Positions 1 to 64,000 of a stretch of 64,000 nt of DNA are shown one piece after another. The stretch lies in assembly GCA_965234725.1 (NCBI GenBank), contig CBDDUX010000008.1, positions 1 to 64,000 of the forward strand, written 5' to 3'. The DNA comes from Thermoplasmatota archaeon. Its GTDB lineage: Archaea > Thermoplasmatota > Penumbrarchaeia > Penumbrarchaeales > Penumbrarchaeaceae. A model generated the notes under the pieces. It worked only from the letters and a program-made list of their open reading frames with translations, ran no database searches and was not told where the DNA came from. Position 1 is the first letter of the stretch; every line of letters starts with the position of its first letter. A program made the translations under genes and the position numbers.

Positions 1-63
1 GTCAAATATTAAAATGTGGTCAAATCAGTGGTTAAACTGTCAAAGTCGGGTTGTAGTAAAATT

Positions 64-534
64 CTAATAATGTTCCACATTGTGTATTTGGAACTTATTC
101 TTACTGTTCTTTTCAACCAATGTCCTAATTTCCTTTTGGAGGTTTCGGTGATAATTCATTCCAAGGAGAGTACTTGTTCCTGCACCAGCTGCGGCTCCTA
201 TTGCAGTACCAATAACTGGTACAACACTTCCGGCAATAGCTCCTCCAGTTGCAGGTCCAATCATGTTATTAAACCAGGATCCAGTGTGTACTTCAACAAC
301 AAAATCATCTTTTTCTCCTGTTATTGTAAATGTCACCTCTCTAAGTGCTCCAACAAATGCTCTCGGAACGCTTTTCCTGATAGCTACTATTGTCTTAAAA
401 GGTATTCCATCATTATCACCCTCCAATTCATTTACAATATCCAAATCCTTTTGGGACTGGAGTTCTGTTTTCATTCCATTATATACGCCGTTCAAATTCG
501 TGTTTAAATCCCTATAATGCTTTACAAATTGCAT
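64..534 (-). CDS. Hypothetical protein with a Gly/Ala-rich glycine-zipper-like hydrophobic segment
   Basis: 156-aa ORF with an AAGGAGG ribosome-binding site upstream; segment GPATGGAIAGSVVPVIGTAIGAAAGAG. Confidence 0.75.
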   Translation of the reverse strand: MQFVKHYRDLNTNLNGVYNGMKTELQSQKDLDIVNELEGDNDGIPFKTIVAIRKSVPRAFVGALREVTFTITGEKDDFVVEVHTGSWFNNMIGPATGGAIAGSVVPVIGTAIGAAAGAGTSTLLGMNYHRNLQKEIRTLVEKNSKNKFQIHNVEHY

Positions 535-844
535 CGTTTTTACCCTCCTTTAATCAAATAATTTCATTTCAGCTTTGTACCTTTTTTAATAAATATTTCC
601 ATTAGTACAACACTCTCAGAAGAATATGAACTTATTATATTGATTTCATAATTAGTTACAAGATTGATATTAATCTAATGCAAATCAAAGTGGTTCCGAA
701 TCTGGACAAAGACGGCAATTGTAAAGAATAATTCTTACAAGGGATTCACAGGAATCAAGGACTTTCAGGAGCTCTTCGAAGACGAAGAGGAAATTTTTTG
801 AAGTGAAAAGTAGTTCCGAGAATTAGTCATGAGAGGAAATCAAG

Positions 845-1597
845 ATGTATGAAGAGAATAGAGACTTCTTTCAAGCATTATGTTATTTCCTGGGACAAGA
901 AGATATCCAAACCGTTGATGAGTTATTAGATTACATTTCAAAAAGAACCTTCAAAGACCATCACGTGAAGAATGTAATATATCAATATTTAAGAAAAGTT
1001 GGAAAACAAAGACCTGAGCATAAAGAGAAGATCTCAAAAAAACTCGATATATTCAAGAAAACTAAATTCAAGAATTTCTTCATACACCTTAATGGTACAT
1101 TTTACAATCATGGAAACTTAACAAGCAATATAGAATTATTTGTGAATCAGAAATTGATATATAAAGGAAAAGCAGATATTCGTTTGAAAAATATCAAAAG
1201 AGCACTCACTGAAAATATTTCAATAGATTTGGATTTGAAAAAGAAAAATCCAAGATTTAGACATGGCACGAATCCAATATTCAGATTTGGAACATGTGAT
1301 CTTCACTGTTGTGCGTCAATTCTTTTATGGGAAATCAAACATATTTATGATGAACAAATCCTGATTGAGAAAATCTATTTGTATGCTCCACATTATCCTA
1401 ATGACCAGTCAAAAAATCTTTCTGGTCCAGTTATGATAACAATATCTGACCTTGAGAGTGAATTGAAGAGAATCCAAAGGATCAATGATCTATCAAAGAT
1501 TTATGGAATTGACGTTAAATGGAAAAAATCTTCGAGAAAAGGACAGAGATGTAGTTGGATTGGATACCTTGATACACCTTATGAAGGATTAAAGTAA
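845..1597 (+). CDS. Hypothetical protein (AT-rich island)
   Basis: 250-aa open frame in AT-rich DNA with GAGAGG upstream; no family recognised. Confidence 0.65.
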   Translation: MYEENRDFFQALCYFLGQEDIQTVDELLDYISKRTFKDHHVKNVIYQYLRKVGKQRPEHKEKISKKLDIFKKTKFKNFFIHLNGTFYNHGNLTSNIELFVNQKLIYKGKADIRLKNIKRALTENISIDLDLKKKNPRFRHGTNPIFRFGTCDLHCCASILLWEIKHIYDEQILIEKIYLYAPHYPNDQSKNLSGPVMITISDLESELKRIQRINDLSKIYGIDVKWKKSSRKGQRCSWIGYLDTPYEGLK

Positions 1598-1616
1598 AAT
1601 CAAATCATTTTCCCAA

Positions 1617-1633
1617 TCCAGCCCGAAGAGGAA
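1617..1633 (+). repeat. Intergenic motif copy A (TCCAGCCCGAAGAGGAA)
   Basis: TCC-N10-GGAA about 20 bp after the stop at 1597; same motif recurs in the following spacers. Confidence 0.6.
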
Positions 1634-1701
1634 AACATCATATCAAATGGAAGAAATTAGTGAAGTACTGGAATGTATAATTGAATTTAAGGAGTAATTG
1701 T

Positions 1702-2154
1702 ATGGAAATAATAAAAGTTATGGATAATAAAGATAAATATATGGACTTATTGCTATTAGGTGATGAACAGGAAAGTATGGTAAAAAAATATCTCTACAGA
1801 GGTGAATTATTTGCCTTATTTGATAATGATTTAAAAACGGTCTCTGTTGTAACACAAGAAAATGAGGAAATATATGAAATCAAGAATATAGCAACATATG
1901 AGAAATATCAGAGGAAAGGATATGGAAGTATTATGGTAAAATATATAATAGAAAACATAAAAAATAAAGGCAAACAATTATTGATTGGTACAGGAGAAAG
2001 TGATAATATAATTGCTTTTTATAAAAAATTTGGTTTTAAATATTCCCATACAATAAAGGATTTTTTTATAGATAATTATGATCATAAAATGTATGAAAAT
2101 GGAAAACAATTAAAAGATATGATATATTTAAAAATAGATTTTAAAAGTGTATGA
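1702..2154 (+). CDS. GNAT family N-acetyltransferase
   Basis: Acetyl-CoA motif YQRKGYG, plus LLLLGDE and FYKKFGF; AAGGAG RBS before ATG 1702; very AT-rich. Confidence 0.9.
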   Translation: MEIIKVMDNKDKYMDLLLLGDEQESMVKKYLYRGELFALFDNDLKTVSVVTQENEEIYEIKNIATYEKYQRKGYGSIMVKYIIENIKNKGKQLLIGTGESDNIIAFYKKFGFKYSHTIKDFFIDNYDHKMYENGKQLKDMIYLKIDFKSV

Positions 2155-2183
2155 AAATAAATAGATCATTAATGATATCGATT

Positions 2184-2200
2184 TCCACCCAATAATGGAA
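2184..2200 (+). repeat. Intergenic motif copy B (TCCACCCAATAATGGAA)
   Basis: TCC-N10-GGAA between two convergent genes. Confidence 0.65.
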
Positions 2201-2204
2201 AATA

Positions 2205-2600
2205 TCATCGAATTTTCCCTTGTAATTGACTCTTAAAATTTTTATTGAAAGAGTATTTCTTAATTGATCCTGTCTTTGGATATTCAATCATATTTTCTTC
2301 AAAAATTTGGAGATAATCTTTGAGTAAGAAATAATTTCCAGGTCTAATAGACCAATTTGAGGCTCTAATACAAACTTCTGTTTGATTATTTGATATTTTA
2401 AAGAACTTAATCTTCACTTTCGTGGGCCATTCCATTAAAGCATTTGCGGGATCTTCTTTGAATGAAAATAACTTACAAATGATAACTTCATCATTCTCAC
2501 TAGATATACTCCAATTTATTTCACTAAAAATCAATTTAGAATTATTAAAACATGAATTTGTATCAAGATCAATTTTAAATTTCGTTGTGAAGATGACCAT
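2205..2600 (-). CDS. Hypothetical protein
   Basis: AT-rich open frame; ATG 2600 preferred because the longer ORF runs through the poly-G/inverted-repeat element. Confidence 0.55.
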   Translation of the reverse strand: MVIFTTKFKIDLDTNSCFNNSKLIFSEINWSISSENDEVIICKLFSFKEDPANALMEWPTKVKIKFFKISNNQTEVCIRASNWSIRPGNYFLLKDYLQIFEENMIEYPKTGSIKKYSFNKNFKSQLQGKIR

Positions 2601-2646
2601 TAGAACTATATCAATAAAAATATAGTTAATACCTTTTCTTCCGCTA

Positions 2647-2663
2647 TCCACCCGAGAAAGGAA
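2647..2663 (+). repeat. Intergenic motif copy C (TCCACCCGAGAAAGGAA)
   Basis: TCC-N10-GGAA upstream of the minus-strand gene, same orientation as A and B. Confidence 0.65.
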
Positions 2664-2733
2664 CGGATCGAGAACAAAATTGAGGGGGGGGGGGATAACG
2701 GGTGTCTGGGGAGGACATTGGGATCTCGATCCG
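2664..2733. repeat. GC-rich inverted-repeat element enclosing a G11 tract
   Basis: CGGATCGAGA (2664-2673) and TCTCGATCCG (2724-2733) are perfect 10-bp inverted repeats; G run at 2684-2694; small internal TGTC/GACA hairpin. Confidence 0.65.
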
Positions 2734-2804
2734 CAAACCATAAAACGATTGAATTATTATTTAACAAACAAGATATTATTTCGTTTTAGAAAAAATAACA
2801 GAGA

Positions 2805-2821
2805 TCCGCCCATAATTGGAA
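2805..2821 (+). repeat. Intergenic motif copy D (TCCGCCCATAATTGGAA)
   Basis: TCC-N10-GGAA, closely similar to copy B. Confidence 0.65.
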
Positions 2822-2895
2822 TGATCTAACATATACCGAGAATATATAGCATATTGGTAGAAACCATTATAAAGTCACAACTCAAAAGAAGTATC

Positions 2896-3069
2896 ATGAA
2901 TGCACAATGTCCCTCCTGCGAATCAAAAATAATATCCTTCACAAAAAATGACCTAACAAGTAACAAAGTTTTTTCTTGTATTGATTGTGGAAATGAATGG
3001 AATATGTCCGTATATACAAACCCACCTAAGAAATCATTATTGAAATCATTTTTCGGATTGTACAACTAA
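2896..3069 (+). CDS. Small zinc-ribbon protein
   Basis: 57 aa with CPSC...CIDC pairs. Confidence 0.5.
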   Translation: MNAQCPSCESKIISFTKNDLTSNKVFSCIDCGNEWNMSVYTNPPKKSLLKSFFGLYN

Positions 3070-3094
3070 TATATTGAGAAGTTTAAACACCACT

Positions 3095-3111
3095 TCCCAC
3101 CAAAAGAGGCA
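3095..3111 (+). repeat. Intergenic motif copy E (TCCCACCAAAAGAGGCA)
   Basis: TCC-N10-GGCA, one arm mismatch, about 25 bp after the stop at 3069. Confidence 0.5.
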
Positions 3112-3286
3112 ATCATTTAGGAACATGTTATTGACATCTTCAAGGTTTTTCTTATGATTCTATTGGTCGTTTCCGACTTGCGTACGTTTTTCGCAAGAAT
3201 CGCACTTAAAGATCAATTCCCATATCCACATTGTAAATGAGAACCAAGATAAAATATCATGAGGTCCTGATCCTCTGCGGATTGAT

Positions 3287-3757
3287 ATGGACCTGATAGT
3301 ACGTGAAGCAGCAATGGAGGACCTCCCGGGAATAAAGAAACTGATCGAGGGGGTCTTTGATGAAAAAGTGGCCCATCTCTACTCTGAAGAAGGTGTAAGG
3401 ACCTTCAAGGGGTACATAGAACTCGGTAAGATGCAGGAGAGAATGAAAAGGAACTACTGGGCCCTTATCGCTGAGAACAAGGACCTCGAGATCATCGGCA
3501 CGATCTTCTTCAAGGACCGTAACCACATCAATCTGTTCTTCGTAAGGGCCGATCTTGAATGGAAAGGGGTGGGAAAGGCCCTCCTTGAAAAGGCAGTCAA
3601 GATCTCAATGGAGGAGGACCCCTCCCTCCAGAGAATTACGGTCAACTCTTCACCCAACTCGCTTGAGGTCTACAAAAAGATGGGTTTCAAACCAGTTGAC
3701 AAGGAGAAGGTCCTCCACGGTATCAGGTTCATCCCCATGAGCAGGATCATACCTTGA
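3287..3757 (+). CDS. GNAT family N-acetyltransferase
   Basis: LFFVRADLEWKGVGKALL and TVNSSPNSLEVYKKMGF; host-like base composition starts here. Confidence 0.9.
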   Translation: MDLIVREAAMEDLPGIKKLIEGVFDEKVAHLYSEEGVRTFKGYIELGKMQERMKRNYWALIAENKDLEIIGTIFFKDRNHINLFFVRADLEWKGVGKALLEKAVKISMEEDPSLQRITVNSSPNSLEVYKKMGFKPVDKEKVLHGIRFIPMSRIIP

Positions 3758-4184
3758 TGGGTCCTTCCTTGATCGTATTCAGTATCAGCTTCGTCTCTGT
3801 CCTTTCCACGAAATCATATGTTTGTAGCCTCTTGATGAATCGATCTAGTCCCGCTCGATTCCTGAACCTTGCAATTACAGTTGCATCAAAGGATCCAGTA
3901 TTATCGAAAACGGCCAGCACCGCTCCGTGCCTTGCGATCTTGGATTCGATCAACTGGAGCTTACCCTTGGCCACCCTCACATCGACAATCACATGGATAT
4001 CAAATCCCATGGTATCATAATCAACATCAGCAGAGTATCCTTTGATAATACCAGACTCCTCCATCTCCTTTACCCTCTTCATCACGGTGGAGGGAGAATA
4101 ACCCAGCTCCTTTGCGATCTCCCTGTAGGAATCTCTGCCTTTGGATAGCAGATGGTTCAGGATCTTTCTGTCAATTTCATCCAT
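3747..4184 (-). CDS. Lrp/AsnC family transcriptional regulator
   Basis: MDEIDRKILNHL..GRDSYREIAKELGYSPSTVMKRVKEMEESGII HTH followed by a RAM domain (TGSFD). Confidence 0.93.
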   Translation of the reverse strand: MDEIDRKILNHLLSKGRDSYREIAKELGYSPSTVMKRVKEMEESGIIKGYSADVDYDTMGFDIHVIVDVRVAKGKLQLIESKIARHGAVLAVFDNTGSFDATVIARFRNRAGLDRFIKRLQTYDFVERTETKLILNTIKEGPIKV

Positions 4185-4227
4185 GCGCGGGTATGTATGT
4201 TCAGAATACATATCATTTATCCTGAAA

Positions 4228-4266
4228 TAATGAACGTTCATTAAAAAAATATAAAAAATAATGAAC
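4228..4266. promoter_or_regulatory. Candidate operator between lrp and glnA
   Basis: Perfect 16-bp palindrome TAATGAACGTTCATTA (4228-4243); AAATAATGAAC at 4225 and again 31 bp later at 4256. Confidence 0.55.
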
Positions 4267-4334
4267 ATATGTCCAGGATTTTTTGGATCAAACTTTAATA
4301 TATGCTCTTCGGTCCCCATTCGGGGATGGAACAC

Positions 4335-5837
4335 ATGGAGATGAAGAAATTCGGCTTCGACGGACTCGAGGACGTAAAGGAAACACTGAGGAAGGATCCG
4401 GATATCAGGTTCATAAGGTTCATGACTGCAGATATGAACGGTGAAAGACCCTGCGGTTTCACAATACCTGTATCCGAACTGGGGAGTCATATCAGGTCGG
4501 ATGGTACCTTGGACCTGCTGAAGGAAACGAAGATAGACGGGATTCTGAAAGGATTCGATGCTTCATCACTTTACCCTGAACGGATCAATGAATCCGACAA
4601 GAACGCCTCTCTCGATTTCACAACGGCCAGGGTCCTTCCATGGTACTATCAGACCAAGGTCGGAGGGTATGACAGGAGATGGAGGGAGTTGGTTGTCTTC
4701 GGAGATATCATGGACCCAAAGAACGGACGATACAAGTTCGACTCCAGGTCCATACTGAAAAGAACCCTTGAAAAGGTCAGTGAACTGGGGATCGCTGACA
4801 CCGTTTACATCGGACCAGAACTGGAATTCTTCCTTTTCGAGGCCGATGAGACCGGGTATCCTGTTCTGGAGGAGTTCTTTGTGGACGACTGCAGATATCT
4901 GAAGCCAAAACCGGTGGACAAGGGCAGATACTTCAAAGGAGGAAGGTACGGAGAGATCCGAAAGGAGGCCCAGATGCTACTCCAGGATATGGGTTATCGC
5001 TCCGAGTATGACCATCACGAGGTATCGGAAAGTCAACACGAGATAGATCTCCACTACCTTCCGGCCCTGGAGATGGCCGACCTTGTGATGTTGTACAGAT
5101 ACATCATCAAGAAGGTGGCATCTTCCCACGGTCTATTCGCCTCTTTCATGCCCAAACCCATTGCCGGGATAAACGGAACAGGTATGCACACCCATCAATC
5201 CCTCTTCAAGGATGGAAAGAATATTTTCTACGATGAGAGCGATCAAAATCACCTCTCTATGGAATGCAAGAGCTACATCGCAGGGTTGATGAAGTATGTC
5301 CCTGAGATCACAGCCTCCATGAATCCATGGGTGAACTCATTCAAGCGCCTTGTTCCCGGATTTGAAGCTCCAGCATACATCTGTTTTGATATCCAGAACA
5401 GGTCGTCCCTCATCAGAATACCTGGCTACGATCAGAACAATCCCGAAGCTATCAGGATAGAACTCCGCAATCCCGATCCCTCATGCAATCCTTACATTGC
5501 ATTCTCCCTTCAGATCATGGCCGGTATTTCTGGAATTAGAGAGAAGATGGCTCCTCCAGAGATCAGGGACCTGAACATCTTCGAACTAACAGATGCAGAG
5601 ATGGAAGAATACGGGATAGCAAGGCTACCGGCCGACCTCGGGTCTGCCCTTGATCTCATGGAAGGGAGCTCCCTTGCTAGTGAGGTTCTGGGTGCCAGTT
5701 TCCTTGAACACTACATCAATGCAAAAAGGGTCCATCTCAAAGGATATTTAGACTCTCTCGGACACCGGATCAACGATTCATCGATGAAGGTCCAGATATC
5801 CAGATTCGAGGTAGAGGAGCTGCTCCCAATCCTTTAG
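4335..5837 (+). CDS. glnA: Glutamine synthetase family protein (type I)
   Basis: GFDASS, GPELEFFLF, HHEV..SQHEI, FMPKPIAGINGTGMHTHQSL, NSFKRLVPGFEAP, RIELRNPDPSCNPY; start could be 4326, 4335 or 4341. Confidence 0.9.
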   Translation: MEMKKFGFDGLEDVKETLRKDPDIRFIRFMTADMNGERPCGFTIPVSELGSHIRSDGTLDLLKETKIDGILKGFDASSLYPERINESDKNASLDFTTARVLPWYYQTKVGGYDRRWRELVVFGDIMDPKNGRYKFDSRSILKRTLEKVSELGIADTVYIGPELEFFLFEADETGYPVLEEFFVDDCRYLKPKPVDKGRYFKGGRYGEIRKEAQMLLQDMGYRSEYDHHEVSESQHEIDLHYLPALEMADLVMLYRYIIKKVASSHGLFASFMPKPIAGINGTGMHTHQSLFKDGKNIFYDESDQNHLSMECKSYIAGLMKYVPEITASMNPWVNSFKRLVPGFEAPAYICFDIQNRSSLIRIPGYDQNNPEAIRIELRNPDPSCNPYIAFSLQIMAGISGIREKMAPPEIRDLNIFELTDAEMEEYGIARLPADLGSALDLMEGSSLASEVLGASFLEHYINAKRVHLKGYLDSLGHRINDSSMKVQISRFEVEELLPIL

Positions 5838-6050
5838 GGACAGCAGACCCAACAGAGCACCAATGAAATTTGCCAGACCAGACCTGGCATGCACCATTCT
5901 CCATGCATGAAAACACATTTTTAACTAGTATTATCCGATATTATTTTTATCCGTAACAATACAACCAATATTGAAATCATTAATATTACAATGGATAAAA
6001 AATGTAGAAAGGATTATCTATTGACCTTTTGCTGTGAAGAAGGGTGCCGG

Positions 6051-7763
6051 ATGTTCAATCTGGAAATGGGATCTATAGGGCCAGGAAAAGCTAGCAGATC
6101 AATAACTATCATCTCCATCATTATTTTCATTACAATCAACCTGGCAGGTGGCACAGATGCCCAGGAAAAAGAAGAACTGGATATAATCTACTACTCAAAC
6201 AGTCCGTTTATCTACAAAACCGGAGAAAACCAGGTTGGGGGAATTGCGGTAGACATCATTTCTCCCCTACTCGAAGACAAAGGATATGGTCTTGTTTACA
6301 GGGAGATCCAACTCAATACATTTTCAGGAGAACTTGAGGAAGGGGGAGGAGATCTGCTTCTTGGATGCAATATCCAAAAAGATATCGAGGAAAACATCAC
6401 ATTCTCGGAAGAATCCATCTATTCCAATTGGGGGATCCTCTATTCAAACAAGGAATTCAAGGTATCGACAATCTTGGATCTGCATAAGAGCTGGATAGGT
6501 GTAGTAAAGGATGATATATACTATAACGGAGCAAACGGTTTGGAACATCTTCTTATCAGCTTCGGAATAGAGCCTTTCATTGTAGAGTTCGGTAACTATC
6601 AGGAGGTTGTCGAATCCATTGAGGATGGTGATGTGGATGTGGGCCTCCTCAACGCAGCCCTGGGAATGAGATTGGAGAATGACAGGGATATTAAAAGAAC
6701 ATCAGTCATATTCTCACCAATCGATATAGGAATGGCAGTAAATCAGGAAAAAATCGAGATGGTGGACCTTCTTAACGATCTGGACAAAGATATAGGAAGA
6801 ATGAAGGACGATCCTGATTCCAACTACTATACCACACTTGACCGCTATCTGGAGAATGAAAACAAGAGACCTGAAAAGGTGGTGATTCCAGGATGGCTCT
6901 TAAGGACCACCCTGATCCTCTTAGCATCTGTGGTCCTCCTTTGTGGAATTGCCCTCTTCCTCAGGGGAAAGGTAAGGTCAAGGACCCGGGAACTTGAAAA
7001 CACGAACTTAATGCTGCAAAATGATATCACGAAGAGGGAGAAAGTGGAATTGGAGCTTACAGATGAGAAGAACCGTTCCGTATTTTACCTTGATCTTCTC
7101 ATCCATGACATCGGCAATATCCACCAGGGTCTATTAAGTCATATCCAGCTTCATGAATTATTGAAAGGGGATCATGAAAAAGGCGAGAGGAATATCAAGC
7201 AGATGGCAGACCTCATGCAAAGGTCCCAGGTCCTGGTGAGGAACGTTAATAAGTTTACAGAAGCTGTCGGTCCAGAGAGGAAATTGGAACCAGTGGATAT
7301 TAAGCCGGTGATCATAGATTCACTCAGAACAGCGGTCCTTTCCACTCCTCAGATTGATATCGAGACGGAAACAGATCTGCTGGAAGGAGAGATCATGGTT
7401 AACTGTGGTCCTCTGATCGAGGACCTTTTCTACAATCTGTTTCATAACGCTGTTAAGTTCCACGATGGCCCCAAAGGAAAAATTGAAGTATCAGTCAGAG
7501 AAGAGGATAACGGCAAATGGTATGGAATCATGATATCAGATCATGGAAGGGGAATTCCCGATCATATGAAAGAGACCATATTCTCAAGGTTGGAGAGATC
7601 CACGGAGAGAAAGCATAGAGGGATGGGGTTAACACTTGTTAAGGTCCTGGTCAGAAGGTATGGTGGGACCATTGAGGTTGATGACAGGGTTTCGGGAGAT
7701 CACAGCAAAGGAGCCATCTTCAAGCTCAGGCTTCCAGTTTTAGATGAACGATCCACTTCATAA
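6051..7763 (+). CDS. Membrane sensor histidine kinase with an extracellular family-3 solute-binding domain
   Basis: Signal/TM segment, SBP-like domain, second TM, H-box LIHDIGN, N-box NLFHNAVKF, DHGRGI, GMGL; start uncertain. Confidence 0.88.
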   Translation: MFNLEMGSIGPGKASRSITIISIIIFITINLAGGTDAQEKEELDIIYYSNSPFIYKTGENQVGGIAVDIISPLLEDKGYGLVYREIQLNTFSGELEEGGGDLLLGCNIQKDIEENITFSEESIYSNWGILYSNKEFKVSTILDLHKSWIGVVKDDIYYNGANGLEHLLISFGIEPFIVEFGNYQEVVESIEDGDVDVGLLNAALGMRLENDRDIKRTSVIFSPIDIGMAVNQEKIEMVDLLNDLDKDIGRMKDDPDSNYYTTLDRYLENENKRPEKVVIPGWLLRTTLILLASVVLLCGIALFLRGKVRSRTRELENTNLMLQNDITKREKVELELTDEKNRSVFYLDLLIHDIGNIHQGLLSHIQLHELLKGDHEKGERNIKQMADLMQRSQVLVRNVNKFTEAVGPERKLEPVDIKPVIIDSLRTAVLSTPQIDIETETDLLEGEIMVNCGPLIEDLFYNLFHNAVKFHDGPKGKIEVSVREEDNGKWYGIMISDHGRGIPDHMKETIFSRLERSTERKHRGMGLTLVKVLVRRYGGTIEVDDRVSGDHSKGAIFKLRLPVLDERSTS

Positions 7764-8363
7764 TCCGGAAAGATCCTCAAGATCCTTGGCGAGCAGGACC
7801 TTGCTGGTCCTCTTCTGATTTCCAAGTGTATCTTCGATGGCAGGGCCATAATCATGCCCGGGTAGCACAAGGAGGTCATCAGGAAGTCCTTTTAACCTCT
7901 GAAGTGTTGTAAACATTTCCTTGATGCTCCCTCCCGGTAGATCGCATCTACCGCAATCTCCGATGAACATAGTGTCCCCTGTAACGAGATACCTGCCATC
8001 TGCTATCAGACAGATCCCACCGGGAGTATGCCCAGGTGTCTCAAGGAACTCCAGAGCACTATCTCCAACCTCCAACTTAGAACCCTCGGATACTATGATA
8101 TCAGCACCACTCACCTTCTCCGAACAGTACATGCTTGATACCGATCTCGCTCCAGTTTTTTTAATTACTTCCCTCATGGAGGATGAGTGGTCACCATGGT
8201 GATGGGTTAACACAACATATCTGAGTTCTAGTCCCTCTTCTTCAAGCCAGGAAAGTACACTGGAGGGATCATATCCGGGATCGATCAGGACCGCATCCTT
8301 TTTTTCGTGAAAAATATAGCTAAGATTGTCCTGCCCTACTACGAACCTCTTCATTTCTAGCAT
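7758..8363 (-). CDS. MBL-fold metallo-hydrolase (glyoxalase II-like)
   Basis: THHHGDH, TPGHTPG, TGDTMF, PGHDY. Confidence 0.92.
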   Translation of the reverse strand: MLEMKRFVVGQDNLSYIFHEKKDAVLIDPGYDPSSVLSWLEEEGLELRYVVLTHHHGDHSSSMREVIKKTGARSVSSMYCSEKVSGADIIVSEGSKLEVGDSALEFLETPGHTPGGICLIADGRYLVTGDTMFIGDCGRCDLPGGSIKEMFTTLQRLKGLPDDLLVLPGHDYGPAIEDTLGNQKRTSKVLLAKDLEDLSGL

Positions 8364-8417
8364 GATACCTGAGATATCGATGGCTAACTTTATCTTTACC
8401 CTTACTCTTGGTTGAAC

Positions 8418-9059
8418 ATGGATATTGGTCCCCCATCCACAATAGAACTTGATACGGAGATCATCTCCTCCTTCCCAAAGAGATCAAAGGTCCTGGAGAT
8501 CGCATGTGCCCATGGCAGGACAGCTTTCATAATGGAATCAATGGATCATATCGTAACGGCACTGGACATTGACCCAGCCGCTATTCACAACTCCAGGGAG
8601 TTCGGACTATCAAGGGGTAGCTCAGTCAAATTCGTAGTTGGGGATGGAAGAAAACTTCCATTCCACAGTTCTCTGTTCGATATTGTCTTGATGAACGGAT
8701 ACATGACAATGTTGACCGATAGTGAGTCGAGAGAACGATCGATCGAGGAAGCTTCAAGGGTATTGAAAGAGGGCGGGACCCTGTACCTGGCCGATTTCCT
8801 CCAAACCGATGATTCCGATATCTACCGTCAAAGGTACGAAAGACATTTCAAGATCACCGGGGAGGACCATACGTTCATAGTTACGGATACCGGAATGGAT
8901 GACGGAAATGAGCTATACAGATGCCACCATTACCTTGAATCGGAGCTGAGGTCCCTTCTGGTATCCCATTTCGATATATTGGAGTCTAAAAAGCAGGTGT
9001 TCACAAGCTTCCATGGTAATAACGTCAATGGCATCATCATCTTGGCGGTCAAGAAATGA
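8418..9059 (+). CDS. Class I SAM-dependent methyltransferase
   Basis: VLEIACAHGR motif I, ALDID, GDGRKLPF, RVLKEGG. Confidence 0.88.
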   Translation: MDIGPPSTIELDTEIISSFPKRSKVLEIACAHGRTAFIMESMDHIVTALDIDPAAIHNSREFGLSRGSSVKFVVGDGRKLPFHSSLFDIVLMNGYMTMLTDSESRERSIEEASRVLKEGGTLYLADFLQTDDSDIYRQRYERHFKITGEDHTFIVTDTGMDDGNELYRCHHYLESELRSLLVSHFDILESKKQVFTSFHGNNVNGIIILAVKK

Positions 9060-9113
9060 GATATCCAGGCTTTCCTCGAATGGAATAAATACCTCGCCTC
9101 TCTTTTGGAAGAC

Positions 9114-10136
9114 ATGGCCTCGGTCAAGGATTGGCTCCAGTTATTCAGAAGCCATACCTCTCCACTGGAGATGACCATAACGATCACCGGTTCCGCATTG
9201 GCCGTTGGAACCATTTTTGATATCAGGGTATTGTTCTTCCTGTTCTTCGGGTGGCTCTACCACAATGCTGGCTACGGCCAGAACTCTGTAGAAGATTTCC
9301 TTGGCGGTTTCGATAGGAATGATCCGAACAAGAGACACCATCCGCTTCAAAGGGGCGTGATAGACCCTGTATTTGCAAGGAATATATGCCGGTTCCTGAT
9401 AGTGATCCTATTCATCTATGGAGTGGTGATCTCGAATTTCGACCTGCTCTCAATTATTCTTCTAGCGACCCTGATCGGTATGGGGATAATCTACAACCTG
9501 TTCAACAAAGAGCTGACAGGGAAATTCATCCCGATCGCATTGGCCCATTCCCTTCTTCTTCCCTTTGTTTACTTCGGGTCTGGTGGTACCATCGACATAT
9601 CAGCCACCGCTCCCTACATATCCGGACCGGAAACACGCGCAGCAATATTGCTCTGGGGATATCTTCTGCTCCAGGTGATCTATCAGATAATGATAGAAGG
9701 GGACCTCAAGGATATCGATATGGACGAGGCATCCATGCTTCGGTCCCTGGGAGTATATGTGAGGGATGGGATTTTGTACTGCTCCAGACTTGCAAGGGGG
9801 GTATCATTCTTCCTGAAGGCCTCCTCCATCATGATATTATTCCTGGTGCTATCGACTTTGAACGGTACTGTCGATAATTATATTGGAGCATTATTATTCT
9901 CTGCTGCCCTCCTTGCACTGGACCAAGGATTGATGGGTGCAGGACCGTGGGACCATTCAAAATGCCTTAAGAGAATGTCATTGATGGAAGTTACCTCGAC
10001 CTTTGCACTGGCAGTTGTCATCGCTCCGGTTATTGGAGGATGGATCCCGGCCTTGTTGATCATGGCCTTCAATATGATCTACTTCATCCTTATGAACAGG
10101 TTCCTGTGGGGGACCTTGATAAAACCAAGGGTCTAA
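9114..10136 (+). CDS. UbiA family prenyltransferase
   Basis: Multi-pass membrane protein; NSVED...FDRNDPNKRHHPL and DLKDIDMD acidic motifs. Confidence 0.8.
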   Translation: MASVKDWLQLFRSHTSPLEMTITITGSALAVGTIFDIRVLFFLFFGWLYHNAGYGQNSVEDFLGGFDRNDPNKRHHPLQRGVIDPVFARNICRFLIVILFIYGVVISNFDLLSIILLATLIGMGIIYNLFNKELTGKFIPIALAHSLLLPFVYFGSGGTIDISATAPYISGPETRAAILLWGYLLLQVIYQIMIEGDLKDIDMDEASMLRSLGVYVRDGILYCSRLARGVSFFLKASSIMILFLVLSTLNGTVDNYIGALLFSAALLALDQGLMGAGPWDHSKCLKRMSLMEVTSTFALAVVIAPVIGGWIPALLIMAFNMIYFILMNRFLWGTLIKPRV

Positions 10137-13100
10137 AGGTATCTATCGTCACGATTGTACTTGATCTCCGGAAGAAGCATATCCGTTATATCTTCAACAG
10201 AGTCCTTTATATCCACGTCAAGGGCCTTTGCAAGATCCTTGAGTATCTCCCAGTTCTCCTTATGTGGGGAAAGCGCCTTATTTATCCTGCAAAGCCTTCG
10301 ATCTGTTGTAAGAACGGTCCCGTCATTCTCGTAGTTGACGGACCTGGGGATCACGACGTCAGCTTCCGGGAATGGGTCCAGAGTCCTCTGTATTGCAAGG
10401 AACCTGCATGATCTGGGTCGCTTGAAATCATCCGGAGGATAACCGAACATTAGAATGTTCTTTTTCGACAGGCCATCAAGTTCCCGAAGTGTGATCCTCT
10501 GAATGTTCAGGTCGCTGATGCCTTGGCTGTTGGACCCTCTTTTTAAAACTATCATCTGCGCTTCGGTTATTTGTTTGAATAGAGCTATGCGCCTGGATTC
10601 CTCTCGTCCAACCATCCCGAATATTATCAATCCATCATCAGATGAAAGTGTCTTTGCTAATTTTGCAAGGTCATCGTATGATTCTCCGGACCTCACCTCT
10701 ATGGCTTCCCTGGAAAGAACGGCAAGTTCGTTCAGGAGTTCCTGCTCGCTGTAATTGATCAGATCGTATGCCTGTCCTGATATCAGCTGCTCCCTGGAGG
10801 CGGTTGCTATGAGACCATCAAGGAAGCCTATGCCAGCGTGGTCCAGTGTCCTTGCCCCCTCTATCCTGTGGGGTTTGTCACCCACAATCAGTACATCCAC
10901 ACCATCATTTGCAGCCTGCCTTACCTTGACTCCTGCCACGGAGAACCTGTTCACGAGGTCGGTATTGTAAACCATTATCAGGTCCTGTTTATTGATATCA
11001 TCGAAGGTAATGGTGGAACCAGAATTCCCAAGGACAGGGGTAAGACCATCGCATGTCTCGTGATCGTCCACTATCAGGTAGATCTCCCCACCAAGCTTCC
11101 TCACGATCTCCCTTGCAATGAAAGCCTCTTCGTTGGTGCACGTCGGTCTGAGGATGATCTGAGGTTCTTCCTTCAACTTTTCTGCCATGCTGGATATGGC
11201 CTCAGACCATTTCATATCCTTCCAGATACTGTCCTTTTTCATTCTTGGAAGAGTGAATCTCCGGGGATCGTTCATCCATTCATAGTCGAACCTGCCTGTC
11301 TCGCACATGTGGATGTCGTTCCAGCCGTGTTCCTTGGGTGTTATCTTGTATATGATGTCATTGACGGTATGGACATTGATCGTGCATCCCACGGAGCATC
11401 TTGTGCACACAGAGTGTGTGACCTTGGATTTGAAAGGCCCTGGCCTCTCCAAAGGTATCTTCTCAGTAAGTGCCCCTACAGGACAGGCAGCCACACAATC
11501 TCCACAGGATATGCAATCTGTCTCGGAGAGGGGCTTGTCAAGTGCAGGTGCGATCCTGGCATCAAAACCTCTATCAACGAATCCGTAGACTGAGATCCCT
11601 CTGGACCTGTCGCATACCTCAACACACTTTCCGCATTTTACACACTTGTTCGCTTCCCTGAGAATGAACCTATGGCTATCATCCTTGGGGTGATCGTGTG
11701 TACCACCCATGAACCGTTGCGGGTCGATCTGGTAATCGTTCATATAGCCCTTCAGCTTGCATTCGAACAGGTCCTGACAACCACAGGACATGCACCTGGA
11801 GGCTTCTTCAATAGCTTCTTCTGGGGTGAATCCGAGGTCCACCTCAACGAAATTCCTCTTCCTTGCTTCAGGTTCAAGGAAACTGGGTTCCTTCCTTTCC
11901 TTCCTCAGAACATCCTTGAACAGTCCTTCGTGAACATTTCTCCTGGTGGAGACCACATCCTTCTCTGCAGGAAAGACCTCACCTCGAAGCATGCAGTCTA
12001 TAGCCTCAGATGCCTTTCTTCCCATGTATACCGCATCGACGACCAAAGATGGTCCCTTCACCAGGTCCCCGCCAGCAAAGACCTTCTTTCTATTGGTCTT
12101 GTAAATAGGCATCTTAACATTCACCGTTCCCCATTTGGTCTGGTCAACCTGCTCCTCGGAGATGATCCCCTTCTGGATGTCCTGTCCGATGGCCTTTATG
12201 ATCGTATCGGCTTTCAGTTCGAATTCCGAGCCATCGATGGGTCTCGGTCTTCTTCTACCAGTGTCATCCGGTTCTCCCAATTCCATCCTTATGCTTTTCA
12301 GAGCAAGGAGTTTTCCTTCCTCTATCCGAAATCCAATTGGTGCAGCCAGGAACTCGAAGCACACTCCTTCTTCCCTTGCATCGGTTATCTCCGCATCCTC
12401 GGCTGGCATCTCATCCTCGGTCCTTCTGTAGAGTATGGTGGCATTGCACCCCATTCTGAGGGCCACCCTGGCTGCATCGATGGCAGTATTGCCTCCTCCG
12501 ACGACGATGACATCTTTTCCTATATGTGACGGTTTTCCCATTGCAACATCACATAGGTAATCGATCCCACCGATAACGGAGGGATGGTCCTCTCCTTCGA
12601 GTCTGAGGGATTTCGATCTCCAGGCCCCTATCCCAAGGAAAACGGCATCGTAGTCCTTTTCCAGGTCATCAAGGCGGACCTTATCTCCCAGTCTGTGATT
12701 GGTCCTGACCTCGATACCCAGACCGGTAATGGAGGCGATCTCCTTGTCCAGGATCCTTTTCGGCAGTCTGTATTCGGGGATACCATAGCGCAACATTCCT
12801 CCCAGTGCCGGCATCTGATCGAATATTGTAACAGCATGCCCGCTCAGTCTCAGGTAATATGCGCAGGATAGACCGGCAGGTCCTCCGCCGACCACCGCGA
12901 TCCTTTTTCCCGTATCATGAGGGATCTCCGGCATGAAAGGACCGTTTTCCAGGTCCCAGTCTGACACGAATCTCTTCAGGTTCTTTATGGATATGGGTTT
13001 ATCGACATTTTCACGCCTGCAGTCATCTTCACAGGGGTGCGGACAGACCCTTCCAAGGGATGCCGGGAGGGGGATCCTCCTTCTGAGGATCTCTATTGAT

Positions 13101-13483
13101 GTTTTGAACTCCCCGTTGGCTATTGCATTGACATAACCTTGTACATCGGCATGTGCCGGACATTTCCAGTGGCACGGGGGCTTGCAGTCCGCATTATGAT
13201 CGGATAACAGGAGTTCCAGACCTGTCTTTCTTGCCCTGTAGACGTTCTCGCTGTCAAGGCGGATCTTGAGACCGTCCCTGACCTTGGTTCCGCAAGCGGG
13301 AACGAACCTCGGGAGCCCTTCTACCTCAACCACGCAGATGAAACAAGATGTGAACGGTTTCTCCCTTCTGCTTTCCCTGCAGAGAGTGGGGATCTCCATC
13401 CCGGCCTGTTCGCAGGCCTCCAGGACCGTAATATCCTTGGACACCATATATTTCCTGTTGTTGATACTGATCTCGCATGTCAC
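10133..13483 (-). CDS. StnC/NsoC-like large subunit: [2Fe-2S] + GltD/NfnB-like FAD/NADP domain + NuoG-like Fe-S + degenerate molybdopterin-oxidoreductase domain
   Basis: IPTLC..CFICVVE..PAC; GRVCPHPCE; GGGPAG; GGGNTAID; CVKCGKC/CISCGDC; CTRCSVGC; GTG start at 13483 after GAGGTGA overlapping the upstream stop. Confidence 0.88.
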   Translation of the reverse strand: MTCEISINNRKYMVSKDITVLEACEQAGMEIPTLCRESRREKPFTSCFICVVEVEGLPRFVPACGTKVRDGLKIRLDSENVYRARKTGLELLLSDHNADCKPPCHWKCPAHADVQGYVNAIANGEFKTSIEILRRRIPLPASLGRVCPHPCEDDCRRENVDKPISIKNLKRFVSDWDLENGPFMPEIPHDTGKRIAVVGGGPAGLSCAYYLRLSGHAVTIFDQMPALGGMLRYGIPEYRLPKRILDKEIASITGLGIEVRTNHRLGDKVRLDDLEKDYDAVFLGIGAWRSKSLRLEGEDHPSVIGGIDYLCDVAMGKPSHIGKDVIVVGGGNTAIDAARVALRMGCNATILYRRTEDEMPAEDAEITDAREEGVCFEFLAAPIGFRIEEGKLLALKSIRMELGEPDDTGRRRPRPIDGSEFELKADTIIKAIGQDIQKGIISEEQVDQTKWGTVNVKMPIYKTNRKKVFAGGDLVKGPSLVVDAVYMGRKASEAIDCMLRGEVFPAEKDVVSTRRNVHEGLFKDVLRKERKEPSFLEPEARKRNFVEVDLGFTPEEAIEEASRCMSCGCQDLFECKLKGYMNDYQIDPQRFMGGTHDHPKDDSHRFILREANKCVKCGKCVEVCDRSRGISVYGFVDRGFDARIAPALDKPLSETDCISCGDCVAACPVGALTEKIPLERPGPFKSKVTHSVCTRCSVGCTINVHTVNDIIYKITPKEHGWNDIHMCETGRFDYEWMNDPRRFTLPRMKKDSIWKDMKWSEAISSMAEKLKEEPQIILRPTCTNEEAFIAREIVRKLGGEIYLIVDDHETCDGLTPVLGNSGSTITFDDINKQDLIMVYNTDLVNRFSVAGVKVRQAANDGVDVLIVGDKPHRIEGARTLDHAGIGFLDGLIATASREQLISGQAYDLINYSEQELLNELAVLSREAIEVRSGESYDDLAKLAKTLSSDDGLIIFGMVGREESRRIALFKQITEAQMIVLKRGSNSQGISDLNIQRITLRELDGLSKKNILMFGYPPDDFKRPRSCRFLAIQRTLDPFPEADVVIPRSVNYENDGTVLTTDRRLCRINKALSPHKENWEILKDLAKALDVDIKDSVEDITDMLLPEIKYNRDDRYL

Positions 13484-13488
13484 CCGTA

Positions 13489-15264
13489 TCACCTCGTCCT
13501 CACTGCATTGAATGGACAAACCGCTCTGCAGGACCCGCATCTGATGCATTTTTCCTGGTCGATCTCATGTTTGACACCTTTACTGCCTGAGATGGCATCC
13601 GTGGGGCAGGCCTTTTTGCATAGTCCGCAGGCTTTGCAAACCTCAATGTCGATATGGAATGTCGTCAGTGCCTTGCAGACACCTGCAGGACATTTCTTAT
13701 CCTTGATATGGGTCTTGTATTCGTCCTTGAAATATCGGATGGTTGTAAGGACCGGATTCGGGGCTCCCTGCCCGAGACCGCAGAGGGATGTCCGCTTTAT
13801 AAGATCGGCAAGGTCCAGAAGTTCATCCATGTCTTCTTCCTTTCCCTCTCCCCTTGTTATCCTCTCCAGGATCTCCAGCATCCTGAGGGTGCCTATCCTG
13901 CAGAATGTACACTTCCCGCAGGATTCCTTCTGGGTGAAGCTGAGGAAATATCTGGCAACCTCCACCATGCAGGTGTTCTCGTCCATAATCACCATTCCTC
14001 CGCTTCCCATGATAGCCCCGGTTGCTGTGATGGAATCGTAGTCAATGGTGGTATCAAGCAAGTGCTCGGGAATGCATCCTCCCGAGGGTCCCCCCATCTG
14101 GACCCCTTTGAACTTCTTGTTCCCGGGTATTCCACCCCCCACATCGAAAATGACCTCTCTCAGAGTAATTCCCATGGGGACCTCAACAAGACCTCCACGG
14201 TTGATGTTCCCTGCAAGGGAGAACACCTTGGTCCCCTTGGCGTTCTTCGTTCCGAAAGACTGGAATTCCTTGGCCCCTTCAATAATTATCCAGGGTATGT
14301 TTGCATATGTCTCCACATTGTTGTTGTTCGTAGGTTTTCCGAAGAGACCCGCTTCCGCCGGGAACGGAGGTCTGATCCTGGGCATGCCCCTCTCACCCTC
14401 GATAGAGGCGATCAGAGCCGTTTCTTCACCGCAAACAAAGGCCCCGGCTCCTTCCTTGAGCTTGAGTCTGAAATCGAAACCGGTCTGGAGTATGTTCTCT
14501 CCGAGGAAACCCTTTTCCTCCGCTTCCCTGATGGCGATCTTCAACCTGTGGATAGCAAGGGGATATTCTGCTCTGGCATAGATGTATCCCTCCCTTGCTC
14601 CGATAGCATAAGCTGCAATTACCATTCCTTCAAGGACCGAATGTGGATCCCCTTCCAGGAGATTTCTATCCATGAAAGCCCCTGGGTCGCCCTCGTCCGC
14701 ATTGCAGATAAGGTACTTCACATCTCCCTTTGCCTTTTTCGCGAATGACCATTTCAATCCCGTGGGGAATCCGGCTCCACCTCTGCCTCGTAGTCCGGAA
14801 TCCATGACCTCCTGGATGACCTGGTCTGGTGTCATCTCCTTGATAGCCTTCTCCAGAGCCTTGTATCCGCCATTAGCCATGTAATCTGTTATGGATTCCG
14901 GGTCTATGGTCCCGGTGTTCCTCAAAGCTATCCTCTGTTGTTTGGCGAAAATGGGCTTTTCCGCAGCTTTTGCCGTTGTCGAGAGTTCTTCCACAAGCCA
15001 TTTGTCGATCGGTTTTCCATTGATCACATGCTCATCAATTATCCTATCCACTCTTGAACTGTCCACCTTCCGGTAAACGAATCTCTCACCATCTTGGTGG
15101 ATCTCTATAATGGGTTCATCGAAGCAAAGGCCGATGCATCCGGTGATGCTTATCTCAACTCCTTCGATCCCTTCTACCCGCTCTTTGATCCTTTCAAGGA
15201 CCTTTCTTGCTCCGGCAGCTATTCCACAAGAAGCGTATCCGACCAGGATCCTGGTATCACTCAT
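13489..15264 (-). CDS. NuoF/HydB/StnB-like NADH-binding FMN Fe-S subunit
   Basis: GLRGRGGAGFPTG, NADEGDPGAFMD, CGEETAL, ESCGKCTFCR, SLCGLG, C-terminal 2x[4Fe-4S]. Confidence 0.95.
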   Translation of the reverse strand: MSDTRILVGYASCGIAAGARKVLERIKERVEGIEGVEISITGCIGLCFDEPIIEIHQDGERFVYRKVDSSRVDRIIDEHVINGKPIDKWLVEELSTTAKAAEKPIFAKQQRIALRNTGTIDPESITDYMANGGYKALEKAIKEMTPDQVIQEVMDSGLRGRGGAGFPTGLKWSFAKKAKGDVKYLICNADEGDPGAFMDRNLLEGDPHSVLEGMVIAAYAIGAREGYIYARAEYPLAIHRLKIAIREAEEKGFLGENILQTGFDFRLKLKEGAGAFVCGEETALIASIEGERGMPRIRPPFPAEAGLFGKPTNNNNVETYANIPWIIIEGAKEFQSFGTKNAKGTKVFSLAGNINRGGLVEVPMGITLREVIFDVGGGIPGNKKFKGVQMGGPSGGCIPEHLLDTTIDYDSITATGAIMGSGGMVIMDENTCMVEVARYFLSFTQKESCGKCTFCRIGTLRMLEILERITRGEGKEEDMDELLDLADLIKRTSLCGLGQGAPNPVLTTIRYFKDEYKTHIKDKKCPAGVCKALTTFHIDIEVCKACGLCKKACPTDAISGSKGVKHEIDQEKCIRCGSCRAVCPFNAVRTR

Positions 15265-15736
15265 TGGTCCCGCCTCCTTTCCTGTGATCGTCGATGATTC
15301 CCTTCATTTTCTCGATGGTAAGGCTGCCATAGGTAGTGTCATCTATCATCATCACAGGTGCCAGGGAACAACACCCGAGACAGGCTACCTGCTCCAATGT
15401 GAAGTTGCCGTCCTCGGTAGTATCTTCTTCTTTAAGTTTCAGATAGCCCTTCAGAGCAGTTATCAATGTCTCCGACCCTTTGACATGACACGCGGTCCCA
15501 TCGCAGATCTTGATCAGATGTTTTCCAACCGGTTGGAGTCTGAACTGGGCGTAGAAGGTTGCAACCCCGTAGGTCTTGGAGGCTGGTATGGAAAGGACCT
15601 CCTCAATAACCTGGAATGATTCCTCCGGCAGATGTCCGTATTCATCCTGAACCGCCTGGAGGACTGGTATCGTTGCTCCTTTCATTCCCTTGAAGGGTGA
15701 GATCAGTTCCAGAAGTCGCTCCCTAGATATATCCAT
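15257..15736 (-). CDS. NuoE/HydC/StnA-like [2Fe-2S] subunit
   Basis: GVATFYAQF, CDGTACH, CLGCC; GAGGTGG RBS before ATG 15736. Confidence 0.95.
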   Translation of the reverse strand: MDISRERLLELISPFKGMKGATIPVLQAVQDEYGHLPEESFQVIEEVLSIPASKTYGVATFYAQFRLQPVGKHLIKICDGTACHVKGSETLITALKGYLKLKEEDTTEDGNFTLEQVACLGCCSLAPVMMIDDTTYGSLTIEKMKGIIDDHRKGGGTNE

Positions 15737-16165
15737 CGTTCCACCTCGGGAGACCCGAACCAGGGTATCCGGGGCTTCAATACTGAATTGATACATAAAT
15801 GAAACCCTACACCTTACCATTTACCTGTATTGATGCCCGGTAGACATATCTCAATAATTGTTCCTGAGAACAGAACCCTGCCAAAGAGGGCTGGTAATTA
15901 CAAAAAACCAAATATGATGTTTATTTTTTCACAATGTAACATGGATTTGATCGTAGGATGGCAATATATGGGACATATGGTAAATCCAATCTTTCAGAGC
16001 AAAATTACTTATTCTTATATCTCAAATTTCAGGAATGTAACTGGTAGATGTTTTAATGGATAACTTTCAACACTTGGACAGTATCTATGTTTGATATCTG
16101 TAATAATGTAAAATATACCATCTAAAAATATAAATAATCATTACCCGTTGGACAAAATGATACAT

Positions 16166-16594
16166 ATGGAAGATAAAATCAGGAGTGAATCAAAGGAGGT
16201 TCTAACTTCGGGGACCTTCCTCCGGTCCTACTGTCCGCATTGTGAGAGGTCCTTGATCGAGAAGAATCAGCTGAAGCTGACGGTCGTTATGAAGAAAGGA
16301 GAGAAGGGCGCACTCCTTCTCTCACCCTACTTGAACGTCTTTACAAGCAGGGCATCCATAAATATTCCGGATATGGAGACTGTAAAGGACCTGAAATGCC
16401 CCCACTGCACAAGGTCACTGATGGTCAAGGACCAGAACTGCCCTCGCTGCGGATCGGAGATCGCAAAGATCAAGGTGGCAGCCATGTCCAAGATGATAGA
16501 CTTCCACATTTGTTCCAAGAAAGGCTGCACCTGGCACGGGATCAGTGCAGAAGACCTCCAGGACATCATACTCGAAGACAGCGAAGAATGGTAG
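16166..16594 (+). CDS. Uncharacterised Cys-rich protein, paralogous to the N-terminal extension of the downstream NfnB
   Basis: CPHC..LSPYL..CPHC..CPRC..CSKKGCTWHG. Confidence 0.85.
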   Translation: MEDKIRSESKEVLTSGTFLRSYCPHCERSLIEKNQLKLTVVMKKGEKGALLLSPYLNVFTSRASINIPDMETVKDLKCPHCTRSLMVKDQNCPRCGSEIAKIKVAAMSKMIDFHICSKKGCTWHGISAEDLQDIILEDSEEW

Positions 16595-16604
16595 GGGTGT
16601 TGTG

Positions 16605-17438
16605 GTGTTCGAGATAGTGAATAAGGAGGAGATGGCCAAGGGGACCATAGTCAGGTTCGATATCAGGGCTCCCAAGATAGCTGAAAAAGTGAAGCCCGGT
16701 CAGTTCGTGATTATCAGGATGAATGAGGAGGGGGAGAGGATCCCCCTCACCGTCGCGGATTCGGATAAGTACAGGGGAACCATTACGATAATATTCCAGG
16801 TAGTGGGGAAGTCCACGGCCATGATGAGGTCCATGTCAATAGGGGATTACATCAGGGACATCGCAGGACCTCTCGGCAAGGCCGCTGAAATTGATACGAA
16901 GGGGACCGTTATACTGGTGGGAGGGGGCACGGGAGTCGCCATTCTTCACCATCTGACCAAAGCCTTCAGGGCGAATGGCAACTATATCATCGGGATCATC
17001 GGAGCCAAGACCAAGGACCTGATTATCCTTGAAAAGGAAATGAGAGAACTCTGCGACGAGCTTGTAGTTACAACCGACGACGGCAGCTACGAACATAGGG
17101 GATTCGTGACCGATCCTCTAAAGAGATACATGGAAGAGAGGTACGATATAGAACTGGTCTACGCCATTGGACCTCTGATCATGATGAAGATCATCTGCAA
17201 ACTGACCAAGGAATACAAGATAAAGACCATGGTATCTTTGAATCCCGTAATGATAGACGGAACAGGGATGTGTGGTGGTTGCAGGGTATCCATTGACGGA
17301 AAGACCAAGTTCTGTTGTGTGGACGGACCCGATTTCGATGGACATCTCGTTGATTTCGATGAACTGATGAAGAGGAATCAGATGTATATAAAAGAAGAGA
17401 AGGACTCCCTCCTTTCCGCAATTACATTGAAGAGGTGA
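16605..17438 (+). CDS. nfnA: NfnA/SudB-like ferredoxin:NAD(P) reductase small subunit
   Basis: PGQFVI, GERIPLT, GPLG, GGGTG, DGTGMCGGCR, CVDGPDF; GTG start. Confidence 0.92.
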   Translation: MFEIVNKEEMAKGTIVRFDIRAPKIAEKVKPGQFVIIRMNEEGERIPLTVADSDKYRGTITIIFQVVGKSTAMMRSMSIGDYIRDIAGPLGKAAEIDTKGTVILVGGGTGVAILHHLTKAFRANGNYIIGIIGAKTKDLIILEKEMRELCDELVVTTDDGSYEHRGFVTDPLKRYMEERYDIELVYAIGPLIMMKIICKLTKEYKIKTMVSLNPVMIDGTGMCGGCRVSIDGKTKFCCVDGPDFDGHLVDFDELMKRNQMYIKEEKDSLLSAITLKR

Positions 17439-17442
17439 TCCC

Positions 17443-19236
17443 ATGGAAGAAGAGGTCAAATATCTCAAATTCAAGACAAAGTTGAATACATACTGTCCCC
17501 ACTGCAATATGGGATTGAACAAGATCGATAATGATGGTGATTGGATCACCCTGGAGGGGTCATACAAGAAGAAAGACCTCATCATTCAGCTGAGCCCGTA
17601 CCTTGATGTTTTCGACAAGAAGCTTTCCTCATCCATGAGGGAGGGAGAATATGTGGAGGACCTCAGATGTCCCCACTGCAAGAACAGTCTGATGATCGAT
17701 GACATGAAGTGTGGTGAATGCAGTTCAGATCTTGGAAAGGTAATAATTTCCGCATATTCCAAATTGATACCATTCTTCATTTGTTCAAAGTACGGTTGCG
17801 AGTGGCACGGCTTGACACCCATGGATGAGGCCAAGATCAAGCTGAAGATCCCCAGGCAGGAGATGCCAGAACAAGACCAGTTGATCAGGATACATACATT
17901 CCAGGAGGTCCCATACGGTCTCACGACAGAGCTGGCACAGCTCGAGGCAGGACGGTGCCTCCAGTGTTTAAAACCCAGATGCGTGGAGGGCTGTCCTGTT
18001 AATGTGGACATTCCGGCCTTCATCAAATGTATCAGAGAAGAGGATATCGCCGGAGCGGCCTTGAAGATCAAGGAGAGGAACCTTCTTCCTGCTGTTTGCG
18101 GAAGGGTATGTCCTCAGGAGGACCAATGCGAGGGCAGATGTGTCCTGGGGATCAAGGACAAACCAGTGGCCATAGGAAATCTGGAGAGATACGTGGCAGA
18201 CTTTTCCAGGAGGATGAACCTGGAAAAAATCCCAAAGATCGAGGAGAGGAGAGATCAGAAGGTCGCTGTGGTCGGTTCCGGACCAGGGGGTCTGACATGT
18301 GCGTACGACCTGACATTGCTAGGATATCATGTAACTATCTTCGAGGCATTCCACGACGCCGGAGGTGTCCTGGTCTACGGGATTCCCGAGTTCAGATTAC
18401 CCAAGGCGATCGTCAAGCATGAGATAGAGTTCCTGAAGAAGCTGGGATGCAGGATAGAGCTGAACCATGTGATCGGCAAGATACTTACCCTCGATGAGCT
18501 GAAAAAAGAGTTCAATGCGATATATGTCGGGGTGGGAGCCGGACTACCCAAGTTCATGGGTATAGAAGGGGAGAACCTCTGCAACGTGGTCTCTTCAAAC
18601 GAATACCTTACCCGGATCAATCTGATGAAAGCGTACCGGTTTCCCGAATACGATACACCTTTACCCAAAGGAGAGAATGTCGTGGTAGTGGGGGGGGGAA
18701 ACGTTGCCATGGACTGTGCCAGGTCTGCATTGAGGACCGGAGCGGAAGTGACTATAATTTACAGAAGATCTCGGAAGGAGCTTCCCGCCAGGAATGAGGA
18801 GATCAGGCATGCGGAGGAGGAGGGGATCAAGTTCAAGCTCCTTACAAATCCCGTCAAGTACATAGGTGACGATAACGGTTGGGTAAAGGGGGTGGATTGC
18901 GTCAGGATGAAGCTCGGAGAACCTGATTCCACAGGAAGAAGAAAACCGGTTCCGATCGATGGTTCCGATTTCATCCATGACTGTGACCTGGTGGTAGTCG
19001 CAATAGGCACAGGTCCAAATCCCATTATCTTCGAGACGTCTAAGGATATCGAGAGGAACAAGTGGGGATATATTGTGGTAAATGAGGATACCATGGCAAC
19101 ATCCAAGGATATGGTCTTTGCTGGCGGGGATATCGTAACAGGTTCCGCCACTGTCATCCAGGCGATGGGGGCGGGAAGGATCGCCGCCAACAATATACAT
19201 GAGAAACTGAACAAGAAAAAGGGAAAGAAAAAGTGA
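17443..19236 (+). CDS. nfnB: NfnB/SudA-like large subunit with a ~135-aa Cys-rich N-terminal extension
   Basis: RCLQC..CVEGCP, CGRVCPQEDQCE, GSGPGG, YGIPEFRLP, GGGNVAMD, GGDIVTG; GAGGTGA RBS. Confidence 0.92.
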   Translation: MEEEVKYLKFKTKLNTYCPHCNMGLNKIDNDGDWITLEGSYKKKDLIIQLSPYLDVFDKKLSSSMREGEYVEDLRCPHCKNSLMIDDMKCGECSSDLGKVIISAYSKLIPFFICSKYGCEWHGLTPMDEAKIKLKIPRQEMPEQDQLIRIHTFQEVPYGLTTELAQLEAGRCLQCLKPRCVEGCPVNVDIPAFIKCIREEDIAGAALKIKERNLLPAVCGRVCPQEDQCEGRCVLGIKDKPVAIGNLERYVADFSRRMNLEKIPKIEERRDQKVAVVGSGPGGLTCAYDLTLLGYHVTIFEAFHDAGGVLVYGIPEFRLPKAIVKHEIEFLKKLGCRIELNHVIGKILTLDELKKEFNAIYVGVGAGLPKFMGIEGENLCNVVSSNEYLTRINLMKAYRFPEYDTPLPKGENVVVVGGGNVAMDCARSALRTGAEVTIIYRRSRKELPARNEEIRHAEEEGIKFKLLTNPVKYIGDDNGWVKGVDCVRMKLGEPDSTGRRKPVPIDGSDFIHDCDLVVVAIGTGPNPIIFETSKDIERNKWGYIVVNEDTMATSKDMVFAGGDIVTGSATVIQAMGAGRIAANNIHEKLNKKKGKKK

Positions 19237-19299
19237 TGATATCTCCCTGTAACCACTAAATTAATAACAGGTCAATTCCTAACTCGGAAAGGTAGCTCC

Positions 19300-20367
19300 A
19301 TGGATCCTCTATCATTAGTGCCAGTTCCGGGAATATTCTCCCTAGATGGATCGGGAATATTGGGTTCCTTGAAATGGTGGGATATTGCCTTCTTCTTTCC
19401 ATCACTGGTCCTGATGGGGATCGGATACGCTGAAAGAGGGAAATGGACCAGGGTGATAAGAGGTATAGGAATGGTCTTCTTCGGATTTTTCTGGTTCACA
19501 CAGGTCAGTGTTTACCTTGACCCCGGGCATACCGATCTCATTAACGGGATCATGTCGTTGTTGGGGGGATTCTTCTTCCTTTTCATCGGATTCCAGTTCT
19601 TCCTGGATCATGTATGGAACGAGAGGACGAAGTCGATAGAATGGCTTCTACGGACCTCATTCCTGACCGGTGGTGCCTACTTTGTCCTTGAACACATCCC
19701 TTTAAGCCAGGGAGCTTTGATCTATATTGTGGCATGGCCGACATACTGGATATTAAGATTGTTCGGGCACAATGTGATCATCCATGACAATTTTCCGACC
19801 GAGGTCGGAGGTGGCATTACGATCACCTCCGGTGATCCAGGAGCGGACCTTGCCATAAGGATCGTTTTCGCCTGCACTGCTGCACTGGCATTATTCCTTT
19901 TCACTGCAGCTGTTCTTGCTGTGAAAACCAATAGGAAAGAATGGGAGGGGTGGGCGAGGAAGGAATTGAAAAGGACCGAAGGAGCAAAAAGCTTCTGGAC
20001 GAAAGGGAAGAGGAACAGCATCAAGAACATCTTGAGGATGACGGATGGTCAGAGGAAGATATATGCCATCGCTGTTGTGGTTCCTCTGATCTTCTTTTCG
20101 AACCTCTTTAGGAATGTTGCTGTGATCGCGGCCACATTCACCGGGACCTTGTCGTTCTATGATGCCCACAACATCTATGCCAAGATACTGTCCCTTGTGA
20201 TGATGATATTCCTCACATGGCTGCTTTTCGAGCTGCTTCCAGAGCTTCAGGAGGATGTGATGGGCCTCTTTGACCTAACAAAGAGAGTGAAGAAAGGCAT
20301 GATGAAGGACGGAAGATTGGACCTGAAATACATTCAGAGGACCGGTAGTGGTAAGGGTAGAGGGTAA
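19300..20367 (+). CDS. Archaeosortase (exosortase/archaeosortase family)
   Basis: Multi-pass membrane protein with Cys (IVFACTA), Arg (NLFRN) and His (DAHN) triad. Confidence 0.82.
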   Translation: MDPLSLVPVPGIFSLDGSGILGSLKWWDIAFFFPSLVLMGIGYAERGKWTRVIRGIGMVFFGFFWFTQVSVYLDPGHTDLINGIMSLLGGFFFLFIGFQFFLDHVWNERTKSIEWLLRTSFLTGGAYFVLEHIPLSQGALIYIVAWPTYWILRLFGHNVIIHDNFPTEVGGGITITSGDPGADLAIRIVFACTAALALFLFTAAVLAVKTNRKEWEGWARKELKRTEGAKSFWTKGKRNSIKNILRMTDGQRKIYAIAVVVPLIFFSNLFRNVAVIAATFTGTLSFYDAHNIYAKILSLVMMIFLTWLLFELLPELQEDVMGLFDLTKRVKKGMMKDGRLDLKYIQRTGSGKGRG

Positions 20368-20393
20368 AATCGGTTTTTCGATCCTTCCATTTT

Positions 20394-22682
20394 TCAATCA
20401 GCATTCTTCCTTATATAGACCACCAGTCCCAACATGATGATGCAAACCAGGATCAAAATAATTATAAAAACAGGGAAAACAAAAGACCTTGCTTCATCAT
20501 TGTCATTGACCTCCAATCTGACATATCCCACATTGGCATTCTCGATGCTGCCTGTCATGAACTGATCATCCAATTCGATCACATTGTTATCCGGGTCCAG
20601 TTCAACCCTGTAACCAGTGGTCTCAGATCGTGTTGTGAAATTACCATTGATCATAACGGATTCTCCAGGCCCCATCGGTTCGATCTCGGTCCTGGAGATC
20701 TCTTCACTTCCTGAATAGAACGCAATAAAGGATCCTCTTGAATACCAATCTCCTGGATTGGAGACACTGACCGAGAAGAAGACCTTCCGGTCCATTTCCG
20801 AAGAGTTGATAGGACTACCATTTTCATCGGTGAGAATAATTTCACCCTGGAATTCAAGGTCCGGGTACAGGACCTCTACAATCAAGTTTATTGGTTCTAT
20901 TGGGTTGATATCCTCACAGTGGAGGAAGATCCCCATCTCATATACATTTAAAATCTCTCTTCCACCACCATCCGGTGATGAGATGATGTACCCCATCCAG
21001 ATTACTCCTCCGGGTTCGATCAGGATCGGTCTCGACATCTCCTGTTCTGTCCTGAATCTGTAACCTATATCATCAGTGAAGGACCTGGTATCTACGAGGG
21101 CTTGTCCTTCTTCCAGACCAAGATAATGAAGAGGTTGGATATCCATTGATATCCATTCAGGGATCGCACCCCAACCCTTGTCCAGGGAGCTGCTTGTAAA
21201 AGTTTCGCCTGCTCTTGTCATCTTCAAGATATCCAAGTTGAAGTTACTTTGAGTATTCCCGTTGTTCCTGATACCGATGACAATTCTCCTTTGCTCCCCG
21301 GGCCCTATATCCAGGTAACCATCCTCTATCTGATCCGGAGATATGAGTTCCAGTTCCTTTTTCTCCTGGACCATCAAAGTAAGGTTGACCAGAAGTGGAT
21401 CGAAATAGAAAGGGTCTATCAAAACCTGGATATCGATTGGTCCCGGAGGGGTATCGTTTGCAACCTCGAATTCCATGTCGATGGTCTTTGATGACCTTCC
21501 AGGTATTTTCATTCTGTAGAGGTCCTCACCTGTCTCATTGAAAGCCATGAATTCTATCCCTTTGGGATCGAGGAGGTAAACATCCTCTATCAGGTCCTCG
21601 GACCATCCGGTGTTGTTGACGGTAATATTGTATTCCAGTTTCTCCCCCGGTGTGATGTTGATCGGATCATTGAAATCGGTTTCGACCGAGAGGACACTGT
21701 ATTTCTCCCCAATTACAGTGATTATATCCGACCACATGAAATAATTGGTTTCTTTGAAACGTCCAATATATCTGAACTGGTAGACATCATCCTCCCCTGT
21801 CCATTCCAGAGGTAATCTGAACTTCAGGTCCCTTTCGACGGTCTCACCTTGTTTTATTTCAACTTCCATCCGGGTCCAGCTGAATTCAAGGAAGGGTTCA
21901 TAACTCTGGTATAGATTCTCGAACTTCCTGAGACTTGTGATCCAGAAATTGTTCATCTCAACAGTAACCTCCACAGTTATCACATCCTTGTTGCCCAGAT
22001 TGGTCATATCCATCGGAATGGTTAGCCACTCTCCCGGTCTGGAATAGTAGATCGTCGGGTGATTTAGATGAATTGACATACCATCCACATGACCAACAAC
22101 GATTGTTATCTCATCATGATCTATGGATTTGTTTTGATCTCCACCATTTTCCGATTCAGCTTTTATTATAACAGGAACCTGGGTAATCCTAGTTGCATCG
22201 ATCGGGGCCCAAACATGCACTATCAATGTCGTGAATGAAATACCACTGTGGAGGTCCCTCTGGTGGACCGATGTCAGGTTTACCTCCATGGAAGACGTAC
22301 CTGTTTCCTTGATATACCATCTCCATCCTGCATCCATGGGGGGATCGTTCAGTTCGATATGGTAACTATCGTTCACAGACCCAATGTTGGAGATCAGAAC
22401 CCAGAAATCTGCCTCCTCTCCTCCCTCCATCGCCGTCCATTTCTTTTCATACAATGGATCCAAAGGATCGTTGGATGGTTCGATCATGAACTGTATGTCG
22501 AGGTCCTTCTCGATGACATCATTCCGAGTGGGTCCTTTTTCATTTTCCCCCCACACTTCATCTATATCCCCTAGTCCCTCTTCTGCAATAACGAATGGGA
22601 GCGATGAAATAATGCTCGATATGATGATGGCTGCTAGGAATGTCCTTTTCACAGGTACAATGCAACGGGTCCTGGTCGACAT
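20394..22682 (-). CDS. Secreted Ig-like/CARDB-repeat surface protein with a C-terminal TM anchor
   Basis: Signal peptide; repeated V.N.G motifs; CARDB-like LDPDNNVIELDD; C-terminal hydrophobic helix followed by RK. Confidence 0.82.
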   Translation of the reverse strand: MSTRTRCIVPVKRTFLAAIIISSIISSLPFVIAEEGLGDIDEVWGENEKGPTRNDVIEKDLDIQFMIEPSNDPLDPLYEKKWTAMEGGEEADFWVLISNIGSVNDSYHIELNDPPMDAGWRWYIKETGTSSMEVNLTSVHQRDLHSGISFTTLIVHVWAPIDATRITQVPVIIKAESENGGDQNKSIDHDEITIVVGHVDGMSIHLNHPTIYYSRPGEWLTIPMDMTNLGNKDVITVEVTVEMNNFWITSLRKFENLYQSYEPFLEFSWTRMEVEIKQGETVERDLKFRLPLEWTGEDDVYQFRYIGRFKETNYFMWSDIITVIGEKYSVLSVETDFNDPINITPGEKLEYNITVNNTGWSEDLIEDVYLLDPKGIEFMAFNETGEDLYRMKIPGRSSKTIDMEFEVANDTPPGPIDIQVLIDPFYFDPLLVNLTLMVQEKKELELISPDQIEDGYLDIGPGEQRRIVIGIRNNGNTQSNFNLDILKMTRAGETFTSSSLDKGWGAIPEWISMDIQPLHYLGLEEGQALVDTRSFTDDIGYRFRTEQEMSRPILIEPGGVIWMGYIISSPDGGGREILNVYEMGIFLHCEDINPIEPINLIVEVLYPDLEFQGEIILTDENGSPINSSEMDRKVFFSVSVSNPGDWYSRGSFIAFYSGSEEISRTEIEPMGPGESVMINGNFTTRSETTGYRVELDPDNNVIELDDQFMTGSIENANVGYVRLEVNDNDEARSFVFPVFIIILILVCIIMLGLVVYIRKNAD

Positions 22683-22849
22683 ATAGCTCTCCCCTATGTC
22701 AAGAACCCCTGCGAAGCCTATAAATCCATTACTGTTCAGAGGTGGAAATGAAGATTCATTGGATTGGTCAATAAATGGTGAAAATATAATTCAGATCTTG
22801 ATCCACCAGGATCTCCACTAAACAAATATCAGAAAAATAATAATAAAAT

Positions 22850-22878
22850 TGAAGGGGGGATTGTTTATCCCCCCTTCA
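22850..22878 (-). terminator. Stem-loop terminator candidate
   Basis: TGAAGGGGGGAT-5nt-ATCCCCCCTTCA perfect 12-bp stem 15 bp after the stop at 22894; T-rich tail on the minus strand. Confidence 0.7.
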
Positions 22879-22893
22879 TATCTCGGTGTTTGT

Positions 22894-25800
22894 TTAATCC
22901 TCTTCCACACCGGAGGTCATATCCGAAAGGATATCCTGGAGGCTTTTTCCGTCTTCATGCTTTGTCTTGTCCTCGACGATATCCGCATAGTTTTCAGCGG
23001 CAATGGTCTCCGCTGCCACCAGGTTCATCCAATCGTCTTCGGACCCTTCCTCGGTAAGGGTGGTCCGCTCCACCTCGGCAGGGTGGGTCTGCCCATCATC
23101 CACATCATCAGGGAGGCTTCCTGAATCCACTCCCTTTGTTTTCGAGGTAATGCCCAGTGGTTGTGGTGCTACAGGTCGGAATCCTTCTCCGCCACCTGAT
23201 GCGGCAATCTCTTCCTCCAGCCTGTCAAGTTCCTCTGTACTATCCGATACTGGTTTCTTTTCCCCGCCCTTCTTGATCACCATGAAATAGATCACTGCAA
23301 CCACCACAAGAAGGAGGATGATTAGGATCGCCGCCATGATGAAATAGAGTCCGTAATCCGTTTCCTCATCCTCGGTTTTTTCATCTGCTACAGGTGGAAT
23401 GACCTGGATCAATACAGTGATCGTTCTTTTAACATCGAAGGTTGAGTTAAAATAGAATGTGAGATTGTAATTCCCAACCGGTGTCGCCTCTGAGATATCA
23501 AGGGTACCTATCTTGGCTTTGGTCTCTCCAACACCGACCTCGAAGGAAGGTCCTCCCACCCAGCTGAACGAACCCATTCCTTCAATATCGTATGTCAAGG
23601 TAAGAACAGCTGAATTTTGACCTGTGTTCTCCACATTGAAATCGATGGGTATCCCAAGGGTTCCATAGGCCCTGATCAGCTTTTCACTGGGAGTGGTCAC
23701 CTCGAAGGAGTATGAGGACTCCTGGCTGACAGCGAAGGATTTGATGCCGTTGGTGGCATTTCCCGCCCATTGATTCCTTGCAATTGGAACAACTGTCCAG
23801 TACCAGGTCCCGTGGGTGACGAAAAGTGGGTTGTAGAATCTTTCCACTCTCTCGATCTTTATACTTTCATCCAGGTTCTCCACCAGGCTCCTGTCCTTAT
23901 CGATGTAGAGGTAGTAGAGGACATCCTCCGGAAGGAAGAAGTCAAGGGTCCAGTTTAGCTCCACGTCTTCAGGATCGGTGAAGACCTCGTTTTCATCCGG
24001 CCCGTAGAGTGTAACCATGGGGAACCTGAGATCCGTATCTACCCGTATGTTGTATGCCGGGGATTCCTTGACGTTTCCGGCATTGTCAAGGATCCTGAAC
24101 TGCAGGAAGTTCTCCTCTGAGTCGGAAAGTTTAGGTATGCTTTTCTTTCCCAGACCCATTGTGAATTCCATGGAATCTTCCGCGAAATCGGTCCATAGTT
24201 CAGAGAGGTCCTTCCAGGCATTCGTACCTGTCCACATGGCCTCGGAGTTGAGACCATCGTTGGTGAACCTGTATCTGATGGTAAGGGAGTCCAATTGTGA
24301 ACCACCCGTATCCGTTACCTTGACATCCACATCAAGTTCAGTGTATGGGATCATCTGGTCAAGGTCTGGGCTGACTATCTCGAAGACAGGGATCTCGGTG
24401 TCTATGGTTATGGATGAGTTGAATGATTGTCCGATGTTGCCCACATTGTCCTCCGTCCACATGAAAACCGTATGGGTTCCGTTGGAGGGCAGTTCGATTA
24501 TCTTCTCATTTCCGGTGACCGGGTTCCCATCCCTGGTCCCACCGTTGTCTTCGAGAGACCAGTAATGGGTGAATATTCCGGATTCGCTGACGCCCGAGGA
24601 CATCCAACTGAGGTATACTTCCATATCATTGTCGAACTTGGTGTGGGTATCATCGAACCTATCCGCATGTATAATGACTGTCGTTGGGGGAAGAGGCACC
24701 TCTCCATCAACAGAAAGCCAGTATTCCTTGTGAAGGTCCTCGTCATCCTCGTAAACACCTGTTACGTTCAATATATAGGTGACATTCGTATAGGTCCTGT
24801 TGGGAGCCGCGAAATCGAATTCGACCGGTTCTCCGGATATCACATCAAGGTCCCATGTCCTGTAGACTTCCTTTAAGAGGATATTGTCCACATTGGGAAC
24901 ATACCTTCCCTCGCCTAACTTCATCTGGTAGGAATCTGCCGGAGGGAAGACCGAAGTGGTCCCTGCGTATTTGACCATGGGTCCGCTGAAAGTGAGAGGT
25001 TCAAAGGTCTGGACCCAGTCTCCTCTGGATATCTCGCCCTGTATCTCCCCTTCTAAGGATATCTCGTCAGCTATTTCGATCCTGTTGCGGACGTTGAGGA
25101 AATTCCGAACCTCTAGGAAATCGGGACCCACATTGATCCCCCTTGCCTCGACAGAGACCTTTTTGTCCACATCATTGGGTCTGGATGAGAAGTTCCAGTG
25201 GAACAATACTTCCGCTTCAATTGTCATGGAGTTCCCATCCCATTCCGTATCGAGATTGGTGACCTCTGCGACATCGTTGGGATCAGATTCCCTCCAGCTA
25301 TCTGCCGTATGGTTGTAAATTATCTTGTAGGTGCCGTCCCTGTGAAGGAATGACATGGTCACATCCGCTAGGTCACTCGGACCGTTAACGGTCTTGACCT
25401 CGGTCGAGAACTTGTATGGTTTGAGCATGGCATATGCAGTCCTCAACCCCTCCTGGGGATTATCGAATTTGATCTTCTGGATGGAGAGTCTGTACGGCAT
25501 TCCTATCTTCCAGATGCCGTCCTTTGCTCCTCCGCCGTATATCCAGAGGTCCCTGGTCTCAGGAAGGAAGATATGCGATTGTCCATTAAGGGTTCCCGGA
25601 TTGATGTCAGGGTCCATATTATACCAGGCATCCTCAAGGATCCTGTATCTCTTGATGACGTAATCGTCCCCTCCCGTGAGGTATAGTTCCTTGGTCAGAG
25701 GGTCATAATCCAGTTTCGGAGATATCATGGAAGAAGTTAGGGACTGGAGCTCCGTCCATTTCATCGTATTGAAATCGAACTCCCAGAGGTCCCTGTAATC

Positions 25801-27726
25801 CTTGGAGGGATCGGGATCCCTTCCGCATGTAAGGTATAATTTATTCAGTTCGGGGACGTAGACAGTGCCTGCACCATATCTAGGACCGGGTCTGTTGGTG
25901 GTTCCACTGGTCTCCAGAACATCCTGGAATATTCCGCCTGTGGGTCCGTACTTGTATCTGACGAAGTCATCGTATGAATCAGATTGGGAGGAGCCACCTT
26001 CAAGGTAAAATCTTCCTCCAAAGAAGTAGAGGCTTCCGTCATTCTCGTTCCATACCATATCAAAGGTATGCCTGGGTCCTTCTCCGACGGATTCCCATAT
26101 CTGGGTCCAAGTATTGGTATTGATCTCCCATTTCCACATGTCATCCCTGTTCCAATACTGCCTGCCAGGTCCCTGGCCGGTAGTGAAGGTCCCACCGTAC
26201 ATGTAGACCGTATTGTTCTTCTTGTCATAGGCCATTCCAGCGTTGGACCTTGATTCAGGATTCTCCGTTCCGGAGTTGTAGATAGGTCCGTACCATTTCT
26301 CCTCGGCCAGGTCCCAGTAATAGGCGTATACTGTCCCGTTGTATGCTGTGTTTGGTCCTATGTAGTAGAGTCTTCCGTTGATCTCATCATGGGCGAATAT
26401 TCCATCAGAGTTGGTAGATGGATTACTGATGGTAGGGAACTGGGTCCAGACCTTGGAAGAGAGAGTGAGGTAGTTCAGATCTCGGTACCTTCCGGAAGTT
26501 GCCCCACCATATCCATAATAATAGTATCTACCACCAAACACGAAGAATCTATCCGCAAGTGATGAGTAGTGATGATGATAATACATCCTGCCATTAGGTA
26601 CATCAGAACCGGGATCGTCATAATCGAACCTGTCCCAGGATCCTATGGAAGGATCGTATATCCAGAGTGTCTCGTTCTCCTCTAGATAACTGGAGCCCGT
26701 ATAATTTTCCCTTCCACCCCAAAGGTATACCTTCTGGTCGGTGTTCCTGAAAAATATCTGAGCTCCTATGTTCATGGGCATGTCGGGGTGTGTGGTCAAC
26801 TGTGTCCATAGATTGGAAGTGATGTCGTACATCCAGAAATCATCCAGGTAGGTATTGTCATTATTATCTTCATGGATTCCACCAAAAACATAGATCCTCC
26901 TTCCGGCCTGGTCGAAGCACATGGATTGATCGTACCTCGGCAGGAATCCATCGGTGGCTCCGGCATTTAGAATGGTGATGGAGGTGGGATTCAACAGGTC
27001 GATCTTGTAGAAGTCCGTCTTGTTCTCCGGACGATAATCGGTATTCTGGTCCTCCATTCCCATGAGAAGATAGAGGTCCTGGACCCCGCCTGCGGTGTCA
27101 AGGATCATGGATGCATATGCCCTTCTGTCATTGTAGGCGGATCCAAGAAGTCCAGAGGTGATCTGTGTCCATGTGAGGGTGTTCATATCGAACTCCCAGA
27201 GGTCGTTCAGCATTGAGCCGGCGAATCCACCGTAAATGATGAACCTCTCATTCACTTCATCGATAACATAGGAAAACCCGAACCTGCCTCCAGGTGGGCA
27301 GTCCTCAAGTGCATACCACTTGTTAGTATCGAAATCGAATATGAAGAAGTCTTCATAGGCACTGTAGCTCCAATAATCTCCCTGGTTGTTCCATCTAGCT
27401 GAACCCCCACCGTATATGAAGACCCTGTTCTCAGAGATCTGATAGGCCACAAGTCCCTTCTCACCACCACGGTGATATGAGTACCTTTCCCATATGGACC
27501 AGGGTTCGCTCCTGGTCGGGATAGACCTTGAGTTCAGTCCCAGATCAGCAACCTCGTCCTCTGTGAGCTCGATAAGACCTTCATTAGATGAATTGTTGAT
27601 TTCAGCTCCTTCGTTTGAACCTCCAGCTGCAAACAGAGCCTGGATGGGCAGCGCAAGCAGTAAGGCTATCATTACAACAAAGGAGATCCTGAAGATATTT
27701 CCGTCCCTTTTCAGCATGTGGATCAC
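22894..27726 (-). CDS. Large membrane-anchored Kelch-repeat surface protein
   Basis: Signal peptide; many (Y/F/W)GG...D.W.(F/Y)D...W Kelch blades; Ig/Fn3-like middle; TM helix; acidic cytoplasmic tail. Confidence 0.88.
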   Translation of the reverse strand: MIHMLKRDGNIFRISFVVMIALLLALPIQALFAAGGSNEGAEINNSSNEGLIELTEDEVADLGLNSRSIPTRSEPWSIWERYSYHRGGEKGLVAYQISENRVFIYGGGSARWNNQGDYWSYSAYEDFFIFDFDTNKWYALEDCPPGGRFGFSYVIDEVNERFIIYGGFAGSMLNDLWEFDMNTLTWTQITSGLLGSAYNDRRAYASMILDTAGGVQDLYLLMGMEDQNTDYRPENKTDFYKIDLLNPTSITILNAGATDGFLPRYDQSMCFDQAGRRIYVFGGIHEDNNDNTYLDDFWMYDITSNLWTQLTTHPDMPMNIGAQIFFRNTDQKVYLWGGRENYTGSSYLEENETLWIYDPSIGSWDRFDYDDPGSDVPNGRMYYHHHYSSLADRFFVFGGRYYYYGYGGATSGRYRDLNYLTLSSKVWTQFPTISNPSTNSDGIFAHDEINGRLYYIGPNTAYNGTVYAYYWDLAEEKWYGPIYNSGTENPESRSNAGMAYDKKNNTVYMYGGTFTTGQGPGRQYWNRDDMWKWEINTNTWTQIWESVGEGPRHTFDMVWNENDGSLYFFGGRFYLEGGSSQSDSYDDFVRYKYGPTGGIFQDVLETSGTTNRPGPRYGAGTVYVPELNKLYLTCGRDPDPSKDYRDLWEFDFNTMKWTELQSLTSSMISPKLDYDPLTKELYLTGGDDYVIKRYRILEDAWYNMDPDINPGTLNGQSHIFLPETRDLWIYGGGAKDGIWKIGMPYRLSIQKIKFDNPQEGLRTAYAMLKPYKFSTEVKTVNGPSDLADVTMSFLHRDGTYKIIYNHTADSWRESDPNDVAEVTNLDTEWDGNSMTIEAEVLFHWNFSSRPNDVDKKVSVEARGINVGPDFLEVRNFLNVRNRIEIADEISLEGEIQGEISRGDWVQTFEPLTFSGPMVKYAGTTSVFPPADSYQMKLGEGRYVPNVDNILLKEVYRTWDLDVISGEPVEFDFAAPNRTYTNVTYILNVTGVYEDDEDLHKEYWLSVDGEVPLPPTTVIIHADRFDDTHTKFDNDMEVYLSWMSSGVSESGIFTHYWSLEDNGGTRDGNPVTGNEKIIELPSNGTHTVFMWTEDNVGNIGQSFNSSITIDTEIPVFEIVSPDLDQMIPYTELDVDVKVTDTGGSQLDSLTIRYRFTNDGLNSEAMWTGTNAWKDLSELWTDFAEDSMEFTMGLGKKSIPKLSDSEENFLQFRILDNAGNVKESPAYNIRVDTDLRFPMVTLYGPDENEVFTDPEDVELNWTLDFFLPEDVLYYLYIDKDRSLVENLDESIKIERVERFYNPLFVTHGTWYWTVVPIARNQWAGNATNGIKSFAVSQESSYSFEVTTPSEKLIRAYGTLGIPIDFNVENTGQNSAVLTLTYDIEGMGSFSWVGGPSFEVGVGETKAKIGTLDISEATPVGNYNLTFYFNSTFDVKRTITVLIQVIPPVADEKTEDEETDYGLYFIMAAILIILLLVVVAVIYFMVIKKGGEKKPVSDSTEELDRLEEEIAASGGGEGFRPVAPQPLGITSKTKGVDSGSLPDDVDDGQTHPAEVERTTLTEEGSEDDWMNLVAAETIAAENYADIVEDKTKHEDGKSLQDILSDMTSGVEED

Positions 27727-27826
27727 TCCGATTCCAAAAGACTAGACACCCGCTATACGTTCTAGTACGTGTACCGAATGGCCAATAAGGGATTATGGAA
27801 TATTATAAGTTTGTTGGACCTGACAG

Positions 27827-29638
27827 TCATTTCCGACCATTTCCGCCGTTATCCTCATTTTCATCCAAACCAAGATGGCCCTTTAAAAATGTGACGACCC
27901 TATCAGAAACAGCTCTTGACAATGAGGTTCTCTGACACAACCCGTCTGGACCTGCTTCCACCATTTCCCTGAGACTATCGAAGGCTAAAAGAAGCTCCCG
28001 GGCTCTCATCTTACCGATCCCTTCCACATCGGTAAGAAGATCCATTTCCTTCTCCCTCAATTTTCTCTGATAGGAAACAGCGAACCTGTGAGCCTCGTCC
28101 CTCACTCTCTGAAGTAATCTAAGGGCGGGATCGGACCTTTTCAGAACGATAGGGAGCTCCCTGCCGGGAAGGAACAATTCTTCCTCCTTCTTAGCAAGTG
28201 AGACAAATTGTGGGACCTCGGTCATCTGAAGGTCCTCCACTGCCTTGAGAGCAGCACCCAACTGGCCTTTTCCACCGTCTATCAGGACTAGGTCAGGAGG
28301 GGGATCATCCTGGTCCTGCAGCCTCTTCAACCTCCTTATAACAACTTCATGCATAGAGGCGAAATCATCGTTCTTGTCCACTCTTATTCGGAATTTCCGA
28401 TAGGAACTTTTGTAGGGCTTACCATGTCTGAACTGGACCATGGATGCGACCGTACCTGTTCCATGTAGATGGGAGATGTCGAATCCCTCGATCACTTCAG
28501 GGAGTTTGTCCATTCCTAAACGTTCCTTGAGCTGGATCAAGACATCGTCAGCTTCCAGGTCCCTCTCACGCTTTTCTTTGAACAGGCGAGTATTCCTCTC
28601 CGCCATTTCCATGGTGGCCCTCTCATCATCCCCTCTCGGCCCTCTGATCAAGACCTTTTTTCCTTTCTTTGCCGAGAGGAAGAACTGAAGGTTCTCCCTG
28701 TTCTCTTTGGACATATCCAAAGGTCTGGTAATGATCCTTTCCGGGACATGACCTGTAAGGGAGTAGTAGGATGAGATAAAATCCGCATCTGCCCCCATCA
28801 ATGTATCATCTCCTTCCAGGGTGAATGGAACAGCATCCACCACCCTTCCTTCCCTCACCTTTACCACCGTTGCGGCAAATCCGGCCTCGTCTATATGGAT
28901 GACATCAATATCCTGCCCCTTGAGAAGGATAACGCGCTGGCCTTCACGTATCCTCTTCAATCCTGTGATCAGGTCTCTTAATAGAGCGGCCTTCTCATAT
29001 TCCTCATCCTTTGAAGCTTCCCACATATCCCTCTCCAGCTTCTGGAGTACGGATTCCCTTTTTCCCGAGAGGAATCCTTTGAGACCTTCCACGACCACGC
29101 TGTAATCCTCAGCTTTAACATTGCCCGAACAAGGTGCCAGGCATCTTCCAAGATGGTGTTCGAGACAAGGTCTGGAGGGTCTTGAAAGGTCCCTCTGGCA
29201 TGATCTGACAGGAAAGATCTTCCTCAGCCATCTGAGCGACCTCCTAACTGCTCTTGGGTCGCCGTGAGGTCCGAAATGCTCCCCGATATTTGGTTTCAGA
29301 CCCCGGACCTGTCTGACGGCCGGGAACAATTCACTGGTAACCAGAAGATATGGATAGGACTTGTCATCCTTGAGGCGGATATTGAACTTGGGCTTGTACC
29401 TCTTGATAAGGGTATCTTCCAGAATAAGGGCTTCCAATTCTGTCTTGGTCCCTATCCAGTCCACTTTTTCCGTATTCTCCTTCAACCGGACCTCTTTGGG
29501 ATCCTTTCTGTTCTGGAGGTGAGACCTCACTCTGGCCCGGATGTTGATAGCTTTTCCGACGTAGAGGACCTTGTCTCCTTTTCCTTTGAAAAGATAAACC
29601 CCGCAAGCGTCCGGAAGGGAGGATGGCTCCGTGAGCAT
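27827..29638 (-). CDS. uvrC: Excinuclease ABC subunit C
   Basis: GVYLF..LYVGKA GIY-YIG domain, DDKSYPY, EGFDISH, IDGGKGQL, RDEAHRFA. Confidence 0.97.
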   Translation of the reverse strand: MLTEPSSLPDACGVYLFKGKGDKVLYVGKAINIRARVRSHLQNRKDPKEVRLKENTEKVDWIGTKTELEALILEDTLIKRYKPKFNIRLKDDKSYPYLLVTSELFPAVRQVRGLKPNIGEHFGPHGDPRAVRRSLRWLRKIFPVRSCQRDLSRPSRPCLEHHLGRCLAPCSGNVKAEDYSVVVEGLKGFLSGKRESVLQKLERDMWEASKDEEYEKAALLRDLITGLKRIREGQRVILLKGQDIDVIHIDEAGFAATVVKVREGRVVDAVPFTLEGDDTLMGADADFISSYYSLTGHVPERIITRPLDMSKENRENLQFFLSAKKGKKVLIRGPRGDDERATMEMAERNTRLFKEKRERDLEADDVLIQLKERLGMDKLPEVIEGFDISHLHGTGTVASMVQFRHGKPYKSSYRKFRIRVDKNDDFASMHEVVIRRLKRLQDQDDPPPDLVLIDGGKGQLGAALKAVEDLQMTEVPQFVSLAKKEEELFLPGRELPIVLKRSDPALRLLQRVRDEAHRFAVSYQRKLREKEMDLLTDVEGIGKMRARELLLAFDSLREMVEAGPDGLCQRTSLSRAVSDRVVTFLKGHLGLDENEDNGGNGRK

Positions 29639-29695
29639 CCCATCTTGAGAGAAGAGGGCATTATTTATTGCCTTTCATGTCAAAGGAACCTGATA

Positions 29696-30256
29696 TCATT
29701 CATCGAATTCAACGTCAACGGACCTGATATGGACCTTCCTCTTCTTGATGGTCCTGATATGTTCCGTTTCCTCTTGATCGTCCTCTTCTATCTCGAACTC
29801 CTCTTCGCCAAACTCGATATCCGTTGATACTTCCTCTTCATCCCAGAGGACCTCCTCTTCCTGGTCCACCTCTTTGACTTCATCGGACCGTTCTTCTTTG
29901 TCATCTTCATCCTTAACTTCGATATCGATCTCAAGATCGAAATCAAGTTCCTCTTCTTCGACCAGGGGATCCTCTTCCTCTTCTCCATCCCCTTCAAGGT
30001 CCATTTCGAAATCGTCTTCATCCTCCTCAATTTCAGTATCGATCACCGAACCGGAGGGATCCAGATCAAAATCCTTTTCACAGAACCAGCAGTACATCTT
30101 CCCGTTAGGTTTTCGTCTCAGTGGAGCTCCGCAGGAAGGACATGAAGGGCTAACTCTTTCATCAATGTCTTTGTGAGTCTCATCACCTCTTCCTTGGTGA
30201 TCATCGACCCAGGCGGTCCTTAATGTGACTCCCCTGTCTTTTGTCAATTCTACCAT
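29696..30256 (-). CDS. Zinc-ribbon protein with a long acidic low-complexity region
   Basis: CPSCGAPL...GKMYCWFC followed by an E/D-rich tract. Confidence 0.75.
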   Translation of the reverse strand: MVELTKDRGVTLRTAWVDDHQGRGDETHKDIDERVSPSCPSCGAPLRRKPNGKMYCWFCEKDFDLDPSGSVIDTEIEEDEDDFEMDLEGDGEEEEDPLVEEEELDFDLEIDIEVKDEDDKEERSDEVKEVDQEEEVLWDEEEVSTDIEFGEEEFEIEEDDQEETEHIRTIKKRKVHIRSVDVEFDE

Positions 30257-30325
30257 TCCCCTTCAGGACCTTGACCTCTCTATTGTCATGCCCATATAAA
30301 ATCTCTTCATTTTACTGTTTCATAT

Positions 30326-33184
30326 TCAAAGGGAAGAACAGCCCTTCTTAATTTTCTTCAATTCATCTTTCAGATATTTTCCTGTGTAGCTCTTCCTTGA
30401 TCTGGCCAGGGATTCAGGTGGTCCCTCGGCAACGATCTCTCCACCCTCATCGCCACCTTCAGGTCCCAGGTCTATTATCCAATCAGCAGTCTTTATCACG
30501 TCGAGGTTGTGTTCGATGACCACCACTGTGTTTCCCTTGCCTCTGAGCCTCTGTAACACGTTTAGAAGCTTGTTCACATCGTCGAAATGAAGGCCGGTGG
30601 TGGGTTCGTCAAGAAGGTAAATGGTCCTTCCTGTAGCTCTCTTCGAGAGTTCTGTTGCAAGTTTCACCCTCTGTGCCTCTCCGCCCGACAGGGTAGTTGC
30701 AGGCTGGCCCAGTTTGATATATCCAAGCCCTACATCCCAGAGGGTCTTGAGCTTTCGGTGAATTACTGGAATGTTCTCGAAGAAATGCATTCCTTCCTCC
30801 ACGCTCATGTTCAGGACCTGGGCTATGTTCTTTCCCTTGAAAGTAACCTCGAGTGTCTCTTTCGTATACCTCTTGCTGTTGCAAACCTCGCAGGGGATGT
30901 ATACATCCGGCAGGAAATGCATCTCGAGTTTGATTATTCCGTCTCCCTCACAATTCTCGCATCTTCCACCTTTAACATTGAATGAGAACTGACCGGGTTT
31001 GTATCCTCTTGCTTTCGAGAGCTGAGTCTTCGAGAACAGGTCCCTTATGGGTGTAAAGGTCCCCGTATACGTGGCCGGATTGGACCTCGGTGTCCTTCCT
31101 ATGGGAGACTGGTCTATGATTATCACCTTGTCCAGGTGTTCAAGACCCAAAATGGAATCATGTTCCCCGACCTGGTCCGTGGAACCGTGAAGGTATCTCT
31201 TCAGGGCTTTGAGCAGGATCTCTTCCACAAGGGTGGATTTCCCCGATCCGGAGACCCCTGTAACGCAGGTGAATGTCCCAAGCGGGATGCTAACATTGAT
31301 ATCTTTCAAATTGTGCTGTCTTGCTCCCTGGACCTTCAGGTATTTCCCGTTTCCCTTCGATCTCTTCTTGGGTATTGGTATGGCCTTTTTCCCTGATAGG
31401 TACTGGCCTGTTACGGACCTTTCTACAGCGCATATCTCCTCCACCCTTCCTTGGGCTACCAGTTCCCCACCATGGGTTCCTGCTCCGGGTCCAAGGTCTA
31501 TGATCTGGTCAGCCCTTCTCATCACCATTTCGTCATGCTCAACAACGATAATGGTGTTCCCCAGGTCCCTCAATCTCTCCAGGGTCTCTATCAACCTGTC
31601 ATTGTCTCTCTGGTGCAGACCTATGGAGGGTTCGTCCAGAACATAGAGGACACCCACCAAAGATGATCCTATCTGCGTGGCAAGCTGAATCCTCTGTGCC
31701 TCTCCACCCGAAAGAGTTCCAGTGGTCCTGTCCAGTGTGAGATAGTCCAATCCAACATTCTTCAGGAATGTCAATCTTGAAATGATCTCCTTCAAGAGCA
31801 ATCTGGAAATGGCCCTGTCCTTTTCGGAGAGTCTCTCGGTGAGAGTATCAAAGAATCCAAGAGAGTCCCTGATGGACATCTGGCTCACATCATGGATGCT
31901 CATGTCATCAACAGTAACTGCAAGTGAGACCGGTTTGAGCCTCGCACCCCCGCATGCTGGACAGGGTGTCGCCCTCATGAACTTCCTGTAATAATCCTTT
32001 GCAAGGTCCGATTGGGTCTGGCTGTATCTCCTTTTTATGGTCGGGATCAGTCCTTCATATTTTCTTCTCTGTGAGAAGTCATACCTGTCAGTGATTATTC
32101 TGAGAGGTAAGGCATGCTGGGTGCCATGGAGGATCGCATCCTTTCCGGCCTGGGGAATTTCATTCCAGGGTGTTGTTACAAGGAATCCATAATGCCGTCC
32201 CAGTGCCTCTATCCATTTCAGGCTGTAGGATCCTTCGGGGTCCGTTCTGAAAAGAGCGATGGCCCCTCCCGAGATCGATCTCTCAGGTTCAGGGACAAGG
32301 AGGGATGGATCAACTTCTAGTGTGAATCCGATCCCGTGGCATTCGGAACAAGCACCGAAGGGGGTGTTAAAGGAGAATATCCTGGGTTCCAGCTCAGGCA
32401 TGGAGATCCCATGGACTGGACAGGCCATTTTCTGCGAATAGGCCTCCTGATGACCGTTCCGGTCACCTTTGATCTCTTCAATGATGACCAGACCGTCGGC
32501 CAATCTCAATGCCTGGGTGATGTCTTCTGTCAGCTGGTCGACATGCTCTTCGTTTACTGTTAGGGTGTCCAGATCGACCTCGATGCTGTGCTTCTTGTTC
32601 TTGTCAAGGTCCGGGATCTCATTGAGACGCAGTAGCTCGCCGTCGATCCTGACTTTCTGGAATCCCTGTTTCTTCAGATCTGCAAGCAGTTCTTTGTGCG
32701 ACCCCTTCTTACCCATGACCACCGGAGAAAGGACCTTTACCTTTCTCTCTCCGCCCTTGATCACCCTTTCTATGATCTGGTCCTGTGACTGCCTCTCGAT
32801 CTCCCTTCCGCAGACCGGACAATGTGGTATTCCGATCCTTGCGAATAAAAGTCTAAGGTGGTCAGTGATCTCAGTGGACGTTCCAACTGTTGACCTTGGG
32901 TTCCTTGAGGCAGCATGCTGTTCGATCGAGATGGATGGTGACAATCCCTCTATGCTATCCACGTCGGGTTTGTCCATGGCACCAAGGAAGTTCCTGGCAT
33001 AGGATGAAAGAGATTCTATGAACCTTCTCTGGCCCTCGGCATAGATCGTATCGAACGCCAATGAGGATTTTCCGGAACCGGAGAGCCCGGTGATCACGAT
33101 CATCTTATCTCTTGGAATGACGACATCGACACCCTTCAGATTGTGCTGTCTTGCACCCTTGACCACGATGTCTCCAATGCTCAT
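30326..33184 (-). CDS. uvrA: Excinuclease ABC subunit A
   Basis: GARQHNLK, GLSGSGKSSLAFDTIYAEGQRR, two LSGGEAQR signatures, zinc modules. Confidence 0.98.
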   Translation of the reverse strand: MSIGDIVVKGARQHNLKGVDVVIPRDKMIVITGLSGSGKSSLAFDTIYAEGQRRFIESLSSYARNFLGAMDKPDVDSIEGLSPSISIEQHAASRNPRSTVGTSTEITDHLRLLFARIGIPHCPVCGREIERQSQDQIIERVIKGGERKVKVLSPVVMGKKGSHKELLADLKKQGFQKVRIDGELLRLNEIPDLDKNKKHSIEVDLDTLTVNEEHVDQLTEDITQALRLADGLVIIEEIKGDRNGHQEAYSQKMACPVHGISMPELEPRIFSFNTPFGACSECHGIGFTLEVDPSLLVPEPERSISGGAIALFRTDPEGSYSLKWIEALGRHYGFLVTTPWNEIPQAGKDAILHGTQHALPLRIITDRYDFSQRRKYEGLIPTIKRRYSQTQSDLAKDYYRKFMRATPCPACGGARLKPVSLAVTVDDMSIHDVSQMSIRDSLGFFDTLTERLSEKDRAISRLLLKEIISRLTFLKNVGLDYLTLDRTTGTLSGGEAQRIQLATQIGSSLVGVLYVLDEPSIGLHQRDNDRLIETLERLRDLGNTIIVVEHDEMVMRRADQIIDLGPGAGTHGGELVAQGRVEEICAVERSVTGQYLSGKKAIPIPKKRSKGNGKYLKVQGARQHNLKDINVSIPLGTFTCVTGVSGSGKSTLVEEILLKALKRYLHGSTDQVGEHDSILGLEHLDKVIIIDQSPIGRTPRSNPATYTGTFTPIRDLFSKTQLSKARGYKPGQFSFNVKGGRCENCEGDGIIKLEMHFLPDVYIPCEVCNSKRYTKETLEVTFKGKNIAQVLNMSVEEGMHFFENIPVIHRKLKTLWDVGLGYIKLGQPATTLSGGEAQRVKLATELSKRATGRTIYLLDEPTTGLHFDDVNKLLNVLQRLRGKGNTVVVIEHNLDVIKTADWIIDLGPEGGDEGGEIVAEGPPESLARSRKSYTGKYLKDELKKIKKGCSSL

Positions 33185-33225
33185 TTCGGTCCCTATTACG
33201 GCCTTTGACTTATTACTTTACGCCC

Positions 33226-34455
33226 TTACGCCGATCGATCCTGAGGCGAAGGAGTCCCTTTGATCACTGCTTCGATCCGGTCCGCAGCCCAGTCCAGGTC
33301 CTCTTTTTTAATGGTCAGAGCCGGGGCGAACCTGATACTCTGTCCATGGGTATCCTTGGCAAGTAATCCGTTCTCTCTCAGTAGATTGCAGTAAGGTCTT
33401 GCCGGACCTGCTTCCTTCTTAAGTTCCAGTGCAACAAGGAGTCCTTTGCCCCTGACCTCCAGGATCTTGTCCGAATCGATGGATGAAAGCCTTTTCATGA
33501 AATAAGCTCCCATCTGTTGAGCCCTCTCGTCAAGTTTCTCCTCTATCAGAACATCAAGAGATGCGAGGGCCACAGCAGACCCAATGGGATTGCCTCCGAA
33601 GGTGGATCCATGTGATCCAGGGGTGAAAACATCCATTTTGTCCCAATCTGCCAGGACCGCTGAAACAGGATATAGACCACCGCCAAGGGCCTTCCCAACG
33701 ACCAGCACATCGGGTCTTGCATCCTCATGCTGCCAACAAAACCTCTTTCCTGTCCTTGAGAAACCCGTCTGGACCTCGTCAAGGATCAGGAGAACGTTAT
33801 TCTCGGTACAGACATCCCTTATGGCTTTCAGGTACCCATCCTTGGGTACCTTTACACCTGCCTCACCCTGCAAAGGTTCCACAAGGAAAGCTGCGGTATT
33901 CTCGTTGATGGCACCCTTGAGTGCTTCAATATCATCGTATGGGATCAATTTGAATCCCGGCGTGGCAGGACCGAAACCCTTGTATGCAATCGGATCGGAG
34001 GAGAAACCAACGATGGTGGTGGTCCTTCCGTGGAAGTTCTCATTGCAGACAATGATCTCAGCCTTGTCCTGTTCTATGCCTTTCTTCTCGTATCCCCATT
34101 TTCTAGCAAGTTTTATTCCGGTCTCCACGGCTTCCGCTCCGGTGTTCATCGGGAGTGCTACTTCGAATCCGGAGAACTCGCAAAGCCTCTCCAGGAATTT
34201 TCCCATCACATCGTTGTGGAAAGCTCTACTGGTCAGGTCCAGTTTGTCCACCTGGTCCTTCATGGCCTGGATGATCTTAGGGTGTCGGTGTCCCTGGTTC
34301 ACCGCGGAATATGCTGATAGACAGTCCAGGTATCTCTTTCCTTCAACATCCCAGACCCATGGTCCTTCGGCCCTTGACAGGACCACGGGGAGTGGATTGT
34401 AGTTGTGGGCTCCGTATCTTCTATCCCTTTCAATGAATTCTTCAGTAATTGTCAT
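33226..34455 (-). CDS. rocD: Ornithine--oxo-acid aminotransferase
   Basis: YGAHNYNPLPVV, SAYSAVNQGH, MNTGAEAVE, FHGRT, DEVQTG, GKALGGG. Confidence 0.95.
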   Translation of the reverse strand: MTITEEFIERDRRYGAHNYNPLPVVLSRAEGPWVWDVEGKRYLDCLSAYSAVNQGHRHPKIIQAMKDQVDKLDLTSRAFHNDVMGKFLERLCEFSGFEVALPMNTGAEAVETGIKLARKWGYEKKGIEQDKAEIIVCNENFHGRTTTIVGFSSDPIAYKGFGPATPGFKLIPYDDIEALKGAINENTAAFLVEPLQGEAGVKVPKDGYLKAIRDVCTENNVLLILDEVQTGFSRTGKRFCWQHEDARPDVLVVGKALGGGLYPVSAVLADWDKMDVFTPGSHGSTFGGNPIGSAVALASLDVLIEEKLDERAQQMGAYFMKRLSSIDSDKILEVRGKGLLVALELKKEAGPARPYCNLLRENGLLAKDTHGQSIRFAPALTIKKEDLDWAADRIEAVIKGTPSPQDRSA

Positions 34456-34560
34456 CAGGTTACCATCCCGGGTCTTGGCCTTGAGCTATATGTCAGGTAT
34501 AGAGGTGTTCTAAATGAACCTTACCGAACCTCGGACGAAGGATCTCTGACCGCGCAGAGA

Positions 34561-36576
34561 TCATTGATTCCTGCGTCCTCTTTTCCGGCTCTTGTAAGAA
34601 AGCTCCTTTTTCACCTCAACAAGTCTATCCCTGATGAGGGCCGCATCCTCAAAACGTAGTTCGGAAGCAGCGATCCTCATCTCATTTTCGAGGTGTTCCA
34701 CCATGGACCCAAGGTCCTCTTCATCAGGTGGGCCATCTATATCTTTTTCGGAAGGTGTGACCAATCTCTCAGGGAGGATGGATTTGATATCCTTGATAAT
34801 GGTCTTGGGAGTAATACCGTTTTGTCTGTTGAACTCGATCTGGACGCTCCTTCTTCTATTGGTCTCGTCAATAGCCCTCTTCATGGAGCCAGTAAGGTTG
34901 TCGGCATACATAATCACTTTTCCCGAGACATTCCTGGCGGCTCTTCCGATGGTTTGTATGAGGGATGTCTCGGACCTGAGGAAACCTTCCTTATCAGCAT
35001 CCAGTATCGCAACGAGGGACACCTCCGGAAGGTCAAGGCCTTCCCGGAGGAGGTTGATACCCACGATCACATCGTATTTCCCTTTCCTGAGGTCCATGAG
35101 TATCTCTATCCTCTCCATGGTCTTGATATCAGAATGGAGATAATGGACCTTCAATCCGAGTTCCTTCAGATGGTCTGAAAGGAGTTCGGCCATCTTCTTG
35201 GTTAGAGTGGTCACCAGGGTCCTCTCACCCATCTTCACCCTTGCCCTTACCTCGGCCAGAAGATCTTCGAGCTGTCCCTTTATAGGTCTGATCTCCACCT
35301 CAGGATCAACCAGACCTGTGGGACGTATGATCTGTTCCACTACCTTCTTCGAGACCCTTTTCTCATAAGGTCCGGGAGTGGCGGATGTGAATAGAACCAT
35401 GGACAATCTCTTCTCGAACTCAGTGAACTTCAGAGGTCTGTTGTCCATAGCAGCTGGGAGTCTGAATCCGAACTCGACCAGATTCTCTTTCCTCGACCTA
35501 TCACCTTTGTACATTCCCCCTATTTGAGGGACAGTTACATGCGATTCGTCAATGACGATCAGGTATCTCTCAGGGAAGAAATCAAGCAAGGTGTAGGGAG
35601 GTTCGCCAGGCCTCCTTCCATCAAAGTATCTTGAATAGTTCTCGATACCGGAACAAGACCCCATCTCCCTAATCATCTCCAGATCGTAATTGGTCCTCTG
35701 CTCCAGTCTTTCCGCTTCCAGGAACTTGTCATGTCTCCTGAACCAGTTGACCCTTTCCTCAAGGTCACCTTCTATCCGTTTGAGAATGGGTTCCAGTTCC
35801 TCCGGAGCAATATTGTAATGTGTGGCTGGAAATATCAGTGCCTTCTCAATATCTTCCAGTACCTCACCGGTAACGGGATCGACGTATTGGATGGAGAATA
35901 TCCTGTCATCCTCGAACTCGATCCTGAGCATCCTGTCTCCCACCTCTCCGATCTCGATCACCTGCCCTCTTGACCTGAAGGATCCCCTTGAAAGCCCCTC
36001 ACCCCTGGAATATTGCATTCCAACGAGGTGGGAGTAGAGGTCCTTTCGGAGCATCTTCTCACCCTGGGAGATGATGAGGGAATGCTTCTTGTATTCCTCA
36101 GGGGAACCGAGACCGAAGATCGATGAGACAGAAGAAACTACAACGGAGTCATTCCTCGTCATCAAAGCCTGGGTGGCCTTGTGGCGAAGCATATCGATCT
36201 CGTCGTTGATCGAAGCATCCTTCTCTATGTATAGGTCCTTCTGCGGGACATATGCCTCAGGTTGATAATAGTCATAATAGGAGACAAAATACTCAACCGC
36301 ATTATTGGGTAGGAATTCCTTGTATTCGGATGCAAGCTGGGCTGCAAGGGTCTTATTATGGCTCATAACAAGTGTGGGGACATTGAGCTCCTCTATCACA
36401 TTGGCAACAGTGAATGTCTTTCCAGAGCCGGTCACTCCCAATAGAGTTACGAAATCCTCCCCTGATCGGAATGCCTCCACAATATCCCTTATGGCAGAGG
36501 GTTGATCCCCAGCGGGTTTGAATTTCGATACAACCTTGAAATCCCTTGCCATCATTCGGACCATCGCAGAGGTCAC
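34561..36576 (-). CDS. uvrB: Excinuclease ABC subunit B
   Basis: LGVTGSGKT, HNKTLAAQL, YYDYYQPEAY, DESH, QTIGRAARN; true start may be 36564 or 36555. Confidence 0.98.
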   Translation of the reverse strand: MTSAMVRMMARDFKVVSKFKPAGDQPSAIRDIVEAFRSGEDFVTLLGVTGSGKTFTVANVIEELNVPTLVMSHNKTLAAQLASEYKEFLPNNAVEYFVSYYDYYQPEAYVPQKDLYIEKDASINDEIDMLRHKATQALMTRNDSVVVSSVSSIFGLGSPEEYKKHSLIISQGEKMLRKDLYSHLVGMQYSRGEGLSRGSFRSRGQVIEIGEVGDRMLRIEFEDDRIFSIQYVDPVTGEVLEDIEKALIFPATHYNIAPEELEPILKRIEGDLEERVNWFRRHDKFLEAERLEQRTNYDLEMIREMGSCSGIENYSRYFDGRRPGEPPYTLLDFFPERYLIVIDESHVTVPQIGGMYKGDRSRKENLVEFGFRLPAAMDNRPLKFTEFEKRLSMVLFTSATPGPYEKRVSKKVVEQIIRPTGLVDPEVEIRPIKGQLEDLLAEVRARVKMGERTLVTTLTKKMAELLSDHLKELGLKVHYLHSDIKTMERIEILMDLRKGKYDVIVGINLLREGLDLPEVSLVAILDADKEGFLRSETSLIQTIGRAARNVSGKVIMYADNLTGSMKRAIDETNRRRSVQIEFNRQNGITPKTIIKDIKSILPERLVTPSEKDIDGPPDEEDLGSMVEHLENEMRIAASELRFEDAALIRDRLVEVKKELSYKSRKRGRRNQ

Positions 36577-36605
36577 TATAAATCCTTTTTACCTCTCCTT
36601 TGCGG

Positions 36606-37331
36606 TCATCGAAGGGAAGTGACCCTTCTGCCTTTCCTGAAATACTCTCCCTTCACGACCCGGTCAATTATCAGGGGATACCATTCATGCTCCTTCTCGA
36701 GGACCCTCAACTCCAGGGATGCCTCGGTGTCCTCATCATCGACAGGAACCGCATGCTGGAAAATAATGGGCCCCCCGTCCATGGTTTCATCAACGAAATG
36801 GATCGTCAGACCTGTTATCTTCGCACCGTAATCGAGTACATCTCTATGAGGATGCGCCCCTGGAAAAGATGGAAGAAGTGCAGGATGGATGTTCAATATG
36901 CGATCCCGCCAAAGTCCTACGAATCTGTCCGATAGTATCCTCATATAACCAGCAAGGACAACTATGTCAATGTCTGCCGATCTTAGGACCTGATCCACTT
37001 CCATATCAAAATCCTCACGGTCCCTTCCTTTATGGGAAATTATGACAAAGGGAATGGAATGGGTCTTTGCCCTCTCGATCACAAAAGCTCCTGGTTCGTT
37101 GCATATAAGGAGTGCAACTTCATATGTTACCTTTCCAGCCTCCACAGCATCCACTATCGATTGAAAATCGGTACCTCTCCCTGAAGCCAGGACAGCGATC
37201 CTTCCTCTAATATGATCATGGTCAGCTTTTAGATCCGAATTTGCCGCAGACCTTATGGCAGTATTCTTTTCTGGTGTTATATCTCCCGTGAGGGAGGCTT
37301 TCTCCACCTTCATGCTGCCGGATGATTCCAA
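36606..37331 (-). CDS. purN: Phosphoribosylglycinamide formyltransferase
   Basis: VLASGRGT, LAGYMRIL, NIHPALLP, HFVDETMDGGPII. Confidence 0.95.
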   Translation of the reverse strand: MESSGSMKVEKASLTGDITPEKNTAIRSAANSDLKADHDHIRGRIAVLASGRGTDFQSIVDAVEAGKVTYEVALLICNEPGAFVIERAKTHSIPFVIISHKGRDREDFDMEVDQVLRSADIDIVVLAGYMRILSDRFVGLWRDRILNIHPALLPSFPGAHPHRDVLDYGAKITGLTIHFVDETMDGGPIIFQHAVPVDDEDTEASLELRVLEKEHEWYPLIIDRVVKGEYFRKGRRVTSLR

Positions 37332-37361
37332 TCAGATCACTCCCTTAAATGGAGGATAGTC

Positions 37362-38933
37362 TCAATGCTTGAATAGTCTTACGCCTGTGAATACCATGGA
37401 GATGCCATTCTCGTCAGCAGCATCTATTACTTCTTGATCGCGGATGGATCCTCCCGGCTGAGCAACCGATATCACACCAGCCTTTATGGATTCGTCCAAA
37501 CCATCTCTGAAGGGGAAGAAGGCATCAGAAGAGAGGACCGACCCTTTTCCGTTCTCACCCGCTTTCTTGCCTGCCATGAAGCATGAGTCTACCCTTGACA
37601 TCTGCCCGGCACCTATTCCAACGGTCCGAAGGTCCTTTGCCATTACCACACAGTTGGATTTCACATGTTTTGTAACCTTGGATGCGAAGATAAGGTCCAT
37701 GATCTGCTCTTCAGTGGGAGATCTATTGGTGACAACCTTCCAGTTGGTGCTGCTCCATTCAGGCCAATCCATTGTCTGGACAAGGAGGCCTCCCTTGATC
37801 CTGACAAATCTCTTTTCAGGAGGGTTAGTGGCAACGATCGGCCGGTTGGTCCTTACTATCCTGAGGTTCTTCTTCTTTTTCAATTCCGATATGGCCTCAT
37901 CCGTGAAAGATGGGGCAACTATGACCTCGAAAAACCTCTGGTTGACCCTTTCAGCTGTCTCGAGGTCGCATTCCCTGTTCAGGCCTATGATGCCCCCATA
38001 AGCTGAGAGAGGGTCGCAGAGGAATGCGCGTTCAAAAGCTCGGGCCATGGAACCGCCATCCTCTTTTCTGGAAATGGCAACACCGGAGGGATTGTTGTGC
38101 TTGATGATCACACAACAGGGTTCATCGGGGAACTCCATCAGAATGTCAGTTGCAGCATCGGTATCATAGATATTATTGAAGGAGAGCTCTTTTCCCCAAA
38201 GGACATCGGAATTTGAGATAGATATCCCCTTGTATGATGGGTCAATGAAGTAAGCTCCTTTCTGATGAGGGTTCTCACCGTATCTGGTCTCAAGGGATCT
38301 CTCGAACCTCCATCTCAAGGAATCCCCCCATGGGGTATCCGGATGGAACCTGTCCCTTAACCAGCCTCCGATGGCAATGTCATAAGCTGACGTTAGCATG
38401 AACGCTTTGACCGCCAGGTCTTGTCTGGTTCCAAGGTCTAGGTCTCCATCGGCTTTCAGTTTATCAAGGACCAGGGGATAATCCGAAGGGTCCACGATCA
38501 CTATTACGTCATTGTGGTTCTTTGCAGCGGAACGGATCAATGACGGTCCGCCGATGTCGATCATCTCCAGAGCAGTGTCGATCTCGGCCCCACCTTCAAC
38601 GGTCCTTTCAAACGGATACAGATTTACAACCACCATATCGATGGGTTCTATCCCATGTTCCTCCATCTCTTTCCTGTGGTCCTCCTGATCCCTTTTTCCC
38701 AGGATCCCGCCACAGATATTGGGATGAAGTGTCTTCACCCTGCCCCCCAGTATCTCTGGGAAATTGGTGACGGTTTCCACCTTTCTGCATTTCACTCCTC
38801 TTTCCGTAAGATACCTGAAGGTACCACCAGAAGAGATGATGTCAAAACCCATGTCGGAAAGTCCCTTTGCGAACTCCTCTATCCCATTCTTGTCCGATAC
38901 CGAGACAAGAACTTTACGATTGTTTTCAGACAT
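37362..38933 (-). CDS. purH: Bifunctional AICAR formyltransferase/IMP cyclohydrolase
   Basis: SVSDK, GRVKTLHP, IDIGGPS, RYGENPHQ, KHNNP, SDAFFPF, QPGGS. Confidence 0.97.
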   Translation of the reverse strand: MSENNRKVLVSVSDKNGIEEFAKGLSDMGFDIISSGGTFRYLTERGVKCRKVETVTNFPEILGGRVKTLHPNICGGILGKRDQEDHRKEMEEHGIEPIDMVVVNLYPFERTVEGGAEIDTALEMIDIGGPSLIRSAAKNHNDVIVIVDPSDYPLVLDKLKADGDLDLGTRQDLAVKAFMLTSAYDIAIGGWLRDRFHPDTPWGDSLRWRFERSLETRYGENPHQKGAYFIDPSYKGISISNSDVLWGKELSFNNIYDTDAATDILMEFPDEPCCVIIKHNNPSGVAISRKEDGGSMARAFERAFLCDPLSAYGGIIGLNRECDLETAERVNQRFFEVIVAPSFTDEAISELKKKKNLRIVRTNRPIVATNPPEKRFVRIKGGLLVQTMDWPEWSSTNWKVVTNRSPTEEQIMDLIFASKVTKHVKSNCVVMAKDLRTVGIGAGQMSRVDSCFMAGKKAGENGKGSVLSSDAFFPFRDGLDESIKAGVISVAQPGGSIRDQEVIDAADENGISMVFTGVRLFKH

Positions 38934-38998
38934 ATCGTTTTCCCGGTAACTAATCCGGTTCTATTAAGGTTTCCGAGGAGGTTACCGTTTCTTTTTGG

Positions 38999-41890
38999 TC
39001 ATTCCATGTCTTGTTTGATGAACGTCAACTCCCTGAGCTTTGATGATGTCCTGTTCAGGAAATAGAGGGCATTGATCGACTTGAATGTAATTGAGGCTTG
39101 TTTAAGCATTGACATGGCTTTATCCACCTTCATTTGTTGGAATAGGACAAGGCCATATTGGAGTGTTGTCAATCCTAGTTGGAATGGGACCTGCAACGAT
39201 CTGTTGATCTCCAATGCTGTTTCCAGGTGCTTGACCGCTTCCTCGAAGGACCTTTTCTTTGCCATGTATAATCCAAGGGTCCTGTGTTTGCTTCCTTTTA
39301 GAAGTCTGTCCCCCAACTCCCTTTCCGGAACCTTCTCCAGGACCGCAACGCCTTCATCCGCTCTTTCTATATCACCAGATTCAAGCATGAGCTCTATGTA
39401 TTCGAGGACAACCCTCTGGGTGATCTCCGAGGAGACATGGTCCTTGACCATGTTGAAACCCCAGGTCGCAAATCTCTTCGCATCCTCGATTTCCCTTAGT
39501 TTGATAAGGACATCTGCCATCCTTGTGTAAGCATAGGCAGATTCCTGTTTGAGTTCGGTCTCCTCCCCCTTCTTAATTGCCATCTTATAATATGCAAGGG
39601 CCTGGTTGAAATCACCCATCTCATAGTAGATGTTCCCAACTTCTATCAATGCCATCACATTGAGTGGTTTCCTTTCTTTCTTGGGAAATTCCATATATTT
39701 GAGGTAACAGTCCATTGATCTGGTGTAATCCCCTTTAAAGTAGTAGATGACACCGAGCCCTCTGAATGCCTTTGCTACCTCCTCCTGGTCATCCTCCTTC
39801 TTGGATACATGAAGTGATCTTAGATAGTAATCAACTGTCTGGTCCCATTCAAACAATTTCAACATTATATCTCCAATTCTCCGAAAGGATGAGGATCGAC
39901 CGAAGGGAATGTCACCTTTTTCAGCTATGTCCACCGCTCTTTTTAAAGCTATGAGGGCAGATTTGGTATCTCCAGAACTCTCATTGACATCAGCTATCAT
40001 CTGGAGAACTCTAACCATCTGGAGGTCCCTTTCTCTGGATGCAGGTGTCTCCTCCATACATTCCAGAGCCTTATTTAGGACCTCAAGTGCTCCATGGTCG
40101 TCCATCCTGTCCATTCGTTCTTCAGCACTCTCGATATAGGCTTTGTAGGCCTTCGAGCAGTCCCCACTCTTTCTATAATGCTCTGCAAGTATGGATACAC
40201 GGTCTTCCCCTTTGTGGCTTGGGATAGAGTCTACCAATGTTGCTGCTTTGGTATGAAGGTCCTTCAGTTGTTCCTTCGATATGGAATCGTAAATGGTCAT
40301 CCTCGCCTTCTGGTGCTCGAACCTGAGTCCCTTCTCGGTCTCCTTGACCAATTTTATCTCTAATAGGGAGTCCAACCTGTCAAGCGCCTCTTCCTCGTCC
40401 ATATCCAGACCATTGACAAGCATGTCAAGGCTGCATTCCATTCCAATTACAGAGGCAAAATCCAACATCATCCTGGTCTTCTCATCCAGGTTATGGATCC
40501 TCCTGGTAATGGCATCAACCTCAATCTGAACTGAAAGATTCCTTGCAGGATCGATGTTGGCTATTCTCCTCTCATCCAGGAACTTCTTGATAAGGATCGG
40601 ATTCCCTTCAGTTTGCTCTGCCATCTCCAGAAGGAGTGTTTCATCCAATTCCTCTCCGATGAGACTTCTTGCCATCTCTAACTGACCATTTCTGTCCAGA
40701 CGCTTGAGGGTCAATGTCTCGAAGAGCCTCTCCCTTGAGATCCTCTGGAGGGCATCCCTCAAAGGACTCTTATTGAAATCCTCGTCGTCCAGACTGTACT
40801 CCTCAGGTCTGTAGGACCCGATAATGAGTAACTTGTTGTTGCTAATATCCCTTGCAAGATATTGTAGAAGATTCAAAGAAGCTTTATCACTCCATTGGAG
40901 GTCCTCAATGATAACAAGGATCGGACCGTTCTTCAGGTCTTCGTTGATGAAGGTTGTAAAAAGGTCATTAACGGACATACCCTTTCTCATCTGGTCATTT
41001 TCAGAACCGTTTTTCCCTTCTCCATCCTTTCTGAGATGTATGCCTATATCTCTCTTATTGGAATTGATACTGGATCCGTCGTCCAGATGAATAATGATCC
41101 CCGAGTTCTTGAGTGCGAGTCCGTCTATGACATCCAAGAGGTTTCTTACTTTATCTTCGGGATTGTTCTTGAGAATAATATCCATGGCGCGGTTGACCAC
41201 TGCAAGATGCCTATATCTGTCAAAAGCTGTCTTCAGAGTTCTGGCGATCCTTTCCAATCTGGTTGGAGGAATGAAATCGTCTCCGCCCTGGCCGATCCTT
41301 ATAACCTCTCCTTGATGCAAATTCTCATCGTGGACTTCATCTTCCATTCCCTCAAGGAAAATGGTCCGGTATCCATTATCCGAGAGGAACTCAATCAGAT
41401 CATTGGACCGACTTCTTTCAAGTCTGTATCCTCCAACGGGCTCATCCTTTGGAATGAAGAGGTTGGAGAAATCGTTGAAAAGGTCCCGTTCTAGGAGAAT
41501 GCTTCCCTGAAGCTTCATTTTTACCTTATCCATATTCGTCTCGTAATCATCAATTGTCGAGACTCCGAAATGGTCTTTGAGCATCTCTATGAATGGGAGG
41601 TGAGTTGATTTTCTGTAATCGAGGCATCTTCCCCACATGATGGAAAAACCCAATGATCTGGCATCCGAGGAGCACTCATTCAGGAGATGGGTCTTTCCGA
41701 TCCCGGCCTCCCCTTCTATCAATATCATGGAACCTCTGCCTTCGGCTGCTTTTCGAAGGGCGGAGATTATTATCTCCCTTTCGAAATCCCTTCCTATCAG
41801 CTCTGGTCCCTGTTCAGGACCTCTTGAGAGGGTCTCTTCTTTCATGATGGTGTTCTTCGATGGCAGTTCCTGATTAAAATTCCTTTTCAC
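38999..41890 (-). CDS. STAND/AAA_16 NTPase with TPRs and a DUF835-like insertion
   Basis: LIGRDFE, Walker A GEAGIGKT, Walker B IIEDLQWSD, TEGNP, C-terminal TPRs; start may be 41845. Confidence 0.87.
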   Translation of the reverse strand: MKRNFNQELPSKNTIMKEETLSRGPEQGPELIGRDFEREIIISALRKAAEGRGSMILIEGEAGIGKTHLLNECSSDARSLGFSIMWGRCLDYRKSTHLPFIEMLKDHFGVSTIDDYETNMDKVKMKLQGSILLERDLFNDFSNLFIPKDEPVGGYRLERSRSNDLIEFLSDNGYRTIFLEGMEDEVHDENLHQGEVIRIGQGGDDFIPPTRLERIARTLKTAFDRYRHLAVVNRAMDIILKNNPEDKVRNLLDVIDGLALKNSGIIIHLDDGSSINSNKRDIGIHLRKDGEGKNGSENDQMRKGMSVNDLFTTFINEDLKNGPILVIIEDLQWSDKASLNLLQYLARDISNNKLLIIGSYRPEEYSLDDEDFNKSPLRDALQRISRERLFETLTLKRLDRNGQLEMARSLIGEELDETLLLEMAEQTEGNPILIKKFLDERRIANIDPARNLSVQIEVDAITRRIHNLDEKTRMMLDFASVIGMECSLDMLVNGLDMDEEEALDRLDSLLEIKLVKETEKGLRFEHQKARMTIYDSISKEQLKDLHTKAATLVDSIPSHKGEDRVSILAEHYRKSGDCSKAYKAYIESAEERMDRMDDHGALEVLNKALECMEETPASRERDLQMVRVLQMIADVNESSGDTKSALIALKRAVDIAEKGDIPFGRSSSFRRIGDIMLKLFEWDQTVDYYLRSLHVSKKEDDQEEVAKAFRGLGVIYYFKGDYTRSMDCYLKYMEFPKKERKPLNVMALIEVGNIYYEMGDFNQALAYYKMAIKKGEETELKQESAYAYTRMADVLIKLREIEDAKRFATWGFNMVKDHVSSEITQRVVLEYIELMLESGDIERADEGVAVLEKVPERELGDRLLKGSKHRTLGLYMAKKRSFEEAVKHLETALEINRSLQVPFQLGLTTLQYGLVLFQQMKVDKAMSMLKQASITFKSINALYFLNRTSSKLRELTFIKQDME

Positions 41891-41998
41891 CTCTTTATGT
41901 GATATTGAAATTGATAGGTATCAAGAAATTTCCTTTTATCCTTTCGATGCCTTCAACTTTATATACCTTGATATATTATGGCGGCTCACCCATCCTAT

Positions 41999-42108
41999 CC
42001 CGGCTTGGCTTAGTCTGGCTAGAGCGGGGGACTGTAGTTGGACACCGGTGATACCGGAACCCCGCAGACATCCTTAGATCCCCAGTTCAAATCTGGGAGC
42101 CGGGACCA
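41999..42108 (+). tRNA. tRNA-Tyr(GTA) with a 32-nt intron at 37/38 (42038-42069), CCA encoded
   Basis: Acceptor CCCGGCT/AGCCGGG with A73; anticodon arm GGGGA-CTGTAG^A-TCCTT; T-arm CCCAG-TTCAAAT-CTGGG; BHB helix CTGT/GCAG with AG^T and AC^A bulges. Confidence 0.95.
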
Positions 42109-42228
42109 TTATTATTAGAATCAGATTCTAATTGAGATCAATTTAGAGTCTCCCATAAAAATCATATTATTATAATAGGCCGGACTAAAAACGGTTTCAA
42201 TCAGTTTGAAATTATTTTTTGTCCAGGG

Positions 42229-42241
42229 TCTGGGAGCCGGG
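42229..42241 (+). repeat. 13-bp direct repeat of the tRNA-Tyr 3' end (att-like relic)
   Basis: TCTGGGAGCCGGG is identical to 42092-42104. Confidence 0.65.
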
Positions 42242-42288
42242 CGGGATCAATTTGCAATCTTTTTAGAGATGAAATCACATTATAACCC

Positions 42289-43122
42289 TTACTTAGTCAA
42301 TACAACCGAACCAGATTCAAAGGGTCCTGATCTGATATCATTGTAGATCAGGATGAAAACACAATTCTCAACGATCTCCTGGTTCTCCTTCAATGTAAAA
42401 CTGTCAGTATTTGCATCCAGAAAGGTCAACCGCGGAGTATCCATGAACCTTATCTCAGCATGTTGAGGAAGGTTGACAAGGTCTACGATATCTCCTTCTC
42501 TGATGGTTTCTCCATCAATACCCTCGACCTTGTATGAATAATTGCTGATAAATTCATCCCTGGTAGCAGAGGAGACGGTAACTACAAATTGGGGTTCCCC
42601 TGGAAGGCCAAATGGTGGAGTTACAAAGCTACATGAAAGTGTCACTTCGGGCGGCGGAAGAGGCTCCTCTTCCACCACGACCCTTATTGTCACCGTTGAA
42701 TGGTCCCATAGGGGGTCATCATTGTCCTCTGTTACATTCAATGTAACAATGAACTCGGTGGTCACTTCGATTGTCATCGGGTACGAGAAGGATATATTGA
42801 CGCCCTCTCGGTTCCTATCGTTATCGAATATCCCATCATTGTTGGAATCCGTTCCAATATCCATATCCCAATAGTATCTCAACAGGTCTCCGTCAGGGTC
42901 AGAGGAAGAAGAACCATTGAGGTAGAAAGACTCTCCCGGTATCACGGAGAAGTCCCGGCCAGCATCTGCAACCGGTGATCGATTGTTACCGTTTCCCCCG
43001 CCACCTCCTCCGTTATCTCCACCATTATCCCTTATGAGAAGCAGGTATCCTCCCACTCCGATAATGACCAAAACGGCGATACCAGCAACCAACCCTTTCT
43101 TTGGAATAGCTGGAAATTCCAT
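42289..43122 (-). CDS. Membrane-anchored PKD-domain protein
   Basis: N-terminal TM helix, Gly linker, PVADAG..LNGSSSSDPDGD..YYWD. Confidence 0.85.
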   Translation of the reverse strand: MEFPAIPKKGLVAGIAVLVIIGVGGYLLLIRDNGGDNGGGGGGNGNNRSPVADAGRDFSVIPGESFYLNGSSSSDPDGDLLRYYWDMDIGTDSNNDGIFDNDRNREGVNISFSYPMTIEVTTEFIVTLNVTEDNDDPLWDHSTVTIRVVVEEEPLPPPEVTLSCSFVTPPFGLPGEPQFVVTVSSATRDEFISNYSYKVEGIDGETIREGDIVDLVNLPQHAEIRFMDTPRLTFLDANTDSFTLKENQEIVENCVFILIYNDIRSGPFESGSVVLTK

Positions 43123-43411
43123 ACCTATGATTCAGATGATAGGATATTATAACTTTCGGAAGATGGGAGCAAACCTTGAGGATGGAGTTCGTTTTGTTCC
43201 AAACCTCATTATTCAAGAAGCATCAATTTCCTGATCCCGTCACTTTCAATTGGATCAAGGATTATTCAATTTATATTGATTCAAATGTAAGGTTCCCTGT
43301 TCAATACTTAAACAGTCCTTGTCATGGTCCCTTCCTGAAATCTCTTTGACTGCCACCATCTGGAGCAGGGACCCGGTCTTTATCGGTCCTGGATTGATAT
43401 CCTTTGGGTTC

Positions 43412-43630
43412 TTATCTCTTCATTATCTTCATCCAGCCCTTGGACTCATAGACTGCGAGTCCTCTCTGACCCAGGGCCTCTTCGAATTTTCCCCAGCTTA
43501 TGACCTCGAGCCTCTTATTGTTGCCCTTTGTGAACTGGACACCCTCTGTGCCCACCACCATTCCAGGTTTGAGGTTTTTGTCAGTGGCTATTTTCTTTGC
43601 TATTCCCATATCGATCTTGGTCATTGCCAT
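43412..43630 (-). CDS. Small basic hypothetical protein
   Basis: 72 aa; AGGAGG RBS; host-like codon usage. Confidence 0.75.
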   Translation of the reverse strand: MAMTKIDMGIAKKIATDKNLKPGMVVGTEGVQFTKGNNKRLEVISWGKFEEALGQRGLAVYESKGWMKIMKR

Positions 43631-44019
43631 TCTTTCATCCTCCTAAAAAGGTAGCTATTTCCCCTACCCCATCCTGCAACGATGCCTGGCTATATAAAAT
43701 CTTCCTTCTGGCCCCACATTTTTACGGATATTTCCAATCTCACTGTAAAAAATATAAAAACAGGACCGATGGGTTCCAACTTCTGGACCCTAAATGGAAA
43801 TTTAAATGATGGGGTGATGTCCAGGCAACCATTTTAAAATCCATATTCCTGTATAATTTGATAAATATCACACACTTGCATTGGAAATCGGAGTAATTTT
43901 GTAGATATGTTAAATGAACCTTCTCTTTCCCTGATACGTGGATCAGATCCTTCAATTGCTTCATTTCCCTTCAAAAGGATTTAGTAAGGGTTGTTCCTTC
44001 CAACAATGGGGAACCCTTG

Positions 44020-45246
44020 ATGAAGGCTCTGGTCCTTGCGGCAGGTGAAGGTAAGAGGATGGGACCTCTTACCGAGAACAGGCCAAAACCAATGCTTCCT
44101 GTGGCGGGACGACCGTTCCTGGAGCATACCGTGATGGCATTGAAGGAAGCGGGTGTTATTGACATTACTATACTAACAGGATATCATGGGATGTCCATCA
44201 AGGACTACATGGGAGATGGATCCAGACTTGGGGTCAATATTGATTACCTTCTTCAACCCCAAAGACTGGGGACCGCTCATGCGGTGGGAATGGCCAAGGA
44301 CAATCTGGACGAACCTTTCATCTGCCTTAACGGTGATGTCATTGTCAGCCAGAAGCTGATCACCTCCCTGATAGAGAAGTTCAACCTGACCAAATGCAAC
44401 CTCATGACCCTTATTGAGGTGGAGGACGCGTCCAGGTTCGGCCTTGTGAAAGTTGATATTGATAAGGTCAGAGGTATTGTGGAGAAATCCGGTCAGATAC
44501 AAAAGGGTTTGATCAATGGTGGCATCTATCTTTTTAAACCATCAATTTTCGAAGCCATTAGAAAGACACCTCTTTCACCCAGGGGTGAATATGAGATAAC
44601 GAACTCTCTCGAAATGATCATGGAAGATGAGGATGTTTTCGCACTGATCCCCGAGGAACCCTGGGTCGATATCGGATCACCATGGGACCTCCTTAATGCC
44701 CATGAGATATTCATGAGGGACCTGAAAGAGGACATTCAGGGTGATATCGAGGATAATGTGCACATATTTGGAAATGTAGTCCTGAAAAAGGGTGCCAGGA
44801 TAAAATCCGGTACGTATATTGAGGGCAATGTTTTCATTGATGAGGATGCGGTCATCGGGCCGAACTCCTACATAAGGGGTAGCACATACATAGGGAAACG
44901 TTCAAAGGTGGGCGCGGCATCCGAGGTGAAGAATTCGATCATACTTGACAGGTCCAGCATCCCCCACCATAATTATGTGGGTGATTCCATCATAGGGACC
45001 GATTGCAATCTTGGAAGCGGGACCAAGGTAGCGAACCTGAGACTTGACGATAGGACCGTTCCGGTTACCCTTAAAGGGATCAGGGTCGACTCGGGTAGAA
45101 GGAAGCTGGGAGTTATTATTGGAGACGATGTTAAGACTGGTATAAACGCCACAATGGATCCAGGGACCATGATATTCAGCGGTTCTCGGATCGGACCGGG
45201 AACCCATGCTTCGGGAACGATAGGGAAGGATTCCATAATATATTGA
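44020..45246 (+). CDS. glmU: Bifunctional sugar-1-phosphate nucleotidylyltransferase/acetyltransferase (archaeal GlmU-like)
   Basis: LAAGEGKRMGPLTENRPKPM, LGTAHAV, hexapeptide repeats, YVGDSIIG. Confidence 0.92.
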   Translation: MKALVLAAGEGKRMGPLTENRPKPMLPVAGRPFLEHTVMALKEAGVIDITILTGYHGMSIKDYMGDGSRLGVNIDYLLQPQRLGTAHAVGMAKDNLDEPFICLNGDVIVSQKLITSLIEKFNLTKCNLMTLIEVEDASRFGLVKVDIDKVRGIVEKSGQIQKGLINGGIYLFKPSIFEAIRKTPLSPRGEYEITNSLEMIMEDEDVFALIPEEPWVDIGSPWDLLNAHEIFMRDLKEDIQGDIEDNVHIFGNVVLKKGARIKSGTYIEGNVFIDEDAVIGPNSYIRGSTYIGKRSKVGAASEVKNSIILDRSSIPHHNYVGDSIIGTDCNLGSGTKVANLRLDDRTVPVTLKGIRVDSGRRKLGVIIGDDVKTGINATMDPGTMIFSGSRIGPGTHASGTIGKDSIIY

Positions 45247-45255
45247 GGTAAGGAG

Positions 45256-46128
45256 ATGCTCAATGTCCTCCTGATGAGTACAGAGGACGAGGCTTCCAGG
45301 AATATTCGGGATCGATTGATTGAGCTTGGTAGCTTCGAGGAGGTCGGTACCTTCCATGGTCACCCTGTTCATCTCGGCCATGATCTTCTCCTTTTTGAGA
45401 AGGAGGGTCTTCACCTGTATTTCGACAATGTTGACATGGAGATAAGGTCCTGGGTTGATGAAGAGTTAACCCATTCAATAATTTTCCAAAAGGAAAGCCT
45501 ACATCCCGTTGACCTTTTGGTATTCCTTTCAAAGCACAGTTCGGAGATGGAGGTAAAGAGCCTTACGGTCCATCCGATCGGTAACTATCTCACGGCAGAA
45601 CATGGCGGAGAATCAGGATACCTTCCCCCCTCGGCCCCATTTGAAATGACAGCCGCTCTTAAAGCCCTCTATAGAGAGAAAAAGGCTTTGGGCATCAAGG
45701 ACCAGACCGCTTATGAGGTCACACATCACGGCCCCCTCATTTCTTCACCCTGTTTTTTCATCGAGATAGGATCAGCACCTTCAAGATGGGGCTTGCCGAT
45801 CCTGGGGGAGGCAATAGCCAGATCTTTGATATCAGGTGATCTCCTGAAACCAAGGACGGACATTCCTGTGGCTATCGGAGTAGGAGGGGGACATTATGCT
45901 CCAAGGTTCACTGACAGGGCCAGGAGGAACAAGTTTGCATTTGGACATATGATCCCTGATCACATCCTTTCAGGAGAAAAGACCCTTAAGGACCTTATGC
46001 AGTTGGCAAAGGACTCAACGCCAGGAGCCGAGTATGTGTTCGTTCACAGGTCCAACAGGAACGAGGAACTCATTGAGGGGATCGAAGGTGCTGCTGGAGA
46101 TCTCGGATTGAAAGTTGCGGGGATCTGA
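45256..46128 (+). CDS. dtdA: Archaeal D-aminoacyl-tRNA deacylase (DTD2/GEK1 family)
   Basis: FLSKHSS, LTVHPIGN, EVTHHGP, FIEIGS, GGGHY. Confidence 0.92.
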   Translation: MLNVLLMSTEDEASRNIRDRLIELGSFEEVGTFHGHPVHLGHDLLLFEKEGLHLYFDNVDMEIRSWVDEELTHSIIFQKESLHPVDLLVFLSKHSSEMEVKSLTVHPIGNYLTAEHGGESGYLPPSAPFEMTAALKALYREKKALGIKDQTAYEVTHHGPLISSPCFFIEIGSAPSRWGLPILGEAIARSLISGDLLKPRTDIPVAIGVGGGHYAPRFTDRARRNKFAFGHMIPDHILSGEKTLKDLMQLAKDSTPGAEYVFVHRSNRNEELIEGIEGAAGDLGLKVAGI

Positions 46129-46137
46129 TGACACAAT

Positions 46138-47802
46138 TCAGTCTATCTTTTTTTCCATATAGAAACCGCTTTTTCTGTAACCTAAGGACCGATAATAATC
46201 CCTGACACCAATACCTGAGGTAACAACGACCCTGCTCTTTCCCAATTCATCCTTGGCTATCTTCTCTGCCTCCAATAGGAGTCTCTTTCCGGTTCCCCTG
46301 TGCTGCCAGGTATCCTCCTTCCTTTCACCGATCGGAACAAGCTGACCAAATACCTTGAGCTCACGGACAAAAAGTAGATCACCGGACCCTTCTCCTTCCG
46401 CAAGTGGGGACGGATCCCTCAACCTGATATAACCAAGGATGGAATCAGATGGCCCATGCTCAAGGGAAATGAAGAATTCCTTCCCACCGGATGCATCGTA
46501 TTCTCTTCGGGTAAGTTCGAATTCATTCATCAGGGGGGCCTCCAACCCATCCCTTGTCCTGTGTCCGATCTCCCTACACCTGACACATCGGCAGGACCAT
46601 CCCCTTTCTTTCATGATCTCCTCTGCAACCTGCCTTAGATTTGACATATCCACTCCGGCAGCGATAATTGGTGTCGGAATATCTCTCTGCACTCTCTGGA
46701 TCCTTACCCATGGTGGTGTGATCCTTTTGATCCTGGCCACTATATCAGCGGCTTCCATTGTGGAGAGAGGTTCGTGGTCTCCCCTCTTCCACATGTCAAA
46801 CAGCTCGGTCCCTTCGACCACCAATGTGGGGTATATCTTGATCATATCCGGTCTGAATGACGGGTCAGAAAACACCCTTTCTGCACTCTCTATGTCCATC
46901 TCCCTTGTAGAGCCAGGAAGACCAGGCATCAGATGATAGCTTACCTTCAGACCCGCATCCTTGGCCACCCTTGTAGCTTCAATGGATTCTGTTGTCCCAT
47001 GTCCTCTTGAGCATTCTTCTAATACCATGTCGAAAGCTGATTGGACTCCCAGCTCAACTCGTGTCCCTCCCAGTTCTAGAACATTCCTGCATTGTGGCCA
47101 TTGGAAATGGTCAGGTCTCGTTTCAAAGGTCATACCTATACATCGGTGCAGGGAGGTCTCGTTCAGGAGCTGTGCTTCTTTGATGGATGGGGTTACAATT
47201 CCGTTCATGGCATCCAGACAGCCTTTCACGAAATCCCTTTGGTAACCCTCCTCCCTCGCTGTGAGCGTCCCTCCCATGAGAATGAGGTCGATCTTGTCCG
47301 TGGGATGACCGATGGCATCCAGCTGAGAGATCCTGTTCAGGGTCTGTTTGAACGGATCGTAATCGTTCATCGCCGCTCTCATGGCTGCCGGTTCCCTTCC
47401 GGTGTAGGATTGCGGGGTAGGGACCTCTTTTGAAGTCCCTCCAGGGCAGAATATACATCTTCCATGGGGGCAGTCGTGAGGGGAGGTCATTACAGCAACA
47501 ACAGCAACCCCTGATAACGTCCTGGAAGGTTTTTTGAGCAGAATTCGCATGGTATCAGGGTCTATGGCCGGTCCTTTGCTCTTGAGGTATGCTATGACCA
47601 TGGAATTCGATGGGATACCCTTCTGGGAATACTTCTTTGCCATCTTCAGCTTGAAAGATTGAAAGGAGTCCCTGTCCCTGATAATACCTTCATCCAAGGC
47701 TATCGCTATCTCTGAAAGCATCTTCTCAACTTCAGGGTCTTCTATATAATCGTCAAAATTCCGTGTGCCCTTCTTCATCTCACTTTGCATCTGCAACATC
47801 AC
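46138..47802 (-). CDS. elp3: tRNA U34 5-carboxymethyl modification radical SAM/GNAT enzyme
   Basis: RTLSGVAVVAVMTSPHDCPHGRCIFCPGG, ETRPD, RVQRDIP, RELKVFG, QHRGTG. Confidence 0.96.
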   Translation of the reverse strand: MMLQMQSEMKKGTRNFDDYIEDPEVEKMLSEIAIALDEGIIRDRDSFQSFKLKMAKKYSQKGIPSNSMVIAYLKSKGPAIDPDTMRILLKKPSRTLSGVAVVAVMTSPHDCPHGRCIFCPGGTSKEVPTPQSYTGREPAAMRAAMNDYDPFKQTLNRISQLDAIGHPTDKIDLILMGGTLTAREEGYQRDFVKGCLDAMNGIVTPSIKEAQLLNETSLHRCIGMTFETRPDHFQWPQCRNVLELGGTRVELGVQSAFDMVLEECSRGHGTTESIEATRVAKDAGLKVSYHLMPGLPGSTREMDIESAERVFSDPSFRPDMIKIYPTLVVEGTELFDMWKRGDHEPLSTMEAADIVARIKRITPPWVRIQRVQRDIPTPIIAAGVDMSNLRQVAEEIMKERGWSCRCVRCREIGHRTRDGLEAPLMNEFELTRREYDASGGKEFFISLEHGPSDSILGYIRLRDPSPLAEGEGSGDLLFVRELKVFGQLVPIGERKEDTWQHRGTGKRLLLEAEKIAKDELGKSRVVVTSGIGVRDYYRSLGYRKSGFYMEKKID

Positions 47803-47915
47803 GAGGGAACGGTTATTGGGTCTTATTGTTTTTGAAAGGTTTGTAACAAAGTGGTCTCATCAGATATCGGAAACGTTAATGTCTGAGGTGTAATTACACC
47901 CTGCGAGGTATATTC

Positions 47916-49214
47916 ATGACCCTACAACTTCCCGACAATGAGGATGTCAGATACATATACGAGCAGATAGACACCCATACGGATTGGTTCCATGATTCTC
48001 TCTGTATGATCGCTTCCGAGAATCTGGTATCACCATTGGCCAGACAGCTTCAGGTATGCGATTTCACTGACAGGTACGCAGAGGGGCTTCCCGGAAAGAG
48101 ATACTATAATGGGAACATCTACGTGGACAAGGTGGAGAACAGGGTTGAAGAGCTGGCAAAGAAGCTTTTCAAAGCGCCCGAAGCAGATGTCAGGCCCATT
48201 TCCGGAACAACGGCCAATATTTCAGCCTTCTTTGCCTTAATCAAACCCGGGGACCTCTATTTCGCACCGCATCTGAATGATGGGGCCCATATCTCCTCTG
48301 CAAAGTTCGGTGCCGGGGGATTGAGGGGCGGGAACGAGATGACATATGTCTGGGACAAGGACCTGATGAACATCGACATTGATGAGACAAGGAAGCTTCT
48401 GTTGGAACATCGTCCCAAGCTATGCCTTTTTGGCAGGTCCGTATTCCTCTTTCCCGCTCCCCTGAAGGAACTTCAGGATACATTGCAGGAGATAGACTGC
48501 CATGTGTGGTATGACGGGGCTCATGTCCTTGGACTGATCGCAGGAGGGAGGTTCCAGGACCCGCTGAGAGAAGGAGCCCATATCATCACCGGTTCGACCC
48601 ACAAGACACTGCCCGGACCTCAGGGGGGAGTTATAGTAGGTAATCCCAAGGACGAAGAACAGTGGAAGGCGATTAGAAGGAGGGTCTTCCCGGGAACACA
48701 TTCCTCCCATCATCTTATGACAATGGCAGCAAAGGGCGTGGCGTTCGCAGAACACATCGAGTTCGGGGCCGAATATGCCGATCAGATCATCAGAAATGCG
48801 GGTGCTCTTGCTCAATCCCTGTATGAAAGGGGATTCAAGGTCCTCGGAGAGAAACATGGTTTCACGAAGTCCCATGCTTTGGTAATGGATGTCACCGAGC
48901 AAGGTGGGGGAGCCACATGCGCCCTCGATCTTGAAACGGCCAACATCATCACCAACAAGAACCTGATACCGGACGATCCGGGAACTGCCATGAGACCATC
49001 AGGGCTCAGGTTGGGTGCCCAGGAATTGACAAGGATCGGTATGAAAGAATCTCACATGGCCGAGGTAGCAGAGATCTTCAAAAGGGTACTGATAGACAAG
49101 GAGGACCCTCTGAAGGTGAAAGAGGATGTCAAAGAGTTCAAGAATGATTTCCAGACCATCCACTATTGTTTCTCACCTGGCACAGAAGCATACAAAAAAT
49201 GGATGATCTGTTAG
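47916..49214 (+). CDS. glyA: Serine hydroxymethyltransferase (archaeal type)
   Basis: IASEN, RYAEGLPGKRYY, DGAHVLGLIAG, STHKTLPGPQGG, SGLRLG. Confidence 0.96.
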   Translation: MTLQLPDNEDVRYIYEQIDTHTDWFHDSLCMIASENLVSPLARQLQVCDFTDRYAEGLPGKRYYNGNIYVDKVENRVEELAKKLFKAPEADVRPISGTTANISAFFALIKPGDLYFAPHLNDGAHISSAKFGAGGLRGGNEMTYVWDKDLMNIDIDETRKLLLEHRPKLCLFGRSVFLFPAPLKELQDTLQEIDCHVWYDGAHVLGLIAGGRFQDPLREGAHIITGSTHKTLPGPQGGVIVGNPKDEEQWKAIRRRVFPGTHSSHHLMTMAAKGVAFAEHIEFGAEYADQIIRNAGALAQSLYERGFKVLGEKHGFTKSHALVMDVTEQGGGATCALDLETANIITNKNLIPDDPGTAMRPSGLRLGAQELTRIGMKESHMAEVAEIFKRVLIDKEDPLKVKEDVKEFKNDFQTIHYCFSPGTEAYKKWMIC

Positions 49215-49265
49215 AAATTCCTGAAAATAGTAATGACCAAACGATCCATAATCTACTTGTCTTTC

Positions 49266-50903
49266 TCACTGTTCAAGTATGGATCTGCAGTAATCGAGAC
49301 CCTGCAATCCTACTTCATTGTTGGGTTCCAGATCAAGTAGGTTCTTGTAGCACTCCATAGCAGGTTCTATCTCTCCCATCTTCTCGAGGATTATTCCGGC
49401 ATTCATCCAAGTGGAGGGTGTCTTTTCGTTGATCCTAAGAGCCTCGTCCAAGCACTCCAGGGCTTCTCTAAGCCTTCCGGCCCTGGTGAATACTACCGCT
49501 TTGTTGTTCCAGCCATCCTCGGAGTAAGGGTCCTTCTTCACAGCTCTGTCCAGACATTCCAGTGAATCGTCCAGATCACCCTTTATTGAAAGAAGGGTGG
49601 CATAGTTGATAAGGGTCTCGACTGAATCGGGATCCATTTCGAGTATGTGTTTATAAAGTTCTATCGAACCTTCAACATCCCCTTGATCATAAAGGATAAC
49701 CCCCTTCTCATTCAGAATGGCCAGATCATCTGGCTTATCCTTGAGCAGACGATCTGCCATCTCAGATGCTTCCTGGATCTCTCCATCCTCCATAAGCATC
49801 TTTAAAGATAAAAGGGAATCATCATAGACTTTTTCAACCGGTTCTGTTCCGATCTTTTTCCGTTCTTCTATCTTTACCACATCTCTCTCAGATTGCATCT
49901 CAGATGGACCACTTTCCTCTTCAATGTCAGCAAGTGTTTCCTCTTCTCCAATTGTCTGGATCCCTGCCTTCGACCTCTGAGTTGTCTCACTTTTCTTCAT
50001 CTCATCGATCATTTCGAAACCTAACCCCGGTCCTGCGGGAACTGTGGAGGGGGGCATCTCAAGAGCCATTGAATGGTTTTGTTCCCGTGGTCGTGATTTC
50101 ACCCTTATAACATCCGTTGTATCCCTAAGTTCATCTTGTGGAGCTTTCATTTTCATGATCTCTTTTGTGTCCTCCAGGCCTGTTCTTGGAGGGATGGTGA
50201 TTAGGGTAGAGTCATCATCCTCAAGGCCTGGTTTGGGAGCACCGATCTTGATCGGAACATCACTGTCCTCCAGACCTTCCTTCGGAGGTGTCATCATCAT
50301 GGGTTTTTCATCCTGGTCCTCAAGCCACTCGATCCTTCCCCCTCTCATAGATGATCCGTTGTTTAGGATCCCTGCCCGGTCGTCCAAGTTGCGGGCGACA
50401 AGCCTTCTCTTGATCACTCTGGCCACTTTTGGACGTTCCTTGACCGAACCGTTGGAAAGTTGAATTGTATCCTTCTTCTCCTTATCCTCGAGTTCCTTTT
50501 CCATTTTGAGGAATCTACTTTCAGATGAGGAGATGTCGCCCCCACTATGGATCTGTTGGTATATCTTAGAAAGTTCTTCTTTGATCTCTGTCCTGGCTCT
50601 CTCCTGATCCTGACCCTTGGGATGTTTCTGGTTTTCCCTTCTTCTCAAGGTCTGGACCAGATTTTGATGCTCTTCACGGGTGATCCCCATATGAACTCTG
50701 ACATCCTCCATCATCTCCTCAAGGAGTTCGTCTTCCATCCTGGCAGAGACATATTTCTTCATCAAGGACCCATAGAATTCCATATTCCTTGCATGCCTTT
50801 CAATATCGAGGTTGGATCTGGACCTCACAGTAGAATCATCCTTATCCCTTATCAATGCCCTTAAACCCTTACCCAGGGCGCCACTATTATTATTCCTGGC
50901 CAT
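49266..50903 (-). CDS. TPR protein with an N-terminal LGKGL peptide and internal 16-aa repeats
   Basis: About five C-terminal TPRs; long low-complexity linker; start taken at ATG 50903. Confidence 0.82.
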   Translation of the reverse strand: MARNNNSGALGKGLRALIRDKDDSTVRSRSNLDIERHARNMEFYGSLMKKYVSARMEDELLEEMMEDVRVHMGITREEHQNLVQTLRRRENQKHPKGQDQERARTEIKEELSKIYQQIHSGGDISSSESRFLKMEKELEDKEKKDTIQLSNGSVKERPKVARVIKRRLVARNLDDRAGILNNGSSMRGGRIEWLEDQDEKPMMMTPPKEGLEDSDVPIKIGAPKPGLEDDDSTLITIPPRTGLEDTKEIMKMKAPQDELRDTTDVIRVKSRPREQNHSMALEMPPSTVPAGPGLGFEMIDEMKKSETTQRSKAGIQTIGEEETLADIEEESGPSEMQSERDVVKIEERKKIGTEPVEKVYDDSLLSLKMLMEDGEIQEASEMADRLLKDKPDDLAILNEKGVILYDQGDVEGSIELYKHILEMDPDSVETLINYATLLSIKGDLDDSLECLDRAVKKDPYSEDGWNNKAVVFTRAGRLREALECLDEALRINEKTPSTWMNAGIILEKMGEIEPAMECYKNLLDLEPNNEVGLQGLDYCRSILEQ

Positions 50904-51152
50904 TGGAGTTCTCCATTGAAGATTATTGAAACCGGGAATCAAGGTCCAGCATTAAGTGTTTTCCTTGCCCAAACCCCATTTTGAAAGAACATTCGCAAAT
51001 ATCCATTTTGCGGTCGGATTCACTTTCACCTATCCCCTATCACTAATGGTTTTTAACTATGGTCGCCGATCATTTTTCGAAGATGGACAATGTCCCCCGT
51101 TTAACAGAAAACGCCCGAAGATGGAACAGACTGGGCGTCTGGAAGTGAAAAG

Positions 51153-52394
51153 ATGAAGAACATGGAAGAGATGAAAGAAGAGGTCCATCGTTTGTCACGG
51201 GACCTTGGAATATCATTGGAAGAAGCTGAGAGATCGGTCTATAGCTCCTATGGCATCGATCCACCTGTGGAAAGCAGGTCAATTTCTGACCTATCCGAGT
51301 TAGAGGAAGGTATGCAGGGAGTGACCATCAGAGCTCGTCTTGTAACGGTTCACAGGGCCGAGAGGAAGGATGGGCAGGGTGAATACAGCTATGGAATGCT
51401 TGGAGATTCCTCCAATACTGTAAGATTCTCCGCTTGGAGGACCTTCGATTACATTCCTGGTGATGCTCTGGTGCTTCAGAATATCTCTGTGAGAAAGTTC
51501 AGGGATGAACTTGAAGTTGTCATTGGTGATAGGTCCCTTATTGGTTCCACTGATGAAAAGGACGGTCTCCTTCCCCCAATAGATGAAGGTGTTCCAGGAA
51601 TGATCGGTGAGCTGGAGGTGGGATCCAGGAGAATAGACATTGAGGGCAGGGTCATTGATCTAAACAAAGGGGAGGTTAAGATAAATGATAGGCCAAAGGA
51701 AATACTTCGTGGTACATTGGCCGACAGTTCCGGCAGGATCGATATCACTTGTTGGGACCCATTACCCCTTGAGGAAGGGGATTGTTACAGGATCATCGGT
51801 GGATATGTCAAGGAATATCGGGGTATTCTAAAACTGAACTTGGATAATGGGACTGTTGTCAAGAAATTACAAAGTGACTCTCTCCCGCCCCTTGAGGACC
51901 TCAAGGCCCCAAGGGATGTTAGGATACTGGAACTGCAGGATGGAAGGATAGGTGGTCAGGTAAGGTTAAGGGGTACCGTCATTGATGTTAGATCGGGGTC
52001 CGGGCTATATAAGAAATGCCAGGAATGCGGGAGGAAGCTTACCAAAGGTCAGTGCACCGTACATGGAAAGGTAAAGGGTGAAGAGGATATGGCTGTCCGG
52101 GCTGTTTTCGATGATGGCACTGGAACATGTATGCTGAGGGGGAACAGGTCACTGGTGGAGGGACTGATGGGCCGACCTATGGAGGTAATTTCCCGGGAGG
52201 TAAAGGAATCCATGGATCCCGATATTGTGACAGAAGAATTGGATCGTCTTCTTGTCTCCAGGACTTATACCGTCATAGGTGTATCGATCCTTGATGATTA
52301 TGGCATCAGTCTGAATGTATCGGAAATGGAAAGGGGATGGAACAATGATCTACTCAAGGATGAGGTCTCTCTCCTTCTGGGGGTGGTGGAATGA
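51153..52394 (+). CDS. rpa: Replication protein A large subunit (OB folds + Zn finger)
   Basis: GMLGDSSNTVRFSAW, GTLADSSGRIDITCW, CQEC...CTVHG, FDDGTG. Confidence 0.9.
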   Translation: MKNMEEMKEEVHRLSRDLGISLEEAERSVYSSYGIDPPVESRSISDLSELEEGMQGVTIRARLVTVHRAERKDGQGEYSYGMLGDSSNTVRFSAWRTFDYIPGDALVLQNISVRKFRDELEVVIGDRSLIGSTDEKDGLLPPIDEGVPGMIGELEVGSRRIDIEGRVIDLNKGEVKINDRPKEILRGTLADSSGRIDITCWDPLPLEEGDCYRIIGGYVKEYRGILKLNLDNGTVVKKLQSDSLPPLEDLKAPRDVRILELQDGRIGGQVRLRGTVIDVRSGSGLYKKCQECGRKLTKGQCTVHGKVKGEEDMAVRAVFDDGTGTCMLRGNRSLVEGLMGRPMEVISREVKESMDPDIVTEELDRLLVSRTYTVIGVSILDDYGISLNVSEMERGWNNDLLKDEVSLLLGVVE

Positions 52395-53233
52395 GGAAAC
52401 GTGAGCCTGCAATGCCTGTCCTGATAAAGGACATCCTTCTATCAACCGAGGAATCACCCATAGAGGAGGATGGGCCAAGGGCATATCAGATAACTCCAAC
52501 CGGCGCTTGCCTTTACAGAGCGATCATTTCCGGGGTACTCATGGAAATGGATGATATCGGATCAGAGGGTTCCAGGCTCTTCAGGTTGAGGGTCGCTGAT
52601 CCCACAGGTGGAATATCCTTCACTGTCGGACGATTCAACCCAGGTCTGATAGATATGATCTCTTCTATGGAAGCTCCATGCTTCGTAACGGTTGTGGGAA
52701 AGGTCACCAGGTTCGATTCCAGAAAGGGCGACAGGGTTGTGACCATCAATCCAGAATCCATTGTTCGAATAGACAAGGAAGAAAGGGATTCCTGGAATCT
52801 ACTTGCGATCAGGGACGCCCTTGCCAGACTCTGGAAACTTGAAGGCAGGGGCCCACTTCCAGGTAGAGGATTGGAGGTATCTCCCCCAAATGAACCCAGA
52901 GGAGGAGAGGAGACCGCAGAAGAGGCAAATTCCCTTATCAAAGAGACCCTTCTCTCAATTGATCGGGGGAGGTTTACCAAGGAACTCGAGATGGCCATGG
53001 ACATTTCAAATGGTGGTACCATCGAAGGATCGGATGATCTTGAGCAATACGAGGAAGAGGTAGTCAAGATGATCACTGACCTTGACAAAGGGGATGGAGC
53101 AAGATGGGATGATCTGGTCGACCTGGTAGAGAGAAAACGACTATCTCGGAACATCATTGAAGAGGTGATCTCAAATCTTTTGGACAAAGGTCTACTTTAT
53201 GAACCGGTCCTGGGTTTCCTAAAAGCTGTTTAA
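52391..53233 (+). CDS. RPA-associated/Rpa2-like OB-fold protein with a C-terminal winged helix
   Basis: RKREPA, TPTGA, RLRVADPTG, VVGK, LLDKGLLYEP; ATGA overlap with rpa. Confidence 0.85.
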   Translation: MRKREPAMPVLIKDILLSTEESPIEEDGPRAYQITPTGACLYRAIISGVLMEMDDIGSEGSRLFRLRVADPTGGISFTVGRFNPGLIDMISSMEAPCFVTVVGKVTRFDSRKGDRVVTINPESIVRIDKEERDSWNLLAIRDALARLWKLEGRGPLPGRGLEVSPPNEPRGGEETAEEANSLIKETLLSIDRGRFTKELEMAMDISNGGTIEGSDDLEQYEEEVVKMITDLDKGDGARWDDLVDLVERKRLSRNIIEEVISNLLDKGLLYEPVLGFLKAV

Positions 53234-53281
53234 TTACTTCATACCCGAATTTCAAATATGACCTCTCTTTATCCCTATGCT

Positions 53282-55300
53282 ATGTCGGAACGAAAGATAT
53301 TCATAGGGGCTGCTTGGCCTTATGCAAATGGCCCCCTGCATCTCGGTCACATCGCCGGCTGTTTACTACCAGCGGATATTTTCGCCAGGTATTGTAGATT
53401 GATGGGTTACGATACCCTATTCGTTTCCGGTTCCGACATGCATGGTACTCCGATCACTGTTACTGCTGACAAGGAGGGAAATACTCCTGAGGAGGTGGCC
53501 GAGAGGAACCATTCATCGATACTTGAGACCATTTCTTCCTTGAGGATATCATATGATCTTTATACCAAGACCCACACCGAGCACCATTTTAAGGTTGTAC
53601 AGGAAATTTTTCTCACCCTGATGGAAAATGGTTTCATCGAAACTAGGACCGAAGAAGCTCCTTATTGTATGTCCTGTTCAAAGTTCATGCCGGACAGGTA
53701 CATCGAAGGGACCTGTCCTCACTGCAATTATATCGGAGCAAGGGGAGATCAATGCGATAACTGCGGCAAAGTCCTGGATGCATCCGAACTATTGGACCCA
53801 AAGTGCAAGATTTGTGGCGGACCTCCAGATTTTAGGCCTACAGAACATTTCTACCTGCTCCTTACCCGTCTGGAAGAACGGATTAAGGATTTCGTTGAAC
53901 AGAGAAAGGGACCATGGAGGCCCAATACACGGAACAATACCGAGAACTTCCTCAGAGAGGGACTCAGGGACAGGGCGATCACCAGGGACCTTACCTGGGG
54001 TGTTCCGATCCCTTTGAAAGGTTTTGATGATAAGAGGATCTATGTCTGGTTCGAGGCTGTATGCGGCTACCTTTCTGCATCCAAGCTCTACTCGATCGAG
54101 AAGGGAAATCCGGAACTATGGGAATCCTACTGGAAAGATCCTGATTGCAGACATTATTACTTCCTTGCAAAGGATAACATACCCTTTCACACAATCATCT
54201 GGCCAGCAATCCTTTCCGCATATGGCGGATTGGACCTACCGTATGATGTCCCTTCAAATGAGTATCTGAAATGGGATGGAGAACAGTTCTCAAAATCCAG
54301 AGGACACGGGGCTACCGTCAACGGTTTCTTGAAGGATTATCCTGTGGACCCTCTCAGGTTCTATCTTTCTATGAACATGCCGGAAAAAGGTGATGCAAAC
54401 TTCGATCTATTTGAGTTCATCCAGAAGAACAACACAGAACTATTGGGGGCTCTTGGTAATTATCTTCACCGGGTAGTCTCCTTCATGGCAAAGAATTACG
54501 GAAAGGTCACTCATAGAGGCGATCTATCGGATGATGATAAGAAGGTGTTGGAGAGTGCCTTTGCCCACTATAAGAAGGCCTTGTCATGTATGGAGGATGT
54601 CCGTTTAAAGGAAGGCATCCACGTCATGATGGAATTGGTCAATGAGGCAAACAGATATTTCAACGACCAGGCACCCTGGAAGCTTGTCAAACAGGATAGT
54701 GAAAGATGTGAAACGGTACTTAACGTGGCACTTCATCTTGGAAAAGTGATAACATATGGATTCTACCCGTACATACCCCATGCTGTTGAAAGGTGGTACG
54801 GGATGATCAAAGTCTCAGGGCCGGAAAATGGCTCGTTCAAAGATGCTTTTGAAAACTTCTCGGAGGATCTATCTCTTGAGATGCCTGAACCCCTATTCAC
54901 CAAGCTGGAACCACCAATAATGGACGAAGAAGCAGCGGAGGAACCTTTAATGGAAGAAAAGTCTGAAAAAGGAGATAAAGTAACATTCGATGAATTCATG
55001 AAATTGGACCTGAGGGTGGCAACGGTCCTCAGTGTGGAGGACCATCCAAAGGCCGATAAACTGTATGTTTTAAAGGTTGATGTCGGAGAAGAGGAGCCCA
55101 GGCAGATAGTTGCTGGAATGAAGAAGCACTATTCCATTCAGGAAATGGTAGGTAAGAAGATCATCATGGTCTCTAACCTGGAACCAGCTAAATTAAGGGG
55201 AGTGGTATCCAATGGTATGCTCCTTGCAGCGGAGAGTGGGAAAATAGTCTCCCTTCTTACAATAGATAAGGATGTTGGTCCAGGATCAAAGATACATTGA
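53282..55300 (+). CDS. metG: Methionine--tRNA ligase with a C-terminal tRNA-binding domain
   Basis: AWPYANGPLHLGH, SGSDMHGT, YVWFEA, KDNIPFH, FSKS, C-terminal SNGMLLAA. Confidence 0.97.
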   Translation: MSERKIFIGAAWPYANGPLHLGHIAGCLLPADIFARYCRLMGYDTLFVSGSDMHGTPITVTADKEGNTPEEVAERNHSSILETISSLRISYDLYTKTHTEHHFKVVQEIFLTLMENGFIETRTEEAPYCMSCSKFMPDRYIEGTCPHCNYIGARGDQCDNCGKVLDASELLDPKCKICGGPPDFRPTEHFYLLLTRLEERIKDFVEQRKGPWRPNTRNNTENFLREGLRDRAITRDLTWGVPIPLKGFDDKRIYVWFEAVCGYLSASKLYSIEKGNPELWESYWKDPDCRHYYFLAKDNIPFHTIIWPAILSAYGGLDLPYDVPSNEYLKWDGEQFSKSRGHGATVNGFLKDYPVDPLRFYLSMNMPEKGDANFDLFEFIQKNNTELLGALGNYLHRVVSFMAKNYGKVTHRGDLSDDDKKVLESAFAHYKKALSCMEDVRLKEGIHVMMELVNEANRYFNDQAPWKLVKQDSERCETVLNVALHLGKVITYGFYPYIPHAVERWYGMIKVSGPENGSFKDAFENFSEDLSLEMPEPLFTKLEPPIMDEEAAEEPLMEEKSEKGDKVTFDEFMKLDLRVATVLSVEDHPKADKLYVLKVDVGEEEPRQIVAGMKKHYSIQEMVGKKIIMVSNLEPAKLRGVVSNGMLLAAESGKIVSLLTIDKDVGPGSKIH

Positions 55301-55303
55301 GCT

Positions 55304-56683
55304 TCAAGCGAACATCGTGTATCCCTCTTTTCGGAGGGGTGATGATCTGAACTGCAGGATGGTATCATCACTGGTGGTTTCCCTGATCTTCTTGATGGAC
55401 ATTTTGAAGTTCTCCATGGATATCTTCCTGACCTCAGCCCGGATAGCATACATCCCGGCTTCCGTGCAGATAGCCTTGATCTGAGCACCATTGAATCCTT
55501 CTGTCAATGCTGCAAGTTCCTCCGGAGTAACAGTCTCATCAAGGGACATTCTCTTTGTGTGGACCTTGAAGATCTCTATCCTGGATTTAATATCAGGGAG
55601 CGGGATCTCGATTATCCGGTCCAACCTCCCTGGTCTTAGAATGGCACTATCCAGGATATCCGGCCTATTGGTTGCGGCAATTATTCTGACATCCCCTAGT
55701 GGATCGAACCCATCTAGTTCCGCAAGGAGCTGTATTAGAGTCCTATGGACTTCCCTGTCTGCGGATGTTGATGAATCAGTCCGCTTTCCAGCTATGGAAT
55801 CCAGCTCATCCAGGAAAAGGATCGTGGGACTCTTTTCCCTTGCCATTTGAAAGAGCTCTCTTACCATCCTGGCCCCTTCACCAATGTATTTCTGGACAAG
55901 TTCAGACCCCACCATCCTTAGGAATGTGGTATTTGTCTCTCTTGCAATGGCCTTTGCAACCATCGTTTTGCCGCATCCCGGAGGACCAATCAGGAGAACA
56001 CCTTTGGGGGGGTCTATCCCCACATCCTTGAAGAGGTCTGGTCTGATCAGAGGAAGTTCGACGACCTCCTTCAGCTCCATTATCTGTTCCTCAAGTCCTC
56101 CTATATCCTTGAACTCCACATCCGGACGTTCGAACATCTCAGCGGAACCCACAAGAGGATCCTTGGAAGAGGGTAGAATACCGGTCACTGTCATGGTGTC
56201 CTTGTTCAGAGCCACCTTGTCCCCTATCTCCAGGGAACCTTTTTCAATAGATGATAGTACTTTTACAACAAAAGAAGGTCCTCCGGAAGTTGAGACCACC
56301 ACCTGATCATCCTTCAGATGGTCCACTATGGATCCAACGATCAAGGGGGGAGATTTCAACCTGTTTAGTTCTCCATTCAGGACCATGACCTTGTTCTGAA
56401 GCCTCATTACTTCATTCTCGAGGTACCTTTTCTCCTCATGGGACCTGACAGCTTCCCTTCTCCATGGATTGTCCTCAGAATCCCAATTCGCCTTATCTAC
56501 CTCATCCCGTATCCAATCTCTTGCAGTTCTATCACTGCCGGATGACCACCTAAGGTCCGCATCTTCATTAAAGATTTCATTATCGGTATCTTCTAAGATC
56601 TTTTCCTCATCCTGATCTGTATCGACCTTTTCGGAGAGATCATCATATGTATATTCCTTTTTTTTCTTCATGTCCATTCTCAA
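55304..56683 (-). CDS. pan: Proteasome-activating nucleotidase
   Basis: DIGGLEEQ, GPPGCGKT, GSELVQKYIGEG, FLDELD, ATNRPDILD, RPGRLDR, C-terminal MFA. Confidence 0.95.
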   Translation of the reverse strand: MRMDMKKKKEYTYDDLSEKVDTDQDEEKILEDTDNEIFNEDADLRWSSGSDRTARDWIRDEVDKANWDSEDNPWRREAVRSHEEKRYLENEVMRLQNKVMVLNGELNRLKSPPLIVGSIVDHLKDDQVVVSTSGGPSFVVKVLSSIEKGSLEIGDKVALNKDTMTVTGILPSSKDPLVGSAEMFERPDVEFKDIGGLEEQIMELKEVVELPLIRPDLFKDVGIDPPKGVLLIGPPGCGKTMVAKAIARETNTTFLRMVGSELVQKYIGEGARMVRELFQMAREKSPTILFLDELDSIAGKRTDSSTSADREVHRTLIQLLAELDGFDPLGDVRIIAATNRPDILDSAILRPGRLDRIIEIPLPDIKSRIEIFKVHTKRMSLDETVTPEELAALTEGFNGAQIKAICTEAGMYAIRAEVRKISMENFKMSIKKIRETTSDDTILQFRSSPLRKEGYTMFA

Positions 56684-56896
56684 CTTAATAAAGTTCTATC
56701 AAAGTAATAACCTTTCTCCCTCCATATAACCGGGTATCTCCATATTAATGTACAAATATAATGTGCATTTCCGTTGAAACATGTTGTGTCAAGTGCATTT
56801 GGAAAAATCACCACTTTTACTGTTATCAACTCATGGGAACCGTTGAACCTTACGAAGTTTTAATTAACCTTCAATGAATCTCCTTTTGGTGATTTT

Positions 56897-57532
56897 CTGT
56901 ACGAGGCGGTCCTTTCTGTAAATCTGGAGAACAGCTGGGTTGGAAAGGCAACAGGTCAGCTTCCTATATCGGTGAACATTCTTGATACCATTCCTTTTGG
57001 GGAGGAGGGTGTTCAGGACCTGGCAGAGATAAAGTTGAATGGTACGGAACCATCTTTGCTGGAAAAGATCATCGGTCAATTCGATGGTGTGGATTTCGTC
57101 AAAGCCAGCCAGGTAGAACAGGATAAGGTCATCATCATTGTAGGTACCAGAGGATGCGGGGGATGCAGGTCCATCCTTGAATCCGGTTGTTTCCTCATAT
57201 CAGCCAGATCTGATCCACAGGGGTGGGTGGAATGGAAGTTGATAATGAATGAGAAGGTCCAGCTTCAGAAGCTCGTTACCAACCTAACGGATAAAGGGAT
57301 CGAATCTTCCCTTATTATGATCCATCCTATCGATGACAAGGATTCTCTCACCCCCAGACAGGAGAATATAATCAAAACGGCCCTTGAGAGGGGATACTAT
57401 GATTTCCCCAAGAGGATAGGTATCAGGGAACTTGCGAGGATCTTTTCCATTTCCACTGCCTCTGTTTCTGAGACGCTCCGGAGGGGTCAGAAGAAGATCA
57501 TCGAGCATTACTTCAAGGACAAAGGGGAATAA
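56897..57532 (+). CDS. HTH-10 (bacterio-opsin-activator-type HTH) transcriptional regulator, probable CTG start
   Basis: LTPRQENII..ALERGYYDFPKRIGIRELA..STASVSETLRRG; frame stays open back to CTG 56897, preceded by GGTGA. Confidence 0.88.
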   Translation: MYEAVLSVNLENSWVGKATGQLPISVNILDTIPFGEEGVQDLAEIKLNGTEPSLLEKIIGQFDGVDFVKASQVEQDKVIIIVGTRGCGGCRSILESGCFLISARSDPQGWVEWKLIMNEKVQLQKLVTNLTDKGIESSLIMIHPIDDKDSLTPRQENIIKTALERGYYDFPKRIGIRELARIFSISTASVSETLRRGQKKIIEHYFKDKGE

Positions 57533-57599
57533 TACTCCCCAAATCAGGTGAGAATCTTTTATAGACCCATTCTTTTGACTATTTCAGGAGGTATGCAAA

Positions 57600-58760
57600 C
57601 TGGATAGGATTTACCTCGATGCCGCCACCTCAATGCCAATAAGAGCGGAGGTGCTAGAGGAGATGCTTCCCTTGTTCAGGGAACATTTCGGGAACCCCTC
57701 CTCCATCCATGAGATGGGAAGAGTGCCCCGTGAAGCTATGGATAAAGCAAGGGGAGAGGTCGCTTCCCTCATCTCCTCATCACCTGAGGAGATCGTGTTC
57801 ACCTCCGGATCAACAGAATCCATCAATTTGGCTTTAAGAGGTCCACTCATACATATGAAAGGTCGGAAGAAGATCATTCTCACCGAGGTGGATCACCGGT
57901 CTGTAAGGGCGACTACAGATGCGCTTTCCAAGAGTGGTTATGATGTAGGGATCATAGGGCTCGATGGGCTTGGAACGATAGAATTGGAAACTGCCTCCGA
58001 TCTCATAGATGAGAATACAGCAATTGTTACTCTTCCCTTCGCTTCCAATGAAGTGGGTACCATCCAGCCGGTCAGGGAGATCGCAGGAATGGCCCATGAT
58101 GCAGGAGCACTGGTACATGTTGATCTAACGATGTCGGCTCTCCAGGTCCCCTTTGATATCGATGATTACAAGGTAGATCTGGCTACGATCTCCTCGCCTG
58201 ATCTGATGGGACCAAAGGGGACAGGCGCCCTATTCAAAAGAAAAGGAGTGAGACTCACTCCAATAATCAGGGGAGGGGGTCAGGAAATGGGATTGAGGAG
58301 TGGTAGTGAGAACATACCTGGAATTGCCGGAATGGGAGCCGCTGCCAGGATCGCAGAACAGACCATGGAAGAAACATCATCACGCCTTATACAGCTCAGG
58401 GACCGGTTGATCGATGGACTGACATCGATCGCTGATTCTCATCTAAATGGTGACCCCAAGAATAGGCTCCCCAACAATGCGAACATCAGGTTCGACTATG
58501 TGGAAGGTGAGTCCATGCTACTACTGCTTGATATGAATGGGATATCCATTTCGACCGGGTCAGCATGTGCCCAGAAGACCTTGGAAGCCTCCAAGACCCT
58601 ACTCGCCATGGGTCTTAAACATGAAGAGGCCCATGGGAGCCTGATATTCACTTTAGGTCCTTATAATAAGGAAAAAGATGTGGACCATGTAAAATTGGTA
58701 ATGCCAGATATTGTAAAGGAGCTCAGGTCAATGTCCCCGATATATCCCGGGAGAGGATGA
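57600..58760 (+). CDS. iscS: IscS/NifS-family protein with the PLP-binding Lys replaced by Asp, probable CTG start
   Basis: RIYLDAATSMP, FGNPSS, FTSGSTES, SSPDLMGPKG, RSGSEN, STGSAC; AGGAGGT 7 nt before CTG 57600. Confidence 0.9.
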   Translation: MDRIYLDAATSMPIRAEVLEEMLPLFREHFGNPSSIHEMGRVPREAMDKARGEVASLISSSPEEIVFTSGSTESINLALRGPLIHMKGRKKIILTEVDHRSVRATTDALSKSGYDVGIIGLDGLGTIELETASDLIDENTAIVTLPFASNEVGTIQPVREIAGMAHDAGALVHVDLTMSALQVPFDIDDYKVDLATISSPDLMGPKGTGALFKRKGVRLTPIIRGGGQEMGLRSGSENIPGIAGMGAAARIAEQTMEETSSRLIQLRDRLIDGLTSIADSHLNGDPKNRLPNNANIRFDYVEGESMLLLLDMNGISISTGSACAQKTLEASKTLLAMGLKHEEAHGSLIFTLGPYNKEKDVDHVKLVMPDIVKELRSMSPIYPGRG

Positions 58761-59221
58761 ATATGGGAAGGTTGGAGTATTCAAAGAAGGTTCTGGAACA
58801 TTTCAAGAACCCCAGGAACGTTGGTGAGATGGAAGATGCGGATGCAGTTGCCACTGTTGGCAATCCCGTTTGCGGTGATATGATGGAGCTATCCATCAAG
58901 GTAGATGAAGAAAAAATAACAGATATCAAGTTCAGGACCTTTGGTTGTGCATCTGCGATCGCCACAACATCAATGTTGACCGAGATGGTCAAGGGAAAAA
59001 CCTTGAAGGAAGCTGAGGAGCTCACATGGGATGATGTGGTTGAAGGTCTCGAGGGACTCCCTTCAGTAAAAGTTCACTGTTCATTACTTGCCGTGGACGG
59101 TCTTAAAAAAGCCCTTTATGAATATTATAAAGCCCATGGAATAGAAAGGCCCGACCTCAAACCTCATGAGGATGATCATGAAGAAGAGGTTGAGGAGAAA
59201 GAATGCGGCCCTGTTGTCTGA
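58757..59221 (+). CDS. iscU: Fe-S cluster scaffold IscU/NifU
   Basis: YSKKVLEHFKNPRNVG, GNPVCGD, TFGCASAIA, KVHCS. Confidence 0.95.
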   Translation: MNMGRLEYSKKVLEHFKNPRNVGEMEDADAVATVGNPVCGDMMELSIKVDEEKITDIKFRTFGCASAIATTSMLTEMVKGKTLKEAEELTWDDVVEGLEGLPSVKVHCSLLAVDGLKKALYEYYKAHGIERPDLKPHEDDHEEEVEEKECGPVV

Positions 59222-59259
59222 TGGGATCATGAAAAGTTATATCTCCTTAAAATATACGG

Positions 59260-62200
59260 TTGTTCGAAATGCCAGGATCGGTCGGTTTTTCTGCCAGGAT
59301 GTATCTGACATTCATTATCTCCTTGACAATGCTATTTTCAATTTTACCCTCCTTTTCAATGATCTCCGCTGAGGATGATGTTGACGTCACACTTGGATTC
59401 GAGGATATTTTAGGAGTGGACATGGAGATCTTGGTTCATCGAAACCCTGATCATGAGCTGGATGATAATTACCTCAATATCGGGGCCCTGAGAGTGAATA
59501 TGGAGGGGCCTTTAAGCTCAAGCGGCCTACCGGAACAGGGTTTTCGAAAGGGTCAGTATATCCTCAGATATAGTGAACCTCTTGAGGATATTCAAGATAT
59601 CATTCCCAGAAATGCTGAGATCATAGAATTTATCTCATCGAACACACTGCTTATTGATCTTGGAGACAGGAATGAGGTCCAGGACCATTCCCATGGTGGT
59701 TTGATCATATTTCCATTCCACTCATCAATGGTAATTGAAGGTGAACTCCTATTGGACCTTCTGGACATTGAGAATGATCCAAAGACCTTCCAGGTCGTGG
59801 TTGGATCCTATCAACCTTGGACAAAGGAAAGAATAGATACCCTTTCAATGAACTGGGAAAAGGACCCTATTCCATTGGATCCATGGAATCTCTTGGTCAG
59901 TTCCGGCAGGGATGGTATTGCAAGAACATCTCTTTCCCCTCTTGTTTCCCATATCTCTTCAATGACGATAGAAGGGTTGGACAATGATGTTGCAGCCGAT
60001 ATAATCGATGTTCTGGAAGGATGGTCCATCGCTGGTCTGGACGGATCGGACCAGATAATAGGAGTGGCCGATACAGGACTGGATACCGGCAAGAATTCCA
60101 CAATGCATCCAGATCTGAAAGGAAGGATAGGATCCGTTTACACGTACGGTAGACCTGGGAATTGGTCAGATCCTGACATTCATGTTTGGGATAGTTCCAC
60201 ATGATCATGGAGTTACAAGGGAGGTCACGGCACACATGTTATCGGTTCGGTCCTGGGGAACGGTTCGGCATCCAACGGAAGCTATTCCGGAATGGCACCG
60301 AACGCAACCCTTGTGATGCAATCCACAATGGCATCATCCGGATCACTTTCCATACCTGCATACACCACGTTGTTCGGTGATGCTTACAATAGCGGTGCAA
60401 GGATACATACGAATTCATGGTCATCCAGGTCAAGTTATGCAAATTATTCATGGAGGTCCTGGCAGATCGACAATTTCATCTGGAATCACAAGGATCTTCT
60501 GGTGCTTTTCTCCGCCGGGAATAACGGAGCAAATGGGATGTATTCCCTTTCCACACAGGCATCATCCAAGAACGTTGTGGCAGTGGGTGCATCAGAAAAC
60601 TACAGGCCCTCGATATCTTCATCGGCCAATGATATCTCGCAGATGGCTGGCTTCTCATCCCAGGGTTTTACATGGGGTGATGAGAGGATAAAACCGGATG
60701 TTGTAGCACCAGGTACGTATATCCTCTCAACCAGGGCATCCACTATCTCCGATTTCTGGAACCATTATTGGGGTTCAAACTCCACTTACACTGGAATCAA
60801 CAATAATTACGCTTTCATGGGGGGAACATCCATGTCCACACCCTTGGTAGCGGGAATGTCTGCCCTTATAAGGCAGTATTTCCAGGAGATCGGTAACCTG
60901 GAGACCCCATCGGCCGCACTCCTCAAGGCGGCCATCATCAATGGGGCCAGACCTCTGGATGGGGATTGGTCCTCCATCCCGAATAGATGGGAGGGTTGGG
61001 GGAGGGTCAATCTTTCCAACTCTCTGGCCATAGAAGGAAGTAATGCAGGGGATCTGTTCTTTGAGGATAATTCCACCGGACTCACTACTGGTGGTTCACA
61101 TTCAAGTAATTATTACCTGTCCGGAAATGGTTCCGACATGATCATTACCCTTACTTGGACGGACCCTCCTGGTTCCAATACGAGCACAGATAAGCTAATC
61201 AACGATCTGGACCTGGTCGTGACGGCACCTAATGGAACCGTATATTACGGAAATGATCTGGTCCATCCCTTCAATACTTCATATGATCGGAAGAATACAG
61301 TCGAGAGGGTCAGGATACCCTCAGCCGGTCCTGGCCCTTACAATGTCACCATCAAAGGTTACTCGGTTCTTCAGGGTCCACAGCCCTATGCCTTCGTTGC
61401 AACCGGAGACCTATTGAGTGATACAGGTACACTTGGTTTCGAATCAGATATCGTACCTGCCGATGGATCGGGTACCAGGATATGGCTCACAGATACCAAT
61501 CTGACAGGAGAGGAGAGGGTAACGGTCATGGTGAATTCCACGACGGACCCCACATCAGAGGAAATTGAGCTGGTTGAATTGGTTGAGAAGGGTGGTGGAG
61601 GAACAGGGGTTTTTACAGGTTTGGTCAATATTACCTTGGGGGCACCGGGAATTGGTGAAGTGCAGGTGTCCGGGGATGAGGCAGTTACCGTAAGATATCA
61701 GGAGGACTACCCTTCAAGGACACTTGAAGCCTCAACTATGGCTCTTTTAGTTCCCTTAATTAACAATGTAACTTTTGATCCGACAGGATCGACCATGACC
61801 TACATGGACCCTCTGATCGTAACCATCAATGCGACTGTTTTCAGGGATGTTACTTTTTCAGTGAGGGGTTTACCCTCCATTACGAATATCAAAGCCAGAG
61901 ATGATGGTATTCTTCCGGATAAGGTTCCTTGGGATGGCCTATACAACGGTATGATATCCATCCCTGACAACATCAAAGGTAATTTCACCATCAGAGGACG
62001 AGTGACGAGGGAAGGGATCGGATCTGTAGAGTTTGATTCATCAAATATGGTCAGAATAGATACGAATATTCCAAGGAGACCGAATAATATCACTGTTGAG
62101 GCGGTTCCTTCTGGCAATTCCCTTCAAATTGGATGGGATTCACCTGATGGTCCAGAAATCATTTCACACACCCTCTATCGTGCAAATGAAACAAGCCCGG

Positions 62201-64000
62201 GGAGCGGTGTCCCTGGTTTTTTCGAAAAGATCGGGACGACTCCGGACAATCGTACCGATTTCAGGGACATTGGTCTGATCGATGGGAACACCTATTTCTA
62301 TAGGGTTTCTGCATTGAATGGATTGGGTCTGGTCTCTACCTTATCCGAATATACACCTGGAGCACCTCATGATCTCCAGGCACCGTGGGTCATCTGGAAT
62401 GGTCCTAATAATGGAACGGTACTGAAAGGGATCGCAGACCTTGACATATCCATAGAGGATGATGCTGAACAGATCATCTTGCAGGGTTCCCTAGATTCAG
62501 ACGGTAATGGTGTACCTGGAAGTATCTGGAGTGATCTGGGAGTTCTTTCAAATAAGGGTCCGGTCTTCAAATGGGACACTACAGGACTCCCGTCCCAGAT
62601 ATGGGAGGAAAATGATCTTTTCCTAAGGATCAGGGTCGTTGATGAGGCAGGCAACATAAATGTAACCCCCCCCCAGGTCCATGTCATAGTGGATAACACT
62701 CCACCAGGTTCATTGGATGTGTTCTCCGATATCGAGATCATTCTCAATGATCCATTTTATCACCTTAACGGAAAGACCGAACCCGGATCCACACTGAGGG
62801 TCATAAAGGACGGAAAGATCCACCTTTCATCTGTGGTTAATGGGGAAGGAATATTCGAAGAGGACACTCCTCTAGACCCGGGTGTGAATATCTTCACTCT
62901 GGAGGTCTATGATGAGATGGGAAACGGTCCTCTGGAATACTCAGATCCCTTCTATATTGTCAGAGATGAGATACCACCGGTCCCTGATATCAAATGGACC
63001 GACAATCTAACGTCCAAGAGAACAAAACTTACTGCAGAGGATTCTCTCGACCCCGGTCCTATCAGTGATCTGACGGGGATCTCACAATATCATTGGTCTA
63101 TAGAGTTCGATGACCTTCTACAGGAATTCGATGGAATGGATATATCCTTCGAACCGGCAGTACCAGGGATCTACCATGTGGTCCTTCAGATATTCGACAA
63201 TGCTGGAAATCCGACAGTAAAGGGGATCGATCTACGGATATCTGATGGTATCACACCTCGCCTTGAACCGATCGAGGATATTATCATAGATGAGGATAAA
63301 GACCTGAGGGTCAACCCGATAATATCGGACGATGACCCTGATATATTGACCAATGGTGTGTTCATCTGGTCGATCTCTGGACCTGAAATACACACCAAGA
63401 TGGGATCGGTCCTTGATATCATTCTCGGGACCCCGGGTGACTATTTCGTGAAATTAGAGGTCATTGACAGTGGAGAAAACGTTCAATCCGTGTCATTCAG
63501 CGTTCATGTCAACGATACGACTCCACCCACTGTTAGAGCCGGTGGAGATAGGATAGTTGTAAGGGGAGAGATCGTTGTTCTATCCGGGAATGACACAATT
63601 GATAATGATCTCTTATTCCCCGGGGGATCGAGTTTCGTATGGGAGGTAGAAGAACTCGGGATACGGTTCGAAGGGAGCTACGGAACGATCAAAGTGGATG
63701 AATTAGGGGAATATACGGTAAGGCTTTCTGTTGGGGATATGGGTGGAAACATAGGATTTGATGAGTTCAGCCTGAGGGTCACCACTGACGGTGTTGGGCC
63801 TGTGGTCATCAGATCCGGTCCTCCTGATGGTTCCAGGGGCATTTCTCCTGATCAGGAAATATTGATAGAGTTCTCGGAACCAATGAGAACTGATCTAGCA
63901 ATGACAGCTGTAGTTCTCAAGGAGAAAGACACTTCCTCATCTCTTCGTCGTTTCATTTCCTGGTCCTCTGATGCAACCATCCTTTATGTGGACCCTCAGG
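59260..64000 (+). pseudogene. Large secreted S8 (KP-43-like subtilisin) protease with Fn3/PKD/Ig domains; one in-frame TGA at 60202-60204; runs off the window end
   Basis: Signal peptide; Asp motif VADTGLD before the TGA; HGTHV, IHTNSW, FSAGN, KPDVVAPG and GGTSMSTP follow in the same frame, which is still in phase at the window end. Confidence 0.8.

Follow-up and report, generated by a model that had tools for sequence, protein, structure and literature searches.

Small unrelated genes in an AT-rich island of a Thermoplasmatota archaeon are separated by a repeated short directional site. The units between the sites behave as modules that can be separated, and the site is where their similarity to other genomes breaks off. 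The last of the five copies is not free-standing: it is the 5' edge of a conserved element, here called the anchor, that fixes such islands in several genera. Because gene units in related genomes are cut exactly at the site, it most likely marks the place where a DNA-joining enzyme stacks and swaps units. At a probability of about 0.5, we read the copies as att-type sites of small integrative elements that were stacked by a non-tRNA anchor and have decayed to cassette-like units.

A directional site repeated in an AT-rich island

A pattern search of the window (the whole stretch of 64,000 nucleotides analysed here) placed five motif copies on the plus strand, at 1617, 2184, 2647, 2805 and 3095, in the single orientation that an earlier note on this DNA had described. 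The copies lie in a foreign-looking island of 29-34% GC; the GC content of 0.28-0.35 on this side gives way to 0.45 at the composition boundary that had been claimed near 3240. The interval contents are also those listed before: a GNAT gene (+), a hypothetical gene (-), a non-coding hairpin element and a Zn-ribbon gene (+). The island is made up as follows.

64-534, minus strand: ORF of 156 aa with a glycine-zipper-like C-terminal part; outermost island gene on the contig, GC 0.345
845-1597, plus strand: ORF of 250 aa, no known family; its stop lies 20 nt ahead of copy 1
1617-1633, plus strand: motif copy 1, left boundary of the GNAT unit
1634-2183, plus strand: GNAT unit, a promoter-like leader and an acetyltransferase gene (1702-2154)
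2184-2200, plus strand: motif copy 2, with the best inverted arms
2205-2600, minus strand: ORF of 131 aa, no known family; the sole opposite-strand unit
2647-2663, plus strand: motif copy 3, heading the non-coding unit
2664-2804, plus strand: non-coding unit with a 10-bp stem (2665-2674 / 2724-2733) and a G11 run
2805-2821, plus strand: motif copy 4, about 75 nt upstream of the Zn-ribbon gene; the weakest copy
2896-3069, plus strand: Zn-ribbon gene, 57 aa, with sub-threshold zinc-ribbon Pfam matches only
3095-3111, plus strand: motif copy 5, 5' edge of the anchor element
3095-3207, plus strand: conserved non-coding anchor, about 115 nt (nhmmer E 1.1e-26 against the family profile)

The GNAT gene matches Pfam Acetyltransf_7 (E 1.5e-9), and its stop codon is 50 nt from that of the next gene. 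The outermost ORF has sub-threshold Pfam matches only (DUF1269, 20.8 bits against a cut-off of 26.9); among 24 family genomes, the 250-aa ORF has no DNA match and the 131-aa ORF has no match elsewhere. A 178-aa reading of the latter, from 2741, is not preferred because it crosses copy 3 and the G-run, and the 131-aa reading from the ATG at 2600 was taken instead. The non-coding unit folds over its whole stretch no better than shuffles do (z -0.06) and has no Rfam match in a scan of the island. The units have conserved leaders with TATA-like and SD-like sequences and their genes point toward the anchor; a repeat search found no terminal inverted repeats or target duplications flanking them. At the edge of the window (1-53) lies an IS-like repeat that adjoins unrelated sequence at seven of seven contig ends. 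A tie between this repeat and the motif was rejected, the motif being found within 330 nt at one contig end alone (C43).

In the strict form TCCNNCCNNNNNNGGMA, the motif occurs eight times in the window against 2.6 expected, a number reached by none of 100 shuffles; the loose form TCC-N10-GGAA is not enriched across the window (29 against 23, with 15 of 100 shuffles getting to 29). Within the island (54-3240), there are five copies on the plus strand and none on the minus strand. The larger per-strand count in 20,000 first-order Markov simulations of the island had a maximum of 2 and a mean of 0.02, a generous figure because the pattern was defined after the copies had been seen. A weight-matrix scan served as an independent control, with a matrix built from nine copies on other contigs and none from the window array. 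The five window copies are its top five island positions on both strands (25.1, 16.6, 15.8, 15.1 and 8.4), ahead of the next unrelated position at 4.8. The score of 8.4 belongs to copy 4, whose leave-one-out score is 3.1. Three supposed eroded copies at 701, 776 and 3225 could not be upheld, for the same matrix scores them at background level (-1.1, 0.2 and -3.9). Genome-wide there are 132 strict matches, eight of them in low-GC DNA, and five of those eight are the window array; the motif is thus not a genome-wide site upstream of core genes.

The consensus of 25 copies has inverted arms of 3-7 bp, a spacer of 8-11 nt and an extra TTCC block some 4-9 nt upstream of the C-run. That upstream block makes the site longer than had been claimed. 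An ATC noted downstream is present in all five window copies and is not retained across the wider set of 25. The best inverted arms are those of copy 2, at 7 bp with an 8-nt spacer between them, and this copy alone folds better than shuffles in a test of the copies, weakly (-8.4 kcal/mol, z -1.9) and as a hairpin with a bulge. Copy 2 is flanked by convergent genes, and copy 3 stands on the plus strand upstream of a minus-strand gene; motif orientation is thus independent of gene direction, as the note had argued. Copies 1, 2 and 5 sit 20-30 nt past a plus-strand stop codon, and copies 1 and 4 sit 69-75 nt ahead of a start codon.

Could the copies be no more than a chance likeness among short stretches, some C-rich and others rich in purines, within AT-rich DNA between genes? 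A short and degenerate motif, a loose form that is not enriched in the window and a pattern drawn up with the copies in view would all suit that explanation. We find it scarcely credible when five copies stand in an island where 0.02 are expected, an independent matrix finds the same five positions, similarity to other genomes ends on the copies and a conserved element of five genera begins with this very site.

Units recur singly and similarity ends at the site

The GNAT, non-coding and Zn-ribbon units recur singly in other genomes, each time with different neighbours. In comparisons at 81% identity or more, seven of eight similarity ends lie within 2 nt of a motif copy. A binomial test, run as seven of nine against an intergenic-only null, gave P 6e-5 for ends that are not all independent.

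The GNAT unit is 95% identical to a sequence in the sister species (G004:C9), with similarity running from 1626 to 2200, and 89% identical to one in G003 (C45), from 1625 to 2159; the neighbours differ in both cases and 2159 is the one miss. Host flanks are just 73-75% identical to those of G003, against 89% for the unit. In a contig of sequencing run X2 the match begins at 1619 and a third, different sequence lies upstream. The right half of copy 1 and the next 70 nt accompany the GNAT gene in three genomes; G036 and G028 have more distant GNAT homologues (61-68% identity), beside which the motif is absent.

The non-coding unit matches G004:C5:14125-14272 at 81% identity, with ends at 2648 and 2803 and other genes flanking it there, and in two more contigs, from run X1, the match begins at 2648 after another upstream sequence. 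The unit is present in multiple copies in the source metagenome, with a depth in run X1 about six times that of adjacent bins; a 22-nt pattern taken from it had no match in public contig collections. Homologues of the Zn-ribbon gene are found in seven of the 24 family genomes at non-syntenic positions. The right half of copy 4 and the bases that follow it are retained upstream of the homologue in G014, which belongs to another genus, and three to four of nine homologue loci have a motif-like sequence past the stop. Cross-genus Zn-ribbon alignments (73-76% identity) end 25-75 nt from a copy and were omitted from the breakpoint count because alignment ends at such divergence are not breakpoints.

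A second array was found in the sister species (G004:C5), where three co-oriented copies bound a non-coding unit with a 211-aa gene, and a putative antitoxin with a ParE toxin. There is no recombinase within about 4 kb of the G004:C9 array. The assembled contigs of the sequencing runs, which are uninformative on excision, contained no joint, deletion form or circle. The earlier note had offered a choice between a capture system and the footprints of one mobile element: the units are indeed separable, and the two alternatives are not really exclusive here.

Transposition in the usual sense is an improbable source of this pattern. A MITE, an IS200/IS605-type single-strand transposon or a Tn7-kind target-specific inserter might recognise the anchor and leave an end sequence at each insertion. 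Co-orientation, the bulged hairpin of copy 2 and one-sided insertion do recall orientation-specific transposition, and the roughly six-fold depth of the non-coding unit would suit a multiplying element. Yet the genome, at 97.65% completeness, has no Y1 (HUH) transposase (0 matches to PF01797), the units lack terminal inverted repeats and target duplications, only copy 2 folds beyond shuffles, and that weakly, and the IS-like repeat is near the motif at one of its seven contig ends (C43).

A conserved anchor bounds the islands on one side

The anchor starts with the motif, which is followed by a TATA-like box, then by a CTCAAGGG block and then by a second site of the TTTCC type. It is present in five genera, with eight copies in G000 (E<=1e-7), three in G004, one in G003 and the rest in four other genera. 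Synteny between G000 and G004 stops at the first bases of the anchor in both of two orthologous loci (C38:4644 and C54:2642), and the DNA on its 5' side is variable and mostly AT-rich. Of the 15 copies with both flanks on the contig, 13 have a lower GC on the 5' flank, one of them marginally; no AT-rich DNA lies 5' of the anchor at C7 or at C110. In many cases a contig end is no more than a few kb from the copy, and one contig breaks off exactly at the motif.

Rfam scans of the island and five anchor loci returned no family for the anchor, the sole match being a tRNA, and ARAGORN detected no tRNA at the C8 locus or at three other anchor loci, the upstream end of the island being off the contig. 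RNAalifold placed only three pairs in a consensus fold of 13 copies. At the second site there is a hairpin with compensating changes between genera, as judged by eye, which is not retained in G000-type copies. A small protein encoded on the minus strand of the anchor was considered and rejected because its frame relative to the conserved bases varies between genera. A 23-nt anchor pattern occurred in three contigs of one genome only in a scan of public genome contigs, and nowhere in public metagenome contigs.

The anchor lies ahead of a co-oriented gene in at least five of the ten copies examined and faces a convergent gene in at least four. Its promoter-like layout, with a co-oriented gene downstream, means that a regulatory role also fits. 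The motif and the anchor might then be a portable linker, a set of transcription signals carried with horizontally acquired genes (a 3' terminator or insulator, and the promoter element of the next unit) and shuffled by homologous or illegitimate recombination. The TATA-like box and the conserved block stand at archaeal-promoter distances, a spacing that we take to be an archaeal promoter layout. The positions of copies 1, 2 and 5 just past stops and of copies 1 and 4 before starts would follow, as would the movement of the right half of copy 1, with 70 nt, alongside the GNAT gene in three genomes. We nevertheless consider such a linker, the chief competing account, possible but unlikely, for it does not account for the loss of synteny at the first bases of the anchor in two of two loci, nor for the one-sided variable DNA (13 of 15) and the assembly breaks there. 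Nor does it sit well with the orientation of copies 2 and 3 independently of the genes, or with a motif that does not stand ahead of core genes genome-wide. Archaeal terminators are oligo-T runs, unlike this motif.

A candidate recombinase family

The genome has seven tyrosine recombinases (PF00589). The ORF list and Pfam matches place none of them in the window region, as the earlier note had reported, and the wider search found a candidate family with members at other genomic loci and, in the sister species, at the far end of an island. That island (G004:C4) extends for at least 5.4 kb on the 5' side of an anchor and has an internal motif copy 1.56 kb out; at its far end is a small tyrosine recombinase gene, within the 5' part of which the contig stops. 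A homologous and intact integrase gene (G000:C64) carries a pair of motif-like sites with a spacing of 83 nt: the first precedes the ATG by about 30 nt, and the second, which is palindromic, falls in codons 10-20. The spacing is about equal to that in two anchor copies of G013 (84 nt; L062 and L063), and in G008:C33 it is about 100 nt. In the latter the anchor is directly upstream of an integrase gene, in the order integrase, anchor, motif, variable DNA. Weak anchor-like matches with a palindromic TTTCCG..CGGAAA lie 3' of integrase genes in G005 (E 0.006) and in G012 (E 0.011). A strong anchor adjoins one of seven integrase loci and a weak one adjoins two of seven, the C64 match having an E value of 0.79.

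In genus g6, which has many anchor copies, none of seven genomes (MAGs 62-95% complete) has the integrase at E<=1e-15, and two integrases of the small family adjoin tRNA genes, as ordinary tRNA-targeting integrases do. The small integrase is about 200-250 aa long and consists of the catalytic domain alone, with PF00589 as the only Pfam match in the three members checked. A search for direct repeats of 12 nt or more around the C64 integrase island found none that was informative. Two XerA-like genes (C102 and C44) are 85% identical to each other and score 161-163 bits against a cut-off of 220. On these gene neighbourhoods and domain matches, the small tyrosine recombinase family is a candidate for the enzyme, with a loose link to the site.

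None of the seven recombinases is of IntI grade, the best scoring 54.8 bits against a cut-off of 265 for TIGR02249. An integron or CALIN of the canonical kind, in which IntI moves attC-bounded cassettes, is in our view very improbable, even though the tandem, short and mostly co-oriented ORFs, the cassette-typical functions (GNAT, methyltransferase, toxin-antitoxin) and the units common to several arrays would all be at home in one, and archaeal integrons do exist (PMC9668308, in the available text). A search of positions 1-3300 found no RYYYAAC..GTTRRRY pair at 35-135 nt spacing on either strand, and the stop of the GNAT gene and that of the next gene leave just 50 nt between them, where attC sites are imperfect palindromes of 55-140 nt. 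Thermoplasmat* does not occur in the main text of the same paper, as far as that text is available. The earlier view that the site is neither attC nor an 11-6-11 dif site therefore stands, the arms and spacer of the 25-copy consensus also being different.

A model for growth and decay of the island

The reading to which we give about an even chance holds that the motif is the central part of a site-specific recombination site of the att type. The TTCC / GGAA inverted arms (3-7 bp) would flank a spacer that begins as a C-run and becomes A-rich, an asymmetry that would give the site a direction. Circular DNA units bearing the site would join the chromosome at an existing copy, by preference the one at the 5' edge of the ~115-nt anchor beside ordinary host genes. 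Each insertion would leave the new unit between two hybrid copies and shift older units outward, so that an AT-rich island would grow on one side of the anchor. A complete element would encode the small tyrosine recombinase for itself. Through decay, or where copies recombine with each other, there could then arise single-gene units that have no integrase (GNAT, methyltransferase, toxin-antitoxin pair, Zn-ribbon, non-coding piece), and these would be cassette-like and movable only by an enzyme from elsewhere in the cell.

Our observations are consistent with integrative elements that were stacked and decay into cassette-like units. We infer the cutting of the site here, by the small integrase or by another enzyme, together with the position of the crossover and the circles. 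Some features tell against an att-type site. Very short arms and quite divergent copies would make a weak recombinase target, the window island has no recombinase, and the units have promoter-like leaders of their own.

A more ambitious version of this model is offered tentatively. Thermoplasmatales-related archaea may possess a non-integron platform for gene capture, with the ~115-nt anchor as an attI-like element, a directional and hairpin-free attC-like site of 17-27 nt and a tyrosine recombinase consisting of the catalytic domain only that acts in trans. Such a platform would capture, stack and redistribute single-gene units across genera.

These findings bear on how uncultured archaea gain and lose accessory genes: the change in gene content between species and genera is marked by a short directional site together with an anchor that is not a tRNA. 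Published archaeal integrons use canonical bacterial-type attC sites, according to the available text (PMC9668308), and the word 'cassette' is absent from the available text of a review of archaeal tyrosine recombinases (PMC8371274). Our analysis yields a concrete search sequence, defined candidate enzymes and a means of setting the limits of flexible islands where MAGs are fragmented. A confirmed enzyme would represent a minimal recombinase that acts on a small target site.

Comparison with known systems

Like integrons, the island is an array of small, mostly co-oriented single-gene units between directional sites; the same unit appears in different arrays with its ends in the site, and the conserved platform edge at which variable DNA starts resembles attI. 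The G008:C33 order of integrase, anchor, motif and variable DNA is integron-like as well. The island differs from integrons in having no integrase of the IntI type, with its extra domain, and no attC structure or core sequences, and in a candidate enzyme with the catalytic domain only (PF00589). Integron cassettes are promoterless and are read from a platform promoter; the units here have promoter-like leaders of their own and point toward the platform rather than away from it.

Xer/dif sites are 28 bp long, and pdif sites have the 11-6-11 layout and alternate in orientation, whereas here the arms measure 3-7 bp, the spacer between them 8-11 nt, and all sites share one orientation. In the available text on Acinetobacter dif modules, accessory genes that include toxin-antitoxin pairs lie between short recombinase sites and depend on Xer (PMC6449649, PMC13141974). 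As those sources have it, dif modules too are small accessory units bounded by short sites with inverted arms and a central spacer, and their enzyme is encoded elsewhere; they are shuffled between replicons. The arrays described here are chromosomal islands beside an anchor, not parts of plasmid backbones.

Closer in overall behaviour are elements that accumulate at one place. Prochlorococcus tycheposons, in the available text of the preprint, are stacked at a single attachment site, where integrases have decayed and att copies are scattered (bioRxiv 10.1101/2020.12.28.424599), and tandem integration and module exchange of integrated elements are described for archaea in the available part of the review (PMC8371274). 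On those accounts, our islands share with tycheposons and with tandem archaeal elements at tRNA genes a repeated insertion at one conserved point, an outward push, scattered att copies, integrase genes that are decayed or absent and surviving units of cargo. They differ in an anchor that is not a tRNA, is about 115 nt long and is present in several copies per genome, in a repeated site of only 17-27 nt with units down to 140-570 bp, and in that no replication module was seen here.

The suicidal integrases of archaea carry a Phage_integr_3 domain, according to the available text of that review (PMC8371274). The small integrase family is unlike these SSV-type enzymes in that it has PF00589 only, without Phage_integr_3 (PF16795), in three members. 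In SSV-type elements attP lies within the int gene, and int(N) and int(C) pieces stand at the two element ends. The small family may resemble them in the motif-like palindromic site within codons 10-20 of the G000:C64 integrase gene. The anchor itself resembles the upstream region and first codons of such a gene, ending at the second site (the profile match to the start of the C64 gene is not significant, E 0.79), and the G004:C4 integrase stands at the far end of its island, with the contig stopping in the equivalent codons.

Setting and enrichment of the motif

Genome G000 comprises 3.54 Mb in 114 contigs with 45.4% GC, and the window covers the initial 64 kb of its contig C8. GC content is 28-35% in bases 1-3240, the island, against 42-53% in the remainder. 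The window opens with a repeat end of 50-53 bases that is common to seven contig ends, and the island is therefore interrupted by an assembly break. At those seven ends the repeat borders unrelated sequences, some of low and some of normal GC, and in the probable source run it is covered about 25 times as deeply as neighbouring bins. Bases 1-53 are the terminus of a multi-copy repeat, probably an insertion sequence with a body that is missing from the bin.

The TCC-N10-GGAA-type motif is present at 1617, 2184, 2647, 2805 and 3095, on the + strand in all five cases, as an earlier note had reported, and the intervals hold what it described: a GNAT gene, a minus-strand ORF, a non-coding unit and a Zn-ribbon gene. 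The specific pattern occurs eight times in the 64-kb window where 2.6 are expected, a count reached in none of 100 shuffles; the bare TCC-N10-GGAA string is not enriched there (29 observed, 23 expected). The island has five copies on one strand, compared with a mean of 0.02 for the larger per-strand count in 20,000 simulations. When both strands of the island were scored with an independent weight matrix, built solely from nine copies on other contigs, the window copies took ranks 1-5, copy 4 being weak (score 8.4). The three 'eroded copies' that the note had also proposed scored at background level. Alignment of 25 copies from two species gave a longer site, consisting of a TTCC block, 3-5 bases, a C-run, an A-rich run and GG(A/C)A; this consensus layout rules out a dif-type site. 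Of the five, copy 2 alone has long arms and a somewhat better fold than its shuffled versions.

Units are shared one by one between genomes

The GNAT unit (1626-2200) is 95% identical to a unit in the sister species (G004:C9), where a methyltransferase gene lies upstream and unrelated DNA downstream, in an array between surface-protein genes. Over 1625-2159 it is 89% identical to G003:C45, where it sits at one edge of a 4.6-kb segment absent from G000. Host genes adjoining the island are just 73-75% identical between G000 and G003, so that the unit is either a recent transfer or under unusual constraint. In another sediment run the contig match begins at 1619, with a third kind of upstream sequence.

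The non-coding unit (2648-2803) shares 81% identity with G004:C5, and there too it is headed by the site. In the probable source run it is covered about six times as deeply as neighbouring sequence, and the match of two contigs begins at 2648. Its G11 run (2684-2694) is four bases shorter in one contig of that run and much shorter in the G004 copy.

In these close comparisons of the two units, seven of eight ends of similarity are no more than 2 nt from a copy; the sole miss is the right end of the GNAT unit in G003, at 2159. A conservative binomial test, taking 7/9 and an intergenic-only null, gives P = 6e-5, for ends that are not independent. Homologues of the Zn-ribbon gene occur at non-syntenic places in 7/24 family genomes. 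In G014 the right half of copy 4 is preserved in the flanks, along with a motif and an anchor-like sequence 3' of the stop; a motif of any kind is found there at only 3-4 of nine loci.

A second array, on G004:C5, has three co-oriented copies; its units are the non-coding unit with a 211-aa gene, and a putative antitoxin with a ParE toxin:

L040 (locus from G004:C5), 4681-5360, - strand: antitoxin/toxin unit; a 79-aa ORF that occupies the antitoxin position and belongs to no Pfam family, with a ParE-family toxin gene.

This unit lies exactly between two copies, which share about 25 more bases and a small hairpin 3' of the motif. In another family of the class (L081, from G036:C202) a GNAT gene 68% identical has on either side a short direct repeat of a different sequence, about 10 bases long, which may be another type of unit boundary.

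A conserved anchor begins at copy 5

3095 to ~3207, + strand: anchor element, ~115 nt, non-coding, starting with copy 5.

The anchor runs from the motif through a TATA-like box and a CTCAAGGG block to a second TTTCC-type site, a perfect 11-bp hairpin with compensating changes in some genera. It matches no Rfam family, and its minus-strand reading frame is not conserved across genera. With nhmmer (E<=1e-7) there are eight copies in G000, three in G004 and one in G003. Four other genera also have homologous copies, with the first 16 bases identical letter for letter in several of their genomes. Among public contigs, the element is found only in ones titled 'uncultured Thermoplasmatales archaeon'.

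A 25-codon ORF (3163-3240) begins within the anchor, its first 14 codons spanning the most conserved bases; its start codon is not conserved in the other anchor copies, those of C38, C54 and C81 having GTG or GCG. A second subtype (G000:C52:27114-27264, - strand; G000:C47:638-780, + strand) has the same motif at its start, a different middle and, about 250 nt downstream, another motif-like site; G013 has a related form.

Variable DNA lies on one side. In both testable orthologous pairs, G000/G004 similarity spans host genes and anchor and ends at the anchor's first bases (C38:4644, C54:2642), beyond which the DNA is unrelated and AT-rich. At the place orthologous to the window's host-gene flank, G001 has a motif and G003 an anchor copy, and the AT-rich DNA upstream is different in each. 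Of 15 copies whose contig extends to both sides, 13 have lower GC 5' of the anchor, marginally so in one case; the exceptions are C7 and C110. Many copies lie close to contig ends, and one contig terminates on the motif itself. The window locus is not a tRNA-anchored array.

The motif and anchor could instead be a portable regulatory linker, a serious rival that we consider rather unlikely: the anchor looks promoter-like, a co-oriented gene often lies 3' of it, and the units have leaders of their own.

Recombinases and the proposed site

G000 encodes seven tyrosine recombinases and one serine recombinase, and no Y1 transposase was found in it. An integron is ruled out, as none of the seven is integron-type and no attC-type core pair occurs in bases 1-3300. 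Two XerA-like genes of 310 aa (G000:C102:6775-7707 and G000:C44:20239-21171), 85% identical to each other, score 161-163 bits, below the curated XerA cut-off of 220; they may represent true paralogues or, in a bin with 2.5% contamination, two strains.

Beyond the anchor on G004:C4 the island extends at least 5.4 kb and has a motif copy inside it, 1.56 kb out. Its far end encodes an exonuclease, a small HTH protein and a tyrosine recombinase (at least 203 aa), within whose 5' part the contig breaks off:

L038 (locus from G004:C4), 6583-11995: integrase-bearing island; a 152-aa RNase_T-type (DEDD) exonuclease, a 50-aa HTH-like protein and several small membrane proteins.

None of the genes in this island was recognised as a replication gene. 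The recombinase family (about 200-250 aa, catalytic domain only) is found in 7/24 family genomes; with only that domain, its make-up is not that of an SSV-type integrase. An intact member on G000:C64 has motif-like sites at -30 and at codons 10-20, 83 nt apart. G008:C33 reads tRNA-Ser, integrase, anchor, motif, contig end, and G005 and G012 have weak anchor-like matches with TTTCCG..CGGAAA palindromes 3' of an integrase gene. Three observations argue against a link between this enzyme and the site: genus g6 has many anchors and the family in none of seven genomes (E<=1e-15), four of seven small recombinase loci have no clear anchor, and the anchor profile match at G000:C64 is not significant.

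The layout, unit-wise sharing, one-sided variable DNA and integrase-bearing island suggest, with a probability of about 0.5, that the motif is a site-specific recombination site. Integrative elements would stack at the site beside the anchor and decay into cassette-like units. No recombination products were seen among the assembled contigs.

Comparison with known systems

A literature search on Thermoplasmatota integrases, genomic islands and hypervariable regions gave no account of such arrays, and the word Thermoplasmatota is absent from all the papers it listed. The archaeal integrons of PMC9668308 are, in its main text, canonical attC arrays; Thermoplasmat* is absent from that text, and the supplements may list more taxa. 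The word 'cassette' is absent from a review of archaeal tyrosine recombinases (PMC8371274). Stacking such as we propose is described for tandem archaeal elements in that review, and elsewhere for tycheposons.
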